Shown here: positions 1-64,000 of the stretch, one piece after another
How positions within the stretch are numbered: position 1 is the stretch's first letter
Layout of the letters: each line of letters starts with the position of its first letter
NCBI GenBank assembly: GCA_965231215.1
Contig: OZ246423.1
Location: forward strand, 960,001-1,024,000
Length of the DNA stretch: 64,000 nucleotides
Reading direction: 5' to 3'
Origin: Candidatus Altimarinota bacterium
Lineage (GTDB): Bacteria; Patescibacteriota; Gracilibacteria; UBA4473
Program-made: the position numbers and the translations under genes
Notes under the pieces: model-generated
What the model was told of the DNA's origin: nothing
Databases searched by the model: none
The model's input: the letters and a program-made list of their open reading frames with translations, nothing else

Positions 1-2
1 GG

Positions 3-1598
3 ACAAACAGCCCCTCCTCAGGGTTAAAACTAGACATAGAAGGAAAAATAGGCGCTACAGAATACTGTGATCAAAACGGAGGTAACTGTGTTCCCGCTGG
101 CAGCTTGAGCAGTGGCGGCAGTGATAATTTAGGGGACCATACGGCCACCCAAACCCTTGATACGCAAGGGATAGATTTTTCAAGGGATAGTGCTCAAGGG
201 CATATAGATGTAGATGGGGCTCTCTATCGTACAAATGGACAGGCTTACATAACGGTTGATGATAACCTTTATATAAGAGATGCCAATGGGGATTCATCCT
301 TTAGATTTATAACGGGAAACAATCCCGAAATTAGAATGGGAACCTCAACCAACAATGGTTGGAATACCATTGCTATGGATTCAGCCAATTCCACAAAAAC
401 CCTGAAAATTCATGGAATGGGAGATAGTAATCATCAATTGAGGTTTGGAAGATATGGAGATAACTATCAAGGCTGGGAAGCCAATCCTGTTGTTTTTGAT
501 ATGGATGCGGATCACAACACCTTTTTTGTAGCCGGCAATAGTAGAGTCGGAATAGGGACCTCAAGTCCAGCCCAAAAGTTGCACGTAAACGGGAACATTC
601 GTGCTGATGGGAGACATCTATATCTTGGTTCAGCTCAAGATATATATGGAGACAATAGTTCAGCGGTATATTATGACAGCAATCATGATACGGTCACGCA
701 GTTAATCATGAGAGACAAACAAAACACGGTATATGGACGACTTTATGGAGATGGTGATGGAGTTGGTTTTGGTCTACTTGATGGAGATGGGAATTGGGCG
801 ATTCGACACAGCAAAGACAATTATACAGAGTTTAGAGACAATAATGAGGCTCAGTTTAGAGTAGGAGCTGGAGGAGTTTCTGGAAGTTATGGAACGGTAG
901 AGACTCAAGGAGGAGGAAAAGCAGGATGGGAAGGATTTAATATAAATGGACGATACGTATTTATGTCTTCCGATAACAATACAGTAGGTATTTATGATGA
1001 CATCAATAATCGTTGGCGTGAGTATTGGGATGCCGATGATTATGATCTTCGTCATCAAAACAATGAACTTATTATGCACGCAGATGAAGATGCCTATACT
1101 TACCTCTACCACAATGGAGGCTGGAAACTCAGGACTGAAAGTACAGGGGTAAGAATTAATAATGATCTCTGGGTAAATCGGATTTGTAATACTTCTGGAG
1201 GAGACTGTAAGAACCAATCTTCACTTGGCAGTGGCAGTGGAGGTGGTGGCGGCGGCGGGGCGACTGGGTGTATTTATCAGGGAACCTACCGAGCTGAAGG
1301 ATATGTTTTTTATGATAATTACGGTTCGTGTAATGTAGGGTGTACTAATTATGGGAATGGAAGTACTTGTAGTAACTATACGAGAAATGGTTCAAGATCC
1401 TGCCGTAGAAATACCTGTCAGAGTAATGGTACTTGGGCACAAACAAACACAAGTTGTGGATGTAGTTGTACGGGGAGAAGCTGTAGTGACGATGATGATG
1501 ATAACGATGAGGCTTTAGATGATCTTATTTTGTCAAAAGGAGCTGAAGGTATAAAAACCCTTATTGAAGAACAAAAAGCCAAAGGAAAACTCTACTAG
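3..1598 (+). CDS. Modular fibre/adhesin protein (5' end outside window): tail-fibre-like modules, poly-Gly linker, Cys-rich and acidic C-terminus
   Basis: Frame is open from base 3 (TNSPSSGLKLDIEGKIGATEYCD...), upstream of the ORF-track start at 105. Shares the VGIGT module with the downstream adhesins. Confidence 0.8.
   Translation, partial: TNSPSSGLKLDIEGKIGATEYCDQNGGNCVPAGSLSSGGSDNLGDHTATQTLDTQGIDFSRDSAQGHIDVDGALYRTNGQAYITVDDNLYIRDANGDSSFRFITGNNPEIRMGTSTNNGWNTIAMDSANSTKTLKIHGMGDSNHQLRFGRYGDNYQGWEANPVVFDMDADHNTFFVAGNSRVGIGTSSPAQKLHVNGNIRADGRHLYLGSAQDIYGDNSSAVYYDSNHDTVTQLIMRDKQNTVYGRLYGDGDGVGFGLLDGDGNWAIRHSKDNYTEFRDNNEAQFRVGAGGVSGSYGTVETQGGGKAGWEGFNINGRYVFMSSDNNTVGIYDDINNRWREYWDADDYDLRHQNNELIMHADEDAYTYLYHNGGWKLRTESTGVRINNDLWVNRICNTSGGDCKNQSSLGSGSGGGGGGGATGCIYQGTYRAEGYVFYDNYGSCNVGCTNYGNGSTCSNYTRNGSRSCRRNTCQSNGTWAQTNTSCGCSCTGRSCSDDDDDNDEALDDLILSKGAEGIKTLIEEQKAKGKLY
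546..1240 (+). repeat. ~695 bp module, copy 1 of 3 (others at 2695-3389 and 7422-8116)
   Basis: Near-perfect nucleotide identity from gtcggaatagggacc to cagtggcagtgg; offset 2149 to copy 2. Confidence 0.95.
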
Positions 1599-1622
1599 AA
1601 CAGATAAAGAAAGATTAAAAAT

Positions 1623-1657
1623 AAAGGCCTTCAGAAATTATTTGGAGGTCTTTTTTT
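1623..1657 (+). terminator. Intrinsic terminator (second copy at 6350-6384)
   Basis: aggccttcaga-loop-tttggaggtct stem with G-U pairs, followed by a T run, just after the stop codon. Confidence 0.7.
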
Positions 1658-1720
1658 CTATTATGAAAATAAAATGAAGAATAAAGCAATATATTTTTTG
1701 AGATAAGCTTACGTTATTAA

Positions 1721-1729
1721 TGCTATAAT
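1721..1729 (+). promoter_or_regulatory. Extended -10 promoter TGcTATAAT (second copy at 6448-6456)
   Basis: Perfect TGnTATAAT 26 nt before ATG 1756. Confidence 0.6.
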
Positions 1730-1755
1730 TGCGCGAACTTAAAAAAAGAAGGCCA

Positions 1756-4700
1756 ATGCGTCACCCCTCTCTTAGCGTTTGCATGATGGTGCTTATGGTC
1801 GTTTTGACTGTGTTTGAGCCAGTTAAAGCCGCAGAATATGATCCCTCGTCCATCCCCAAAAAAGAAACGGGAGATGCTTTTACCGCTACAGAGCTAAATA
1901 CTTTAGTAAATGTAGTGAAGGGTCTTAAACGAGATGACCAAGGCACCAGCGCTTTAGGTGATGATCGATTTGGAATTGGTCTAGAATCAGCTTCACCAAC
2001 CCAAAAACTAGAGGTAAACGGAAACGTAAAAGCCACTAGATTTATAGGAGATGGATCACAATTGACCAATCTTCCAGAACAGTATTGGATAAAATCCTCT
2101 GGTAATATTAATTACCCTTTAGGTAATGTAGGTATTGGTACCTCGAGTATAAGTCCAGGGCTAAAACTAGACATAGCAGGAAAAGTGGGAGCCGTAGAAT
2201 ACTGTGATGCTTTGGGGACTAATTGTGTAGTGCCCTCGGATGTAGCCTCCAGCATTGCAAGTGGAGGCGGCGCAAGTGCTATTCAGCGTGGGGGGAGTAA
2301 TCCAGGCAGTGGAAGTGAAGGAGATGTTTTTTATAATACAACAGATAATCAAATCTATTTTTATAATGGGAGTAGCTGGGAAGCAATTGGAGGCGGAAAG
2401 TGGGGAGAAGGCACAACGCTAGGAACCATTTATTATACTGGTGGAAATGTGGGGATTGGGACGGCGAGTCCGAAAGTGCCGTTGCATGTGAATGGTGATG
2501 CCTATATTCAGGGGCAGGATTTAATTATGTCTTACCCCACTGATGCTAATAATATTGATAGTATCAGTTACAACGATGGTAATGCTGTTGGCTCTACGGG
2601 GGTTTATACGTTCTTGTCCGATACGACTTTGCGTCCAGCCTGGTACGCACCGACAGCAGCGATTTCCGCGAAGGGCGGTTATTTTGCAGGTAATGTCGGA
2701 ATAGGGACCTCAAGTCCAGCCCAAAAGTTGCACGTAAACGGGAACATTCGTGCTGATGGGAGACATCTATATCTTGGTTCAGCTCAAGATATATATGGAG
2801 ACAATAGTTCAGCGGTATATTATGACAGCAATCATGATACGGTCACGCAGTTAATCATGAGAGACAAACAAAACACGGTATATGGACGACTTTATGGAGA
2901 TGGTGATGGAGTTGGTTTTGGTCTACTTGATGGAGATGGGAATTGGGCGATTCGACACAGCAAAGACAATTATACAGAGTTTAGAGACAATAATGAGGCT
3001 CAGTTTAGAGTAGGAGCTGGAGGAGTTTCTGGAAGTTATGGAACGGTAGAGACTCAAGGAGGAGGAAAAGCAGGATGGGAAGGATTTAATATAAATGGAC
3101 GATACGTATTTATGTCTTCCGATAACAATACAGTAGGTATTTATGATGACATCAATAATCGTTGGCGTGAGTATTGGGATGCCGATGATTATGATCTTCG
3201 TCATCAAAACAATGAACTTATTATGCACGCAGATGAAGATGCCTATACTTACCTCTACCACAATGGAGGCTGGAAACTCAGGACTGAAAGTACAGGGGTA
3301 AGAATTAATAATGATCTCTGGGTAAATCGGATTTGTAATACTTCTGGAGGAGACTGTAAGAACCAATCTTCACTTGACAGTGGCAGTGGCGCGAGTGCTA
3401 TCCAGCGTGGGGGGAGCACTCCAGGGAGTGGAAGTGAAGGAGATGTTTTTTATAACACAACAGATAATCAAATCTATTTTTATAATGGAAGTAGCTGGGA
3501 AGCAATTGGAGGCGGAAAGTGGGGAGAGGGAACAACGCTAGGAACCATTTATTACACTGGTGGAAATGTGGGGATAGGAACCGCTACTCCGGCAGCGTTG
3601 TTAGATATAGCTGGGGGAGTCAAGATTGGAGATGATACAGCTGTCTGTGACAACACGAAAGCCGGAACAATCCGATACCAAGGAGGTGCAGTCCAAGTCT
3701 GTGATGGGTCAACTTGGGGATCCCTCGTGAGTGGGGGGAGTGGAGAGTTTGGGGTGCTAGATTGTGAGCTGGGGACTTTGGCAATCTCTAGCGATAATAG
3801 TGAAGTTTGTACGATCTATAATGATGATATGAAATTGCTGGCCAGTGATGCGGCGGTGGATGATCGCTTTGGCGTGAGCGTGTCCGTGTCTGGTGATATT
3901 GCGGTGATTGGGGCTTATTTCGATGATGATGCTGGTTCGAATAGTGGTTCGGCCTATGTGTTTAGGCGCTCTGGGACGAACTGGGTTCAGGAGGCGAAGC
4001 TGACGGCCAGTGATGCGGCGGCGAATAATCATTTTGGCCATAGGGTGTCCGTGTCTGGTGATACGGCTATGATTGCGGCTAATAACGGTGGTTTTGGTTC
4101 TGCTTTTGGTGTGGTCTATGTGTTTAAGCGCTCTGGGACGAACTGGGTTCAGGAGGCGAAGCTGACGGCCAGTGATACGGGTAGGTTCAATGGCTTTGGC
4201 TCGAGCATATCCATGTCTGGAGATAGGGCCGTGATTGGGGCTAGTGGGGCTAATGATACTGGTGCGGTCTATGTGTTTAAGCGCTCTGGGACGAACTGGG
4301 TTCAGGAGGCGAAGCTGAGGGCCTCTGATGCGGGGGCGAGGGATCAGTTTGGCTATAGGGTCTCCGTGTCTGGTGATACGGCCGTGATTGGGGCGTTTGC
4401 CGATGATGATGGTGGTAGGGATAGTGGTGCGGCCTATGTATTTACACGCTCTGGCACAACATGGAGGCAGGAGGCGAAGCTGACGGCCAGTGATGCGGCG
4501 GAGGTTGATCGCTTTGGCATGAGCGTCTCCGTGTCTGGTGATATTGCGGTGATTGGGGCTTATTTGGATGATGATGCTGGTTCGAATAGTGGTTCGGCCT
4601 ATGTGTTTACGCGCTCTGGCACAACCTGGACGCAGGAGGCGAAGCTGACAGCCAGTGATGCGGCGTCGGGTGATTATTTTGGCGTGAGCGTGTCTGTGTC

Positions 4701-5454
4701 TGGAGATAGGGCGATGATTGGGGCTTATGGCGATGATGCGTTTACTGGTTCGGCCTATGTGTTTACGCGCTCTGGCACAACATGGACGCAGGAGGCGAAG
4801 CTGACGACCAGTAATGCGGCGAGGTATAGTTATTTTGGCTATAGCGTGTCAATGTCTGATAATAGGGCGGTGATTGGGGCGTATGGCGGTGATGATGGTG
4901 GTCGTTGGTTTCGTGGTGTGGCCTATGTTGTAAATGTTGGGACTCAGACGTCTGATACGCTTTCTCAATTGAGTTGTACGGATGGACAGGTTGCGGCTTG
5001 GGATAGTGCGAGCAGTGCTTGGAAATGTGCGGATGGGTCGGGCGGCAGCTCCGCCTTCACCGTCGTCAAAACCGCACATCAGTCCGCGGCTAACGGCGCT
5101 ATCGTGACCTGGGATCTGGCGCTGAACAATGTCGGTGATGATTTCGACCTCACCAATAACCGCTATGTTGCTCCGTCCGACGGGGTCTATCATTTCTCCT
5201 ATGAGATTCTGGGACAAAATAATACGAATACATCAAACTACCGGGTGTATAAAAATGGCGTCAACACGGGGATCGCATCCTACGGAGGCGCTGGCGGCAG
5301 TGTTGTACATCGGCAAAGCGATGCCTCCTTCATTCTGAAACTGACAGCCGGCGATCAGATCGACATTCGGGCTGCAGGCACTCAACAGCCGTATGGAAAC
5401 GCAGGGGCCTATCACACCCATTTCTCCGGCTTCAAAATCTCCGGCGGCGGGTAA
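1756..5454 (+). CDS. Secreted modular fibre adhesin A: signal peptide, GNVGIGT fibre modules, 7 FG-GAP blades, C-terminal C1q-like domain
   Basis: Signal peptide ends ...PVKA. Seven repeats of KLTASDA..FG.SVSVSGD.AVIGA..GSAYVF. C1q motif [23 protein letters not shown] 1756 is preferred to TTG 1729, which overlaps the -10 box. Confidence 0.85.
2266..2462 (+). repeat. Internal ~200 bp module ([10 protein letters not shown]...GGNVGIGT), repeated at ~3387-3583 and twice in copy B
   Basis: Near-identical DNA and protein sequence. Confidence 0.9.
3832..4935 (+). repeat. Seven ~165 bp FG-GAP blade repeats of adhesin A
   Basis: Recurring caggaggcgaagctgacggccagtgatgcgg framework with variable inserts. 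Confidence 0.95.
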
Positions 5455-6325
5455 AGGCACTACCGTTGATTCAGTCACCATCGCCGTAACCACCACCCAA
5501 AGGACCGTACCGGTAAATGTTTCCGGGGTCAATAACGCGGTTGGCGTGAACGGAAGTTGTGCGGTTCTCTCTAACGGACAAGTCCAGTGCTGGGACGGAT
5601 ACGGACTGAATACTATTTCTGGAATTGATAATGCGGTTTCATTGGGAAACGCTAGTAAATCTGATGGCTGTGCGCTTTTGGATACCGGAAGAGTTAAGTG
5701 TTGGGAGCGAAATCGCCTCGATGAGGATCTAAGATCTCCGACGAGAAACATCTATGGAGCGACTCGCCTGGTGATGCATCGTCGCAATGGTTGTGTAGTG
5801 CTGGAAACCGGTAAACTACAGTGTTGGAGTGATGGTTATAGTGATTGGCCCAAGTACCCGGCTATTGTTAGCGGCATTGATAATGTGGTAGATGTTTCTG
5901 TTGAAAATGAAGCTCTCTGTGTGCTTCAGAGCGATGGAGTGGTAAAGTGTTTCGGAGACGCTTCACATGATATTTTCGGTGGAGCGGGGCAGTATCCTTA
6001 TGAGACACCACCGGCAGTAACGGTGGCGACAGGGGCGGTAGCGCTGGCGATGACTGGCCATAATAACTGTATTACCTTTGGGAATGGAAGTACTTGTAGT
6101 AACTATACGAGAAATGGTTCAAGATCCTGCCGTAGAAATACCTGTCAAAGTAATGGTACTTGGGCACAAACAAACGCAAGTTGTGGATGTAGTTGTACGG
6201 GGAGAAGCTGTAGTGACGATGATGATGATAACGATGAGGCTTTAGATGATCTTATTTTGTCAAAAGGAGCTGAAGGTATAAAAACCCTTATTGAAGAACA
6301 AAAAGCCAAAGGAAAACTCTACTAG
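5393..6325 (+). CDS. RCC1/BLIP-II-like repeat protein fused to the Cys-rich/acidic tail of the first ORF; start uncertain, possibly a +1 extension of adhesin A
   Basis: [36 protein letters not shown] and [12 protein letters not shown] repeats. The last ~80 aa match the first ORF. Confidence 0.65.
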
Positions 6326-6482
6326 AACAGATAAAGAAAGATTAAAAATAAAGGCCTTCAGAAATTATTTGGAGGTCTTTTTTTCTATTATGAAAATAAA
6401 ATGAAGAATAAAGCAATATATTTTTTGAGATAAGCTTACGTTATTAATGCTATAATTGCGCGAACTTAAAAAAAGAAGGCCA

Positions 6483-9400
6483 ATGCGTCACCCCTCTCTT
6501 AGCGTTTGCATGATGGTGCTTATGGTCGTTTTGACTGTGTTTGAGCCAGTTAAAGCCGCAGAATATGATCCCTCGTCCATCCCCAAAAAAGAAACGGGAG
6601 ATGCTTTTACCGCTACAGAGCTAAATACTTTAGTAAATGTAGTGAAGGGTCTTAAACGAGATGACCAAGGCACCAGCGCTTTAGGTGATGATCGATTTGG
6701 AATTGGTCTAGAATCAGCTTCACCAACCCAAAAACTAGAGGTAAACGGAAACGTAAAAGCCACTAGATTTATAGGAGATGGATCACAATTGACCAATCTT
6801 CCAGAACAGTATTGGATAAAATCCTCTGGTAATATTAATTACCCTTTAGGTAATGTAGGTATTGGTACCTCGAGTATAAGTCCAGGGCTAAAACTAGACA
6901 TAGCAGGAAAAGTGGGAGCCGTAGAATACTGTGATGCTTTGGGGACTAATTGTGTAGTGCCCTCGGATGTAGCCTCCAGCATTGCAAGTGGAGGCGGCGC
7001 AAGTGCTATTCAGCGTGGGGGGAGTAATCCAGGCAGTGGAAGTGAAGGAGATGTTTTTTATAATACAACAGATAATCAAATCTATTTTTATAATGGGAGT
7101 AGCTGGGAAGCAATTGGAGGCGGAAAGTGGGGAGAAGGCACAACGCTAGGAACCATTTATTATACTGGTGGAAATGTGGGGATTGGGACGGCGAGTCCGA
7201 AAGTGCCGTTGCATGTGAATGGTGATGCCTATATTCAGGGGCAGGATTTAATTATGTCTTACCCCACTGATGCTAATAATATTGATAGTATCAGTTACAA
7301 CGATGGTAATGCTGTTGGCTCTACGGGGGTTTATACGTTCTTGTCCGATACGACTTTGCGTCCAGCCTGGTACGCACCGACAGCAGCGATTTCCGCGAAG
7401 GGCGGTTATTTTGCAGGTAATGTCGGAATAGGGACCTCAAGTCCAGCCCAAAAGTTGCACGTAAACGGGAACATTCGTGCTGATGGGAGACATCTATATC
7501 TTGGTTCAGCTCAAGATATATATGGAGACAATAGTTCAGCGGTATATTATGACAGCAATCATGATACGGTCACGCAGTTAATCATGAGAGACAAACAAAA
7601 CACGGTATATGGACGACTTTATGGAGATGGTGATGGAGTTGGTTTTGGTCTACTTGATGGAGATGGGAATTGGGCGATTCGACACAGCAAAGACAATTAT
7701 ACAGAGTTTAGAGACAATAATGAGGCTCAGTTTAGAGTAGGAGCTGGAGGAGTTTCTGGAAGTTATGGAACGGTAGAGACTCAAGGAGGAGGAAAAGCAG
7801 GATGGGAAGGATTTAATATAAATGGACGATACGTATTTATGTCTTCCGATAACAATACAGTAGGTATTTATGATGACATCAATAATCGTTGGCGTGAGTA
7901 TTGGGATGCCGATGATTATGATCTTCGTCATCAAAACAATGAACTTATTATGCACGCAGATGAAGATGCCTATACTTACCTCTACCACAATGGAGGCTGG
8001 AAACTCAGGACTGAAAGTACAGGGGTAAGAATTAATAATGATCTCTGGGTAAATCGGATTTGTAATACTTCTGGAGGAGACTGTAAGAACCAATCTTCAC
8101 TTGACAGTGGCAGTGGCGCGAGTGCTATCCAGCGTGGGGGGAGCACTCCAGGGAGTGGAAGTGAAGGAGATGTTTTTTATAACACAACAGATAATCAAAT
8201 CTATTTTTATAATGGAAGTAGCTGGGAAGCAATTGGAGGCGGAAAGTGGGGAGAGGGAACAACGCTAGGAACCATTTATTACACTGGTGGAAATGTGGGG
8301 ATAGGAACCGCTACTCCAGCAGCGTTGTTAGATATAGCTGGGGGAGTCAAGATTGGAGATGATACAGCTGTCTGTGACAACACGAAAGCCGGAACAATCC
8401 GATACCAAGGAGGCGCAGTCCAAGTCTGTGATGGATCGACTTGGGGATCTCTCGTGAATGGGGGGAGTGGGGAGTTTGGGGTGCTGGATTGTGAGCTGGG
8501 GACTTTGGTAATCTCTAGCGATAATAGTGAAGTTTGTACGATCTATAATGATGATATGAAATTGCTGGCCAGTGATGCGGCGGCGGGGGATTGGTTTGGC
8601 TTTAGCGTGTCCGTGTCTGGTGATACGGCCGTGATTGGGGCTTATTTGGATGATGATGGAGGTAGGGATAGTGGTTCGGCCTATGTGTTTAGGCGCTCTG
8701 GGACGAGCTGGGTTCAGGAGGCGAAGCTGACGGCCAGTGATGCGGCGGCGGGGGATTATTTTGGCTGGAGCGTGTCCGTGTCTGGTGATACGGCCGTGAT
8801 TGGGGCTTATCGCGATAATCATGGTGTTGGTTTGTATAGTGGCGCGGCCTATGTGTTTAAGCGCTCTGGGACGAGCTGGGTTCAGGAGGCGAAGCTGACG
8901 GCCAGTGATGCGGCGGAGGGGGATTGGTTTGGCTTTAGTGTGTCCGTGTCTGGTGATACGGCGGTGATTGGGGCTCTTGTCGATGATGATGGAGGTAGGG
9001 ATAGTGGTTCGGCTTATGTGTTTAAGCGCTCTGGGACGAGCTGGGTTCAGGAGGCGAAGCTGAGGGCCTCTGATGCGGGGGCGAATGATCAGTTTGGCTT
9101 TAGCGTGTCCGTGGATGGTGATAGGGTCGTGATTGGGGCTTATGGCTATGATGATGGTGGGGGATGGGCCTATGTGTTTAAGCGCTCTGGGACGAACTGG
9201 GTTCAGGAGGCGAAGCTGACGGCCAGTGATGCGGGGGCGCATGATCGCTTTGGCGTGAGCGTGTCCTTGTCTGGTGATACGGCCGTGATTGGGGCTTATA
9301 AGGATGATACTGCTGGTTGGAAAGCTGGTGCGGCCTATGTGTTTACGCGTTCTGGCACAACATGGACACAGGAGGCGAAGCTGACGGCCAGTGATGCGGG

Positions 9401-10193
9401 GGCGAATTATTTTGGCTTTAGTGTGTCCGTGTCTGGAGATAGGGCGATGATGGGGGCCATTGGCGATAATAATGCTGGTTCGTGGTCTGGCGCGGCCTAT
9501 GTGTTTAAGCGCTCTGGCACAACCTGGACGCAGGAGGCGAAGCTGACGGCCAGTGATGCGGCGAGGGGTGATTCTTTTGGCAGGAGCGTGTCCGTGTCTG
9601 GAGATAGGGCGATGATTGGGGCTCCTTACAATGATGATGGTGGGTCGGGGAGTGGTTCGGCGTATGTTGTAAATATTGGGACTCAGACGTCTGATACGCT
9701 TTCTCAGTTGAGTTGTACGGATGGACAGGTTGCGGCTTGGGATAGTGCGAGCAGTGCTTGGAAATGTGCGGATGGGTCGGGCGGCAGCTCCGCCTTCACC
9801 GTCGTCAAAACCGCATATCAGTCCGTGGCTAACGGCGCTATCGTGACTTGGGATCTGGCGCTGACCAATGTCGGTGATGATTTCGACCTCACCAACAACC
9901 GCTATGTCGCCCCGTCCGACGGGGTCTATCATTTCTCCTATGAGATTCTGGGACAAAATAATACGAATACATCAAACTACCGGGTCTATAAAAATGGCGT
10001 CAACACGGGGATCTCATCCTACGGAGGCGCTGGCGGTAGTGTTGTACATCGACAAAGCGACGCCTCCTTCATTCTGAAACTGACAGCCGGCGATCAGATC
10101 GACATTCGGGCTGCAGGCACTCAACAGCCGTATGGAAACGCAGGGGCCTATCACACCCATTTCTCCGGCTTCAAAACCTCCGGCGGCGGGTAA
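6483..10193 (+). CDS. Secreted modular fibre adhesin B (paralog of A with different propeller loops)
   Basis: Same architecture as A. The first ~660 aa are identical. Confidence 0.85.
8559..9674 (+). repeat. Seven FG-GAP blade repeats of adhesin B
   Basis: Same framework as 3832-4935. Confidence 0.95.
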
Positions 10194-10398
10194 AGGCACT
10201 ACCGTTGATTCAGTCACCATCGCCGCAACCACCCCCCAAAGAACCGTACCGGTAAATGTTTCCGGGGTCAATAACGCGGTTGGCGTGAACGGAAGTTGTG
10301 CGGTTCTTTCTGACGGACAAGTCCAGTGCTGGGACAGATACGGACTGCATACTATTTCCGGAATTGATAATGTGGTTTCATTGGGAAACGCTTATTGA
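10132..10398 (+). pseudogene. Truncated RCC1-like module (copy B)
   Basis: Homologous to 5393-5653, then stops at the breakpoint. Confidence 0.65.
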
Positions 10399-10882
10399 AC
10401 AACAAAAGGCAGTTCACTTGGAAAACCGAGATATTTTTTCACTTTGTAAACGGATTCCTAAAGATCAGGCCGAAGACCGAGCTTTGTGTTTTCAGGAGGC
10501 TGCCGCGTTGGCACTGAGAGAGTCCAGTGATGAAACATTGTGTGAATATTTTGTAGAAGAAATGTCTCGTGAATCCTGTCGGGCTGATGTGCTTACCCGA
10601 CAAGCCGAATCCAGTGGTAATGTGGAACTTTGTAATAAAATAAGGGATCCTTTCCGGTCAAGTTGTTACGGTCTTTTACTCAATCGTTTGAGTTCTACCG
10701 ATCATGATTACACGATAGAGGTTTGTGAATTGCTAGAAGATGGCTTTTTCAGGAGAGAATGTTACTACTTATTCTTAGACCGCCGTGAGAATGCCGAGAT
10801 TTGTCATAATACCCAAGACCTGCCGGCAATGCTGGGAGACCTCTGTGAAGAGAGACTCAGTGCAGATGATGAGAGAACATAA
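10386..10882 (+). CDS. Cys-rich helical-repeat protein, apparently 5'-truncated at the duplication breakpoint
   Basis: Repeated LC..I....R..C units. The ORF-track N-terminus (10298-10385) is out-of-frame RCC1 sequence. Confidence 0.55.
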
Positions 10883-10979
10883 AAAACACTTCGATTCTCT
10901 CTGGAAGGGGCAGACCAATAATATTTTAAAAATCTTCGGATAGACTTCCCCAGGCTGCCGGGTAGAATGGGGGCTGACA

Positions 10980-12272
10980 ATGAAAAATAAACACTCAAAT
11001 TTAATATTATTGGTGACGATTTTTACTTTGATAGCCTGTAGTCAAAAGCCTTTATCCAAAAAAACTACCCCAACACCTTTAGAGAACACTCTCAAATTGT
11101 CTCAGGAATGGATGCTGAACTTTCAGGCAGATTCAGGGTTACTTCATTATGTATATCGCCCAGTGGAAAATAGTTTTGATGATGACAACAATTTGGTACG
11201 TCAGGTGGGGTCACTCTGGGGCTTTGCTCAAACTCTAGAAGGAGATATTGATACTGAAAAAGCGCGGTTTATAGACACATTCTTAGACGCCATTGAAGAA
11301 AATATGGAATACCATTTCCTAGGCAACCAAGAAATTGGATATCTGACCTGGGGTAATATAGCTAAAACGAACACCACAGCCCTCTACATTTTAGCTCTAT
11401 TAGAACTTGAGTCTCAAGGCTATGTCTTGTCGCCAGAAAGAGAAAAAGCGCTTCATAAGGTGGCTCTAGGATTAGAGCTTATGGCTAGCAGTGGTGGGGG
11501 ATTTTGGTATATTTATTTTTTCCCTCGAGCGCATAACAAAGTTTCAGCCTACGCTACTGGGGAAGCCTTATTTGCTTTGACCAAGTACCATAAAGCCTAT
11601 CCAAACGCACGCCCTGATTTGAAAGACTTTTTAGAAGTTCAATACAAAACTTATTTTGAAGAAAATATTCTTCCAGCCAAAAACTTCCAGGATCCGATTA
11701 TTCGTGGATTTTTTGCTTGGGGGATGTATTTCCTGAATGAAATGGATGACCTAGCTCCAGTGGATTATGAGAAATATGTAAAACCAATGCTCGTCTGGGC
11801 ATTAGAAGAGAGGGTTTCTACCTTTTGTGCGATAAAAGGCGAAGGCTGTATTTCTGGAGTCAGTGCCGGTGAGGCTTCCTTTATGGAAGGGTTTTTAGCC
11901 GCCTATCCTTTGGTAAAAAAATATGACCCTCCGTTTGTGCTTGAAATAGAAAAATATCTCCATCCGGCTGCCCAAATGTTTATGGATCTGCAGGTTACTT
12001 CTGTTGAAAATTTTGAAACTAAGGTGCAGCAAAATTTCACAGGAGAGGATCACTATCTTATTGGAGGATTCTGCCAAAACCCTGAGTGTGCTCTCTTTAG
12101 GAATGACTATAACCAGCATGCTATGACAGCACTATTTTGGTACAAATCATGGCTACCAGAATTTGAGTTCCTCCCAAAGCTGACAGAGAATAAATCGGTA
12201 GATCAAAACCATGAGTACGCCCAAAAAAATACTCCACCAAAAGAGGTGAATAACATCGAGGTAAGGAACTAA
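10980..12272 (+). CDS. Lipoprotein, predicted alpha/alpha-toroid (prenyltransferase/six-hairpin-like) of unknown function
   Basis: Lipobox LIAC; motifs NNLVRQVG, GEALFAL and FRNDYNQHA; paralog of 18048-19136. Confidence 0.65.
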   Translation: MKNKHSNLILLVTIFTLIACSQKPLSKKTTPTPLENTLKLSQEWMLNFQADSGLLHYVYRPVENSFDDDNNLVRQVGSLWGFAQTLEGDIDTEKARFIDTFLDAIEENMEYHFLGNQEIGYLTWGNIAKTNTTALYILALLELESQGYVLSPEREKALHKVALGLELMASSGGGFWYIYFFPRAHNKVSAYATGEALFALTKYHKAYPNARPDLKDFLEVQYKTYFEENILPAKNFQDPIIRGFFAWGMYFLNEMDDLAPVDYEKYVKPMLVWALEERVSTFCAIKGEGCISGVSAGEASFMEGFLAAYPLVKKYDPPFVLEIEKYLHPAAQMFMDLQVTSVENFETKVQQNFTGEDHYLIGGFCQNPECALFRNDYNQHAMTALFWYKSWLPEFEFLPKLTENKSVDQNHEYAQKNTPPKEVNNIEVRN

Positions 12273-12373
12273 TATTTTTTGTACCCAATTGAGTTCTGTC
12301 AGAGGGTTGTCTTGAATCTGAGGAGAGGCTAGAGGCGGAAGACGTTCAAATAAAGCTTGATTATACATAGTGT

Positions 12374-13648
12374 TTACCAGTAAATATTTTGATGAGGACG
12401 AGCAATAATAGGCGCCTCTTCAGTGGTTTTGATCCAGGAGTTATGTCTGAAAGGGGTATAGGTGAGATTACAGATATCAGGCTCGTCTATAATTCTGTGA
12501 AAAGGGCCACCATTAATACTGTGGTCAAGCACCATACCGACAGCTTCATCTTCAAAGGTAGTACAAAATTTGTTTCGTTTTCTAAACCAAATGCCGTAAG
12601 GATCACAACGTCTTCTAGCAGAGAGTCTAACTTCAGAAGCAATAGAATCTCCATTTTCTCTAAAAAATTGAATCCTACACTGATGGTTTGCCTCAAACAT
12701 GTAGAGTCCATAAAAATTTCCCTCTAGCGTCAATTTTTCGTCCCCAGCAATGAAGTGAGAAAGAGACTGAATTACAAATATTAAGGTGATCAATACCCAT
12801 CCAGTGATAGATTTTAGATCCAGAGGGATTTTTTTCCAGGGCGTAAACCAAGGGCCAAACAGAATAATCAAACTGGGCAATACGATAGTCGGGTAGTGAT
12901 AGTATACCAGTAACCCCGAATAGAGATGAAACGTAATAAAGAAAAGCAGTACGAGTCTTTGCAGTACCCAGTTTTTGCTAAACAAAAACCAAGCCGCTAC
13001 CATTTCCATAAAGATAACGAGGTTTGTCCAGAAAGTGGTGGTGATATCGGGGAAAATAGGGAGGCCAGTCTTGAGGGAAGTAAAATAGGTTCCAAGCGTC
13101 CAACCAGGGTGGATTTTGGTAGCGGTAGAAAGGAAATAAAAGGACACAAAAGCCAGTTGCGCAAAGAACTTTTTATGCGGTAAAAACAGTAATACCAGAC
13201 AGAATATAGTGTGGTAGTAGTTATAGTTTTGTTTGTGCTCAAAGGTCAGAAATAAAAAATAAAATTTCCAGATAAATAAAAACAAAATAGCAAGATGTGC
13301 ATAATGCCATTTTTGACGGTACATCGCATATACACAGGCAATCATTACGCCGAACAACACCATGAACACAAATGGCTGCGAGTATCCATCGGGGAGAGTA
13401 GATAAAAACCTAAAATTTTCACAGGCTGTTTGGGCAAAAGGCCAGCAGGTATAGGATTTATTTTCGAGCGCTTCGAGCGTAGTGCTAGGATTCCCGATCC
13501 AAGTTTTATAGGTAGCATGGAACCCCAAAAGTACCGCGCCTAAAAACCATTTAAGGGTTATGTCATTTTCAATTTCATGTACCGAGAATATTTTTTTATA
13601 GATCCGCCAGAAACGGGTGTCTGGAGGACTTTGTGTTTGTGTTTTCAT
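12374..13648 (-). CDS. HTTM-domain / vitamin K-dependent gamma-carboxylase-like membrane protein
   Basis: Multi-pass membrane protein with NYNYYH, YFLSTATKIHPGW, EGNFYGLYMF and SINGGPFHRIID, which resemble HTTM/GGCX motifs. Confidence 0.65.
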   Translation of the reverse strand: MKTQTQSPPDTRFWRIYKKIFSVHEIENDITLKWFLGAVLLGFHATYKTWIGNPSTTLEALENKSYTCWPFAQTACENFRFLSTLPDGYSQPFVFMVLFGVMIACVYAMYRQKWHYAHLAILFLFIWKFYFLFLTFEHKQNYNYYHTIFCLVLLFLPHKKFFAQLAFVSFYFLSTATKIHPGWTLGTYFTSLKTGLPIFPDITTTFWTNLVIFMEMVAAWFLFSKNWVLQRLVLLFFITFHLYSGLLVYYHYPTIVLPSLIILFGPWFTPWKKIPLDLKSITGWVLITLIFVIQSLSHFIAGDEKLTLEGNFYGLYMFEANHQCRIQFFRENGDSIASEVRLSARRRCDPYGIWFRKRNKFCTTFEDEAVGMVLDHSINGGPFHRIIDEPDICNLTYTPFRHNSWIKTTEEAPIIARPHQNIYW

Positions 13649-13756
13649 GTATGATTTATTTTTATTGGTTTTGGGGCTGAATGCAACGGATTTTTAGACT
13701 GGGAATTCATGTTTTTTTTTCTATAATTTAAGGGAAGCTTACCTCTTTATTTTTCA

Positions 13757-16700
13757 ATGCGATTTATCCATTTTTGGACTTATATTTTGATGCTTGTTTT
13801 TGGAACTTTTTATTTCTGGACCCAGTCTAGATATCCAAAACTGCTTGAAAAATCTGTGGCTGGAGAACTCATAGAAACGGATGGTGGGATTGCCTTTCAT
13901 CCAAAATTTTTTCTAGAACCCACAGATTTATGGTTTGAGGCCATCGGAAAAATATTTTTTAACTGGGGGTATGACAACATCCAGGGAATGACTTTTGGGT
14001 TTTTTCTCGGAGCGGTTATTCTGTCACTCGTAAAGGTATCTCCTTGGTTTCAAAAAACTTACAAATCCCATTGGGCCAATATCCTTCAGGGGTTTACGTT
14101 AGGGGTGCCTATTGGCGTTTGTGCTAATTGTATTGTTCCCGTAGGGCAAGGACTTATTAGGGCCGGTAAATCCTGGTCTTTAGTGCTGACTACGATGGTG
14201 AGTTCTCCTACGTTTAACGTCATTGTGATACTCATTTTGATGTTGCTGTTTCCCTGGTATTTGGTGCTGCTTAAAATCTTAGGAACGCTGCTAATCATTG
14301 CCTGCATTCCTCTCATTACGGCAGGACTTGAAAACAAAAAAAATGCCAAATCTATAGCGGCTGAATCCTGCGAAGTAAAATCCTACAAAAATGGTGTTGA
14401 AGCTTTTCTAGACGCTATTAAAGATTTTTTGAAACACCTAGTTTTTATCCTCCAAAAGACTTTGGGCTGGATGATATTAGCCGGACTTTTAGGAGCTATA
14501 TTTATCTATTTTATGCCGTTTGATGTGCTTTCAGAGCTACCAGTAACTTGGTGGAGTCTGATTTTTATTGCGATGGTAGGAACTTTTGTTCCAGTGCCGA
14601 TAACTTTTGATCTCTTTTTGGCTTCTATTTTATTTCAGGGTGGAGCGCCAGCAGGAATTGTAATGGTGCTCTTATTTACTTTAGGGATTCACAGTATCTA
14701 TCCAGCAATGATTATTTATCGTGAAGCCAACCCAAAAGTCGCGTTAAAACTCTTTAGTCTGGTAGTGGCGATGGGGGTTTTGCTGGGAATGCTGGCACAC
14801 CAGTTGGATACACGTTTTGTGAACCAGACAAAGTCGGTTTTAAGCCAACAAGCCGTGCAAAATTTTCAAAAAGAGAAAGCCATTTTAAAACAATCTTGCC
14901 GTCAGTTGCCAGATATAAAAGCTCAAGAAGCCTGTTTCAAAAAAGGAATTAAAGAACGGCTTGGAAAAAACCAAAAGGCTGACTTGTGTAAATTAGAATC
15001 TGATTGGCTTTCGGTTTCCCAGTGTAGAGCCTTGATTATGACTCAGCGAGCTGTGGCAGAAGGAAACTTGGATTTTTGTAATGGATTGTATAAAGAGCTC
15101 AAACTTAACTGCCAAAGGGCGGTAGTGCAGTCAGTAGTAGAAGAGCGCCGTAAACATAAAGCTATCTGCAAAGTACTCCCTCAAGCTGAGCAATTGAAAT
15201 GTGAAGATGAAGTCGAAAAAAGACGAGTTTCACAAATCTATCCAGAATTTTATAGTGTGCTTTGTTCTGGATTTGAGCGCCCAAGGAACCTCGATTTCTG
15301 TTTTGCTAAAAGAGTCATCTATCAGCCAGAACTCTGTGATGAATTGAAATCTTCAGAAGATCAGCTTTGGTGTCATGAAAAGAGAATCCTTACACAAGCT
15401 ACGATCACTATTGAAGATATGTACCTAGAAGATCCGGCAGGAAGTAGAGCCATTTTAGACATTAAATCTGATGTCTCTGAAAAACCTTTGTCCGAGATTA
15501 AAACCCCTCAAATTATACCGGAAGTGCTGTCAGATCAAGATGACATTAAAATCGAAACTATTAAAGGTTTGCCTAAATCTACTTGGGACGGGGCAACTGT
15601 TTTTGAGCGAATAGAATTGCCTCATATGGGGAACCGGTTTGGGATACTTGATTTTTTTACGCCTTTCTCATTGGGGAGAGGTATTGCGGTGGGAGATGTA
15701 AATAAAGATCATTGGCCAGACTTGGTTTTTGCTACAAAAAGTGGGGTTGAGCTTTATGTTGGAAATGGAACTGAGAATTTTTCGAAAGTAAAATTGGACG
15801 AGAACCTATCATCTAAAAGCGTGTTTTTAGTCAGTCTAATTGATATAAATAACGATACTTGGGTAGACATATTTTTATCTACTTATTCTGGTAAGAACTT
15901 TTTTATCATTAATGATGAAGGGGTATTTTCAGAGGTTATAGAGCTTGATAAAAATTCAGAGAGAGCTATTAGTTTTGGAGCCACATTTAGTGATTTAGAT
16001 CAAAATGGATTCTTGGATATAGGTCTGGGCAATGTCACTTCCTATAACCGAGATTTTATTCGTAAAACTTCCTCAAAAAATGAAGTCTATCTCAATAATA
16101 GCTTAGATTTTAAAAAATATGATTTCCCAGAAATCACAGGGGAAACCCTTTCAATTTTGTTTTCAGACGTAGATCAAAATGGGGTTACAGACCTTCTTGT
16201 GGGCAATGATTATAAAGAGCCAGATATGTATTATTTTGATTTTTTTGAGCACAAAACGCCGGATAAAAGATCCAAAATAAAACACACCGCTGCCAGTACT
16301 ATGAGTATTGATACTGGAGATATAAATAATGATCTTCATTTGGATCTGTTTTTGGCGGATATGAGCTTTAAAAAAAATAGCGTTAACTACTGTGATAGTA
16401 TCAAAGATGCCGAGGCTTATAAAAAGTGTAGTTACTATCGTGATGTACTCCATCCAATTATTAGGAGTCGCTCAGTGAGTCAGTGCCAAAGTTTGGAAGC
16501 GAGTGGTGCTTGTATGGTGGCCGTGGCTTTAGCTTTGGCCATTCAGTATGAAGATAAAAGTTTTTGTGAAGCCATACCTACCGTCTATCCCAAAGTTCAG
16601 GCACGATGTTTTCGGGCTCTAGAACAAAGAACCGATAAAATTGAAACCATGGATCTAAACGATTTTGGCTGGCAAAAAACAGAGAACGTATTGCTCTTGG

Positions 16701-17320
16701 GCAATAATAAACAGACCTTTGATCCAGCGCCTAAAAATTGGAATTTTCAAGAAAGTTTTTGGGCCTGGAATAGTAAGTTTGCCGATCTAGATAATGACAC
16801 CTGGTTGGATATATATGTTGGCAATGGACGGATGCGACAAAAAGAAACCCACTCGAATGTGTTTTATCATAATCAAAAAGGCAAAGGGTTTGTGAAAGCC
16901 CAAGAGGCTTTTGGGCTCGAAGATTATCTACATACCCCGGCTTATGTTTATACAGATTTTGATAATGACTTAGATTTAGACATGGTGACCATAGGCATTA
17001 ATGGGCCTACCCGGATTTTCAAAAACCATATTCAGAGCAATGGAATTATTTTTGATCTCAAAGACGAAAAGGGCAATAGTGAAGCTATTGGAGCTAAAAT
17101 CTATATTTATTATGGCGATGGATTGTCACAAATCAGAGAAGTAAAATCTGGAGGAGGATTTATATCTTTTGAAGATACAAGTGTTCATTTTGGACTACAC
17201 AATTTTGATTGGGTGGATCAAGTAGAAATTTATTGGCCTGATGGTGAAAAAACTAAAATAACCCAACCACTTAAAACAAATCAAAAATATATTATTCATC
17301 GAAAAGCGCGACAAAGTTGA
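13757..17320 (+). CDS. Fusion of a DUF318/ArsP-like permease, Cys-rich repeats, FG-GAP/VCBS repeats and an ASPIC/UnbV (CRTAC1-like) domain
   Basis: N-terminal TM helices with PIGVCANCIVP; GDVNKDHWPDL and DLDNDTWLDIYV repeats; AIGAKI...VHFGL...IYWPDG C-terminus. Confidence 0.8.
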   Translation: MRFIHFWTYILMLVFGTFYFWTQSRYPKLLEKSVAGELIETDGGIAFHPKFFLEPTDLWFEAIGKIFFNWGYDNIQGMTFGFFLGAVILSLVKVSPWFQKTYKSHWANILQGFTLGVPIGVCANCIVPVGQGLIRAGKSWSLVLTTMVSSPTFNVIVILILMLLFPWYLVLLKILGTLLIIACIPLITAGLENKKNAKSIAAESCEVKSYKNGVEAFLDAIKDFLKHLVFILQKTLGWMILAGLLGAIFIYFMPFDVLSELPVTWWSLIFIAMVGTFVPVPITFDLFLASILFQGGAPAGIVMVLLFTLGIHSIYPAMIIYREANPKVALKLFSLVVAMGVLLGMLAHQLDTRFVNQTKSVLSQQAVQNFQKEKAILKQSCRQLPDIKAQEACFKKGIKERLGKNQKADLCKLESDWLSVSQCRALIMTQRAVAEGNLDFCNGLYKELKLNCQRAVVQSVVEERRKHKAICKVLPQAEQLKCEDEVEKRRVSQIYPEFYSVLCSGFERPRNLDFCFAKRVIYQPELCDELKSSEDQLWCHEKRILTQATITIEDMYLEDPAGSRAILDIKSDVSEKPLSEIKTPQIIPEVLSDQDDIKIETIKGLPKSTWDGATVFERIELPHMGNRFGILDFFTPFSLGRGIAVGDVNKDHWPDLVFATKSGVELYVGNGTENFSKVKLDENLSSKSVFLVSLIDINNDTWVDIFLSTYSGKNFFIINDEGVFSEVIELDKNSERAISFGATFSDLDQNGFLDIGLGNVTSYNRDFIRKTSSKNEVYLNNSLDFKKYDFPEITGETLSILFSDVDQNGVTDLLVGNDYKEPDMYYFDFFEHKTPDKRSKIKHTAASTMSIDTGDINNDLHLDLFLADMSFKKNSVNYCDSIKDAEAYKKCSYYRDVLHPIIRSRSVSQCQSLEASGACMVAVALALAIQYEDKSFCEAIPTVYPKVQARCFRALEQRTDKIETMDLNDFGWQKTENVLLLGNNKQTFDPAPKNWNFQESFWAWNSKFADLDNDTWLDIYVGNGRMRQKETHSNVFYHNQKGKGFVKAQEAFGLEDYLHTPAYVYTDFDNDLDLDMVTIGINGPTRIFKNHIQSNGIIFDLKDEKGNSEAIGAKIYIYYGDGLSQIREVKSGGGFISFEDTSVHFGLHNFDWVDQVEIYWPDGEKTKITQPLKTNQKYIIHRKARQS

Positions 17321-17371
17321 TGAGAAACATCTTGCAAAAAATCAAGGGCTGATTTAGCATTAAAAAAACAC

Positions 17372-18013
17372 ATGAAATACTCATTATTAGCGGTTGGATT
17401 TTCGATTTTATTAGTGGGTTGTGTTCCCTCTGATTCAGGAGATGATACAGCCTTATTAATGAAGGAAATACAGAGTTTAAAAGCTCAAAATCAATCTCTA
17501 AATGAAAGAATTGATTCATTAGCCACAACAGCTCAGCCAGGGCCGGTAGAACTTGAGCCAGCGCCTGTAGAACTTACGAATAACCCAGAAGTACTAGGAG
17601 AAGATATTATAATTGAAGAAATCCCAGACCCGTCCACCATCCCAAGTCCAATTATCGCAGATAAGCAAGCGGCCATGCCTCCGAGTATTAGTTTTGCAGC
17701 CTTTACTTCAGCGCTTACCGTTGAAGCTCCAGAAGCCTTACCTAAAGTTCTTGAAATTCGTAGAGCTTATGATGAAGCCAACAGAGAGGCTTGGAATAAT
17801 TTAAAACAAGTTCAAGACTCTGGATTAGAGCATCATTCAAACCAAATAGCCCTTCGTGAAGAACTCTATAATGATATTGATGGGGTGGTTAATGGGGCAG
17901 CTCCTGAAGCTATGGCTATTTTACGACAAGGAATAGAATTTCGTAATGACTACAACCGTCAAAAAATTGCCAATTGGGAAGCCCCTCAAGAATCTCAAGA
18001 ACCTCCACAATAG
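17372..18013 (+). CDS. Hypothetical lipoprotein (coiled coil, Pro/Glu-rich linker)
   Basis: Lipobox LVGC. Confidence 0.7.
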   Translation: MKYSLLAVGFSILLVGCVPSDSGDDTALLMKEIQSLKAQNQSLNERIDSLATTAQPGPVELEPAPVELTNNPEVLGEDIIIEEIPDPSTIPSPIIADKQAAMPPSISFAAFTSALTVEAPEALPKVLEIRRAYDEANREAWNNLKQVQDSGLEHHSNQIALREELYNDIDGVVNGAAPEAMAILRQGIEFRNDYNRQKIANWEAPQESQEPPQ

Positions 18014-18047
18014 TCTTTCGTGCAGAAGAGTGATATAGTACTCAATA

Positions 18048-19136
18048 ATGAGGTATTTTTTAGTTTTTTTATTGGTACTGATTTTTACCGGATGTACTAA
18101 ACAGATGGCCCTGCCCGATCAATCAGTAGTTAAAGAAGCTATACTAAAGGCTCAAGACTGGATTGTTGCTTCGCAAAAGGAAGATGGATTATTTGTTTAC
18201 CTTTATGATCGAAAATCAAAGCAAGAGGTAGAGGCAAACAATATAGTGAGGCAAATAGGGACTTTTTGGAGTTTATGTGCAACCTATTCATATAATTACC
18301 GACCCCAAATCCTCAAAAGTATTAATGACTTTAGAGCCGGTATTGAGCCGTATATACAAGCAGGAGAAGTAGCCGAAGATAATATCGCTTATATTGAGTT
18401 TGATGGTCTGGCTAAAGTTAATAGCGCTTCACTTTATATTTTGGCTTTAGCCTCACTTCAAGAGCAAGGCATAATACTTACAAACAAAGAAAAAACTTGG
18501 CTTCCCCAACTGGTTCGAGGTATACAAAAAATGGCCTTAGAAAACGGTGGATTTTATTATCTATATTTTGTGCCTGCTGAAAAAAATAGAGTCTCTATTT
18601 ATGGAAGTGGACAAGCTTTGTATGCATTACAGCGTTACAATCAGGTGTTTTTAAATCACAATCAAGACCTCCAAGAGTTTATAAACTTTCATTTTGAAAT
18701 TTTATTTAATCAAGCTCTAGAAGGCACACTAGAAGAAGAGCCTACTCGGGCCTTTGTTTTATGGGGATTATATATTTTAAATGAAGGACAGATACCACAA
18801 GCAGAGCAAAAAATAAGGCAGCTCCTGCAAAAACTAAACCAGTATCGCAAATTTAATCAAGAGTGTACTCACCATGGATGCATTTTAGCGCCAGAAGGAA
18901 AGGACCCAGCACTACTAGAGGGGCTCACAAAGGTTTTAAAAACATATCCAGTAGAAGGGTTATTTGAATATCAAGCCAAGGCTGTAGATGAATTACTAGA
19001 CCGTCAAATACAACCCTCAGAAGGTTTTGGGGCCGGAGCTTTTTGCAAGGAAGAAGCCTGCGAAACACTACGCATTGACAGAACTCAGCATGGGATAATG
19101 GCCTTGAATAATTTGTGGCTTCAACTAACTCAGTAG
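18048..19136 (+). CDS. Lipoprotein, alpha/alpha-toroid paralog of 10980-12272
   Basis: Lipobox FTGC; motifs NNIVRQIG, GQALYAL and LRIDRTQHG. Confidence 0.65.
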   Translation: MRYFLVFLLVLIFTGCTKQMALPDQSVVKEAILKAQDWIVASQKEDGLFVYLYDRKSKQEVEANNIVRQIGTFWSLCATYSYNYRPQILKSINDFRAGIEPYIQAGEVAEDNIAYIEFDGLAKVNSASLYILALASLQEQGIILTNKEKTWLPQLVRGIQKMALENGGFYYLYFVPAEKNRVSIYGSGQALYALQRYNQVFLNHNQDLQEFINFHFEILFNQALEGTLEEEPTRAFVLWGLYILNEGQIPQAEQKIRQLLQKLNQYRKFNQECTHHGCILAPEGKDPALLEGLTKVLKTYPVEGLFEYQAKAVDELLDRQIQPSEGFGAGAFCKEEACETLRIDRTQHGIMALNNLWLQLTQ

Positions 19137-19148
19137 ATTTTTATTGTT

Positions 19149-20597
19149 TTATCTATTTCTTCCCTTTATCACCACGAGTATACTTTTGTATCCGATGATA
19201 AGATCCATCCATAGAGACCAGTTTTTAAGGTAGAACATTTCGTACTTCATCTCCTCTTCAAAACTCAGGTCTGATTGCCCATTAACCTGAGAAAATCCAG
19301 TGATTCCTGGCCGGATAGAAAGGAGTTGTAGGTTTTCTTTGGGGTATTTTTTCACCTCATTGGCTAGGTGTGGACGAGGCCCAATAAGGCTCATATCTCT
19401 GATCAAAACATTCCAGAGTTGAGGTAGTTCATCAAGCGAGTATTTTCGTAGAAAAGCCCCAAAGGGGGTAATTCGCGGATCATCTTTGATTTTAAAAAAC
19501 ACATCCCCTTTACGCTCATTCTTTTTCATAAGATCTTTTTTCTGGTCTTCAGCCTCTTTGATCATGGTTCGAAACTTATAGCACCAAAATTCTTTCCCCC
19601 CAAAACCGACTCGTTTAGAAGCATAAAATACTGGAGCGGTTCGATCTGAAATCCAGGTTCGGATGATAATAAACACCATCAAAGGACTCAGCAGAATTAA
19701 GGCGATAGTTGCTACAAAAATATCAATACTGGTCTTTACCAGAAGGCCCCAGCCATGCAGAGCTGAGTTTTGTAGTGTAATGAGCGGAAGGTCTTTATAA
19801 GTTGAGGTATGAACTGCGGCTAGATCCAAAGTCAGTTCATCCGGGAAGATGCGGAATTTAGTATGCTGAGTTTGGGCAATGCGTACCAGTTGTGCTGTGA
19901 GATTTTCTTTTACATTATCCGAAGCCAGCCAGATTTCATCGATGTGTTGAGCCTTTAGTACCTTTTCCAAGTTACGAAAGTTCCCCAAAACTTTATAAGA
20001 CTCTAGAGTGGTTTTGGATGATTTTTTTTCGGAGAGGAGACCTACCACTTGGATACTATTATCTACTTTTACTTTAGATAAAACTCTGAACGCGAGATGG
20101 CCAGTCCCCAAAATCAAAAGGCGTTGTTGCCCAATCCCTTGCGTGTGCAGGTAGTGTTGAACCATCCGAATCAAGATTCTTCCTATAAGGATAAAGACAA
20201 AAGACAAGACCCAAGAAAGGGCAAAAACGAGTCTCGAGAAGAACTGAAATTGGGCAAAGAAAAAGAAGATTGCCAGCAACGCAAGCCCGGAAGCCAAGCT
20301 CCAAAAAATACCACTAAACTCATCGAGTATTTTTTGATCTGCCTCAAATTTATATCGCCCCTGAATAGCAAAAATAGTCAAAATAATCACTGTAAATTGA
20401 ACCGCAAAATTTATAAATAGATCAAACGGGAAAAGGGTTATGGGAGGCGTGAAGATTTCAACCGTGTACAGTCCATCAAAGAAGCTTAATGCAAAAAACT
20501 TCATACGAATCATATACGCGGCAATCAGCGCCAAAAAGAGAGAACTGGCATCCAGTAAAATTCTTGATAAGGCTACTATGTGGGCGGTTTTATGCAT
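19149..20597 (-). CDS. Polyprenyl-phosphate glycosylphosphotransferase (WcaJ/WbaP family)
   Basis: KFRTM, DPRIT..G.FLRKYSLDELPQLWNV and RPGITG motifs with N-terminal TM helices. Confidence 0.93.
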   Translation of the reverse strand: MHKTAHIVALSRILLDASSLFLALIAAYMIRMKFFALSFFDGLYTVEIFTPPITLFPFDLFINFAVQFTVIILTIFAIQGRYKFEADQKILDEFSGIFWSLASGLALLAIFFFFAQFQFFSRLVFALSWVLSFVFILIGRILIRMVQHYLHTQGIGQQRLLILGTGHLAFRVLSKVKVDNSIQVVGLLSEKKSSKTTLESYKVLGNFRNLEKVLKAQHIDEIWLASDNVKENLTAQLVRIAQTQHTKFRIFPDELTLDLAAVHTSTYKDLPLITLQNSALHGWGLLVKTSIDIFVATIALILLSPLMVFIIIRTWISDRTAPVFYASKRVGFGGKEFWCYKFRTMIKEAEDQKKDLMKKNERKGDVFFKIKDDPRITPFGAFLRKYSLDELPQLWNVLIRDMSLIGPRPHLANEVKKYPKENLQLLSIRPGITGFSQVNGQSDLSFEEEMKYEMFYLKNWSLWMDLIIGYKSILVVIKGRNR

Positions 20598-20678
20598 GAG
20601 AGTACCTCTTAATTCTAGTGATTGATAAAAAATCTGAAAATAAAAATTCAGCTATCGATTTGAAAGGAGTAAAGGGGA

Positions 20679-22784
20679 CTAACTTTTCTTGGGAACAAAG
20701 AGTTCAATTCGGTCTTTTTCCATAAACTCAACCCCTCCATGTTCTACTCTCATTCCGCACTCTAGACCTTCTTCAGAAATTTCATTTACGGCGTCACTTC
20801 CTCTTTGAACGGTATCAATTTTGGCATACCCAACCAATACTTCTCCGTGTTCATTTACTTCGTCTTCTTCGTTATCGGACTTTCTAAAGACTCGGATTTG
20901 GCAGAGTTTTCGAACCTTTCCATTAACTAGCTCTCCTCCTAAAACTGCCATTTTTTTGTTTGAGGCAAATACTTTTTTTACTTTAAATGCTCCAACAATG
21001 GTTTCAGTTTCACTGTCTGATTCGCGTCCTTCAATGATTTCCTGAAGTTTTTCACTGAGGTGATAGATCACATCGTAGCTGAGTATTTCTATGCCTTCTT
21101 TTTCGGCAACTTTTTTGATTCTTCCCGGAACCGCTACATTAAATCCAACCAGCACGGTTTCTCCGGCAGAAGCCAGCATGACATCTGACTCACTAATTTC
21201 TCCTACTCCAGAGTGGACTACTTTGGTAATGGTAGCTTCGGTTTTTACTTTTTCGCATTCAGCGGTTACAGCCTCAAGCGAACCTTTGCTACCGGCTTTT
21301 ATAATAACTTTGAGTTGTCCCAATTTTCCTTCGGCAATTTTAGCTTTGAGACTAGCGAGAGAAAATTTTTGACGGTTTTGTAGCTCATCTTCATGATGGA
21401 TATCAGCTACTTCTTCCGCTCTTTTTCGGGCTAGCTTTTCACTTTCTACCACTTGTAGTAGATCTCCAGCCCGCGGTAAACTGCTAAATCCAGAAATCTG
21501 AACTGGGGTTGATGGGGGCGCGATTTTAATAGTTTCGCCTGCATGGTTTTTCATTACTCGGATTTTTCCAGCCTGGTCATAGATAACGAATGGATCTCCC
21601 TGATTAAGGGTTCCTGTATTGACCAAAATAGTCGCAGAGATACCAGATTTTTTGTCCATTGTTGATTCAATGACGGTACCAATCGCGCTACGGTCTGGAT
21701 TGGCTTTGAGTTCTTGCATTTCAGCAACTATCAAAATAGTTTCTACTAATTTCTCTATCCCCAGCCCGGTTTTGGCAGAGACCGGAATGCACGGAGTATC
21801 ACCTCCCCAGTCTTCCGGATTCAGTTCGTGTTCTGCGAGTTGTCCTTTCACTAGATCTGGATTGGCTCCATCAAGATCCATTTTATTGATGGCCACAATA
21901 ATAGGAATTTCAGCTTCTTTAGCATGATTAATGGCTTCAATAGATTGAGGCATAAGCCCTTCGGTTGAAGCTACTACCAAGATAGCAATGTCTGTGGCTC
22001 GAGCTCCTCGGGCTCGCATAGTGGTAAAGGCTTCATGGCCTGGGGTGTCCAGAAAGGTGATAGTATTGCCATCTTGAGTGATCTGGTAGGCTCCAATACT
22101 TTGGGTAATACCTCCGGCTTCACCTTCAGCTACTTTAGATTTTCTGATATGATCTAGAATTGAGGTTTTACCGTGGTCTACGTGTCCCATAATTGAGACT
22201 ACTGGAGGACGCGGTTTCAAGTACTCTACTTCTTCGTCAGCCAGCAATTCGGTAATGTTACCTCGGAAAAGGTCTTCACCAGAAAGTTCTGCGGCTTCTT
22301 TTTTTACTTTTACCCCAAGTTCCTCCGCGATAATAGCCGCCGTTTCGTAATCAATTTCCTCTTTAAGGTTGGCGACAATTCCGTTCTGTTTGAGTTTTAC
22401 CAAAACAATAGGGATCGGTTTACTGATCTTTATGGCTAACTGCCGAACAGTTAAAGCTTCTGGGAGGATAATAGCCCCACTTTCGTCTTTTTTAATCTCT
22501 ATGACTTCTTCTTCCTCTTTTTTCCTCACTTTATGTGTTATTTTTTTGTTTCCAGCGGTTTTTTGTTGCTGTGAATCAATAATTTCTCGATCCATTTGTC
22601 CTTCAAATTCATGGTCGATTTGAGCGATTTCATCTCCAATTTCTAATTTCTCAATTTCCTTAGCGATCTCATCCTCAATCATTTCATCCTCAGGGATGTC
22701 ATAATCCAAATCCATCGCATGAAGCGTTACTGCTTCTGGTGCAATTTCTAATTTTTTAGCGAGATCGGCAAGAGATATAGGCAT
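20679..22784 (-). CDS. infB: Translation initiation factor IF-2
   Basis: [24 protein letters not shown] and NKMD motifs. Confidence 0.98.
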
Positions 22785-22863
22785 AAAGCCGCCAGATACT
22801 AATAAAAAAGAATGTTTTGTCTAATCAATTAGGCAGTAGTTTAGAGATGTTGAGTTTAGGTTA

Positions 22864-23871
22864 TCAATACCCTCTTTTTTTGCGTCGGTGTTTTTCTATA
22901 ACAGTATTGAGATGGTATTTCCAAGTAATGGGGAAGTCCTGAACATGAAGATAGTTTGTTTCACGGCCTCCAAAACCGCGTTTGAATTTTGACAATCCAA
23001 ACCACGGATGTTTGGTTTCTGCTTCGCCACATACGCCCCAGAAATTAAATTCCGTGCATTTTCTGCGTTTAGCCTCCAGTATAGCTTGCCAAATATAGGC
23101 ATGAGCCGCTGGCAATTTGGAAAAAACAGAGGCCCCTTGATGGTAATATCCAGCGTTATCATCAAAAATGAAAATGCCACTCGCCAAGGCTTTGCCTTCA
23201 TGTGAAATCGAGATAATCTGGCATTTATCACCAAAGGTTTGGAGCTCTTTTTCGGTCTGACTTCGAGGGAAAGGCGTAAATCCCTGGCGTTTGACCGTTT
23301 CACTATGAAGTGCCCAAAAAATATCTAAATCCTCTTTGCTATTTCCTTTTTTAATCTCAAATCCAGTTTCTGGTTTTCGTCCTTTATTGACCTCATATCT
23401 GGTAGACTTCTTCATCTGTGCTAAGAGTTCATCTTCAGTTTTAGTAATATCTAATACCCAAGTCTTTTCAGGATTAACCAGGTGGATGGCGGCGGGTTTA
23501 TATTTTTGAGCCTTGAATAGGGATTCTTGTTCTGGGGAAAGGAGCGGAGAAATACGCACGAAGTCGCATTTTTCCCTTTCTCCAAGGGCTTTATAGGCAT
23601 TTAAAAAATGTTCCCAAACGGCCGGTTCACTGATGAGTGGGCCATGAGGGGTGTGTAGGAAAGTTTTAAACCGCGTTTTAATTTTTTGAATGATACAGCT
23701 CCCCACTAATTTTTCACCTTTATACAATCCTAGATAAAAAACCTCTTCGCCCACCAAGGCTCTAAACTGTCCGTATGTGGCGCTTTGTAAAAAAGTTTTA
23801 GGTCCTGAAAAATTGTCATAAAAAAGGTCTAATTCTAACGGAGGTAGATCGCGTATTTCCAGCGTTGGCAT
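22864..23871 (-). CDS. FemAB/FemX-family peptidoglycan bridge aminoacyltransferase
   Basis: FLQS..YG, PHGP and GLSKFKRGFGG motifs. Confidence 0.88.
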   Translation of the reverse strand: MPTLEIRDLPPLELDLFYDNFSGPKTFLQSATYGQFRALVGEEVFYLGLYKGEKLVGSCIIQKIKTRFKTFLHTPHGPLISEPAVWEHFLNAYKALGEREKCDFVRISPLLSPEQESLFKAQKYKPAAIHLVNPEKTWVLDITKTEDELLAQMKKSTRYEVNKGRKPETGFEIKKGNSKEDLDIFWALHSETVKRQGFTPFPRSQTEKELQTFGDKCQIISISHEGKALASGIFIFDDNAGYYHQGASVFSKLPAAHAYIWQAILEAKRRKCTEFNFWGVCGEAETKHPWFGLSKFKRGFGGRETNYLHVQDFPITWKYHLNTVIEKHRRKKRGY

Positions 23872-23873
23872 TA

Positions 23874-25148
23874 CTAAATCTGTTGGAAATTAAAGTATAG
23901 TTTTTCTCTTCTTATTTTGGCTGAGTTCCATTCGTCTAAGCGAGTATCGCCTTCTGCATATTCCCCAAAAAAGGATTGAAATTGGTCTCGGCTGATAAAA
24001 CATAATTCCCATTCCTTAGTACCAAAGAATTGTTCTGGAGTAAGGTGTTTTATTTTTTGGACGTCGGTTCGGAGTTTCGAATTTTTCAGGTTAGCCTTTT
24101 CCATATCTACCTCTATAAAACGAGCTCTCCAAAAGGAAGATCCCTCTAAATCAGCTCCCTGAAAAGTAATTCTATCAATCGTACATTCCGAAAAAGTACT
24201 CTGCCATAAAACCGTATCTTCAAACACCACACTGCCCGCAGGGATGCTAAGTGATCCTAAAGAAAGTGTTGGGATGACTTTTCCAGTAAGATCCAAAGCT
24301 TCAGTGGCTTTTCCTTCATGAAAATCTACTAAATGTTTTTTTACAATCGCTTCTAAAATATTAATCGCTTTTACACTTAGATCTTGGGTAGAAGTGTCTA
24401 CCTGGAATCTATCAGAAATTTCAAATAAATCTCCTTTAAGCCGCCATTTTACCAGGCTTTGGATAGCCATAAAAGGTTTGTTTTCGGGGATCCATTTATT
24501 GAGGTCATTGAGGAGGTCTACCACTTTTTGTCTAAGAGAAGGGGATTCTAAGCCCACGGTTAAAATCTTGGTGAGGGCCATACTTTTAGACTCATAAGTC
24601 TGAGCACTTTGAAAATCGGCAATAATTTTGAGGAAGGTTTTCTTTTTCTTTTCTTCTTCAAGTCGCGCTTTAGCCGCTTTAGCGGCTTTGGCTTCAGCTT
24701 CGCGCTGTTCTATCATAGTGCGGTAAACCGTAGATTTTCTGTATATTTTGAAATAAGCCAAAACACACCATGAAATTAAAAAAACAGTAGTAAGGACTTC
24801 ATGAAACCAGTTTTCATTTTCCCCAGCTTTACTTAACTGCCAAGAGTTCGCATACATCCAAATGTTGATATAGAGCGAAAGGCCGCAAATAACATAAAAT
24901 AGCAAATGTCGGCGCATAACCGTGGGCAGCTTTAGTTTTTCTAGTCTTTGGTTTAGGGTAAGGATTTCTTTTGGAGGCTTTGTTTTTGCCTCTTTTGATT
25001 TCGCTTTAGGCGTTGGGGGAGTAGATTTTTTTTCAGCAGAAGCTGATTTTTGAGGTGTTTTTTTAGACGTAGCTGAAGGGGCTGCCACTTTTGCTTGAGC
25101 GGGCTTTGTTTCAGGTTTGGGGGTTGGTTTTGTATTACTTTCGGCCAT
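23874..25148 (-). CDS. Membrane protein with a P/K/A-rich N-terminus and C-terminal pentapeptide repeats
   Basis: Two TM helices; FQGADLEGSSFWRARF...ANLKNSKL. Confidence 0.7.
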   Translation of the reverse strand: MAESNTKPTPKPETKPAQAKVAAPSATSKKTPQKSASAEKKSTPPTPKAKSKEAKTKPPKEILTLNQRLEKLKLPTVMRRHLLFYVICGLSLYINIWMYANSWQLSKAGENENWFHEVLTTVFLISWCVLAYFKIYRKSTVYRTMIEQREAEAKAAKAAKARLEEEKKKKTFLKIIADFQSAQTYESKSMALTKILTVGLESPSLRQKVVDLLNDLNKWIPENKPFMAIQSLVKWRLKGDLFEISDRFQVDTSTQDLSVKAINILEAIVKKHLVDFHEGKATEALDLTGKVIPTLSLGSLSIPAGSVVFEDTVLWQSTFSECTIDRITFQGADLEGSSFWRARFIEVDMEKANLKNSKLRTDVQKIKHLTPEQFFGTKEWELCFISRDQFQSFFGEYAEGDTRLDEWNSAKIRREKLYFNFQQI

Positions 25149-25159
25149 TCGGCATTATG

Positions 25160-26332
25160 CTACTCAGATGTAAAGAATTTTGCAAAGGCGGTTAAGTCTT
25201 TCTTTGAGGTTCTTTTGTTAGTGGGGAAAGTAACGTAAATTTGAGCTAATTTTTCAGCGTTGGGACACTGTCCTTTTGTGTATCCGAATTTTTTTAAATT
25301 AACCCCGTTAGGGCTTATGGGAACCCCATCCCAGTCTCGGAGATTGAATGATGTTAGCGCTGAAATTTTAGTTTTGGCCTCCTGGGGAAGGTTTTTGGTG
25401 ATAACTCTAAAAGCATTAGGAGGTCTGATAATTTCGGCTTCTGGGAACAAATCTTCTAAAGTCTCTTGCCATTTAAGAGCTAAAGCCTGTGCGTGGATAT
25501 TTTGATGTTCAAAAATTTTTAGCTGATGGGCTAGCAGTTTTTTTTGAAAATTGCCTAGTTGCAATTCTGGCAGGTCTTCTTGCCCCTCTTTTTCTGCAGG
25601 GGTTACCGCTAAAGGTAAAAAATTAATGGTACGAAAAATCCAGGGAATAATTTTCCCACCCAAATGCCACCAGGGAAGACTCAAACCAAAGATCAGTGGC
25701 TGACAGGCAAGCCTGAATTGCTGACCAAACGAAGGTTTGAGTAAACCATAATCAGCAAACCCTGAGGCATAAGGAGAACCCTCGGGCCAAATCAAAGCCC
25801 CACCACTGACGCAGCTAACGACCTTTTCTCTGCCAAAGCTGAGGATTTGGGCATCAGTGATAAACTCAAAATGAGGTTCAGATAGTTGTCGGATTAGGTG
25901 AGCGCCATCTTCTATTACAAAAATTTGCTTCGATTTTGCAATTTGCATAATGGCTTTGAGCGGAGCTGGTTGCCCAAAAATATGAGGTACCACCAACAGA
26001 GAAATGTTATTAGATTTTTTTTCAAAATCTTTGAGATCAATAAGGCCATTTTCATCGGTATCAATCCATTCAATTGCGTATCCTCGGGATAAAAATGGCG
26101 TCGCTACTACCGCACAAATAAAAGCGGGAAGACCAATTTTCTTTTTTTTATTTGGGTTTACTACGTCAGCGATGATTCCCAGAGAGGTGCGAGCGGCGTT
26201 GGTGAGGATGTAATTTTTTGTATAAAAATTTTGTTCGAAAATAGTATCTAAATTTTTACCACTCATAAACCAAGCGCTGAAAATATCTTTTACGCCTAAG
26301 TTTGGGCTGATCTGGTTTGAAACAAGTTTCAC
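25160..26332 (-). CDS. DegT/DnrJ/EryC1/StrS PLP-dependent aminotransferase (probable GTG start at 26332)
   Basis: IEDGAH and SFGREKVVSCVSGG (PLP lysine). Confidence 0.85.
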   Translation of the reverse strand: MKLVSNQISPNLGVKDIFSAWFMSGKNLDTIFEQNFYTKNYILTNAARTSLGIIADVVNPNKKKKIGLPAFICAVVATPFLSRGYAIEWIDTDENGLIDLKDFEKKSNNISLLVVPHIFGQPAPLKAIMQIAKSKQIFVIEDGAHLIRQLSEPHFEFITDAQILSFGREKVVSCVSGGALIWPEGSPYASGFADYGLLKPSFGQQFRLACQPLIFGLSLPWWHLGGKIIPWIFRTINFLPLAVTPAEKEGQEDLPELQLGNFQKKLLAHQLKIFEHQNIHAQALALKWQETLEDLFPEAEIIRPPNAFRVITKNLPQEAKTKISALTSFNLRDWDGVPISPNGVNLKKFGYTKGQCPNAEKLAQIYVTFPTNKRTSKKDLTAFAKFFTSE

Positions 26333-26426
26333 AGAGAACAGTATAGAAAATTTATTATTCGACACAATTAACCGATAAATTATAGGATTTCCCTTACCGC
26401 TGACTTTTCTCAAAAAAATTTCAAAA

Positions 26427-27935
26427 TCAGAACAGTCTCAACACTTTTGCCGGAAGCTTAGATTCTAACAACACCACATCGTTTTTATCTTTACACTTTT
26501 TGAGAGCGGTCTGGAGTGGTTTAGTGTTTTTGTTAATTAAGTGGAAATCACTTCCTAGAATTTGGGTTCCAAGGTCGGCAAAATCAGTTTTACACCAAAA
26601 AACCTTAATTCTGTCCTTTTTACATTTTTTGAAGATTTGTTCGTGTACAGAAGTGGCTTCATTTCCGAGTTCCCTGAGAGGAATGCTGACCATGATTTTT
26701 TGTCCTTTAAATTGAGATACATGATCTAGCGCTTTTAGCACGCCATCGGCATTGGCCGAATAGGTATCTCGCATAACCGAGAATCCTTTTTTGTGAATAT
26801 CCAAAGTAAGGGCTCTTCTGAGTGCTGGAAGCGTCTTGAGATGTTTAGCGAGGTTAGCAGGGCTGATTCCTAATTCCCGAGCACACTCTAGAGTCAAAAG
26901 GGCGTTACTCACAAAGAAAGCGCCTGGCCAAGGCAAAATAAAGTTTTTGCCATAGACTTTAAAGGTTGTTTTTTCTGGAGTAGGTTTGATATCTTTAGCT
27001 ACCTTGGCAGAGATAGGAATGCGAGTGGCGTGAATATCACGATCGTCAAAAATTTCTTTCAAAAGGGGACTATCGGCATTAAAAAATACGCTGTGGGCGG
27101 TGGCTTCTGCGAGTTCAAATTTTCCCATTTGAATATTTTTTTGTGAACCAAAAAGTTCAATGTGTTGCTGGTTTACGCCGGTGAGGATTCCCATATGAGG
27201 TTGGGCAAATCGGCAGGTTTCAGCAATTTCACCACGTCTGTAAGCACCGGTTTCAAATACAAAGTATTTCGGCGTTTTGGCCTGGAAGAATTTTTTATGT
27301 CGGACAATCAGCCGAGCAATGGCGACTTCGTTGTTTTCATTAGCCGGGTTATAGAGAACGGCCTTTTTTCCAAACTCAGATTGGAGTAAGTGCACCAGAA
27401 TTTCTTTAGTACTAGATTTACCATAACTTCCAGTAATACCTATTCGGACTATATTGGCTGGATGATCATGGATGATTTTTTGAGCTTGGGCAAAAAGGCG
27501 TTGCCGTCCAAACCAGGCTGGCAATTTAGACCCCCAAACACCAATTAATACTTGAAGCCATAAAGTGCGTTCCCATATTAACACAAGCAAGATATTGCCT
27601 AGACTGTAATGACATTGTGGTAGTTCTGGGAAGAAATAGGCTCGTATACTACACGGAAAATCCCACAGAAAAAACCAGAGCACCAGCACCAATAAACTGA
27701 ATAAAAAGACAAGACTAAGAATGATTAAAATTCTCCCCGAAAATTTTGGTCGAGGGAGTAACCCTTTAAAAACCCAAGGGACAAAATATTGATATCCATC
27801 ATGAGTATTAATCCAAGCACGCATTCGATCAAATCGGTATTCACGTAACTGCCAACACTGTAGGTGCCAGCATAAGGTTCTGGCTCCCATTAAGGCTATG
27901 AGTGTGGCAAAAATAAGGGGTACATATTCATTCAT
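26427..27935 (-). CDS. murF: Mur ligase, MurF-like, with N-terminal TM helices
   Basis: IGITGSYGKSSTKE, FETGAY and DTYSAN motifs. Confidence 0.75.
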   Translation of the reverse strand: MNEYVPLIFATLIALMGARTLCWHLQCWQLREYRFDRMRAWINTHDGYQYFVPWVFKGLLPRPKFSGRILIILSLVFLFSLLVLVLWFFLWDFPCSIRAYFFPELPQCHYSLGNILLVLIWERTLWLQVLIGVWGSKLPAWFGRQRLFAQAQKIIHDHPANIVRIGITGSYGKSSTKEILVHLLQSEFGKKAVLYNPANENNEVAIARLIVRHKKFFQAKTPKYFVFETGAYRRGEIAETCRFAQPHMGILTGVNQQHIELFGSQKNIQMGKFELAEATAHSVFFNADSPLLKEIFDDRDIHATRIPISAKVAKDIKPTPEKTTFKVYGKNFILPWPGAFFVSNALLTLECARELGISPANLAKHLKTLPALRRALTLDIHKKGFSVMRDTYSANADGVLKALDHVSQFKGQKIMVSIPLRELGNEATSVHEQIFKKCKKDRIKVFWCKTDFADLGTQILGSDFHLINKNTKPLQTALKKCKDKNDVVLLESKLPAKVLRLF

Positions 27936-28721
27936 CTAGCGTAGGAATTTAGTAACTAGTTTCACAATTTCTTTGCGATGGGTGTGGTGTATACCGTGCC
28001 TTCCGTCAGGGAAAACTTTTAGGGTTGAATTTGGCATTTTGGTGTCCCACACCAGAGCTGATTTTAACGGTGACATGCCATCATGAGCGCCCCACATAAG
28101 CAGCGATTCGTTTTTTATCTGAGTCAGATCTTCCCGGAAATCTGGTTCCTTTAAGATTTTGGTCAGAGTGGTTTTGAGTTTTGGATCTACTTGCCCCCAA
28201 TCTCGAGCCCCAAAAACTTTGGTAGTAAAAAATTTGTGCACCTTTTGCCCTAGGCCTTTTTTAGGTTTAGGGATTATTTTACTCAATCCGACGGATATAC
28301 GCTGCCTAAGAGAGAGCGGCCATTTGATTCCAGCCGCTCCAGTAAAGATACATTTTTCGGCAATTTTTGGGTTTTTCTGCAGCATTCGTACCAAAATCCT
28401 TCCTCCATTTGAATGCACATAAAAATGAGCCTTTTTTACCTTTATATCTTTCATAAAGTCCAAAACCCAATGACCGTAATCAAAGGTAGAAAACCCTTTT
28501 TTGGGAGGAAAATCAGTCTGGCCAAACCCTGGATAATCTAGCAAAATAATTTCGGTATCCTTGAGTGTCTCGCACAAGGCCAATCCTAGAAGCCAAAAAC
28601 TATCGGTTGAACCGCCCCATCCATGCAGGAAAATAAGTTTTGTGGGACCTTCTCCCATACGAATATAGTGCGTTTTAAGGCCCTGGATTGTCGTAAAAAA
28701 ATGTTGAGCGCTGGGTTTCAT
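27936..28721 (-). CDS. Alpha/beta hydrolase
   Basis: LHGWG, DYPGFG, HSNGG nucleophile elbow and C-terminal His. Confidence 0.9.
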   Translation of the reverse strand: MKPSAQHFFTTIQGLKTHYIRMGEGPTKLIFLHGWGGSTDSFWLLGLALCETLKDTEIILLDYPGFGQTDFPPKKGFSTFDYGHWVLDFMKDIKVKKAHFYVHSNGGRILVRMLQKNPKIAEKCIFTGAAGIKWPLSLRQRISVGLSKIIPKPKKGLGQKVHKFFTTKVFGARDWGQVDPKLKTTLTKILKEPDFREDLTQIKNESLLMWGAHDGMSPLKSALVWDTKMPNSTLKVFPDGRHGIHHTHRKEIVKLVTKFLR

Positions 28722-28817
28722 ACGCTTCAGATTCTACTGTAAAGCTCGCTCAAGTCACAAAAAAATTGTCTGTAGATAATCTTGAGGTAAAATGATTCCA
28801 GTTTTATTACTGGAAAT

Positions 28818-29540
28818 ATGAAAATAAAAATGAAATCAGTTTCGCTTGTATTAATGTTTTCCTTTATGTTGGCAGGGTGTTCTTGGTGGCCATTTGGAAA
28901 AAGCGAGGAGTCACAACCTATAGCTGAAGTAGTTGCCCCAATCCCCCCAGAAGCACCAAAAGAAATCCCTGAAGAATTCACCTTAGACATTGATAATGAC
29001 GAGGATTTCCAACGAGCGATAAAAGAAATTCCAGCTGATCAGATTAACCGATTTGAAGAAATTATTGACCCCGGAGATGGAGATGAAATGCTAGAAGAAA
29101 CAGTAGAAGCGATAGTCTCTAAAGAAACCGAAATGGACAAAGTGGCTCGTAGACGAGCTAAACAAGTCCTAGACAATGACTACCGAGAAAGTGTTGGAGT
29201 TAATAATACCGGGCTTGAGTATCGAAACTATTCTGAAAAACTGGTTCGGGAAGTTATGGGCATCAGACCAAATATTCTTTTCTTTTATGATGAAGGGGAT
29301 GCCGTTTCTCGAGAGTGGGAAGAAAATCTAAAACAAAACTCAGAGCAACTGGAAGAGGTAAATGCGCTGATAATTAAAGTAGATTATACAGAACATACAG
29401 ATCTGAGAGCCCGTTTTGAGATTACTAAACCAGGGACAGCATTGTACTTTGACCCAGTAGGAGTGACTCGAGGCACTTATTACAACCCTAGCATGAGTGA
29501 TCTCTTAGACTTTTTTGAACGGTTCGCCATTAGAAGTTAA
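28818..29540 (+). CDS. Lipoprotein with a thioredoxin-like C-terminal domain lacking CxxC
   Basis: Lipobox LAGC; ILFFY...IIKVDY...RFEIT aligns with the 36452-37024 protein. Confidence 0.6.
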   Translation: MKIKMKSVSLVLMFSFMLAGCSWWPFGKSEESQPIAEVVAPIPPEAPKEIPEEFTLDIDNDEDFQRAIKEIPADQINRFEEIIDPGDGDEMLEETVEAIVSKETEMDKVARRRAKQVLDNDYRESVGVNNTGLEYRNYSEKLVREVMGIRPNILFFYDEGDAVSREWEENLKQNSEQLEEVNALIIKVDYTEHTDLRARFEITKPGTALYFDPVGVTRGTYYNPSMSDLLDFFERFAIRS

Positions 29541-29647
29541 AATATTATTTTTCTGGTTCAGATTGTTTTGTGTCAACAATACTGGTCTCGTAACCCTGGC
29601 TACAATCGACCCTTGAGGTATACAGAGGAGGGGGGTATGATAAAGGT

Positions 29648-30391
29648 ATGGAATATTTGTGGTTATCGTTTTTGGCCGGAGTTCTGACTATTCTAGCTCC
29701 ATGTGTGTTACCGTTACTTCCAGTTATCATTGGAGGAAGTCTGACTGATAAAAATCCTTATAGACCTTTGATAATAACCCTTTCATTGGCCGCTTCAATC
29801 GTGCTTTTCACGCTGGTATTGAAGGCGAGCACGGTATTTATTGATATTCCACAGTCTTTTTGGAAATGGTTTTCTGGGGGGATTGTTTTATTTTTTGGGT
29901 GTACACTTTTGTTCCCAGCCTCGTGGGAAAAGTTATCGGTTAAAGCCAATTTAGGAGGTCGATCTCAAAGTCTTTTAGGAAAAAGCTCACAAAAAAAAGG
30001 AGTATTGGGAATGATCCTTATGGGAGCAGCTTTAGGGCCGGTCTTTGCCTCCTGTAGCCCCACCTACTTTTTGATCCTGGGAACGGTATTGCCACAGAGT
30101 TTTTTTTGGGGATTTATAAATCTCATTGTGTATGCTTTGGGACTGGCTTTGGTCATGTTTTTTATCGCTATTACTGGCCAAAGATTTATGGGTAACCTCA
30201 AAGCCGCCGCCAATCCACACGGAGGGTTCAAAAAAGGGTTGGGAATTCTATTCTGTATTATTGGTGTAGGAATTATCTTTGGATATGACAAAAAATTAGA
30301 AGCCTGGATTATTGATCAAGGATACTTTGGAATTACCGAATTTGAGGAACGGCTTGTGGATGAAAAAGCCCCTAAATTAGGAGAAAACTAA
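29648..30391 (+). CDS. ccdA: CcdA/DsbD transmembrane thiol-disulfide transporter
   Basis: LAPCVLPLLP and GPVFASCSP motifs. Confidence 0.88.
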   Translation: MEYLWLSFLAGVLTILAPCVLPLLPVIIGGSLTDKNPYRPLIITLSLAASIVLFTLVLKASTVFIDIPQSFWKWFSGGIVLFFGCTLLFPASWEKLSVKANLGGRSQSLLGKSSQKKGVLGMILMGAALGPVFASCSPTYFLILGTVLPQSFFWGFINLIVYALGLALVMFFIAITGQRFMGNLKAAANPHGGFKKGLGILFCIIGVGIIFGYDKKLEAWIIDQGYFGITEFEERLVDEKAPKLGEN

Positions 30392-30510
30392 AAAATGACT
30401 TTTTCAAAACATCAAAATTTTCAACGTTGTACGAATCCAGTACGCCTTACAAAAAGATTTTATGTTGTTCCTCGCACTTGCCTATGTGTAAGTTTTCTTG
30501 ATTTATAAAG

Positions 30511-31158
30511 ATGAAACACGCTCTATTTTGGCCTCCAATAGTCCTTATAGGACTAGCGATTACCGCTTATGCTGGGAAACTTTACTTTGAGCTGGACGGC
30601 ACTCCACAAAAACTTATTGAAGCTGAAAACACTTTAGAGTTTCCTCACATAACTTTGCAGCAAGAGAGAATAGCTCAGGAACGCTTAAAAACACCTGAAC
30701 CTACATTTGATTTCCCTTACAAAATTAAGGCGCCAGATCTAGTAGGTCTAGAAAATTGGGTGAATTCAGAACCCATAGAATCATTAGAAGAGTTAAAAGG
30801 GAGGGTCGTTTTACTAAAATTCTGGACTTATAGTTGTATTAATTGTGTAAGGACTTTGCCTTCAGTTCAGAGCTGGCAGAATAAATATGCTGATCAAGGA
30901 TTGGTTATTTTGGGCATCCATGCTCCAGAATTTCAGTATGAGCGTAAGATTGAAAACGTCAGAGCCGCTCTTAAAAAGCATGGTTTAACCTTTCCTGTAG
31001 TGCAAGATAATGAGTTTCAGACCTGGAGAGCCTACAACAATCGTTACTGGCCAGCGCAGTATCTGATTGATAAAGATGGTTTTGTGCGGTACACCCATTT
31101 TGGAGAAGGCGCCTATGAAGAAACTGAAAAAGCAATTCAGGTACTTTTGAAAAGTTGA
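30511..31158 (+). CDS. Membrane-anchored redoxin (DipZ/TlpA-like)
   Basis: FWTYSCINC, GIHAPEF, NRYWPA and HFGEG motifs. Confidence 0.9.
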   Translation: MKHALFWPPIVLIGLAITAYAGKLYFELDGTPQKLIEAENTLEFPHITLQQERIAQERLKTPEPTFDFPYKIKAPDLVGLENWVNSEPIESLEELKGRVVLLKFWTYSCINCVRTLPSVQSWQNKYADQGLVILGIHAPEFQYERKIENVRAALKKHGLTFPVVQDNEFQTWRAYNNRYWPAQYLIDKDGFVRYTHFGEGAYEETEKAIQVLLKS

Positions 31159-31299
31159 TTTTTTGCAATTGAATTTAGCCGAGTCCAAACAGTGGGTTCA
31201 GGAACGATGATGAGACAGTGATATTAAGGGTTAATTAAATGTTGTTTTCCCTACATCTCTTGCTTGGAAAAACCTGTTTAAATAAACACAAGTGAAACT

Positions 31300-31902
31300 T
31301 TATATCGAATTAAGAACCCTTCTTGAAAACTCGATTGAAGCGGTGGAAGGATTTTTGAGAGTGTCTAACAAATATGGAGAATAAAGATGAACATTGGATG
31401 TTTCTGAGTTGGTTAAAGGGTATTTAAGGGCCGCTTCTTCATCAACAAATAAAAAGAATTTTCCATCTTCACTTTTTAAAGAACAAGCAGCCTTTGTAAG
31501 CGGGGTAATTTGAGGGAGTTTATTTCGGTTAATTTCTGATGTTGGTAAAATTTCAACTCTTCGACTTTCATCTATCGCTTTTGCACCCATTGTTTCCAAA
31601 ACCTTGGCGATTATAGGTTTTCTGATAACCGAAGTTTGAGCCAATCGAGCCTTCATTTGTTCGGTTAAATCTATAAATATTTGGAGAAAATCAGCCGAAA
31701 GGCCAAGGCCTCTCAAGCTTGGGTCTATAAGCATTCCAGAGAAACCAAAATACCCATTCCTCGCATAAAAGGAAAGCCTTTCTCTTCGTTTTCTATCGTC
31801 CCCAAGAGGTTGAAAACAAAGATTACTCCTCTCGCGAAGTCCTCCAGTAAGATGTATTTCAAAATTTTGCCCTTGGCTTGAGGAAAACTCTCCAATTTTC
31901 AT
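31300..31902 (-). CDS. Hypothetical protein, possible GNAT fold
   Basis: IDPSLRGLGLS resembles the acetyl-CoA-binding motif A. Confidence 0.45.
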   Translation of the reverse strand: MKIGEFSSSQGQNFEIHLTGGLRERSNLCFQPLGDDRKRRERLSFYARNGYFGFSGMLIDPSLRGLGLSADFLQIFIDLTEQMKARLAQTSVIRKPIIAKVLETMGAKAIDESRRVEILPTSEINRNKLPQITPLTKAACSLKSEDGKFFLFVDEEAALKYPLTNSETSNVHLYSPYLLDTLKNPSTASIEFSRRVLNSI

Positions 31903-31947
31903 TGTACACGCTTTTTAATATTTTTTTAATATTAGTCAATTTGTAAT

Positions 31948-32247
31948 GACTCTTATATAGAAGATTAAGAAAAAATAATCTGTTAACATTCTCCAGCACA
32001 GTAAATTATAGACCTACAAGCAGAAGAAAATTCTGAGGTGTTTTTGTGAGTATATTCCGAGTATAAAATCCGCCAAAATTTTGGAGCTATGCCAAAAGAC
32101 GCTTAGCTAAGTTCAACGGCATTGCTTCACACAAGTTTAATTTGCATCTCAAAGATATGTATTTAGATTAAACTATCGTGACCAATATATTTTCCCTATC
32201 AATGATTAAAATTCTTAGAAATTTTTAAAATCTGCTAGGCAAAAGCC
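31948..32247 (+). mobile_element. Internally deleted, degenerate IS1595-family element (~300 bp)
   Basis: Translates to HSKL*TYKQKKILRCFCEYIPSIKSAKI joined to FWSYAKRRLAKFNGIASHKFNLHLK, the two ends of IS1595-type transposases. The ends form an imperfect inverted repeat (13/19). Confidence 0.8.
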
Positions 32248-32272
32248 TTAAATAAAATAATATGATAGAACC

Positions 32273-32809
32273 ATGACAAAAAATTTTCTCACACTCCTCA
32301 TATTACTGATGTTAATGGGATGTCAGAATATAATTGAACAAAAAAATTATTCAAAAAATAATCTTAACATAATGGACAAACAAAAAGCTCAAGCTTTCAT
32401 TGATCAGGCAACCGATAAATCAGCCGTACCAAAAGAGGTATGGTTGACTTCAGGACTGACAGAAGCCGAGTACCATATTCTTTGGGAAAAAGGGACAGAG
32501 CGAGCTGGAACGAGTCCGTTAAATGAAGAAAAGCGTAAAGGAAAATTTGTGACCAAAGCGTGTGGTTTGGAAGTATTCTCATCAGATCACAAGTATGAAT
32601 CTGGAACCGGGTGGCCAAGTTTTTGGGAAGCCAATAAAGAAAACATCGTCTTAGAAGAAGATCATTCGTGGGGTATGAAACGAATTGAGGTCAAATCCAA
32701 ATGTGGAGAACATTTAGGTCACGTATTTCCAGATGGCCCTTCAGACAAAACGGGGTTGCGGTATTGTATGAATGGTGCCGCTTTGGAGTTTATTCCAGAA
32801 AAAGAGTAG
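32273..32809 (+). CDS. msrB: Peptide-methionine (R)-S-oxide reductase with a lipoprotein signal
   Basis: SGTGWPSF, HLGHVFPDGP and RYCMNG motifs; lipobox LMGC. Confidence 0.95.
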   Translation: MTKNFLTLLILLMLMGCQNIIEQKNYSKNNLNIMDKQKAQAFIDQATDKSAVPKEVWLTSGLTEAEYHILWEKGTERAGTSPLNEEKRKGKFVTKACGLEVFSSDHKYESGTGWPSFWEANKENIVLEEDHSWGMKRIEVKSKCGEHLGHVFPDGPSDKTGLRYCMNGAALEFIPEKE

Positions 32810-32893
32810 TATTGACTACAAGCTGTGCTTGGTAAAATTTTAATTTTAAATAGCTTAAAATTAGCTCTTTTAGACTCTAGCTAGAAGGAGGCC

Positions 32894-33220
32894 GTGATGG
32901 ATTTGATCATCTCAACTATATTTTGCTATATAGTTTTAAAAATCCTGGCCTCACTTTATGGTTGGGCCAGTAGAGTGTATGAGTTTATTCACCAAAAATC
33001 GCCTTTTTGGGCAAATTTGGTTGAAAACATACTCATAGCGGTAACGTCTTTTACTTATATTCATCAAATTATTTCAGGAATATATGGTTCTTGGACAGGA
33101 GAATTTATTTGGTTTGTGTGGGCGAGTTGGATTTCATTCGTCTATCCACAGTGGGCCATGACCGCTGTCTGCGTAGAAATATTAAGAAGACGCTACCTCT
33201 ACCAAAGGCGGAAATCATGA
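32894..33220 (+). CDS. Small hypothetical membrane protein
   Basis: Hydrophobic 108-aa ORF filling the gap; ggagg upstream. Confidence 0.55.
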   Translation: MMDLIISTIFCYIVLKILASLYGWASRVYEFIHQKSPFWANLVENILIAVTSFTYIHQIISGIYGSWTGEFIWFVWASWISFVYPQWAMTAVCVEILRRRYLYQRRKS

Positions 33221-33264
33221 AAATGATTCCGCCTTTTTATCTAAATATTCTATGATCTATTGGA

Positions 33265-34542
33265 ATGAAAAAAGTAGCTTTTTTAATGCTCATTTTGAGC
33301 CTCTTTTACGGGACATCAGTTCAATCTGCAGACTATCAAATACGCCAAGGAAGTACTTTGGAAATCCTATTTCCGGTGCATTTGGCGACTAAAATTTCAG
33401 GCACTTTAGAAGGACAGCCGCTTCTTTTTTCAGTGATCCGCAAAAATCCAGGCACCGATGAAGTCATTACTCGTGGTGAATTTATGCATCTGTTGTATCC
33501 TTTTCTTTTAGAAAAAAAGACTGATTTTGCCAGCAGTAATTTTCCAGATGTCCCAAGAAATCATCCTTATTATGACGCGATTAAAAAAGCCGCAGATTAC
33601 CAGATTGTGAATGGATATGTAGATGGCAGATTTGGAGCCGAAGATACTTTGACCCGGGCTCAAGCAGCTAAAATTATAATGAAGGCTTTCCCACTGTTTA
33701 GTACGACAGAAACAGCTAAAAATTTTCCAGATATGGACGATACTCATCCGCTAAAAGTGTTTGTAGATCAGGCAGTTGAGGCTGGAATTTTTAAAGGCTA
33801 TCCAGATGGAAATTTTCGTCCAAACCAAGCCCTCTCTATTGCTGAAGCACAGATTATTATTCGAAGAGGCCTCCTTTTAGAAGTGAAGTTTCCGGCCTTA
33901 GAAAAATTTTATTGGCGGTCTCTGGTAGGAATTTCTCGGCTTAAACCAGCCAGGAAAGTGGCATTAAACCTAAATCTAGCCGGAACGTCTAAGAGCACCG
34001 TTGTAGAAATTTTACCTCGAAAGTTTGAGGAAAAATCTTTTACTATTACTCCCCAAAAAGACAAATTGCTTGAAAAAGAGGTCTTTGATAATACGTGGGA
34101 TATTATAAATGCTGCACGAAAGAACTCCCATCCCAAACAACTCTGGGAAGGGACATTCATAGTCCCAACCACTGGGGTAAAGACGCTGGGCTATGGGGAT
34201 CAATTAACCATTAATGGTAAACCTTCAGGATCTCACTTTGGTCATGATTATGCCAATGAAACGGGCACGCCAGTATACGCAGCTAATCATGGAAAAGTAG
34301 TATTAGCTCAAAACACACCATCCTTTGGAAATACTATCATGATTGATCACGGACAAAAGGTTTTCACCATGTATCTACACAACTGGCGGATGCAGGCAAA
34401 AGTGGGGGATATGGTAAAAAAAGGGCAGCTCATTGCCCAAATGGGAACAACGGGAATCTCTACTGGACCCCACTTACATTACAGCCACTGGGTAGGAGAT
34501 ACTATTGTGGATGGAGAGGAATGGTTTGCGAAAGAGTATTAA
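33265..34542 (+). CDS. SLH-domain M23 peptidase
   Basis: GYPDGNFRPNQ SLH motifs; HFGHD and GPHLH zinc motifs. Confidence 0.92.
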   Translation: MKKVAFLMLILSLFYGTSVQSADYQIRQGSTLEILFPVHLATKISGTLEGQPLLFSVIRKNPGTDEVITRGEFMHLLYPFLLEKKTDFASSNFPDVPRNHPYYDAIKKAADYQIVNGYVDGRFGAEDTLTRAQAAKIIMKAFPLFSTTETAKNFPDMDDTHPLKVFVDQAVEAGIFKGYPDGNFRPNQALSIAEAQIIIRRGLLLEVKFPALEKFYWRSLVGISRLKPARKVALNLNLAGTSKSTVVEILPRKFEEKSFTITPQKDKLLEKEVFDNTWDIINAARKNSHPKQLWEGTFIVPTTGVKTLGYGDQLTINGKPSGSHFGHDYANETGTPVYAANHGKVVLAQNTPSFGNTIMIDHGQKVFTMYLHNWRMQAKVGDMVKKGQLIAQMGTTGISTGPHLHYSHWVGDTIVDGEEWFAKEY

Positions 34543-34683
34543 GGGCATGTAAGTTCTCCTAATAAGCCTTTTTCAGTCAATTGATCTGTACTCATTTTTT
34601 CTGACATTCTAATTTTTATTGAATATTGAATAAAAATTGTCAACCTTGCTTTTCCCTCCAAAATTTCTAACATCTTCTGCGAT

Positions 34684-36378
34684 ATGTCTGATCTAAAAAA
34701 ACGTAGTCGGGTGGTCACAGAAGGCCCTTCAAGAGCCCCAAACAGAGCGATGCTCCGAGCCGTGGGAATGTCTGATGCAGATTTTGAAAAGCCCTTAATT
34801 GGAGTTGCTAGTGGCTGGAGCCAAACCACGCCTTGCAATGCGCATCTCAATACCTTAGCCGAACAAGTCTGTATTGGAATCTATGAAGCCGGTGGATTTC
34901 CTCAGACTTTTGGTTACCCAACGGCCTCTGATGGAATTGGTATGGGGCACGAAGGGATGCGGTACAGCCTTCCTTCTAGAGAGCTCATCGCCGACTGTAT
35001 TGATATGATGGTGGGAGGTTCTAGGTTTGATGGATTTATTGGGCTTGGAGGGTGTGACAAAAACATGCCAGGGAATCTTATGGCCATGGGAAGGTTGGAT
35101 ATACCTTCTATATTTTTATATGGAGGAACGATCTCTCCAGGAGTGTATAAGGGACAAGATATTGATATTGTCTCCATCTTTGAAGCTGTAGGAAAATATC
35201 AATGTGGACTTATTGATGAAGAAGAACTCACTCAAGTAGAGCAAAAATCAATCCCCACACATGGCTCTTGTGGAGGGATGTATACGGCCAATACTATGGC
35301 CTCTTGTATTGAGGCGATGGGCTTGAGTCTGCCAGGATCTTCCTCTATTCCAGGCACCAAATCAGCGAAACTTATTGATGCTCGAGAAGCAGGAAAAGCT
35401 ATTTACAACGCTCTAGTCCAAGACCTCACTGCTCGAAAAATTATGACCAAAGAGGCTTTTGAGAATGGGATTGTTACGGCGTTAGCATTGGGAGGCTCAA
35501 CGAATCTAGTGTTGCATCTGCTTGCAGCGGCGCATGAAACGGGTGTAGATTTAACTCTGGCTGATTTCAATCGAATCGGAGAAAAAGTCCCGCACATTGC
35601 AGATCTCAAACCAGGAGGAAAATATGTGATGGAAGACCTTTATAATGTTGGAGGCGTACCAGCACTCATGAAAGTTTTATTAAAAGAAGGGCTTTTGCAT
35701 GGTGAGGCGTTAACCATCACTGGTAAATCTCTGGCTGAAAATTTAGAAACTCAAACCGATCTTGCTGAAGGTCAAAAAGTAATCTTAGGCTTTGATAAAG
35801 CGCTTAAAGAAACGGCTCCTATTAAAGTACTACGAGGAAATCTAGCGCCAGGAGGATCCGTGCTTAAAACTACAGGGCTCAAAGTAACCAATATCACCGG
35901 ACCAGCTAGAGTTTTTGAATGTGAAGAAGACTGTTTTGAAGCCGTCAAAAATAAAGAAATCCAAGCTGGAGACGTAATCGTTATCCGAAACGAAGGCCCC
36001 AAAGGAGGTCCTGGAATGAGAGAAATGTTAGCCGTTACAGCCGCCCTTTGTGGACAAGGACTAGGGGAATCTGTGGGACTCTTAACTGACGGACGGTTTA
36101 GTGGAGGAACTCATGGACTGGTAGTAGGGCATGTAGCACCAGAAGCCGCCTTAGGTGGACCAATTGCAGCTGTAAAAAATGGAGACAGGGTGACTATTTC
36201 AGAAGCCAAGGCTGAACTCTCTGTAGACCTCAGTGATGAAGTAATAGCTGAACGTATTGCGGCCTACTCACCAAAAACAGATAACTACAACACTGGATTT
36301 ATCGGCAAGTATAGAACCTTAGTGGGTTCAGCTGAGACTGGGGCGGTTACCAGTGACTTTAATGAAAACCCTTCCTAG
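34684..36378 (+). CDS. ilvD: Dihydroxy-acid dehydratase
   Basis: [24 protein letters not shown] and TDGRFSGG motifs. Confidence 0.97.
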
Positions 36379-36380
36379 AC

Positions 36381-36412
36381 AAAAAAGGGCGCCTTACCGG
36401 AGTAAAACGCCC
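36381..36412 (-). terminator. Intrinsic terminator between convergent genes
   Basis: aaaaaa-gggcg..ttac cgga gtaa..cgccc hairpin. Confidence 0.55.
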
Positions 36413-36451
36413 ACATTTCTATTCTTTCCCTAAATTAAGAATAGCTATAGA

Positions 36452-37024
36452 TTATTCAGCAAAGAAAGCGGCAATTGATTCTAGACTTGGGTCTCCTTCC
36501 TTTTTGAAGACGGTTCCATCAGCATTGATAAAAACAGCAGTTGATTGCTTAGTTACCCCATATTTTTTAACCATTTCTGGGTTAGAATCGTAGTCAATTT
36601 TAAGGATTTGTACGTTATCAGCCATTGTTCCCAAAGTTTCTTGTACCTTTTTTTCCCATTTTGCGCAGGTTCCACACCATTCAGCATGGAAGAAAAGAAT
36701 GTGTTTTTTACCCTCTCCAGCTTCTGGGCTGTAGTCAGTGTATGAAGCGGAAAGTGATTCCATAGCATTGTCAGCTTCTTCTTTTATTTCCATTACTTTT
36801 TCTCCGGCCTCTTCCATCATTTCTTTGCCTTCTTCCATAACTTCACCAGTCTTTTCCATCATAGCATCACCGGTTTCTTCAGCCTTTTCCATTACGTCTT
36901 TTCCGACGTCTGTTACCGCTTCGGTAGCGGTGTTTACGGTTTCTTTCATTTTTTTTGCGCCTTCATGTTGACAAGCGGTCACAGTGAGGGCGAGGAGGAA
37001 TACAAATACGAGGTTTCGTTTCAT
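36452..37024 (-). CDS. Thioredoxin-domain lipoprotein with a Met-rich linker
   Basis: Lipobox VTAC; WCGTC active site. Confidence 0.85.
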   Translation of the reverse strand: MKRNLVFVFLLALTVTACQHEGAKKMKETVNTATEAVTDVGKDVMEKAEETGDAMMEKTGEVMEEGKEMMEEAGEKVMEIKEEADNAMESLSASYTDYSPEAGEGKKHILFFHAEWCGTCAKWEKKVQETLGTMADNVQILKIDYDSNPEMVKKYGVTKQSTAVFINADGTVFKKEGDPSLESIAAFFAE

Positions 37025-37102
37025 GTTTTTGTAAATTAAAAATTAGTACAGACTGATCTTAACAATCAATAAACTGAAGTAAAAACTTTATGGTTGCCTA
37101 AA

Positions 37103-37597
37103 CTACAAATCTTGTAAATTAAATGAAGCTTCTTCTGCTGGAGGAGTAGGTTCTTTATCAGCAAAAATTTCTTGAAGTATAGTACGAGTATTGTTTCTAT
37201 CAGCATCAGTCATTTCTTTTCCCAGAAAGAGATAAATAGGAGCATTTAGTGCTTTGTGAACGACTACGGTCAAGTCATCTTGAGCCGAATAGAGCCAGGC
37301 TTCATCACTCCCGCTTAAGTTCCATTCATCATCGGGTGGGATGTCTCCAGCTGGAGTAAGATCTGTAAAAATGGTCTGAACGGTCTCCATGCTATCGGGT
37401 TCGAGACTGTGTACGATATCATCGATTTGGCCTACTTTTTCCATAAGACTCGCCACTTCTTCGGTTGGATTTTCGAGTGGGTCGACGGGGGTTTCAAAGC
37501 CTTTTTCTAGAGGTCTTTTATAATCGGCTCCTTTCTTCTCACAGGCAGTTACAAAGAGAACGGAAAATACCATTAAGGCCGTTAAAAAGATTTTCAT
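37103..37597 (-). CDS. Hypothetical acidic lipoprotein
   Basis: Lipobox VTAC. Confidence 0.7.
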   Translation of the reverse strand: MKIFLTALMVFSVLFVTACEKKGADYKRPLEKGFETPVDPLENPTEEVASLMEKVGQIDDIVHSLEPDSMETVQTIFTDLTPAGDIPPDDEWNLSGSDEAWLYSAQDDLTVVVHKALNAPIYLFLGKEMTDADRNNTRTILQEIFADKEPTPPAEEASFNLQDL

Positions 37598-37642
37598 ATA
37601 AAAAAGTTTAAATCACAACATACTTTATAGATATTGGCAGCA

Positions 37643-38356
37643 TTAAACAAGGCCGGCTTCTAAAAAAGAAAAGTAGTCATCACGGCCGATAATGACATGG
37701 TCTTGAACTTTTATCTGATGCAAGTCCCAGGCGCCTTGTTTAATTTTTAAAGTCCATGATACATCAGCTTCACTGGGCTTGGCTGTCTCATTAGGATGAT
37801 TATGGACAATGATAATTTTTTTCACGCCTAACCAGATGGCGGACCGTAGAATGTCTGAAGGAAAAACCTGCACTTCATCTTGAGTTCCTAAGGCTGTTAA
37901 CTCTTGATAGGTACACACATTTTGTTGATCTACATGGAGGACGTAGCAGTGTTCTTGTTTCGCTTTTTTTAAGCCCTTGAAGCGGTTAAAAACTTTATGG
38001 GGTTCACTCACATCAAATGTATCAAAGCTTCCGTGGAGTCTTCGGCATATCTCGGAAACCGTCACCAGAGTTTCAGCGTGGCTTTTGTAGATTTCATAAT
38101 TTTCTTGTAGGTCTGGGCTTGATTTTTGGTGGAAAAGCCCCTTAAAACCAGCTTCGGCTACGAGCCGTTTAGAAAGTTGGGCCACATCTTCAAAATATCC
38201 CCCTTTATGGCGTTCTCCAGTCCTCAGAAGCAAGGCCACAAGCTCCCAAAGTTGCAGGGATTGTGGGCCAAATTTTGCCAATTTTTCACGAGGTTTGAAG
38301 CTGTCTGGGAGAGCTTTAAATTCACTCTCAAATTTTAAAGATTTAGTTTTCTTCAC
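37643..38356 (-). CDS. radC: RadC/JAB-domain protein
   Basis: PREKL...ELVALLLRTG and HNHP..PSEAD...DHVII motifs. Confidence 0.9.
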   Translation of the reverse strand: MKKTKSLKFESEFKALPDSFKPREKLAKFGPQSLQLWELVALLLRTGERHKGGYFEDVAQLSKRLVAEAGFKGLFHQKSSPDLQENYEIYKSHAETLVTVSEICRRLHGSFDTFDVSEPHKVFNRFKGLKKAKQEHCYVLHVDQQNVCTYQELTALGTQDEVQVFPSDILRSAIWLGVKKIIIVHNHPNETAKPSEADVSWTLKIKQGAWDLHQIKVQDHVIIGRDDYFSFLEAGLV

Positions 38357-38756
38357 TCTTTTGGTATGCCTCTAAAGCCTTGAGTTGTCTAATCTCATTT
38401 TTAATAAAATCTTCATCAAAATTAAGTTTTCTCAGGCTTTCAGCAATTTGTTCCAGAGAATTTAAATTTGATTTGGTAGGCTGTTTTCCACTTTTAAGGA
38501 CGTAAGGCTGAGTCAATTCTGGGGGGAAGAAATAACTAATTGGAACCTGAAAAAATTCAGAAATTTTGGCCAGACGAGATATTTTTAGAGTGGCCTTGCC
38601 TTCCAAGAGTCTTTGAGCTCGTAAATAGCGTTGCTGGGGAGACTCTTTTTTGTTGTCGCTAATGATTTGGCCTAATTCAGTTTTAGGAATGCGTTTATCT
38701 TTTCTGAGCTTTTCAATGCGGTTAAGGACGTAACGGTCAATTTTAGTAAGGGGCAT
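38343..38756 (-). CDS. XRE-family HTH regulator
   Basis: IEKLRKDKRIPKTELG...LAKISEFFQVPISYFF. Confidence 0.75.
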   Translation of the reverse strand: MPLTKIDRYVLNRIEKLRKDKRIPKTELGQIISDNKKESPQQRYLRAQRLLEGKATLKISRLAKISEFFQVPISYFFPPELTQPYVLKSGKQPTKSNLNSLEQIAESLRKLNFDEDFIKNEIRQLKALEAYQKSEEN

Positions 38757-38891
38757 AAAAAATGTGTTTATCTATCAAAAAAGCTTTATTAAAAAGCCAT
38801 AAAAAACAAACCTCAAAAAAGAAATATTTATATCTCAAAAAAGATTTATAAAATAGAGATTATGCTTTATAATTATAAGACTTAATTCTAT

Positions 38892-39053
38892 ATGAAAAAC
38901 CAAGAATTTGGTTCTGATATCAAGCAAATACTCACTCAAATGTGTGAACAGCTTGATATATTAGAACAAAAAACAAGTGCTGATCTAAGAGAAATACAAT
39001 ACTTAAAAAACCTGATAGAAATACTGCAACATCAACTAAAAAAAATTATTTAG
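38892..39053 (+). CDS. 53-aa coiled-coil ORF divergent from the XRE gene (below the ORF-track cut-off)
   Basis: MKNQEFGSDIKQILTQMCEQLDILEQKTSADLREIQYLKNLIEILQHQLKKII*. Confidence 0.5.
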   Translation: MKNQEFGSDIKQILTQMCEQLDILEQKTSADLREIQYLKNLIEILQHQLKKII

Positions 39054-39423
39054 CTTTTTTATGTTTTCCAACTATATGTTCGTGCTTGGCTTCAATCTCT
39101 TGGATTTCATGGATTTCTTTGAGCATGAAGTGAGTGAGTACAATTCGAATAATCACCACGGTGATAAGGCTGGCCAGGTCTTCCCAAAAGGCTTCACCAG
39201 TATCAAGTAGAATAGTGTCAATAATATCTTTTCCCACCAAAAAATCGAGCCCTAGTACTAGATGAGTTCCCAGTATTAGTCTTACTCGATGAAAGTTACT
39301 TTCATGTAGAAAAATGTATCCATAAAGTCCTCGCATGGCTCCAACAATGATCACAGCGATTCCGATCAATCCAATAAAGAGGGAAAAATCAGCCACTAGA
39401 CCGAGGATAAGTTCTTTTGTCAT
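39046..39423 (-). CDS. DUF1622 membrane protein
   Basis: R..LG..LVLGLDFLVGKDII.T...IRIVLTHF pattern. Confidence 0.85.
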   Translation of the reverse strand: MTKELILGLVADFSLFIGLIGIAVIIVGAMRGLYGYIFLHESNFHRVRLILGTHLVLGLDFLVGKDIIDTILLDTGEAFWEDLASLITVVIIRIVLTHFMLKEIHEIQEIEAKHEHIVGKHKKAK

Positions 39424-39461
39424 CGGTCAATTCTATCACAAAGAACCCCTTTTGGCAACGT

Positions 39462-40205
39462 TTAGAAGACCACAGTTTCTACGACTTCACAGTTTTGATT
39501 TACCCAATTCATGTCAAATTCAGCCACTTCTCGCCTTTCTCCTTTATAGATAAAGTACTCTCGTGAAACGTCACTTTTATCTACTCCAATGGTGGGCATT
39601 TGATTAATAATTTTTTCTTCTGGGCAGAGTCTGAGTTTGGTGTAGACTTTGCCTTCACAGCTTCTTTGGCAGTCCCGTAGGCTGTTGAATGGCATTTCAG
39701 CGCCACATCCATAAAAGGCAATGTCTTCGCATTTCTCAGTTTCTTGGTTTTTAAACGCTCCCTGGAAGAAGGTGTTACAGTTTCCAATACTCAAGGCCTC
39801 TACTTCACAATTATTTACGACGTTTGGGTCTCGATCGCATAACCCTTCATGAAGCACTTCAGCTCCCCGCCTTCGGGCTTCACACTCATTAAGGTATCCA
39901 TTTTTATTTCGTCCTTTTTGGGCACAAACTGGTTTTTGTTCTTTTGAGCATTTCAAGGTTTTATCTACCACTGTTTCGACACAAATTCCTTCCGCTGAGG
40001 TTTGTGAGTTTTGCTTACATTCAAGCCCGACTCCACAGATAGCATCTTCAATGCCGCAGGCTTCGCCTAGAGTAGATACTTTTTCAGGTCTTTCTGTACT
40101 TACTCCTTGTTCTAGAGGCGTAACTGAAATTTGGGAGGCCTCGTCTTTTGGGGTTTCGCAGGCAAAAACAAACGGAGCGAGAAACAGTATTAAATATTTT
40201 TTCAT
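39462..40205 (-). CDS. Cys-rich lipoprotein with Kazal and Kunitz/BPTI protease-inhibitor domains
   Basis: Lipobox VFAC; CSKEQKPVC..YLNEC...EGLC and GNC...C..FYGC...FNSLRDCQRSC. Confidence 0.75.
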   Translation of the reverse strand: MKKYLILFLAPFVFACETPKDEASQISVTPLEQGVSTERPEKVSTLGEACGIEDAICGVGLECKQNSQTSAEGICVETVVDKTLKCSKEQKPVCAQKGRNKNGYLNECEARRRGAEVLHEGLCDRDPNVVNNCEVEALSIGNCNTFFQGAFKNQETEKCEDIAFYGCGAEMPFNSLRDCQRSCEGKVYTKLRLCPEEKIINQMPTIGVDKSDVSREYFIYKGERREVAEFDMNWVNQNCEVVETVVF

Positions 40206-40341
40206 CGTTCCGTACTGTAGAGGTCTTAAAATTTTTGACAAGAGTTAGCAATCTTGAAAATTAAAAAATTATGCATCATGAGCTAACTTTTAGAATCTAA
40301 AAATGTAGCCGATTAGGAACTGTTGTTGAGGCTAAAAAGGT

Positions 40342-40370
40342 TTGATTTTAGGCCTTAAAAGAGGTATAAT
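40342..40370 (+). promoter_or_regulatory. Sigma70-like promoter
   Basis: TTGATT-17 bp-TATAAT. Confidence 0.6.
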
Positions 40371-40395
40371 AGCTCAATTTTTAACGCTTAAAACT

Positions 40396-41403
40396 ATGTC
40401 ACCAAAAGATTGGGGTAGAGAAGATTCATGCACAGTAAACTTTTCACCTCCGTATCCAGAAGTATTTGATACTATTATTATTGGAGCGGGGCCGGCAGGG
40501 ATGACGGCTGCTATTTATGCCGCTCGAAGAAAAATGAAGATTCTCCTTATCTGTGGAAATATAGGCGGACAAATGAACTACTGTAATGATATCTCTAACT
40601 GGACAGGCGTGGCACAATCTACTGGACCGAATCTTCGAGATCAGTTTTTTTCTCATGTAAAGAAAGTAGATGATGACAATGCTCATTTTGATCTGTGGGT
40701 AAGAGAAGATGAAAGAGTCCAACATATCACTCAAAATGATGAAGGGGTCTTTGCCATTACTACAGAAAAAAAGAATACTTTTGTGACAAAAACAGTGGTA
40801 TGTACTTCAGGAAAGAAACCTCGAACTTTACAGATTCCAGGGGAGCAAACAGCCATGAAGGGGAATGGTCTTTCTTTTTCTGCAACTCAGGATGCGCCGC
40901 TCTACAAAGATAAAAAAATGGTAATTATCGGAGGAGGAAACTCCGCTATGGATGTGGCTATGCAGCTAGATAAGTTTACTGATGATATTACCCTCATGAC
41001 CAATCTGGATCATCTTATTGGGGAGGCTTGCCTAGCCGAAAAAGTAAAAAAGGCAGATCACATTGAAGTTAAATACAATATTGCGGTAAAAGAAATTCTC
41101 TTAGATGATAATGATAAGGTACGAGGGGTTGTGTATTCAGAAGATGGCAGTAAGGATCAAACGATTGAATGTGAAGGAATTTTTGAAGAGATTGGTCAGA
41201 CTCCAGCCACTAAGTTTTTAGAGGGGTTTGTAGATCTGAACGATCAAGGTGAAATTGTGGTAGATAAAGTGATGAATACTTCTCGAGAAGGATTTTTTGC
41301 AGCCGGAGACTGTAACGATGGATATCACAAACAAGTTATCGTTGCGGCTGGAGAAGGAGCCATCGCAGCGCTGCAAGCACATGAGTATTTGTTGAAAAAT
41401 TAG
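40396..41403 (+). CDS. Thioredoxin reductase/AhpF-like flavoprotein lacking the CxxC
   Basis: IIGAGPAG, IGGGNSA and FAAGD motifs; SFSATQD where SYCATCD is expected. Confidence 0.85.
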   Translation: MSPKDWGREDSCTVNFSPPYPEVFDTIIIGAGPAGMTAAIYAARRKMKILLICGNIGGQMNYCNDISNWTGVAQSTGPNLRDQFFSHVKKVDDDNAHFDLWVREDERVQHITQNDEGVFAITTEKKNTFVTKTVVCTSGKKPRTLQIPGEQTAMKGNGLSFSATQDAPLYKDKKMVIIGGGNSAMDVAMQLDKFTDDITLMTNLDHLIGEACLAEKVKKADHIEVKYNIAVKEILLDDNDKVRGVVYSEDGSKDQTIECEGIFEEIGQTPATKFLEGFVDLNDQGEIVVDKVMNTSREGFFAAGDCNDGYHKQVIVAAGEGAIAALQAHEYLLKN

Positions 41404-41438
41404 GATAGTTTTTTTGAGGCAACTGAATATTTTTGTGG

Positions 41439-42851
41439 TTAATGTACCAAATCCCGATCCAGCTTATTTTTAAGTTTATCTTTAAGAACCTTGCCCCAAC
41501 CCAAACAGAAGTTTTGGTATTTTATGAGCAGTACATGTCCATTCCGATAGGTTTGATCAAGTGGGAGGTCATAGCCTTGGAGCCAGCGATCTTTTTGTTT
41601 TTGGTTTAGTTCTAAAATGTTTTGAGTTGCTAAGTGACCAAAATTCAGCACAAATTCAGTACTGAGGTTTTGATCCCTAGTAAGCATCAGGATTCCAAAC
41701 CGCCGGTACAGATTTCTCTGGCAGAAATGAGCCGCCTCTTTGGTGGTGATGTAAGTTTGACCCTCTTTGGTAGCTAAAACAAAAGGCTTAAAAGTGTGCC
41801 TTTCTATGCCGAAAGTTTTGCAAAAACGGGTGAGGATTTCGGCTTGATGGTTTTTCTTGAGTAGCGTTGGAGGATTTAGACGCTCTGGTTTGTTTGGAGG
41901 GATAAGTGTTAGGGGTTCTTTTTTCTGGATTTTGCAGAGAAAAAAGCTTTCGGAATCCCATTTTTTGGAGTGCTTGTGTGGCCAAATTCTATAAGTATTT
42001 TCTGAAACTTTTGAGCTAAATTTTTGTTCATAAAATGATTTAACTCCTTTCGTATGGGGAATAGCTTCCAGTTCCACTGGTAAAAAATCAATTTCATCAG
42101 GAAATTGGTTCACCAAAAATTCCACTACAGCTTCATTTTCTTCTGGGGCAGAAGTACAGGTTGAGTACACCATGATTCCGCCTGGACGGAGCATTTTGAA
42201 GGCAGAAACCATTAAACGTTTTTGGAGCTTAGCTGCTTCAAAGATTTTTTTTTCAGACCACATTTGGCTAAAAAATTTTGAATCTTTTCGTCCAAATCCT
42301 TCACTTGAGCACGGGGCATCGAGCAAAATTCTATCAAATTCTTGATCATAAAAATTATGTAAGATTGTTCCATCACTCTGCACCATGACGGTGTTGAGGC
42401 TCCCAAGGCGATCTAGGTTTGAGGCCAGTTTTTTGCTTCTAGAGCCACTGGGTTCATTAGCCACGATCAGACCTGTATTTGCCATCTTTTGGCTCATAAA
42501 AGTAGTTTTTGATCCTGGGGCGGCGCAGAGATCTAGAATCTTTTCTCCAGGTTGAGGATTGAGGGCTACCACCGGCAGCATAGAACTTAAACTCTGGACA
42601 TAGATTTGCCCACTGAAATGTTGAAGGGTGCGGCCGAGAGGCGTTTGATTTTGATCGTCTCGTTCAATAAAAAAAGCTTCTTCGATAGCGCTGGGGGTAA
42701 GACTCCATCCTGGAGGAATATCAAAGTCAGGGGCCGATATCCGAACTACCTTTGGAAGTGGCTCAGTGCCTCTTTGAAAAAAATTCGTCCACTCAGACTC
42801 AGGTAAAAGTTTATGAATTCGTTCAACAAATTTTTGAGGAAAGTTATGCAT
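41439..42851 (-). CDS. rsmF: RsmF/NOP2-Sun rRNA m5C methyltransferase
   Basis: LDLCAAPGSKT, DAPCS and YSTCT..PEENE motifs. Confidence 0.85.
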   Translation of the reverse strand: MHNFPQKFVERIHKLLPESEWTNFFQRGTEPLPKVVRISAPDFDIPPGWSLTPSAIEEAFFIERDDQNQTPLGRTLQHFSGQIYVQSLSSMLPVVALNPQPGEKILDLCAAPGSKTTFMSQKMANTGLIVANEPSGSRSKKLASNLDRLGSLNTVMVQSDGTILHNFYDQEFDRILLDAPCSSEGFGRKDSKFFSQMWSEKKIFEAAKLQKRLMVSAFKMLRPGGIMVYSTCTSAPEENEAVVEFLVNQFPDEIDFLPVELEAIPHTKGVKSFYEQKFSSKVSENTYRIWPHKHSKKWDSESFFLCKIQKKEPLTLIPPNKPERLNPPTLLKKNHQAEILTRFCKTFGIERHTFKPFVLATKEGQTYITTKEAAHFCQRNLYRRFGILMLTRDQNLSTEFVLNFGHLATQNILELNQKQKDRWLQGYDLPLDQTYRNGHVLLIKYQNFCLGWGKVLKDKLKNKLDRDLVH

Positions 42852-43083
42852 TGTGTAGGGTATCCTGACGAAGGAAGAATTTCCGCGTATCACTCGGCAG
42901 AAAGCCTTTTAGTTGAGGATTAAATTGGTTAATGAACTAATTTTTTTGAGGCTTTTCGAGTCTTTCTATCAATACCAGAAATTGCCTTAGAGCATAGTAA
43001 ATCTATAGAATTATACTTCTGCGTGAAACCTTTAACAGATTTATTTTTGTGTTGATAGGATCTTTGTAAGCTCAGGATAATAA

Positions 43084-44859
43084 CTACTTCAGATTTACAT
43101 ACATCTGCACATCAAAGGAATTTACCTTCCCTTTTTCTCCCCAAATATTGATAAAGAAGATTTTGGATTTTAGATTTTCTGATTCGTATTCGTAGGTGAG
43201 TTTTTCTGGATTCAGTTCTCTGTTTTCATCCACAATTCTTTCATTCACGAGTTTGTCGATGAAAGGTTTTACATCAATGCTTTCCCATAGATTGCCATTT
43301 TTGTGGATTTCAATCTTGAAGGTTTCCGGTTTGATCTCAAAGTTGAAGGTTTCTCCGTTTAAAGTGATGTCTTTATTGTTGTATCTCCCAGGCATGACAT
43401 GCCAGGTGTAGCCTTCGATATTTCGCGGAGCATTCCCCTGAATACTAAAGTTAAAATGTGTGCTTTCTGATCGCTGCTTTCGTTCCCAATCATTGATAAA
43501 ATCAAACCCTAATTCTTTAGTAATATCACGCGCTAGCCCATATCTATAGACTGTTTTTTCTTTCTCTAACTTTTTCATGATTTTTGGAAAGATTGGACGC
43601 ACGGTTTCATGGCCGTGCCGGCTGATGAGATAATCAACAATATCAGAAATTTCGTATCGAGTTTCTCGATCAAGCTTGATTTTGGTTGGTAGGATTTCAC
43701 CATTTTGCAGAATTTTAGCCTGATGAAGGATTTCTTTGAGTCTGGCCATTTGAGCTCTTTCGCCCATAGCATATCCACTAATAGGGCCTAGTTGGCTCAT
43801 AAAAATAATACCAGTCAGCACTACAAAGGCGGACTTGAAAGTTGCTTTTTTCGAGATCAAAAAATAGAACGAAATCCCGAGCAACCAACACCCTAAAATC
43901 ACGACAAAGTACCGGTTTTCAGTCCAACTATAAGCCTGAATTCTCCACCCTATAGCAATGAAGAGCATTACGATTTGTGGAATGAGCCCCCACCAAAATA
44001 AGCGTCTGTATTTTTCAATTTTTTCTTTCCAGTAGGGAGTCCACAAGAAGTAAGTGAATATGGCTACCGCAGAGAAACAGATAACCAGCCACCCCAACAC
44101 ATTTTTGGGCCATTCCCAGGTGATGAGTACCTTAAAGGTATACGCATACAAAATCACAAAATAGCCTACCGCCAGTGGTGTTAAAATATATTTGGTAAAT
44201 ACATTCATGAAGGCCGGAATAGGTTTGGGCAATTTTAGTTTTTGAGGTTGTTCAGGCAGATGGGCGAGAAAAAATAATGGAGCAAAAGCACCAATTATCG
44301 CTACCCAGGTCTGAAAATAAATTTTATGGTCGAATTCCACCCCAAACAAACTATCTATGGCAAAGAAAGCGGCCGCAATACCTCCAAAAAGCACACCACT
44401 AAAGAATCCCGTCACCACTATGTTCATGATAAGTTTTCGGTTCCATTCCCAGATGAGGGGGTTTTCAGCTCGGGATTTCCAATAAGGAACCCAGGTAAGC
44501 GCTACCACTGAGCCAAGACAGAGAAACACATGTCGCATCCAGAACTTGCTTCCGGCCGTATCAGGATCTTCTGGTAAAAAGTAGTAATAGGTTCCCATCA
44601 GGAGCACGCCCAAGATCATTACTCCACTGCGTTTGGTTTTATCTACAGTTTCACACGCCAGAGCCAACGCGGCAAAAAATACCGTAGAGAGGCTCGCGAT
44701 AAATAGTGTTCGCCATAGCCAATTATCATCGATGTTATGTTCAATAGCATAGATAGCTATGATAGTTCCGATAAACGCCGAAACGGTGGCGAGTGGAAAA
44801 CGCAAAAAAGTCATTTTGCTGCGTTCCCCAATTTGAGTGAGTGACGGAAGTTTGATCAT
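43084..44859 (-). CDS. DUF4153 membrane protein
   Basis: RFP, YILTPL..Y..ILYAY, WP and RI..YSWTENRY patterns. Confidence 0.8.
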   Translation of the reverse strand: MIKLPSLTQIGERSKMTFLRFPLATVSAFIGTIIAIYAIEHNIDDNWLWRTLFIASLSTVFFAALALACETVDKTKRSGVMILGVLLMGTYYYFLPEDPDTAGSKFWMRHVFLCLGSVVALTWVPYWKSRAENPLIWEWNRKLIMNIVVTGFFSGVLFGGIAAAFFAIDSLFGVEFDHKIYFQTWVAIIGAFAPLFFLAHLPEQPQKLKLPKPIPAFMNVFTKYILTPLAVGYFVILYAYTFKVLITWEWPKNVLGWLVICFSAVAIFTYFLWTPYWKEKIEKYRRLFWWGLIPQIVMLFIAIGWRIQAYSWTENRYFVVILGCWLLGISFYFLISKKATFKSAFVVLTGIIFMSQLGPISGYAMGERAQMARLKEILHQAKILQNGEILPTKIKLDRETRYEISDIVDYLISRHGHETVRPIFPKIMKKLEKEKTVYRYGLARDITKELGFDFINDWERKQRSESTHFNFSIQGNAPRNIEGYTWHVMPGRYNNKDITLNGETFNFEIKPETFKIEIHKNGNLWESIDVKPFIDKLVNERIVDENRELNPEKLTYEYESENLKSKIFFINIWGEKGKVNSFDVQMYVNLK

Positions 44860-45015
44860 AGATTTATTTTTGGTGGATTTTATTATTAGTCAATTACCAA
44901 GATATTGACATATTTTTATTTGATTTTTTTAATATTTTTTGTATAGAGGAAAAGATAATAAAAGAAATAACTCATTTGTAATTTTCTAAAACATCCCTAA
45001 AAACACGTCAGAATT

Positions 45016-45369
45016 ATGACTGAATGTTTACTTGTAGCTCCAGAAGAATCCCCAGACTATCATATGGTAGGTATTGTTTGCAGTACTGAAGGAACCTGGA
45101 AAGCTTTAGCTGAATTAGACTACCCAAGAGCTCTATCATTAGTAAAAGATGATGGTGATCTAATTGACTTAGCTTCTATTGTTGTGGTCGCAAATAAAAA
45201 GGCTTCTGATAGTGATTTTAATGGTGTCATAAGCGAGCTCAAAAATATGAAGATAAAGGGTGAAAAGATAAGTTTAGATAGCTTAAAACAAAAAATGATA
45301 GAGGTTTATGGAGAATTCCAAAATATACAGGAGTTGTCCCATAAAATTGACTCCTCAAATGTTGCATAG
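45016..45369 (+). CDS. Hypothetical protein
   Basis: 117-aa ORF in an AT-rich gap. Confidence 0.5.
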   Translation: MTECLLVAPEESPDYHMVGIVCSTEGTWKALAELDYPRALSLVKDDGDLIDLASIVVVANKKASDSDFNGVISELKNMKIKGEKISLDSLKQKMIEVYGEFQNIQELSHKIDSSNVA

Positions 45370-45427
45370 TTAGAATTTAGAAATTTTTTTCATAGAGCTA
45401 TGCAAGCTATCGGATTTGCAGCATAGG

Positions 45428-46228
45428 TTAATGCGGTTGTAAATTAAGATTCTGAAAATTCTGAGCCACGTGTATCCACTCTTCCACACTGAGTGTTTCA
45501 GCCCTACGGTTCGGATCAATATCCCCCAATAGCTTTTCCGCCGGCACGCCAAAGAACTTGCCTAGATGATTACCCAGTTTTTTTCGTTTTTCATTAAAGC
45601 CCGCATTCACCACGGTAAAGAAGTCTTTTTGCCTATCTTTGGAGACGAGTGGTTGTTCACGGATATCAAGCCGCATAATGGCAGAATCTACCTTTGGAGC
45701 CGGAGTAAAGTTTTCGCGATTAACGGTGAAACAGTACGCGGGTTCAGCAAAGACCTCAACCGAAATAGAAAGAATAGATTTCTTTCTAGGGGTACAGATT
45801 TTTTGGGCGACCTCTTTTTGCACCATTAGGATGGCAAATTCAGGCTTATTCTGTGTTTTTTCTAGAATTTTTCGGAGGATCGGATTCGTAATATTGTAAG
45901 GAATATTGGCTATTATTGAATAATTTTTTTGTTCAAAAATAGCGTCCAAATCCTCATCCAAAAAATCACCCTGTATCAGACGAAAATTATCTTTATGTCC
46001 TAGGTCTTGCTCTAACAACTTAGCCGCACGTTCATCAAATTCTATAGCCGTGAGATTAGCTTTGGCTTTGAGGAGGGAAGTGGTGAGAAACCCAAGTCCC
46101 GGACCAATTTCTAAAATGTTTGTACCACTAATATCACCCGCTTCTTCTAAAATTCCATCTCGTATTTGGGGGTTATTGAGGAAATTCTGGCCGAGGCTTT
46201 TTTTGGCAAAGGTTTTTTTCTTTTTCAT
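45428..46228 (-). CDS. rsmA: 16S rRNA adenine dimethyltransferase
   Basis: KKSLGQNFL, LEIGPGLG, ANIPYNIT and PAPKVDS motifs. Confidence 0.96.
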   Translation of the reverse strand: MKKKKTFAKKSLGQNFLNNPQIRDGILEEAGDISGTNILEIGPGLGFLTTSLLKAKANLTAIEFDERAAKLLEQDLGHKDNFRLIQGDFLDEDLDAIFEQKNYSIIANIPYNITNPILRKILEKTQNKPEFAILMVQKEVAQKICTPRKKSILSISVEVFAEPAYCFTVNRENFTPAPKVDSAIMRLDIREQPLVSKDRQKDFFTVVNAGFNEKRKKLGNHLGKFFGVPAEKLLGDIDPNRRAETLSVEEWIHVAQNFQNLNLQPH

Positions 46229-46229
46229 G

Positions 46230-46865
46230 TTAGGATACTTCACCATCTAACACTTGCTGGATCAACCGTTCAAAGCTTTGTTCTGGAATAGCTCCAGGGA
46301 CTGGAATAGAGTCATTAATCAAAAAGAATGGAGTGCCTTTAACCCCTAAACTTTCTCCAAATTTTCTATCAGCTTCAACCACTCCTTTTTCTGAACCACT
46401 AGTGGCACAAGCATTAAATTCGTCCATATCGAGTTCGACACTTTCGGCGGCTTTTTGCAGGTTTTCGGGTTGGTAGTTTCCAAAATAATTGAGGAATAAA
46501 GTATCATGGTATTCATTAAATTTCCCTTGGGTTCGGGCACATTCTGCGGTTTCGGCCACTAAGAAAGTAGCTGGAGAAAGGGGAAAGTGTTTCTCGATTA
46601 TCTCAATTTTTTCCCCAAATTTTTCTTTGAGGTTTACCGTAATTTCATGCGCATTACGACAATGTCCACACCCATAATCAAAAAATTCAATAATTTTTAC
46701 CACTTCAGGTGGTTCAACACTTAAAGTTTCTGGTTGCTTTTGTAATTCTTTGGTTTTTTCAGCATTGTTTTGATTGGCTTCTTCGGCTTTTCCTGTGATT
46801 TCATCTGAAGGATTAAGACTACAAGCACTCAGTACTAAGGCGAAACCGATAATCCATTGTCTCAT
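46230..46865 (-). CDS. DsbA-family lipoprotein
   Basis: FFDYGCGHC, HFPL and GVKGTP motifs. Confidence 0.9.
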   Translation of the reverse strand: MRQWIIGFALVLSACSLNPSDEITGKAEEANQNNAEKTKELQKQPETLSVEPPEVVKIIEFFDYGCGHCRNAHEITVNLKEKFGEKIEIIEKHFPLSPATFLVAETAECARTQGKFNEYHDTLFLNYFGNYQPENLQKAAESVELDMDEFNACATSGSEKGVVEADRKFGESLGVKGTPFFLINDSIPVPGAIPEQSFERLIQQVLDGEVS

Positions 46866-47641
46866 TTTTTACGCTGAAAGAGAAGTACACTTCCTAAAAC
46901 CACCATTAGTAAACATAAAACCTGTCCCATTGTCAAAGGCCCTACATAAAAATTTGGTTCCCTCACATATTCAATCAAAAATCTCATACCTCCGTATCCA
47001 AATAGTAAAATGAGAAAAAGGGTTCCTCGTTTTGGTTTATATTTCCATAACACAAAGAGGATAATACTGGCTATAACTAGATTTTTACCAGCTTCATAGA
47101 GTTGGCTTGGATGGCGCAGTAACTCATCTATGTGTGGGAAGATCACTCCCCAGGTTTGATCGGTTGGTCGCCCAATAAGTTCTCCGTTGATAAAGTTTGC
47201 TAGACGCCCTAAAAATAAAGTTAAAGCCAGAGGGAGGGCAAAGCTATCGGCTAGAGTCATAAAAGATTGCTGATACCGTTTGCACCACCAGAGGCCGTAT
47301 ACAAGCACGGCCAAAATACCTCCATGGATAGACATACCCCCTTCCCAGATTTTTATCAATTGTAGCGGATCTTCAATCAAGGTTTGAGTATTATAGAATA
47401 AAAAATATCCAATTCTGCCGCCCAAAATCCCTATCAAAAAACCACCCAAAACCAGGTTCTCAAAATCTGATTTGGTGAGCTTGTTTTTTTTATCCTTGAA
47501 GCAGGTTTCAAAAACCCACCATCCTAAGTGATACATGAGAAAAAACCCAGCCAAATAGGCCAGCCCATACCAGCGTACTTCTAGCCCAGAAAAGCTAAAA
47601 GCTATAGGGTCTAAATTCCAAGTATAAATCATTGTCCGCAT
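46862..47641 (-). CDS. lgt: Prolipoprotein diacylglyceryl transferase
   Basis: RWYG, GGMSIHGG, GRLANFINGEL and HPSQLYE motifs. Confidence 0.97.
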   Translation of the reverse strand: MRTMIYTWNLDPIAFSFSGLEVRWYGLAYLAGFFLMYHLGWWVFETCFKDKKNKLTKSDFENLVLGGFLIGILGGRIGYFLFYNTQTLIEDPLQLIKIWEGGMSIHGGILAVLVYGLWWCKRYQQSFMTLADSFALPLALTLFLGRLANFINGELIGRPTDQTWGVIFPHIDELLRHPSQLYEAGKNLVIASIILFVLWKYKPKRGTLFLILLFGYGGMRFLIEYVREPNFYVGPLTMGQVLCLLMVVLGSVLLFQRKK

Positions 47642-47833
47642 TATGCTGTGTTGATTAAATTGGACTAGAAAATATTATTGACTTTTTGCAGTTTTGTGTA
47701 TGTATTAGATTTTTTTGGAAATAAAAATCCAGCACTAGTGCGAAAATTTGAAGAGTTTTAGAACCACGACTTACTTGGAGAGATCTACATCCAAAGGCTT
47801 CCTAGCAGTCATTTTTGAGGCCTGTTTATCAAC

Positions 47834-48457
47834 CTATTTAAAAACCTCAAACTTATAAACTTTGATGAGTGGTGTAATAATATTGAGTCCAGGCAGGGTT
47901 ACGATTTTGTTCCACCGCTCTACTTCGCGGTTGTAGACTTTTTGGAGCTGGACGAGTTTCCCGTCTATAAATTCTAGATCTCGAACAATTTTTTCAAATT
48001 TGGTGCCTTGTTGGATTTTTTTGTCTCTATCTAAATTGGTGAAATAGTGAAATAAGATTTCTGAAACCTTTTCTTCCATCTCCATTCGAGCTTCAGGATC
48101 TTTTTTGAGTGAAATCTGTCGGCATTCATCTCGGATAGATAATAATTCTTTTTGAGTTTGGTCATCCAGCAGTTTGTCTTTCTTTGACAAGCTAATCACC
48201 AAAGGGATCAGCATTTGACGTTTTGTTAGAAAAAAGAGGATAAAGATCCAGAGTTTTTCAATTTTTTTCTGACGACTGTGAATACGTTTTAGAACCACTA
48301 TTATAATAGCTAAAATCACCAAAATAATCAGAATGTTTACCCCGTATTGAATAAAAAAATTGCTCAATATTTCAATGTATCCTATATCTGGTTTTGGGAC
48401 TTCAAATTCAGGAAGGAAATTCCCATTTTCGGCGTCAGACCTACGTACTCCAGCCAT
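47834..48457 (-). CDS. LemA-like membrane protein
   Basis: One TM helix, KR..LIP.V and YN..V..WN.....P patterns. Confidence 0.6.
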   Translation of the reverse strand: MAGVRRSDAENGNFLPEFEVPKPDIGYIEILSNFFIQYGVNILIILVILAIIIVVLKRIHSRQKKIEKLWIFILFFLTKRQMLIPLVISLSKKDKLLDDQTQKELLSIRDECRQISLKKDPEARMEMEEKVSEILFHYFTNLDRDKKIQQGTKFEKIVRDLEFIDGKLVQLQKVYNREVERWNKIVTLPGLNIITPLIKVYKFEVFK

Positions 48458-48603
48458 TACCGTTCAAGGGTTTGAGAAAATACAATAGACGCATCAAATC
48501 CATGATGCCCAAACGTAGATTTGATCTCTTGTTCCAGACGGTCAATCGTCGGTGTCGGTACGTCCATTTTACTCGTATCGAAGCCAAAAAGTTGATTTCC
48601 CAT
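48457..48603 (-). CDS. 48-aa small protein coupled to the LemA-like gene
   Basis: MGNQLFGFDTSKMDVPTPTIDRLEQEIKSTFGHHGFDASIVFSQTLER*; TAATG stop/start overlap. Confidence 0.5.
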   Translation of the reverse strand: MGNQLFGFDTSKMDVPTPTIDRLEQEIKSTFGHHGFDASIVFSQTLER

Positions 48604-48642
48604 TTCGTTTGTTCTGTAAAAATTTTATGATGTTTGCGCTAA

Positions 48643-49740
48643 ATGACAAATCAAAAACCTTTAATTGACGGTCAAAATCTATGGAGTAGGTTTGATGCCC
48701 CTCTGGCTTCGTACGCCCAAAAAAACGCTGATAGTCTAGGACGAGAACATCCCCATACGGCTGATCCAAACCGTTTACCGTTTCAACGGGATAGAGATAG
48801 GATCTTACATAGTAAAGCGTTTCGGCGTCTTCAGGGAAAGATGCAAGTGGTTACTCCCCGAACCGGAGACCATTATAGAAATCGCTCAAGTCATACCTTA
48901 GAGGTAACACAAGTGGCACGGGATATAGCACGAGAACTTCAGCTCAACGAAGATTTAGCCGAATCTATAGCCCTGGCGCATGATCTGGGGCATTCACCAT
49001 TTGGCCATTCTGGAGAAACGGCATTAGATCAAAAAATGAAAGCCTTTGGCCTGAGCTTTGAACATAACCTGCAATCCCTGCGTGTCGTAAAATTTTTTGA
49101 AAATCGGTATCCTGATTTCCCAGGGCTAAACCTTTCATTTGAGGTACTTGAGGGGATGCGAAAACACGATCGATCTTTTGGAGATGAGAACTACTTTCCT
49201 CACCTAGAATCTCAACTCGTAGACATCTCAGATGAAATTGCCTACTTGTCGGCCGATTTAGAGGATGGTCTTAGAGGTGAATTTTTGGATGTATCAAAAT
49301 TAAAAAACCTCCCTATCTGTGATGCTGTATTGGATCAAATCCCAGCACGTAGCCCGAACTCATTTTTTGTAGGGAAGGTGATACATATCCTTATTGAGGC
49401 GTTAGTAACCAACACTCGTTCTAATTTAAAGGTTCACAACATACAGACACAATCAGACGTGCAACACTGTCCTCATAACTTGATTGCCTTTGATAAAGAT
49501 ACGGACAAAAAATTCCAAATCATTAAAACCTATCTCTATGAAAACTACTATCGAGCTCCAGAAGTAAGAGCCGTCAGTAAGGCCGGTGAAGAAAGCCTCA
49601 AAAAGGCTTTTGATATCCTGCTCTTACATCCTGAAAAAATTCCTAAAGCGTTTATGCCAGAAGAAAATATACACCAAAGAATCTGTGATTATTTGGCAGG
49701 AATGACCGATAATTTTTTGTCAGAGTTTGTAAAAAATTAG
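48643..49740 (+). CDS. dgt: dNTP triphosphohydrolase (dGTPase-like HD protein)
   Basis: FQRDRDRILHSKAFRRL, HDLGHSPFGH and DEIAY motifs. Confidence 0.93.
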   Translation: MTNQKPLIDGQNLWSRFDAPLASYAQKNADSLGREHPHTADPNRLPFQRDRDRILHSKAFRRLQGKMQVVTPRTGDHYRNRSSHTLEVTQVARDIARELQLNEDLAESIALAHDLGHSPFGHSGETALDQKMKAFGLSFEHNLQSLRVVKFFENRYPDFPGLNLSFEVLEGMRKHDRSFGDENYFPHLESQLVDISDEIAYLSADLEDGLRGEFLDVSKLKNLPICDAVLDQIPARSPNSFFVGKVIHILIEALVTNTRSNLKVHNIQTQSDVQHCPHNLIAFDKDTDKKFQIIKTYLYENYYRAPEVRAVSKAGEESLKKAFDILLLHPEKIPKAFMPEENIHQRICDYLAGMTDNFLSEFVKN

Positions 49741-49958
49741 TGTTGAAGATCGAATTTTTTCCCCAAAAGCTTATCCCTTTTAGTATGGGGTAATATGGAG
49801 TTGAGGGCTCTGTCTCTCTGCTAGTTTCATAAATACTAGGCGGGAGTAGCCCTAGAAAGGGTTTGGTGATTGAGATTTATTATAAAAAGTTCTCTGATTT
49901 TAGGATTTGTGTTATTACGGATTCGGTCTACACTAGAGACCTACAAAATTTATAGAAA

Positions 49959-51623
49959 ATGAAGATTGGCTCGATAGGAATTATTGGCGGAACTGGAGGG
50001 TTGGGGGCCCGATTTGCCCGATTTTTTGAGGAAAATTTTCCAGGCGTAGAAGTTGTGGTTTCTGGAAGGGAAACTGAAATCACGAATAAAAATATTGTTC
50101 AAAAATGCGATCTCGTTATTTTCGCCGTACCGATTGATCAAACCCTAGAGGTGATGACCCAATTAGTCCCAGCATCTCGTGAAGATCAGATATGGATGGA
50201 TTTTACCAGTATCAAAACTCAACCGGTTAAATCTATGCTGGCTTCAAAAGCGCAGGTTTGTGGAGCTCACCCGCTTTTTGGCCCCATGCCTCATATCGAA
50301 GGACAGACTTTTATTTACTGTCCAGAACGGATTGAAGCCTCATCTCTGGAATCGGTTTTAGAATTTTTCCAGGCCTTTGATCTCGTTGAGTTGTCTCCCA
50401 AAGAGCATGATGATCTTATGGGAATTGTTCAGTGTGCCTCACATTTTTCAGATATGGTTATGGCCGAAGCGATTAAAAATTCTGGCTTTGATTTTTCAAA
50501 AGTGTGGCAGGTGTCGTCCCCTTCGTATCGCTTGAAGCTTGAAGTAATGGGGAGAATGTTTGCCCAAAACCCAAACCTTTATGCCGACATTGCCATACAG
50601 AATCTAAGTGGGTCAGGAGCGACGGAATCTTTTATCAAGGCCGCTCAAGATTTAGGAACAAAAGTAAAAGCAGGCAATAGAGATTTTATGATCAATAATT
50701 TTGTTCAATCAAGGAAATTTCTTACTCCTCAATTTTGTGCTCAAGCCTATGAAAATTCACAAAACTTTTTAGCCGCTTATAGCGTCGATTTAGAAGCAAA
50801 AAAAGTTTCTAGTTTAGAAAAAAAAGGAGATTTAGCGGTTTTTGGAGAACCACATTCTCATACCGATGAGGTGGCAGAGAGTCTTTTTGATGGAGAATCT
50901 AAAATCTACTTTAAAAATATTTTTAGACTTTTTGAAGCGCTTCAAAATGGGCAGGTGCAAAAGGGGATAGTGCCTTATGAGAATTCTTACGAAGGCTCAG
51001 TATTTGAAGTCATTGATGAACTTTTTGATCACCGAGATATTGCTATTACACAGATTACTTCAAGACCTATTTCGCAAAACTTGATGATGGTGGAAGGAGG
51101 AAAAAGAGAGTATATTGAAACGATTTTTTCTCATCCTCAGGCCTTAGCGCAGAGTAAGCAGTTTTTGAGAGCCCACTGCCCAAGAGCTGAACTCAATCAG
51201 ATGGCCTCTACCTCTACTGCCGCCAGAAAAGTATCTCAGGCGCAAAATAAAACTTGGGCCGCTATTGGCTCACAAACCTTGGCTCAAGATTTAGGGTTGA
51301 CCATAGTCGCTTCCGATATTTCCCCAGAGGATAATGAGACTCGCTTTGTAGTGATTGAGAAAAATCCTCCCATCACTAAAACCCAAAATACCGCTTTTGT
51401 TTTTTGGTTTAACAAAGACAGATCAGGGAATCTTGCTGAAGTGCTCCAGTATTTTTCTGTAGCGGGTATAAACCTCACAAAGCTGGATTCTCGTAGGGCG
51501 GAAGAAGCGTATGGAGGTTTTGTGTTTTTTGTAGATGCAGAAGTGAGTTGGGATCAGTTTAAAAATATAGAAGAAGATTTAGCTTCGATGGTAGCGGGTA
51601 TGCGGGTTTTAGGAGGTTATTAG
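49959..51623 (+). CDS. Fused prephenate dehydrogenase and prephenate dehydratase (with ACT domain)
   Basis: IIGGTGGLG, DFTSIK and HPLFGP (TyrA); PYENS.EGSV, SHPQALAQ, DNETRF and INLTKLDSR (PheA). Confidence 0.9.
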   Translation: MKIGSIGIIGGTGGLGARFARFFEENFPGVEVVVSGRETEITNKNIVQKCDLVIFAVPIDQTLEVMTQLVPASREDQIWMDFTSIKTQPVKSMLASKAQVCGAHPLFGPMPHIEGQTFIYCPERIEASSLESVLEFFQAFDLVELSPKEHDDLMGIVQCASHFSDMVMAEAIKNSGFDFSKVWQVSSPSYRLKLEVMGRMFAQNPNLYADIAIQNLSGSGATESFIKAAQDLGTKVKAGNRDFMINNFVQSRKFLTPQFCAQAYENSQNFLAAYSVDLEAKKVSSLEKKGDLAVFGEPHSHTDEVAESLFDGESKIYFKNIFRLFEALQNGQVQKGIVPYENSYEGSVFEVIDELFDHRDIAITQITSRPISQNLMMVEGGKREYIETIFSHPQALAQSKQFLRAHCPRAELNQMASTSTAARKVSQAQNKTWAAIGSQTLAQDLGLTIVASDISPEDNETRFVVIEKNPPITKTQNTAFVFWFNKDRSGNLAEVLQYFSVAGINLTKLDSRRAEEAYGGFVFFVDAEVSWDQFKNIEEDLASMVAGMRVLGGY

Positions 51624-51687
51624 GAGGTTTTATTACTAGTATCGGTTTGTTTTTTGTGGTATAATCACTAGATTGTATGCAAACTTT

Positions 51688-52158
51688 ATGTCTCCCGAAA
51701 AAGCCAACGATAACTTTGAGAAGGCCACTGCCCAGGGAACAGGTAATCTGGATCTCCAATCCGATAGCCTGGAAGGAGTAAATGCGGCGGGGGAAAAAAT
51801 ATCAGAAGTAGTAGGCGAAAACGCCAATGAGAATATCAGCGGCGGTGGGCAAAAATCTTCAACACAAAACACTCACATCCAAGGGGATCAGAGTCTCAAA
51901 GCCGGAACACCAGCTTCTGATTTAGTATTGCCAACACCCGCAAAACAAAAAGCAGTGCTTCAAAAGACCATAGAAAAAAGAACGAATCAATTGGTCAAAG
52001 AAGTTACTAAAATGCAACGATCAAATGACTATTCTCCAGCCAAGCTTGAAGAAAAAATCAGAGAAATCCGGTATCTGAGAAAGGTTTTGGCAGAACTTGC
52101 TAACGCCGCACTTGAACGGATTGAAGAGCTCTATCGGAAACTCGTATGGAAAAAATAA
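51688..52158 (+). CDS. Hypothetical protein
   Basis: Disordered N-terminus and helical C-terminus. Confidence 0.7.
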   Translation: MSPEKANDNFEKATAQGTGNLDLQSDSLEGVNAAGEKISEVVGENANENISGGGQKSSTQNTHIQGDQSLKAGTPASDLVLPTPAKQKAVLQKTIEKRTNQLVKEVTKMQRSNDYSPAKLEEKIREIRYLRKVLAELANAALERIEELYRKLVWKK

Positions 52159-52426
52159 AAAAATTTTAAAACTTTAAGGAGCCTGTTATTGCCAGCAAAG
52201 TTGTTGTTTAACTTTTTCAGAGCGTGGTAATCTACTTTCGAAAATAGGCAATAGATACTTTCATGATTAACCATTAATTATTTTTGCCTCGTGATGACAG
52301 CAAAATACTTGTTTTTCTCGATTTAAATTTTATAGGTTTATAAGTTTAAGTATTTTTGGCTACATCAAAATATTGACCCTAAAACACAAAGATATTAGCT
52401 TGTGAGTTGAACTTTCAGATATTTCT

Positions 52427-53860
52427 ATGAAAAAATTTTTCACCCTGGCTCTCATTACGGTTTTTGGTTTAGGACTTGTATTCCCAGAGTTAGCGGTCGC
52501 CAGTCGCTCATTTTATTTTAGCGGCAGAGGTGATAGTGAAGCCTGGGAAAAATATAAAGCCTCTTTAGCCCAACCAGGCAGCCAAAGCCGAACAAACTAT
52601 AGACGAACTTACCGGTATACCGCTCCAAGAAATTCTAGCTACTCTACCACTAGAACCAGAACTAATACCCTCAGAGACAATAGCCGTCGAAGCAGTACAG
52701 GGATTCGTGCTACACGCCAAAGCGGACAGGTTACCAGTACCAGAAAACCTACAGCCTATAAAGTTCTAGAGGCCGATAACACTAACTTCCAAGTACGAGT
52801 CCCTATTGGATTTGCCAAAAGCTCAGACAATTTAAGCGCCAATAGCGGAAGTTTGATACTTAAAAGTGAGACCGAAAAGATTGAAATTATGGCCACGAGT
52901 GACCGGTGTGACTCTGAGGCTGGAGCGGGATTCCAAGACTGTTATACTAAATTTTGGCAGGCTGAACAAAAAGCCCTAAAAGCCAAATATCCAAAAGGAT
53001 TTGTCCTCAAAAACCAAGACCTTCTCTGGAACACCAGTGTTGGACGAAGCGCTCTCCGAAATATTAAAGACCAGCAAGGGCGATACATGCTTGTCCATAA
53101 CGGAAAAAAACGAATAGGGATGTTCCTTTTCTTTGAACCAAGTGAACAACATTATGTATGGAAAATTCATTTTGAAGGCCCTTCAAATGGAGCGTTGCTT
53201 CGAAACTTTTCTTCGACTCAAAAAATACTTTTAAGTTTGTTCCAAGCTCAAGAAGCCGATCAATCTACCCGGAAAAATTACACTCCAAGCAATCTTGGAA
53301 GAAGATTCAGAAATGTAAGTTTTAGAGCTGAACAGGCTCGAAACACTAACGACAGCACCAAACAGAGAACTATTATGGGAAGAAAGTTAAACTTTAGCCT
53401 CTCTGTGCCTAAAGATTACGTACTAAAGCAAGATACGCTCTCTCAGTCTAACGGTAAAATGAGAATTACCGATCGTCTTGAAAATAACACTATAGAGATC
53501 ATGCCTACCGAAACTATCTGTGAAAGTAACCTTGATAGAGATAAGGTGAACCGGTGTATTAAGGCTGGAGTAGAAACCCTCATCGCAGAATTTAAAAAGG
53601 CACACCCTCAAGCCAACCTTTTGGAAGATCGAAGTATATTACTAAAGCTGATAGCCGGCGCCAATACCAAAGAAAATTTGGGACATTTTGTGCATCTTAG
53701 AGAGACGGGAAAACGCTATGCGCTGATTATCTTTAGAGAGCCGAGCCAAGGACACCTCTGGCAAGTCATGATACATTCACCAGAAAGCCGTAGCGGAAAC
53801 GATATACTCAATGATAGTCGAGTGCTTAATACAGTCATGAGTTCATTTCTGTTTCAATAA
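52427..53860 (+). CDS. Secreted protein with an Arg/Ser/Thr/Tyr-rich tail and two PsbP/DcrB-like domains
   Basis: Signal peptide; duplicated F.v.VP..Y/F...C..C domain. Confidence 0.7.
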   Translation: MKKFFTLALITVFGLGLVFPELAVASRSFYFSGRGDSEAWEKYKASLAQPGSQSRTNYRRTYRYTAPRNSSYSTTRTRTNTLRDNSRRSSTGIRATRQSGQVTSTRKPTAYKVLEADNTNFQVRVPIGFAKSSDNLSANSGSLILKSETEKIEIMATSDRCDSEAGAGFQDCYTKFWQAEQKALKAKYPKGFVLKNQDLLWNTSVGRSALRNIKDQQGRYMLVHNGKKRIGMFLFFEPSEQHYVWKIHFEGPSNGALLRNFSSTQKILLSLFQAQEADQSTRKNYTPSNLGRRFRNVSFRAEQARNTNDSTKQRTIMGRKLNFSLSVPKDYVLKQDTLSQSNGKMRITDRLENNTIEIMPTETICESNLDRDKVNRCIKAGVETLIAEFKKAHPQANLLEDRSILLKLIAGANTKENLGHFVHLRETGKRYALIIFREPSQGHLWQVMIHSPESRSGNDILNDSRVLNTVMSSFLFQ

Positions 53861-53884
53861 AATTGATAAAAATTTAAAAATATT

Positions 53885-53916
53885 TTGGAAGTTACTTTTC
53901 ATCAAGTAACTTTCAA
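53885..53916. terminator. 13-bp inverted repeat (terminator or operator)
   Basis: ttggaagttactt-N6-aagtaactttcaa. Confidence 0.45.
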
Positions 53917-54095
53917 GTACCTCATTTTTTTGAAGCCTCTGGGATTTTAAATTTAGCGAAAAAACTACAAAAAATTTGACAGTTTATCGTTTTTAATTAA
54001 AAGATTATTTGAACCATTTAAAAAAAATAAAAACCAACCCCTTAAACGCTGAGTTTAACGGGCGTTTTTATTTCTTTGTTTTTCACCCCACAAAA

Positions 54096-55013
54096 ATGTT
54101 TAAGAAAACACTTCTCGGTCTCGGTCTGGTATTGGTGATTGGTGCAGCAGTAAGTATGACTTCTGCCTCACGGTATGTCTATCATCAATATCAAAGATAC
54201 TCTGGTTACCCCAATTACGGTACCCATAATCATTACACAGCCTATCGGCCAACGACTAACCGTGTTTATGGTATTAACTACGGGAACCGATACCGAAATC
54301 AGTACAAAGCTCAATGTGACTACCGAGATCAGTACGGCTGTCATTACTACAATAAAAATGTCTACAGCTACAACCCAAACTACGGGTACCGACAAAATCG
54401 GTATGCGCTGAATCAACATAATAGTGAAGATTACAAACTAAACCGACCACACCTATACCCACGAGTTGAAAATACTTTCCAGAGTGACCGATTAGTGGTT
54501 CGAAATGGAAACTATCGAGACCGTGTAATCAATTACCGAGGACGAGCAAAAGCTGAAGAATTTTATCCGGTAGAGGCGGTAACCTACGCAATAAACCATC
54601 AAGGATTTGCCCCTGATGGAGCTGGCGCTTACAGAGCTAGTGGGACTTCACTTGCTTTCCGAGTATTGCAAACGCCAGATAGGTACCGATGTAGTCAGAG
54701 TAATTTCTGGTCTTGTGCGGCTCAGGCTAATCGGGATTTCCGATCTGTTCAAAATCTAGGACAAATTTATGATCACCACACGGATTTCCGATGGAATCAA
54801 ACTCAAGATCTGGACTTTGCCTACTACCCAACTATCACGGAAAGTTTTAATTCTAATAACGCTGGACGAAATATGGTGTATTTCACATTTAATGCACTTA
54901 ATCCACTTGATGGAAGCCTTGTGCGAATTGAAGGAGTAGCTGATGCTCGTGAAAAAGCTCGAGCTTCTCAAATCATGCACAACGTATTTGAGAGCTTTAG
55001 ATTTAGACCTTAA
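54096..55013 (+). CDS. Secreted protein with a Tyr/Arg/Asn-rich tail and a PsbP/DcrB-like domain
   Basis: Signal peptide MFKKTLL...; CSQSNFWSC; ends FESFRFRP. Confidence 0.7.
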   Translation: MFKKTLLGLGLVLVIGAAVSMTSASRYVYHQYQRYSGYPNYGTHNHYTAYRPTTNRVYGINYGNRYRNQYKAQCDYRDQYGCHYYNKNVYSYNPNYGYRQNRYALNQHNSEDYKLNRPHLYPRVENTFQSDRLVVRNGNYRDRVINYRGRAKAEEFYPVEAVTYAINHQGFAPDGAGAYRASGTSLAFRVLQTPDRYRCSQSNFWSCAAQANRDFRSVQNLGQIYDHHTDFRWNQTQDLDFAYYPTITESFNSNNAGRNMVYFTFNALNPLDGSLVRIEGVADAREKARASQIMHNVFESFRFRP

Positions 55014-55054
55014 TAGTCACATACACTAAAATTAAACCGTATATTTAAATAATC

Positions 55055-55999
55055 ATGAAAAAATTTCTTTGTTTGGCCCTCGGAGTTTCAGTATTAAGTG
55101 CCGCTATGATTCCCTTTAGTGCAGCTTCACGGAATGCTTATCACGCCTACATTACCTCACAAGAGAATTATAAAAAATACCGATACTACACTAATCGGCT
55201 GGGAGATCGAAAACGACGCTTCCAAAACCGAGTAGAACGGAAAAACCAACAAGAAGCTCGTCAGCTTCATTTACGAAGAGATTCCAGAGCCAATCAACAA
55301 AACCGAAATGTATATGTGGAAGCCACTCGAGGTATTGATCTAGATCGAACCCGAAGACCTCTTCGAACTTTTACTACCTCCCTTCGAGCTCCTTGGAGAC
55401 AACCTCTAAACCGGACAGGGATTGTTTCTGAAGTTTCAACCCTGCCTTCCCCTTTAGTAAAAGCTTTTGAAACCTACAGAAACGATGCTTTTTCACTAGA
55501 GATTCCTGTGGCAGCTCGACCTACGGCTGATAATAATCATCTGTTTACAGCCTTTGACGGAGAACTTTCAATCCGAATAGAAAAATTTGAGAATAACTGT
55601 TCTGGAACCTATGGATTCCAAGGATGTGCGACTCAAATCGCTAAAGGGCAAAACTATGCCGTTATCAAGGGAGATGGAAAACTCCTTTCACTAGACCGAG
55701 TGAAAAGAAATTACACTAAATCAGATACGGTTCTAGATGTACCAAACAGGCAAACGCCCGTATACACTGAGCAATTCTCAGCTCTCTTTCCAGACGGAGT
55801 GGAGTACACACTGAGTCGATACATTGTCAAAGATTATGACGGAGAAGGAGTCTATTTTATTGAAGTAAAAATCCCACGTGAAAAAGCGCGTAATTACGTT
55901 GGAGTGGCTAAGCGTCTCTTTGATTCATTCCGAATCTATCAAGACGCACTTCCAGTAGTAGAAGAGGCAGAAGAAGCCACAACAGAAGAGACCCAGTAA
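55055..55999 (+). CDS. Secreted protein with an Arg-rich tail and a PsbP/DcrB-like domain
   Basis: Signal peptide; FSLEIP, CSGTYGFQGC and FDSFRIY. Confidence 0.7.
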   Translation: MKKFLCLALGVSVLSAAMIPFSAASRNAYHAYITSQENYKKYRYYTNRLGDRKRRFQNRVERKNQQEARQLHLRRDSRANQQNRNVYVEATRGIDLDRTRRPLRTFTTSLRAPWRQPLNRTGIVSEVSTLPSPLVKAFETYRNDAFSLEIPVAARPTADNNHLFTAFDGELSIRIEKFENNCSGTYGFQGCATQIAKGQNYAVIKGDGKLLSLDRVKRNYTKSDTVLDVPNRQTPVYTEQFSALFPDGVEYTLSRYIVKDYDGEGVYFIEVKIPREKARNYVGVAKRLFDSFRIYQDALPVVEEAEEATTEETQ

Positions 56000-56025
56000 T
56001 AGTGACCCTCATTTAGAGATTAAAG

Positions 56026-56054
56026 AAAAAGCGCCTTCCAAAGGCGCTTTTTTT
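56026..56054 (+). terminator. Intrinsic (bidirectional) terminator
   Basis: aaaaagcgcctt-cca-aaggcgcttttttt. Confidence 0.85.
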
Positions 56055-56233
56055 AGTTTTTTAAGTTTAATACTCTGGCTAAATTAAAGAAGCTCAAAGC
56101 TTCATCCAGAGCCTGATAAGTTTTCTTTATGATCAACTTTTTGAAATTCTGAAATAGAGTTTTTTCAAAAGAGTCACAAAATTTGCGATAGGTCGTATAA
56201 AACAGTACAAATAAATAGTCTAATATTTTATCT

Positions 56234-58081
56234 ATGAAAAAATTATTTTCCCTCTTCACCTTTGGGCTTATTTTGAGTTCTTTTTTGGTATTCCCTCAGC
56301 CTTCTGAGGCCGTCAGCTATGGCAACTATTGGGATTATTATCGTGATTATTATGCTAATAAATATGGAGCGAGCCGAAGCTCATACACACCTCGGTATTC
56401 TAGTCGTAGAAGCACAAGCCGATATGTAAGACCTACATACAGAACCCGAACAACTAATTACAACCGAAGTTATACCCCCACAACTTCTAACCGGTATTCA
56501 AACCGTAGAACCAACAATTATTCAAACTACTTGTATGGACGAAGAAATCAGGCTTCAAGTCCTGTGATTCGTGCTACATCTAATCCTATTACCCTACGGC
56601 AAGATGTGAATGAAATTTCCAGCACCCCAATTGATTTATTCAATATCGGACTCCATTACCCACGAGTGAGTTCAACGCAGCTGTATCCAGCGGCTTTGGT
56701 ACGTGAAATGACCTTTAGAATTGTAGATAATAGCGGAGTAGTCAGCGAATTTGATGATTTTGAATTGGTGGTAGAGGATCAAGCCTTTCAGTTTAATCGC
56801 AATGGCTACATTACGCTCGATTTTCAAAATTTGAGATTAGCACAATCTGAGTCTCGAGAGCTTAATGTACAGATCAAAGTAGAAGACCCAGACGTATTCC
56901 CAAGACTGCCTGGCTCTTTTCGAGTAAAGCTCGAAAAAGTTTGGGCGACAGATGAAAACGCTACTCAGCAAATTCCAGTCCAAATATCTGGCCGGTCTAT
57001 CTCTGATTATGTTGTACTTAACCCACGTGTAGGCACTTCAGGTGGAGGCAGTGTCAGCGCTCAGCTTACGCCAAGAAAAGTCTATGGAAGAACCCTTTCT
57101 GCCGGAGAAAAAGAAGTCGTATTTAGTGCAGTTTTAGGCGCTAATAGAGATGACTTTTTAGTAGAAAAAATAACGGTCACCAATAGCTTTGGTTCCAACA
57201 TTGATTCACTCACTGACGAAATTCGTCTTATCAACCAAAACACTGGGCAAGTCCTTAGTTCTCGGAAATTTATCGGAGGTTCAGCGGTATTTGATTTAGG
57301 ACGAAATGATATTCTTATTCCTCGGAATAAAGAAGTCGCTCTAGCCTTTGAATTAGCCGTGAGAAACACCCTTCCACAAGGGGTAACCGATAACCGAATT
57401 GAGCTTAATATGAGTCCCAGTGATGTAGAAATTTTTGGAATTGGTTCTGGGAAGGTCGTCCCTGATAGCAGTAAATTCTTCAACACTGATAATGAAACCT
57501 TCACCATCGCTCAGGGAGGTGGCGGTATGGGGGGAATTACTTTCTCTGCAGGTCAACCAGCCTTTGTTTCTACTGGGGATTTAAATGAAATGGCTCGATT
57601 TACTATCTCAAATGCTGGTTCTGGCAGTATTTCAGTAGGAAGAATCTCCGTCCAGAGTTTTTTGAGTGGAGTGGAATTTCCGGGAGGCCTTAGTACCGAT
57701 GACGTAGAACTCAGAGAAATCTACCAAGGTCGCGAAGCTCCAAGTACCAGCTTTGTAACGACTGGTGCTAGTGGAAATATCCTAACTTTTGATGCCTCAA
57801 GTGAAATCTATATTGAAGGAAATTCTTCACGAGAATTTACTATCAAAATGGCGCTTGATAACCTTACTTCAGGCGATGATGAAGCTGACTCTGTAACCTT
57901 CAAAATTTTAGGAGATACCAGCTTTAATAAAGGGACTCTGAGTAGTGTCCGAAGTAGCGGCGCTAATTTTGTCTGGTCTGATCACTCAGGAAGACCCCAT
58001 AATACCGGTTCTTCAGATTGGCTTTCTGGCTTCCTTGTAAGGGGATTACCGACGGGAAATTATGTGAAATACAGGCGATAA
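56234..58081 (+). CDS. Secreted surface protein with a Tyr/Arg/Ser-rich tail and beta-rich (Ig-like) domains
   Basis: Signal peptide ending SEA; low-complexity basic N-terminus; beta-strand-rich remainder. Confidence 0.75.
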   Translation: MKKLFSLFTFGLILSSFLVFPQPSEAVSYGNYWDYYRDYYANKYGASRSSYTPRYSSRRSTSRYVRPTYRTRTTNYNRSYTPTTSNRYSNRRTNNYSNYLYGRRNQASSPVIRATSNPITLRQDVNEISSTPIDLFNIGLHYPRVSSTQLYPAALVREMTFRIVDNSGVVSEFDDFELVVEDQAFQFNRNGYITLDFQNLRLAQSESRELNVQIKVEDPDVFPRLPGSFRVKLEKVWATDENATQQIPVQISGRSISDYVVLNPRVGTSGGGSVSAQLTPRKVYGRTLSAGEKEVVFSAVLGANRDDFLVEKITVTNSFGSNIDSLTDEIRLINQNTGQVLSSRKFIGGSAVFDLGRNDILIPRNKEVALAFELAVRNTLPQGVTDNRIELNMSPSDVEIFGIGSGKVVPDSSKFFNTDNETFTIAQGGGGMGGITFSAGQPAFVSTGDLNEMARFTISNAGSGSISVGRISVQSFLSGVEFPGGLSTDDVELREIYQGREAPSTSFVTTGASGNILTFDASSEIYIEGNSSREFTIKMALDNLTSGDDEADSVTFKILGDTSFNKGTLSSVRSSGANFVWSDHSGRPHNTGSSDWLSGFLVRGLPTGNYVKYRR

Positions 58082-58214
58082 TCTGCGAGAGAAAACCGAC
58101 AGTTTTCCCTCGGTGATCCTTCCCTAAAATTTGTATTCTTGAAGCGGGGGAATCCATAAGACTCTCACTTCAAGAATGCCCTCATTTTTAGAGGTTAAAT
58201 TTGATACTTGTAAC

Positions 58215-58243
58215 TTGATTTTTTGGCTTAAATTCGGTATAAT
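58215..58243 (+). promoter_or_regulatory. Sigma70-like promoter
   Basis: TTGATT-17 bp-TATAAT, 24 nt before the ATG. Confidence 0.6.
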
Positions 58244-58267
58244 GAACGGATTTATTTAAAAATTTTT

Positions 58268-61200
58268 ATGGCTCAATTGGTACAAGGGATAATTTTGTCA
58301 CTGCTGCTTCTGGGATTCTGTCCAGTAGTTAAAGCTTTTGATTCAGTGACGGGAGGAGGGGATGGCCTGGTTTTAAGTACTACCGTAGACAATGCCAATA
58401 AAGCCCTTTTAGAGGATCTAGTTTTGAGTTTAAGCGCTTCGGCTAGTAATGAGCCGGTGGTGATTAGTTTTGATGATGGGGCGGGATTTGAACAAGACGG
58501 AACCGGAACGATCAGTTTAGGCGTTTCTACTGGTACTACTAACCTGAGCACACTTAATGACTTTGCCAGTAGTGATGCTTTGACGATAACCAATCAAGCC
58601 ACGCTAGAAGAAACCAAAGTATTTGTAGAAAGTGGAACGGAAAATATGTCTGTAGGAACCGCTGGGACTACCACTACATTAAATACCCTTAGTTTTTTTG
58701 ATTCTGGAGACATCATTACCGCAACCGATAGTTTAAGTGCTACAACCCAGATTTTTGTAGATGAAGCGACAGAAACCATTGATCTAGGAACCGCTGATGC
58801 CACTACGGTGTTAGATACTTTAGCAGATTTTGCCAATGGAGATACGCTTACGGTCACCGACAGCCTTGGAGCCGAAACTAATTTTTCGGTAACGGGAGCC
58901 AATACGGTAGCAGATTTGGTGACCTTTCTAGACGGAATTATCAACATGAGTGCGGCGTTTGATGCGTTTAATGACCGTATCATTATTGATACGACTCAAA
59001 CCTTTACCATTACCAGTAATGGGGCTTTAGCGACGGTCATTATGACCGTTGTAAATACGGTAGGGGATTTAACTACGGCTTTAAATAATGTAACTAATTT
59101 AGCAGCAGCTTTTGATAGCCTTGACGATGAAATTGACCTAACCGCAAGTGAAAATTTTACCATAGAAAGTACGGGAACCCTTCCCACCGTTGACATTAAC
59201 ATCATTGATACCGTTACAGACCTCACCAATACGCTCAATGGTATTACAAACCTCACCGCTACCTTTGATGATCCAAATGATCGGATTGATCTAACGTCTA
59301 CCGTAGACTTCCAGATAGCAAGTACAGGATCACTTGGAACCATCAACATGGATGCTGTCTCCTCAGGAAATTTAGAGTTTTCTTCTGATTCACCCAATTT
59401 AGTCATTACCAGTGGAACCTTGAGCATTGCTAATTTAGAGATTACATCTAGTCAGATTAGCTTTACCCTTAACGGGAGTGGGGATATGCGAGTGCAAGAT
59501 TTAGGTATCTTCGGCACCAATTTTACAGAAAAAGGAGAATTCTTTGAGACTCGAACCCTTAAAGTAGCGTTCCAAGGGGCGGATTTTTTTGGAGAAAACT
59601 TTGTAGTTGATACAACTAACTATGTTCAAAAATTAAACTTTGTTGGATCCAGTGGAGGAGAAGACAATGACGGAGATGGAAATGGTGATACCTTCATTAT
59701 TGGGGATACTATGAGTTTTGATTTTGCTCCGTTTGATTTTTCATCTCGTGGAAGTTTTACTCTGGATCTTACGAGCTTAGGGGGCACTGCGGGCGTGGAC
59801 GTAACGTCCAGCTTTACCGTGGTTTCTGACGATGATGATAGTCCTAATACCAATGTGCCAATAAGCCTTTCTTATGCAGGAACAGGAGTTACTAACACCT
59901 TTAACAGTAAAGATTTTGATATTGATAACCAGCCGCCTAGCTTTGATCTCGCAAACCATCTGTTTCTCAGCATTCCAGAAGGGAAAGTAGCTGCCGGGAT
60001 TGCCGATGAATTAACCGTGACAATGCCAACAGAATCAAGTGGAGACACCCTTTTTTTCACGGCCAATTTTTCTGATGTAGGAGGGAGTATCGTGAACTTT
60101 GTTGATGCCCCTTTTGCTGATCAATCTATTACGCTTCAAGAAGTAGCAATTGATACTAATTATGACCAATCTATTACTTTCCGTGATGATGCTGGGAATA
60201 CCTTTGGCCCGGTGAACACCAACCAAGTGAGTGTAGATCTCATTCGACCAGTTATCTCTACCACCAATATTCTCTCTGTGGTGAGTGGTAATAATCCGGC
60301 CATTGTAGGAGATACGGTTCAGGTAGCCCTGCCAGTAGATACAGCTGGAAGCGTAGGGGATACCATTTCATTTTCGCTTGATATGACTCAAGTGGGGGAT
60401 GATACCACCGCTAATTTAGAAAAAGTTACAACCGCTCAAAACATTATCGTAGTCTCAGGAGCCCTTAATAATACGGCTTTTGCTCCGGATCTAACGCTTT
60501 TTGATAAAGCTGAGAATACCCAAGTGGTGACCCTAGATCCTCTGCAAATAGATAATATGCCCCCCGTATTTGATACGAGCTGTGGAGCCACCTTTCAGGT
60601 AATAGATGAGGGTGAAGGGGATGATAATGGAATTGCGGACTTTAATAATGGTGTGAGAGATAGAGTGTTCTTCCTTTATCCAAACAAAAATATTGCAGGA
60701 TGTGATATTGATCGTTTTGATTTGAACCTCTACTCCCTTACCAAGGATCCTTTGTTCCGCTTTTATGAGCAAGAGGCGACAGGAACAGGCCGGATTTTTT
60801 ATGTGGCAGAAGGAAGTCTAGACAACCCTAGCCAAACCTTTGTCATGACGGTTTATGATGCGGCTGGGAATACAACAGATTTTTCTACAGGCCCTTTAAA
60901 TGTAGACAACAGCCTCAGTACCCAGGCCAACCTAGTAGACAGGTCTGTTGCCTTGACCAATATAAACTCAAATGGAGTCGTTCTGTTTGAGGGAAGAATT
61001 GATGTGAGAGCTACTATTTCTACTGGAGATGTGGTACAAGTATTGGCTCATATGGATGGAGCCGCCAGTCAGGTAGAACTTAGCAGAACTTCCGACGGAC
61101 AGTGGATTGGACCACTAGATATCTTTGCTGGAGATTTGGTAAAAACTAAACGGTTCATTACTTTTACCATCATTGATGATGCTGGAAATGTGGCGTTGGT

Positions 61201-61762
61201 AGAAGGTGAAAAACCTTTCCTTATTACCAATAATACGCGAGTTCGTGGTGGGGGAGGTGGCGGGAGTTTAAGCCTGTCAAAGCTTCAGAAAAAAAGTTCT
61301 TTCCGAAGCTTTACCCCGAATCAAACCGATGAATTTCATGATTCTGTGTGGGATGGAAAGTTCAAAAGTAAGGCCCTGCTTAGACTCGAAAGTTTAAAAC
61401 GAAGAATCGCCCTGCCAAGCTTTAACCGAAGCCGAATTAGCCCAAAATCTAAAGATGAAGTAGAAAAAGTAAGAGCCCTTTGGCGATCTCGTCAAAAAGC
61501 CATGGCCGAGGACGGAACACCTCAAAAAATGCAGAAAGGGATTGAAGAATTTCTGAAACGAAGAGAACCAGAAAGCATTGTAGATAAAGCGGTGGTTAAT
61601 GATGGAGAATTCAGGATCCGAACGACACTCAATAATCTAAAAGAACTCACACATCCAAAAACAGTCCTTCCAGGGCCAAATTATCGAAAAGTTCGCACAG
61701 GTCAACGTGGAAAATTCCTTTACGTAGAAAGGAAAAAAGGGAAAATTATTGAGTCACAATAA
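58268..61762 (+). CDS. Large secreted Thr/Asp-rich surface protein with nested repeats and a basic C-terminal tail
   Basis: Signal peptide ending VKA; TV.DL...LN repeats; poly-Gly followed by a K/R-rich tail. Confidence 0.8.
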   Translation: MAQLVQGIILSLLLLGFCPVVKAFDSVTGGGDGLVLSTTVDNANKALLEDLVLSLSASASNEPVVISFDDGAGFEQDGTGTISLGVSTGTTNLSTLNDFASSDALTITNQATLEETKVFVESGTENMSVGTAGTTTTLNTLSFFDSGDIITATDSLSATTQIFVDEATETIDLGTADATTVLDTLADFANGDTLTVTDSLGAETNFSVTGANTVADLVTFLDGIINMSAAFDAFNDRIIIDTTQTFTITSNGALATVIMTVVNTVGDLTTALNNVTNLAAAFDSLDDEIDLTASENFTIESTGTLPTVDINIIDTVTDLTNTLNGITNLTATFDDPNDRIDLTSTVDFQIASTGSLGTINMDAVSSGNLEFSSDSPNLVITSGTLSIANLEITSSQISFTLNGSGDMRVQDLGIFGTNFTEKGEFFETRTLKVAFQGADFFGENFVVDTTNYVQKLNFVGSSGGEDNDGDGNGDTFIIGDTMSFDFAPFDFSSRGSFTLDLTSLGGTAGVDVTSSFTVVSDDDDSPNTNVPISLSYAGTGVTNTFNSKDFDIDNQPPSFDLANHLFLSIPEGKVAAGIADELTVTMPTESSGDTLFFTANFSDVGGSIVNFVDAPFADQSITLQEVAIDTNYDQSITFRDDAGNTFGPVNTNQVSVDLIRPVISTTNILSVVSGNNPAIVGDTVQVALPVDTAGSVGDTISFSLDMTQVGDDTTANLEKVTTAQNIIVVSGALNNTAFAPDLTLFDKAENTQVVTLDPLQIDNMPPVFDTSCGATFQVIDEGEGDDNGIADFNNGVRDRVFFLYPNKNIAGCDIDRFDLNLYSLTKDPLFRFYEQEATGTGRIFYVAEGSLDNPSQTFVMTVYDAAGNTTDFSTGPLNVDNSLSTQANLVDRSVALTNINSNGVVLFEGRIDVRATISTGDVVQVLAHMDGAASQVELSRTSDGQWIGPLDIFAGDLVKTKRFITFTIIDDAGNVALVEGEKPFLITNNTRVRGGGGGGSLSLSKLQKKSSFRSFTPNQTDEFHDSVWDGKFKSKALLRLESLKRRIALPSFNRSRISPKSKDEVEKVRALWRSRQKAMAEDGTPQKMQKGIEEFLKRREPESIVDKAVVNDGEFRIRTTLNNLKELTHPKTVLPGPNYRKVRTGQRGKFLYVERKKGKIIESQ

Positions 61763-61787
61763 GGAAAAGTAATTTGTACTAAATTTC

Positions 61788-62900
61788 TCACTTCCGCTCT
61801 AATATCTCACAGAAACCTAAAATTTCTTGTTTCTGTACTTTTTGTCGAAGACTTTCAACTGTATCATCCTCCTCTACGAGCAATTTTCTTTGTAGCACGC
61901 TTTCACCAGCATCTACCTCAGCGGTGATTCGGTGGATAGTGGCTCCCGTATATTTTTCTTCATATTCTAGTACTTTTTGATGTACTTCATCAGCCATAAG
62001 CCCCGCAAATTTTGGAAGGAGTGATGGATGTACATTCAGCGTAATGTCACCAAACTGGTCACAATAAACTTTTGAAAAAATGCGCATCCAACCGGCCAGC
62101 AACACCCAGTCTGGTTTAAATTCGCGAATGAGGTTAATAATTTCCCTATCGTATTCTTCTCGAGCTTCTCCTTTTTGTTCTTCTATCACTTCAATGTGTT
62201 TAATACCTGATTCTTTGGCTTTTTTTACAGCTCCGGCCTCTTTTTTATTGCTGACAAAAAGCGAAATTTCTACATTTGGGATTCGGCCTTTAGCTTTAGC
62301 ATCAATGAGTCCTTGGAGAGTCGTTCCATTGGAAGAAGAAAAGACCGCAACAGATCTTTGTTTTGGTGGTTTTGGGATTAAGTTTTTGGGAATAGCGGCA
62401 ATTATTTTAGCGGCTTCTTCCTTTGGATCGCCTTTAATGTTGGGGTTTACTTCAATGTCGGCAGTAGCTCCATAAATCCCTTTTCGTTGTTCCCAAGCTT
62501 GATCAATTTCTTGATGTAATGGAAGGTCTGGGTTGAGTCGCGGACGAGTGGTATCTTTTAGGAGGTATTTTCTGACATCAGAAAAATCTGGATTGAGAAA
62601 GATAAATTTTCCCGTCTTTTTTAGGTTTTGAAGGTTTTTAGAATTTTCAATGGTTCCGCCGCCACTGGCGATGATTCCTGAAAAATTTCTACAAAAGTCA
62701 TGTGCGACTTTTTGTTCTATTTCTCGAAATTGTTGCCATCCATATTTGTCAGTGTATTCAGGGATGCTCATTCCGGTTACAAATTCAATTTCTTCGTCTA
62801 TATCAGCGAAAGGTAAATTTAATTGAGCCGATATTTCACGACCAAAAGTACTCTTCCCGCTTCCACGAAATCCGATCAGTACTAAGTTTTGATTTAACAT
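61788..62900 (-). CDS. Fused shikimate kinase and phosphoribosylglycinamide formyltransferase
   Basis: GFRGSGKST, DIDEEIE, SGGG and RPRL (AroK); SSNGT, LAGWMRI, NVHPSLLPKF and TGATIH..VDAG (PurN). Confidence 0.9.
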   Translation of the reverse strand: MLNQNLVLIGFRGSGKSTFGREISAQLNLPFADIDEEIEFVTGMSIPEYTDKYGWQQFREIEQKVAHDFCRNFSGIIASGGGTIENSKNLQNLKKTGKFIFLNPDFSDVRKYLLKDTTRPRLNPDLPLHQEIDQAWEQRKGIYGATADIEVNPNIKGDPKEEAAKIIAAIPKNLIPKPPKQRSVAVFSSSNGTTLQGLIDAKAKGRIPNVEISLFVSNKKEAGAVKKAKESGIKHIEVIEEQKGEAREEYDREIINLIREFKPDWVLLAGWMRIFSKVYCDQFGDITLNVHPSLLPKFAGLMADEVHQKVLEYEEKYTGATIHRITAEVDAGESVLQRKLLVEEDDTVESLRQKVQKQEILGFCEILERK

Positions 62901-63057
62901 GAGTGGGTGACTTTTAGCAGATTTATTCTGAAAAATCAAGTTTCAATGTGACCTAAATTACATCCATTAAGGGGTTAATGTGACAATTTTGCTTCTTTTT
63001 TGTCAGAATTTTAGTACACTGTCACGGACTTGAATGATTGATCGTTTATAATTTTTG

Positions 63058-64000
63058 ATGAAAAAATTGTGTATTGTGGCTTTGACTTTATTTATAACCC
63101 CACAAGCTTTGGCGGGTTTTATTGATGAATCTGATATTCCTGTATGGGCTGAAGAAGCCATAGAAGTGGTAAAAGAAGCGGAGATTATGAAAGGGTTTGG
63201 AGATGGAAGTTTTCGCCCTAAACAAAATTTGACCCGAGCTGAAGCCGTAACGCTTATCACAAGAGCCAAAAAAGATTTTGAAGATTTCTATAACGGAGAA
63301 CCACAATTTCCAGACGTACCAAAGGGGGTGTGGTTTGAAGAAGCCGTAGGACACGCCGCCAATCATGGCTGGATCAAAGGGCATGATGATGGATTTTTCC
63401 GACCAGGGGATAACCTGACTCGAGCTGAATTTTCAGCTATGGTAATGCGAGCGTTCCACCTAGAATCAGGAGAACCTGAAGACCTTCCCTTTGCCGATGT
63501 GTCTGATAGGTTGTGGTTTTTTGGTCCAGTGAGTGCGTTATATGAAAATGATTTACTCCGAAACGCTCGAAACAAATATTACCGTCCAGCCAATCTTGTC
63601 AGCCGAGCTGAAGCGGCTTGGACTTTTGGACAGATTGTTCAACGCCCAGGGCTTACAGGAGAAATGGGAGAAGTGAGTCATGTTGATGGAGTAAAAGTGG
63701 ATACTCGGAGAGTGGCGATTAAACCTCGAGATTTTAACGTTAATGACCAGAGCTATGATATAGAGAGACAAGCGCTCCATGCAGACGCAACTCCAGCAAG
63801 TGAATCAGAAGTAAACATGAATATTAGCTCTGACTGGAAAGACATGGGCGTTTTACGCATCCGAAACACTTTAGATCACAAAGCAGACCTAGAATCTATT
63901 CGTCTCCGAATTCGATTCGACCGAGACGATATGGGGCCAAGGGAGGGATTTTGGTTACGCCTTACAGGATCAGGAGTAGAAAAAGATCAGCGTCTCTATA
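63058..64000 (+). CDS. S-layer homology (3x SLH) protein, runs off the window end
   Basis: Not in the ORF track. Translates as MKKLCIVALTL...GFGDGSFRPKQNLTRAEA...GHDDGFFRPGDNLTRAEF...YRPANLVSRAEA. Confidence 0.92.
   Translation, partial: MKKLCIVALTLFITPQALAGFIDESDIPVWAEEAIEVVKEAEIMKGFGDGSFRPKQNLTRAEAVTLITRAKKDFEDFYNGEPQFPDVPKGVWFEEAVGHAANHGWIKGHDDGFFRPGDNLTRAEFSAMVMRAFHLESGEPEDLPFADVSDRLWFFGPVSALYENDLLRNARNKYYRPANLVSRAEAAWTFGQIVQRPGLTGEMGEVSHVDGVKVDTRRVAIKPRDFNVNDQSYDIERQALHADATPASESEVNMNISSDWKDMGVLRIRNTLDHKADLESIRLRIRFDRDDMGPREGFWLRLTGSGVEKDQRLY

Follow-up and report, generated by a model that had tools for sequence, protein, structure and literature searches.

Propeller blades that are kept alike by concerted evolution are found in the HNWD NOD-like receptors of Podospora anserina (het-d, het-e, het-r), and these fungal WD40 repeats of high internal conservation appear to be the closest analogue of the two bacterial proteins, A and B, that we analysed in a window of 64,000 nucleotides. 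On the side of A and B, the likeness consists in a median protein identity of 63% and 71% among the blades of one gene, in variable loops on one modelled face and in a dN/dS ratio (omega) above 1. However, the propeller of A and B is of the FG-GAP_2 and not the WD40 type, it would belong to an extracellular fibre rather than an intracellular NLR, and it is bacterial, not fungal. Moreover, blade identity is lower (70-92% at the DNA level), the variation affects entire loops, indels included, instead of four codons, and A and B are just two copies, whereas repeat-number polymorphism and an allelic series belong to the fungal case.

Integrin propellers carry a Ca2+-binding hairpin in the 1-2 turn of the blade. 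Their type of propeller occurs in bacteria, according to PMC3192720, and a passage of PMC9218822 describes highly repetitive FG-GAP/α-integrin propellers in bacteria and archaea. The propeller of A likewise has seven FG-GAP blades and resembles integrin α propellers in Foldseek searches (e.g. 4wk2_A, E 1e-17, TM 0.63). Its modelled 1-2 turns are only two residues long and thus leave no room for the hairpin; furthermore, in contrast to integrins, A and B have no β-subunit partner, and their propeller has a tail-fibre-like stalk before it and a C1q head after it.

Three further systems share single traits with A and B. BclA forms a filament of the Bacillus exosporium with a collagen-like stalk and a C1q/TNF-like trimeric tip. 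Like BclA and other fibres with such tips, A and B would be filaments with a C-terminal trimerising C1q-like domain (modelled for A), but their stalk is tail-fibre-like instead of collagen-like and their head is preceded by an inserted propeller; BclA_C weakly matches a 1908-aa paralog (E 5.9e-6, which falls short of the Pfam cut-off). In phage tail fibres and tailocins, modular receptor-binding proteins likewise combine a conserved N-terminus with exchangeable C-terminal heads, while the genes of A and B are chromosomal and cellular, encode a signal-peptide-like N-terminus and adjoin no phage genes. Finally, the targets of diversity-generating retroelements (DGRs) in CPR bacteria and DPANN archaea show localised variability in putative ligand-binding surface proteins of small-genome symbionts, and each has a single variable region; A and B differ in having neither a linked reverse transcriptase nor a template repeat nor a single C-terminal variable region.

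Anatomy of the tandem genes and their head

We consider it rather probable that A and B arose by tandem duplication of one member of a mosaic family, whose products are surface fibres of phage-tail-fibre-like build, secreted or anchored at the N-terminus, of a small-genome, CPR-type bacterium, and that their loops diverged by selection. A CPR-type genome is plausible, as the source genome is one 1.33-Mb contig in which uL30 and bL9 are both absent. Each chain runs from a signal-peptide-like N-terminus and a shared N-terminal domain through a stalk of ~600 residues and a Cys-containing junction to the head, in which a C1q/TNF-like domain comes after a seven-blade FG-GAP_2 propeller of the integrin type. 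The C-terminus showed no motif for anchoring to the cell wall, which counts against this reading.

All features lie on the + strand and are given in window coordinates. The ORF lists place the 3' part of an upstream family member, ORF0 (868 aa in full, start outside the window), at 3..1598; it comprises a tail-fibre-like stalk and a Cys-rich tail, with short PHROG tail-fibre matches and no family matched in the Pfam search. A terminator-like hairpin with a 13-pair stem and a T run follows at 1623..1653, with an identical copy at 6350-6380. Gene A (1756..5454) encodes 1232 aa from the ATG at 1756, which is preceded by GAAGG, in agreement with database protein P0011 (1232 aa); its residues and codons are numbered here from TTG 1729, the start of the open frame (1241 aa). 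Its N-terminus looks signal-peptide-like: basic, then hydrophobic, then VKA/AE. The stalk (codons 1-620, 1729..3588) has GNVGIGT-type motifs and native codon composition and contains an internal repeat (2255-2508 vs 3374-3627, 85%). The junction (codons 621-701, 3589..3831) holds a Cys motif of 32 residues that A has in common with the 1908-aa paralog, and is 94% identical in nucleotides to the paralog at 921.5 kb; its final strand (residues 701-703 in the AlphaFold model) closes the propeller. The latter, identified by Pfam, AlphaFold and Foldseek, covers codons 702-1069 (3832..4935) and forms a tandem repeat of period 165 and 6.6 copies, and the C-terminal linker and Pfam C1q head follow (codons 1070-1241 plus stop codon, 4936..5454). 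Gene B (6483..10193) encodes 1236 aa from the ATG at 6483 (P0104, 1236 aa), or 1245 aa in the open frame from TTG 6456. Its propeller (codons 702-1073, 8559..9674) was delimited by Pfam, blade alignment and tandem-repeat detection, and its linker and C1q-like head (9675..10193) by Pfam and codon comparison.

Pfam detected seven FG-GAP_2 stretches (E 1.9e-119 and 2.2e-134) and one C1q domain (E 2.9e-12 in A, 4.2e-12 in B) per protein. The propeller of A was modelled by AlphaFold with pLDDT 83.6 and pTM 0.82, and the top Foldseek matches to this model were integrin α propellers (E 1e-17, TM 0.63-0.66). Sequence matches of the C1q head in the PDB were cerebellin-1, C1q and caprin-2 (E 1.5e-20 to 1e-8). 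As a homotrimer, the head scored 0.88 against 0.02 for the best control, on a calibration in which 20 of 30 proteins solved as pairs attained this mark, as did 1 of 23 solved as single chains; runs agreed in at least 85% of contacts, with pLDDT of at least 85. The C1q/TNF-like head therefore most likely trimerises in the model's terms, although this pass may come from the model's memory, because the head resembles solved C1q trimers. If it does trimerise, the fibre would carry three propellers beneath a trimeric tip.

The head differs from the stalk in composition. GC3 changes at codon 662, from 0.33 before to 0.54 after (log-likelihood gain 29.7), while the stalk of A (0.32) is close to the genome's 553 long frames (average 0.34, sd 0.05) and FG-GAP_2 genes in four related genomes have native GC3 (0.25-0.39). 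The four genomes of the same genus match the stalk only, and the syntenic fibre gene in two of them (G002 and G004) has neither an FG-GAP nor a C1q domain. In 12 of 400 other genomes of the class, matches fell on the FG-GAP blades or on the short linker behind them, and the C1q part was matched in none; no other protein examined combines this propeller with this C1q head. The propeller and C1q head are thus foreign in codon composition and were probably imported once, and would later have been duplicated along with their flanks. No donor was found in the collections searched, so that the case for import is made by composition and distribution.

Divergence of the propeller loops

All seven blades had been described as different between the paralogs, and indeed 7 of 7 positional pairs differ (75-90% identity in DNA, 62-82% in protein). 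The propellers differ in 165 codon columns, 105 of them non-synonymous, 46 synonymous and 14 gaps, which bears out the short in-frame indels reported before. In an alignment of the 14 blades, the variable columns fall at the fixed positions given in the earlier note, namely columns 7-12 (before FG), 15-16 (after FG) and 29-43 (after IGA). As had been proposed, the variable residues are predicted to lie on one propeller face, in the 4-1 and 2-3 loops. These two loops emerge on the same face of a four-stranded up-and-down blade, and in integrins this is the ligand-binding face. With classes taken from DSSP of the AlphaFold model, 66 of 145 positions differ in these top-face loops, whereas the strands and the remaining turns together differ at 45 of 233 (Fisher p 1.2e-7). 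A suggested richness in W, Y, F and R was found to a modest extent: W/Y/F/R/H account for 23% of variable and 15% of other columns (p 0.008), but D, G and S dominate.

Computed by structural class, dN/dS revealed a non-synonymous excess in the top loops. By the Nei-Gojobori method, their 137 codons gave dN 0.33, dS 0.116 and omega 2.83 (p 0.0012), with 0.50 in strands and 0.24 in bottom turns, and a maximum-likelihood codon model gave 4.1 for top loops (LRT 13.8, p 2e-4), 0.37 for other propeller codons and 0.20 for flanks; these values rest on two sequences, alignment is uncertain in the 2-3 loops, which hold indels, and multi-nucleotide events or short blade-to-blade conversions can inflate omega. 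The 4-1 loops alone, with one indel, gave 3.04 (p 0.03), and the top loops gave 2.3 (p 3e-6) when set against dS pooled over the entire head. In the loops, dS (0.116) does not exceed that in the strands (0.22), which speaks against old loop sequence having been taken over wholesale from other blades.

This divergence looks like selection for two different binding specificities and not like a built-in hypervariation machine: the 4-1 and 2-3 loops would have gained amino-acid replacements and short in-frame indels at a higher rate than synonymous changes. After the duplication, the blades inside each gene would also have partly homogenised each other, A1-A5 (90%) and B1-B3 (92%) being at least as close in DNA as positional pairs. 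Judging from sequence, the fibres of A and B most likely bind different ligands on another cell, presumably a host, or variants of one ligand, and host recognition may be their role, with the loop face as the putative binding face.

Alternatively, A and B could be redundant, drifting duplicates whose loops are free to vary under relaxed constraint, with blade conversion and slippage shuffling them. The same columns are unconserved in 28 unrelated FG-GAP_2 proteins, where variable positions coincide with the 'x' positions of the family consensus, and L028, a further tandem pair with this pattern, has a loop omega of no more than 0.79, a value that accords with relaxation alone. Blades within a gene are as alike as positional partners (median protein identity 63% and 71% within genes, 62-82% between partners), and tracts of up to 46 nt are common to non-partner blades. 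In the strands, dS is roughly threefold that in the C-terminal part (p 0.005), suggesting extra mutational input from the repeats. However, neutral drift gives an omega of about 1, and the top loops exceed it significantly by two methods and even against the pooled dS of the head; loop dS is not raised, and A and B have each kept an intact frame and exactly seven blades. We therefore regard relaxation as unlikely, and favour selection on the loops.

Sequence identity, fibre family and origin of variation

The two genes lie in duplicated units delimited by blastn and pairwise alignments, copy 1 (1352..5653) and copy 2 (6079..10392); copy 1 contains gene A with 200 bp downstream of it, as well as the intergenic region and the upstream ORF's Cys-rich tail. 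By blastn, 1352-5600 and 6079-10339 are 94.6% identical over 4281 columns (180 mismatches, 30 gap openings). At a fixed offset of 4727, 11 mismatches fall within 1352-3834, and the longest perfect run is 2141 bp (1450..3590 = 6177-8317). Identity over ~2.1 kb had been noticed before, with a start (1456) that was off by 6 bases. Besides the terminator-like hairpin and a promoter-like region, the tract includes the 3' end of the upstream ORF and, in the gene itself, codons 1-620, over which A and B are identical in DNA. At a flank divergence of ~3%, ~67 mismatches would be expected, a figure that is approximate as the flank counts overlap slightly, and none was observed. Outside the tract, dS ranges from 0.08 to 0.22, with 0.13 (dN 0.011) for the junction, 0.18 for the propeller and 0.076 for the C-terminal part. 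The C1q heads, rightly called near-identical, agree at 97%, and the C-terminal 172 codons contain 6 non-synonymous and 9 synonymous differences.

Inside a duplication of this dS, a zero-divergence tract is best read as the trace of recent gene conversion or else as an artefact of assembly; the idea of a 'constant stalk' as a designed constant region thus loses its basis. Gene conversion would recently have wiped all divergence across 2141 bp of upstream region and stalk. A third copy of a 682-bp stalk module at 546..1227 (offset comparison; repeat family D4) is also identical in DNA to 2695-3376 in gene A and 7422-8103 in gene B.

Were the assembly at fault, the 2141-bp identity, the 682-bp third copy and perhaps the blade order would be collapsed or consensus-filled repeats of a metagenome-derived genome, and the true stalks or copy number might differ. 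Perfect identity stops abruptly, repeats of this length exceed short-read insert sizes, and for fungal repeats of this kind a passage of PMC11761791 reports that Illumina-based assemblies were wrong; both the identical tract and the order of the near-identical blades are open to such error. On the other hand, the assembly is a single N-free contig of 1,326,059 bp (completeness 99.3%), neither gene is broken, and each propeller is made of seven blades and closes in the model. Among tandem paralogs, such conversion tracts are nothing unusual. The units differ by ~3% on either side of the tract, which implies that two distinct copies were resolved. An artefact is accordingly quite improbable, and we retain gene conversion.

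The stalk is, by its matches, phage-tail-fibre-like and mosaic, which extends the earlier note. It matches PHROG tail-fibre families (E 1e-8 to 2e-10), and a protein atlas places it in 'phage tail fiber-like / PTL_trimer' clusters (0.90) beside viral clusters. Paralogs have the N-terminal domain and stalk in common and vary in their heads (C1q arrays, propeller plus C1q, Cys-rich tail or S74 chaperone), with module boundaries at conserved linker motifs; modules have probably been swapped among paralogs at these GNVGIGT-type sites. It is very doubtful that A and B serve a prophage or tailocin as receptor-binding tail fibres and are not cell-surface fibres. The Peptidase_S74 chaperone of some paralogs is typical of tail fibres and spikes, and the closest outside relatives of the C1q head are found in proteins with Collar and S74 domains; but the PHROG matches cover only 35-105 residues, the N-terminus reads as signal-peptide-like, and no close relative was found in the viral contigs searched. 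Moreover, the neighbours are cellular (penicillin-binding protein, Big_1/fn3 surface protein, IF-2, sugar transferases), and the fibre locus adjoins the penicillin-binding protein gene in synteny in at least two genomes of the same genus.

The terms 'antibody-like' and 'diversifying receptor system' proved overstated, since there are two copies, neither generator nor repertoire was found, and the same positions vary family-wide. All 14 FG-GAP_2 matches of a six-frame genome search lie inside A and B, leaving no silent blades, and further alleles were not found in any collection searched. Although the variable positions are sharply localised and the genome has two reverse-transcriptase frames (327-329 kb), it is hardly conceivable that a DGR or donor cassettes (as in pilE/pilS or vlsE) target the loops, given that these frames lie ~633 kb away, that blastn of 322-334 kb against the genome gave one 43-nt match, located elsewhere, and hence no template/variable repeat pair, that 1-11000 contains no inverted repeats, and that 14 separate loops with indels vary, unlike a single DGR variable region.

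The duplication probably left behind a chimera, the RCC1-like ORF of 310 aa at 5393..6325 (RCC1_2, E 6e-7), which has no signal peptide. Its first 260 bp are repeated 3' of gene B, the middle portion (5654-6078) is unique, and the final 247 bp make up the Cys-rich tail's second copy. An 88-aa ORF at 10132..10398 is the truncated counterpart of its start, homology to copy 1 stopping at 10392.

Architecture of the two fibre genes

The genome from which the window is drawn (bases 960001-1024000) is a single contig of 1,326,059 bp with 39.9% GC. Paralog A occupies an open frame at 1729-5454 (+, 1241 aa) and probably begins at ATG 1756, which GAAGG precedes, and paralog B follows in tandem at 6456-10193 (+, 1245 aa, ATG at 6483); terminator-like hairpins precede A (1623-1653) and B (6350-6380). 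By Pfam, each protein contains a single C1q domain and seven FG-GAP_2 repeats, and its first 640 residues have no match. The FG-GAP_2 family (PF14312) matched in seven stretches per protein with E-values of 1.9e-119 and 2.2e-134 (cut-off 23 bits), and the C1q (PF00386) scores were 47.3 and 46.8 bits (cut-off 23.7). A and B lie in a duplicated unit (1352-5653 versus 6079-10392) with a period of 4727. Because this period exceeds the homologous length of 4302, it suggests that a deletion may have followed the duplication. An RCC1-like ORF at 5393-6325 overlaps, in a different frame, the end of A. Its own 3' end copies the Cys-rich tail found in ORF0, the 868-aa family member upstream of A, and only the first 260 bp are left of its counterpart after B (10132-10398).

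We modelled residues 640-1088 of A with AlphaFold2 from an input alignment of 30 rows, which gave a pLDDT of 83.6 (288 of 449 residues at 90 or above) and a pTM of 0.82. The model predicts 28 propeller strands arranged as seven four-stranded blades in a closed ring, the closing strand being the segment before blade 1. A Foldseek search against the PDB returned integrin alpha chains throughout the matches shown (ranks 1 to 50, with gaps; E 1e-17 to 6e-15, TM 0.58-0.66), the best at E 1e-17 and TM 0.63-0.66. Integrin and VCBS propellers carry Ca2+-binding DxDxDG hairpins, and integrins bind ligand on the face that carries the loops between strands 4 and 1 and strands 2 and 3. Given the strand topology of the sheet, the 4-1 and 2-3 loops of A lie together on one side, and we infer that this loop face binds ligand. 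The Ca2+ hairpin, which the accessible text of PMC9218822 defines as a DxDxDG-type motif joining strands 1 and 2 in some blades, was not found: the modelled 1-2 turns comprise two residues and read SGD, and the Asp-rich stretch of the A and B blades is in the 2-3 loop instead.

Among solved gC1q domains, 23 distinct PDB sequences were matched, with cerebellin-1 the best (E 1.5e-20). A three-copy model of the C1q part scored 0.88, compared with 0.02 for the best of three controls; among proteins of solved structure, 20 of 30 pairs and one of 23 single chains attain this mark. Runs agreed in at least 85% of contacts, with pLDDT values of at least 85. The model supports a predicted trimeric head, although the score may reflect the resemblance of the domain to C1q trimers of known structure. 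The C1q parts of A and B (4936-5451 versus 9675-10190) differ at five amino acids, and three of these, at positions 64, 114 and 168 of 172, fall among predicted trimer-interface residues. A Gly-X-Y stalk precedes the C1q domain in C1q, BclA and collagen X, whereas the A and B translations contain no collagen-like Gly-X-Y run and their C1q domain comes after the propeller.

Probable selection on the propeller loops

All seven positional blade pairs differ between A and B (DNA identity 75-90%). In the 14-blade alignment, the differences directly flank FG on both sides and also occupy the loop that follows IGA; short indels that keep the frame occur among them. We took strand and loop classes from the DSSP assignment of the AlphaFold2 model, so that the classes are independent of the sites at which A and B differ. 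By this classification, 66 of 145 positions differ in the 4-1 and 2-3 loops and 45 of 233 in the remainder of the propeller (p 1.2e-7). The loops gave a Nei-Gojobori omega of 2.83 (dN 0.33, dS 0.116, p 0.0012) and a maximum-likelihood omega of 4.1 (LRT 13.8, p 2e-4; Goldman-Yang type codon model, F3x4 frequencies, kappa 1.74), estimates that come from two sequences only, include indel-containing 2-3 loops and may be inflated by multi-nucleotide or conversion events. Strands (43 of 207 positions differing) and bottom turns (2 of 26) had Nei-Gojobori values of 0.50 and 0.24, and 0.37 by maximum likelihood when pooled; the two propeller flanks had 0.08 and 0.20, and 0.20 by maximum likelihood. 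Two of the checks suggested in the earlier note bore out its central observation, with omega by class above 1 in the loops and 0.37-0.50 in the strands, and with the variable 4-1 and 2-3 loops on one modelled face. That all seven blades differ at fixed loop sites beside about 2.1 kb of identical DNA was likewise confirmed and is far from chance. The described richness of the variable columns in W, Y, F and R held weakly (23% versus 15%).

The earlier note had read this pattern as an antibody-like, diversifying receptor system, and we searched for a generator of diversity. Two adjacent reverse transcriptase frames (RVT_1, 75.9 and 51.5 bits) are present at genome positions 327388-329326, about 633 kb from A and B. 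Comparison of this region with the rest of the genome returned one 43-nt match, located elsewhere, and no template/variable pair; a diversity-generating retroelement was ruled out, as the frames are unlinked to A and B and no template repeat exists. Silent cassettes of the pilE/pilS or vlsE type were ruled out as well: a six-frame scan of the genome found 14 FG-GAP_2 matches over the cut-off, all inside A and B, and tblastn of A against the genome returned no blade elsewhere. The absence of inverted repeats in window positions 1-11000 eliminated invertible elements. With no reverse transcriptase link, no silent blades and no inverted repeats, the diversity seen amounts to the divergence of two paralogs and to exchange between blades. 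At the protein level the blades have a median identity of 63% in A and 71% in B; in DNA they are 70-92% identical, with A1-A5 at 90% and B1-B3 at 92%. The longest identical tract between blades, 46 nt, is no more than suggestive of blade-to-blade conversion. Taken together, the data suggest that selection has favoured distinct binding faces on the two fibre paralogs; they do not suggest an antibody-like system. The original interpretation was half right.

The variable columns of the A and B blades are the unconserved columns of the family-wide FG-GAP_2 consensus. Other alleles of A or B were found in none of the protein, metagenome, species-genome, viral and same-class genome collections searched, and the best outside matches are too distant for a site-wise selection test. 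Tandem FG-GAP_2 genes also occur in a related genome (G020), and a metagenomic contig (L028) carries a tandem pair at 434-1855 and 2163-3608 (473 and 481 aa). In the L028 pair the frames are conserved and the loops vary at the same positions as in A and B, with a loop omega of 0.79 and a framework omega of 0.35.

Stalk identity and a head of foreign codon composition

Positions 1450-3590 and 6177-8317 show zero differences in 2141 bp, where about 67 would be expected at the roughly 3% divergence of other homologous parts; codons 1-620 of A and B are accordingly identical. Beyond them, dS and dN between A and B are 0.13 and 0.011 in the junction (codons 621-701), 0.18 and 0.18 in the propeller, and 0.076 and 0.016 in the C-terminal 172 codons. 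The earlier note had described the stalk as constant. The tract begins in the 3' end of the upstream genes and extends across the intergenic region as far as codon 620, and it is therefore a unit of DNA and does not correspond to a domain of the protein. ORF0 (546-1227) is a third gene with an identical copy of a 682-bp stalk module (2695-3376), and breakpoints fall at GNVGIGT-type linker motifs and at the stalk's internal repeat. The simplest reading of these sequence patterns is that recent gene conversion among the paralogs would have made the stalk identical. Assembly collapse may also lie behind the identical tract, and the accessible text of a paper on fungal repeats (PMC11761791) warns that such repeats are misassembled from short reads. 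Assembly is the main open risk for the whole interpretation, and one assembly and two sequences underlie everything reported here.

Codon composition changes sharply within the fibres. GC3 steps from 0.33 to 0.54 at codon 662 (propellers 0.53-0.57, C1q parts 0.58-0.59), against a genome mean of 0.34 (sd 0.05; 553 frames of at least 300 aa). In a 1908-aa paralog GC3 rises likewise, going from 0.30 to 0.5-0.8, and the Cys junction motif is again the point of change. The simplest explanation is that the head was imported from a higher-GC source, whose donor we sought without success. GC-biased conversion is an unlikely cause of the high GC3, since the homogenised stalk modules keep a native GC3 of 0.26-0.38, and an intrinsic bias of FG-GAP_2 repeats was ruled out by family genes in four related genomes (GC3 0.25-0.39). 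Outside the window, a 433-aa membrane-like frame at genome positions 1101655-1102953 (-) has a GC3 of 0.56; it and the fibre heads are among the very few frames of the genome with clearly foreign composition.

In four same-genus genomes the query matched on the stalk alone. Of 400 other genomes of the class, 12 matched on FG-GAP blades or on the short linker that follows; the C1q part was matched in none. In a collection of 5.8 billion proteins, 7966 of 8000 scored candidates were FG-GAP proteins; among the 120 matches listed, the best outside protein was 60% identical over the propeller only (64% of the query), and the C1q part was covered by A and B alone. The C1q part by itself found four proteins near its length range, three of them from this genome, and its best outside matches were the database proteins P0122 (57%) and P0123 (54%). 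Among 1.84 billion entries it matched 926 representatives at E up to 0.001, 10 of them at 1e-30 or better. Of the eight top representatives scanned, four contained Peptidase_S74, one of these together with Collar, and none contained FG-GAP. Metagenome, species-genome and viral contig scans returned no close relative, and tracing the donor through metagenomic relatives failed, as the contigs of the 80 relatives spanned 34-74% GC with no pattern. The architecture of propeller plus C1q head was not found elsewhere in the searches made. In the literature searched, we found no paper on an FG-GAP plus C1q fibre and none on selected FG-GAP loops in CPR bacteria; the accessible text of PMC4736985 mentions FG-GAP annotations only, among Cys-rich exported proteins of a different organism with 58.5% GC.

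Fibre family, related receptors and source organism

The fibre family forms two clusters in the genome, at 912-923 kb and 954-970 kb. Five members, namely A, B, ORF0, a 522-aa protein and the 1908-aa protein, have a common N-terminal domain. The 1908-aa paralog (genome 917114-922840, -; 9114-14840 of the fetched locus L001) has at least four C1q domains (Pfam E 8.4e-45), an N-terminus with 95% nucleotide identity to A and B, and one C1q domain 82% identical to that of A. Two more members end in a Peptidase_S74 chaperone, which is typical of phage tail fibres and spikes. PHROG tail-fibre matches to the stalk cover 35-105 residues only (E 2e-10 to 1e-8), and PF26696 (PTL_trimer), listed among the precomputed domains of the database protein P0011, was not returned when we scanned the stalk against Pfam with E-values up to 1. 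A protein atlas places the stalk near viral 'tail fiber-like / PTL_trimer' clusters (score 0.90); the 137 features that they share fall short of the 170 usually seen for true members of a family, and we treat this neighbourhood as a lead only. No phage structural genes surround A and B, whose neighbours are cellular genes, and no close relative turned up in the viral contigs searched. The fibre locus lies beside a penicillin-binding protein gene in synteny with same-genus genomes, where the syntenic fibre gene lacks an FG-GAP or C1q domain. These results show that such fibres are put together by module exchange and that, in codon composition, their head is foreign to the genome.

The closest concept to the A and B propellers is the fungal HNWD receptors. 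According to the accessible text of PMC11761791, WD40 repeats of Podospora HNWD proteins are kept alike by concerted evolution, with a few surface positions under diversifying selection. A hypervariable face with omega above 1 is likewise found in A and B (2.83 and 4.1). HNWD repeats exceed 80% identity (PMC11761791, same text), whereas the A and B blades are lower, with protein medians of 63% and 71%. Both medians are above the 60% threshold for a highly repetitive propeller in PMC9218822, which in its accessible part reports such propellers in bacteria, those of FG-GAP/alpha-integrin kind among them. Propeller repeats with a conserved frame and selected loops, known from fungal immune receptors, thus occur on a bacterial fibre.

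Ribosomal proteins uL30 and bL9 were absent from the genome, while controls were matched in 13 and 10 of 14 genomes, and the genomes of relatives measure 0.7-2.0 Mb. CPR members often lack both proteins (PMC9297842, accessible text), and a complete small genome without them fits the CPR. An episymbiotic life style of the source organism is plausible. To our knowledge, the mechanism of host recognition and attachment in the CPR is largely unknown. A and B are candidate host-contact fibres whose predicted ligand-binding face bears a signature of positive selection, and for binding tests they offer a small set of defined residues and a pair of naturally occurring variants. A further possibility, which we consider improbable, is that they form a two-cassette receptor. 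The identical 2.1-kb flanks and near-identical blades would allow A/B recombination, giving chimeras, blade swaps and copy-number change within a population; identical stalks and near-identical C1q heads would permit mixed A/B trimers; and whole heads from other organisms would enter at the conserved Cys junction motif. Such a receptor would be a bacterial counterpart of eukaryotic repeat-based recognition receptors, setting and shifting the host range of an episymbiont.

In two genomes of the same class, the matches (G036:C15 and G064:C18) contain 2 and 9 in-frame TGA codons, a hint that TGA is translated in parts of the class; the genes of the window itself are open under table 11. Open frames of 542 aa (8328-9956, -) and 363 aa run antisense to the propellers of B and A, respectively, with a GC3 of 0.54-0.56, and are most likely by-products of GC-rich repeats and not genes. 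A few kb from A and B, one 1187-aa frame (13757-17320, +) carries FG-GAP_3/VCBS repeats together with an ArsP_1 permease domain and an UnbV_ASPIC domain. This propeller protein is anchored in the membrane and belongs to another FG-GAP family than A and B.
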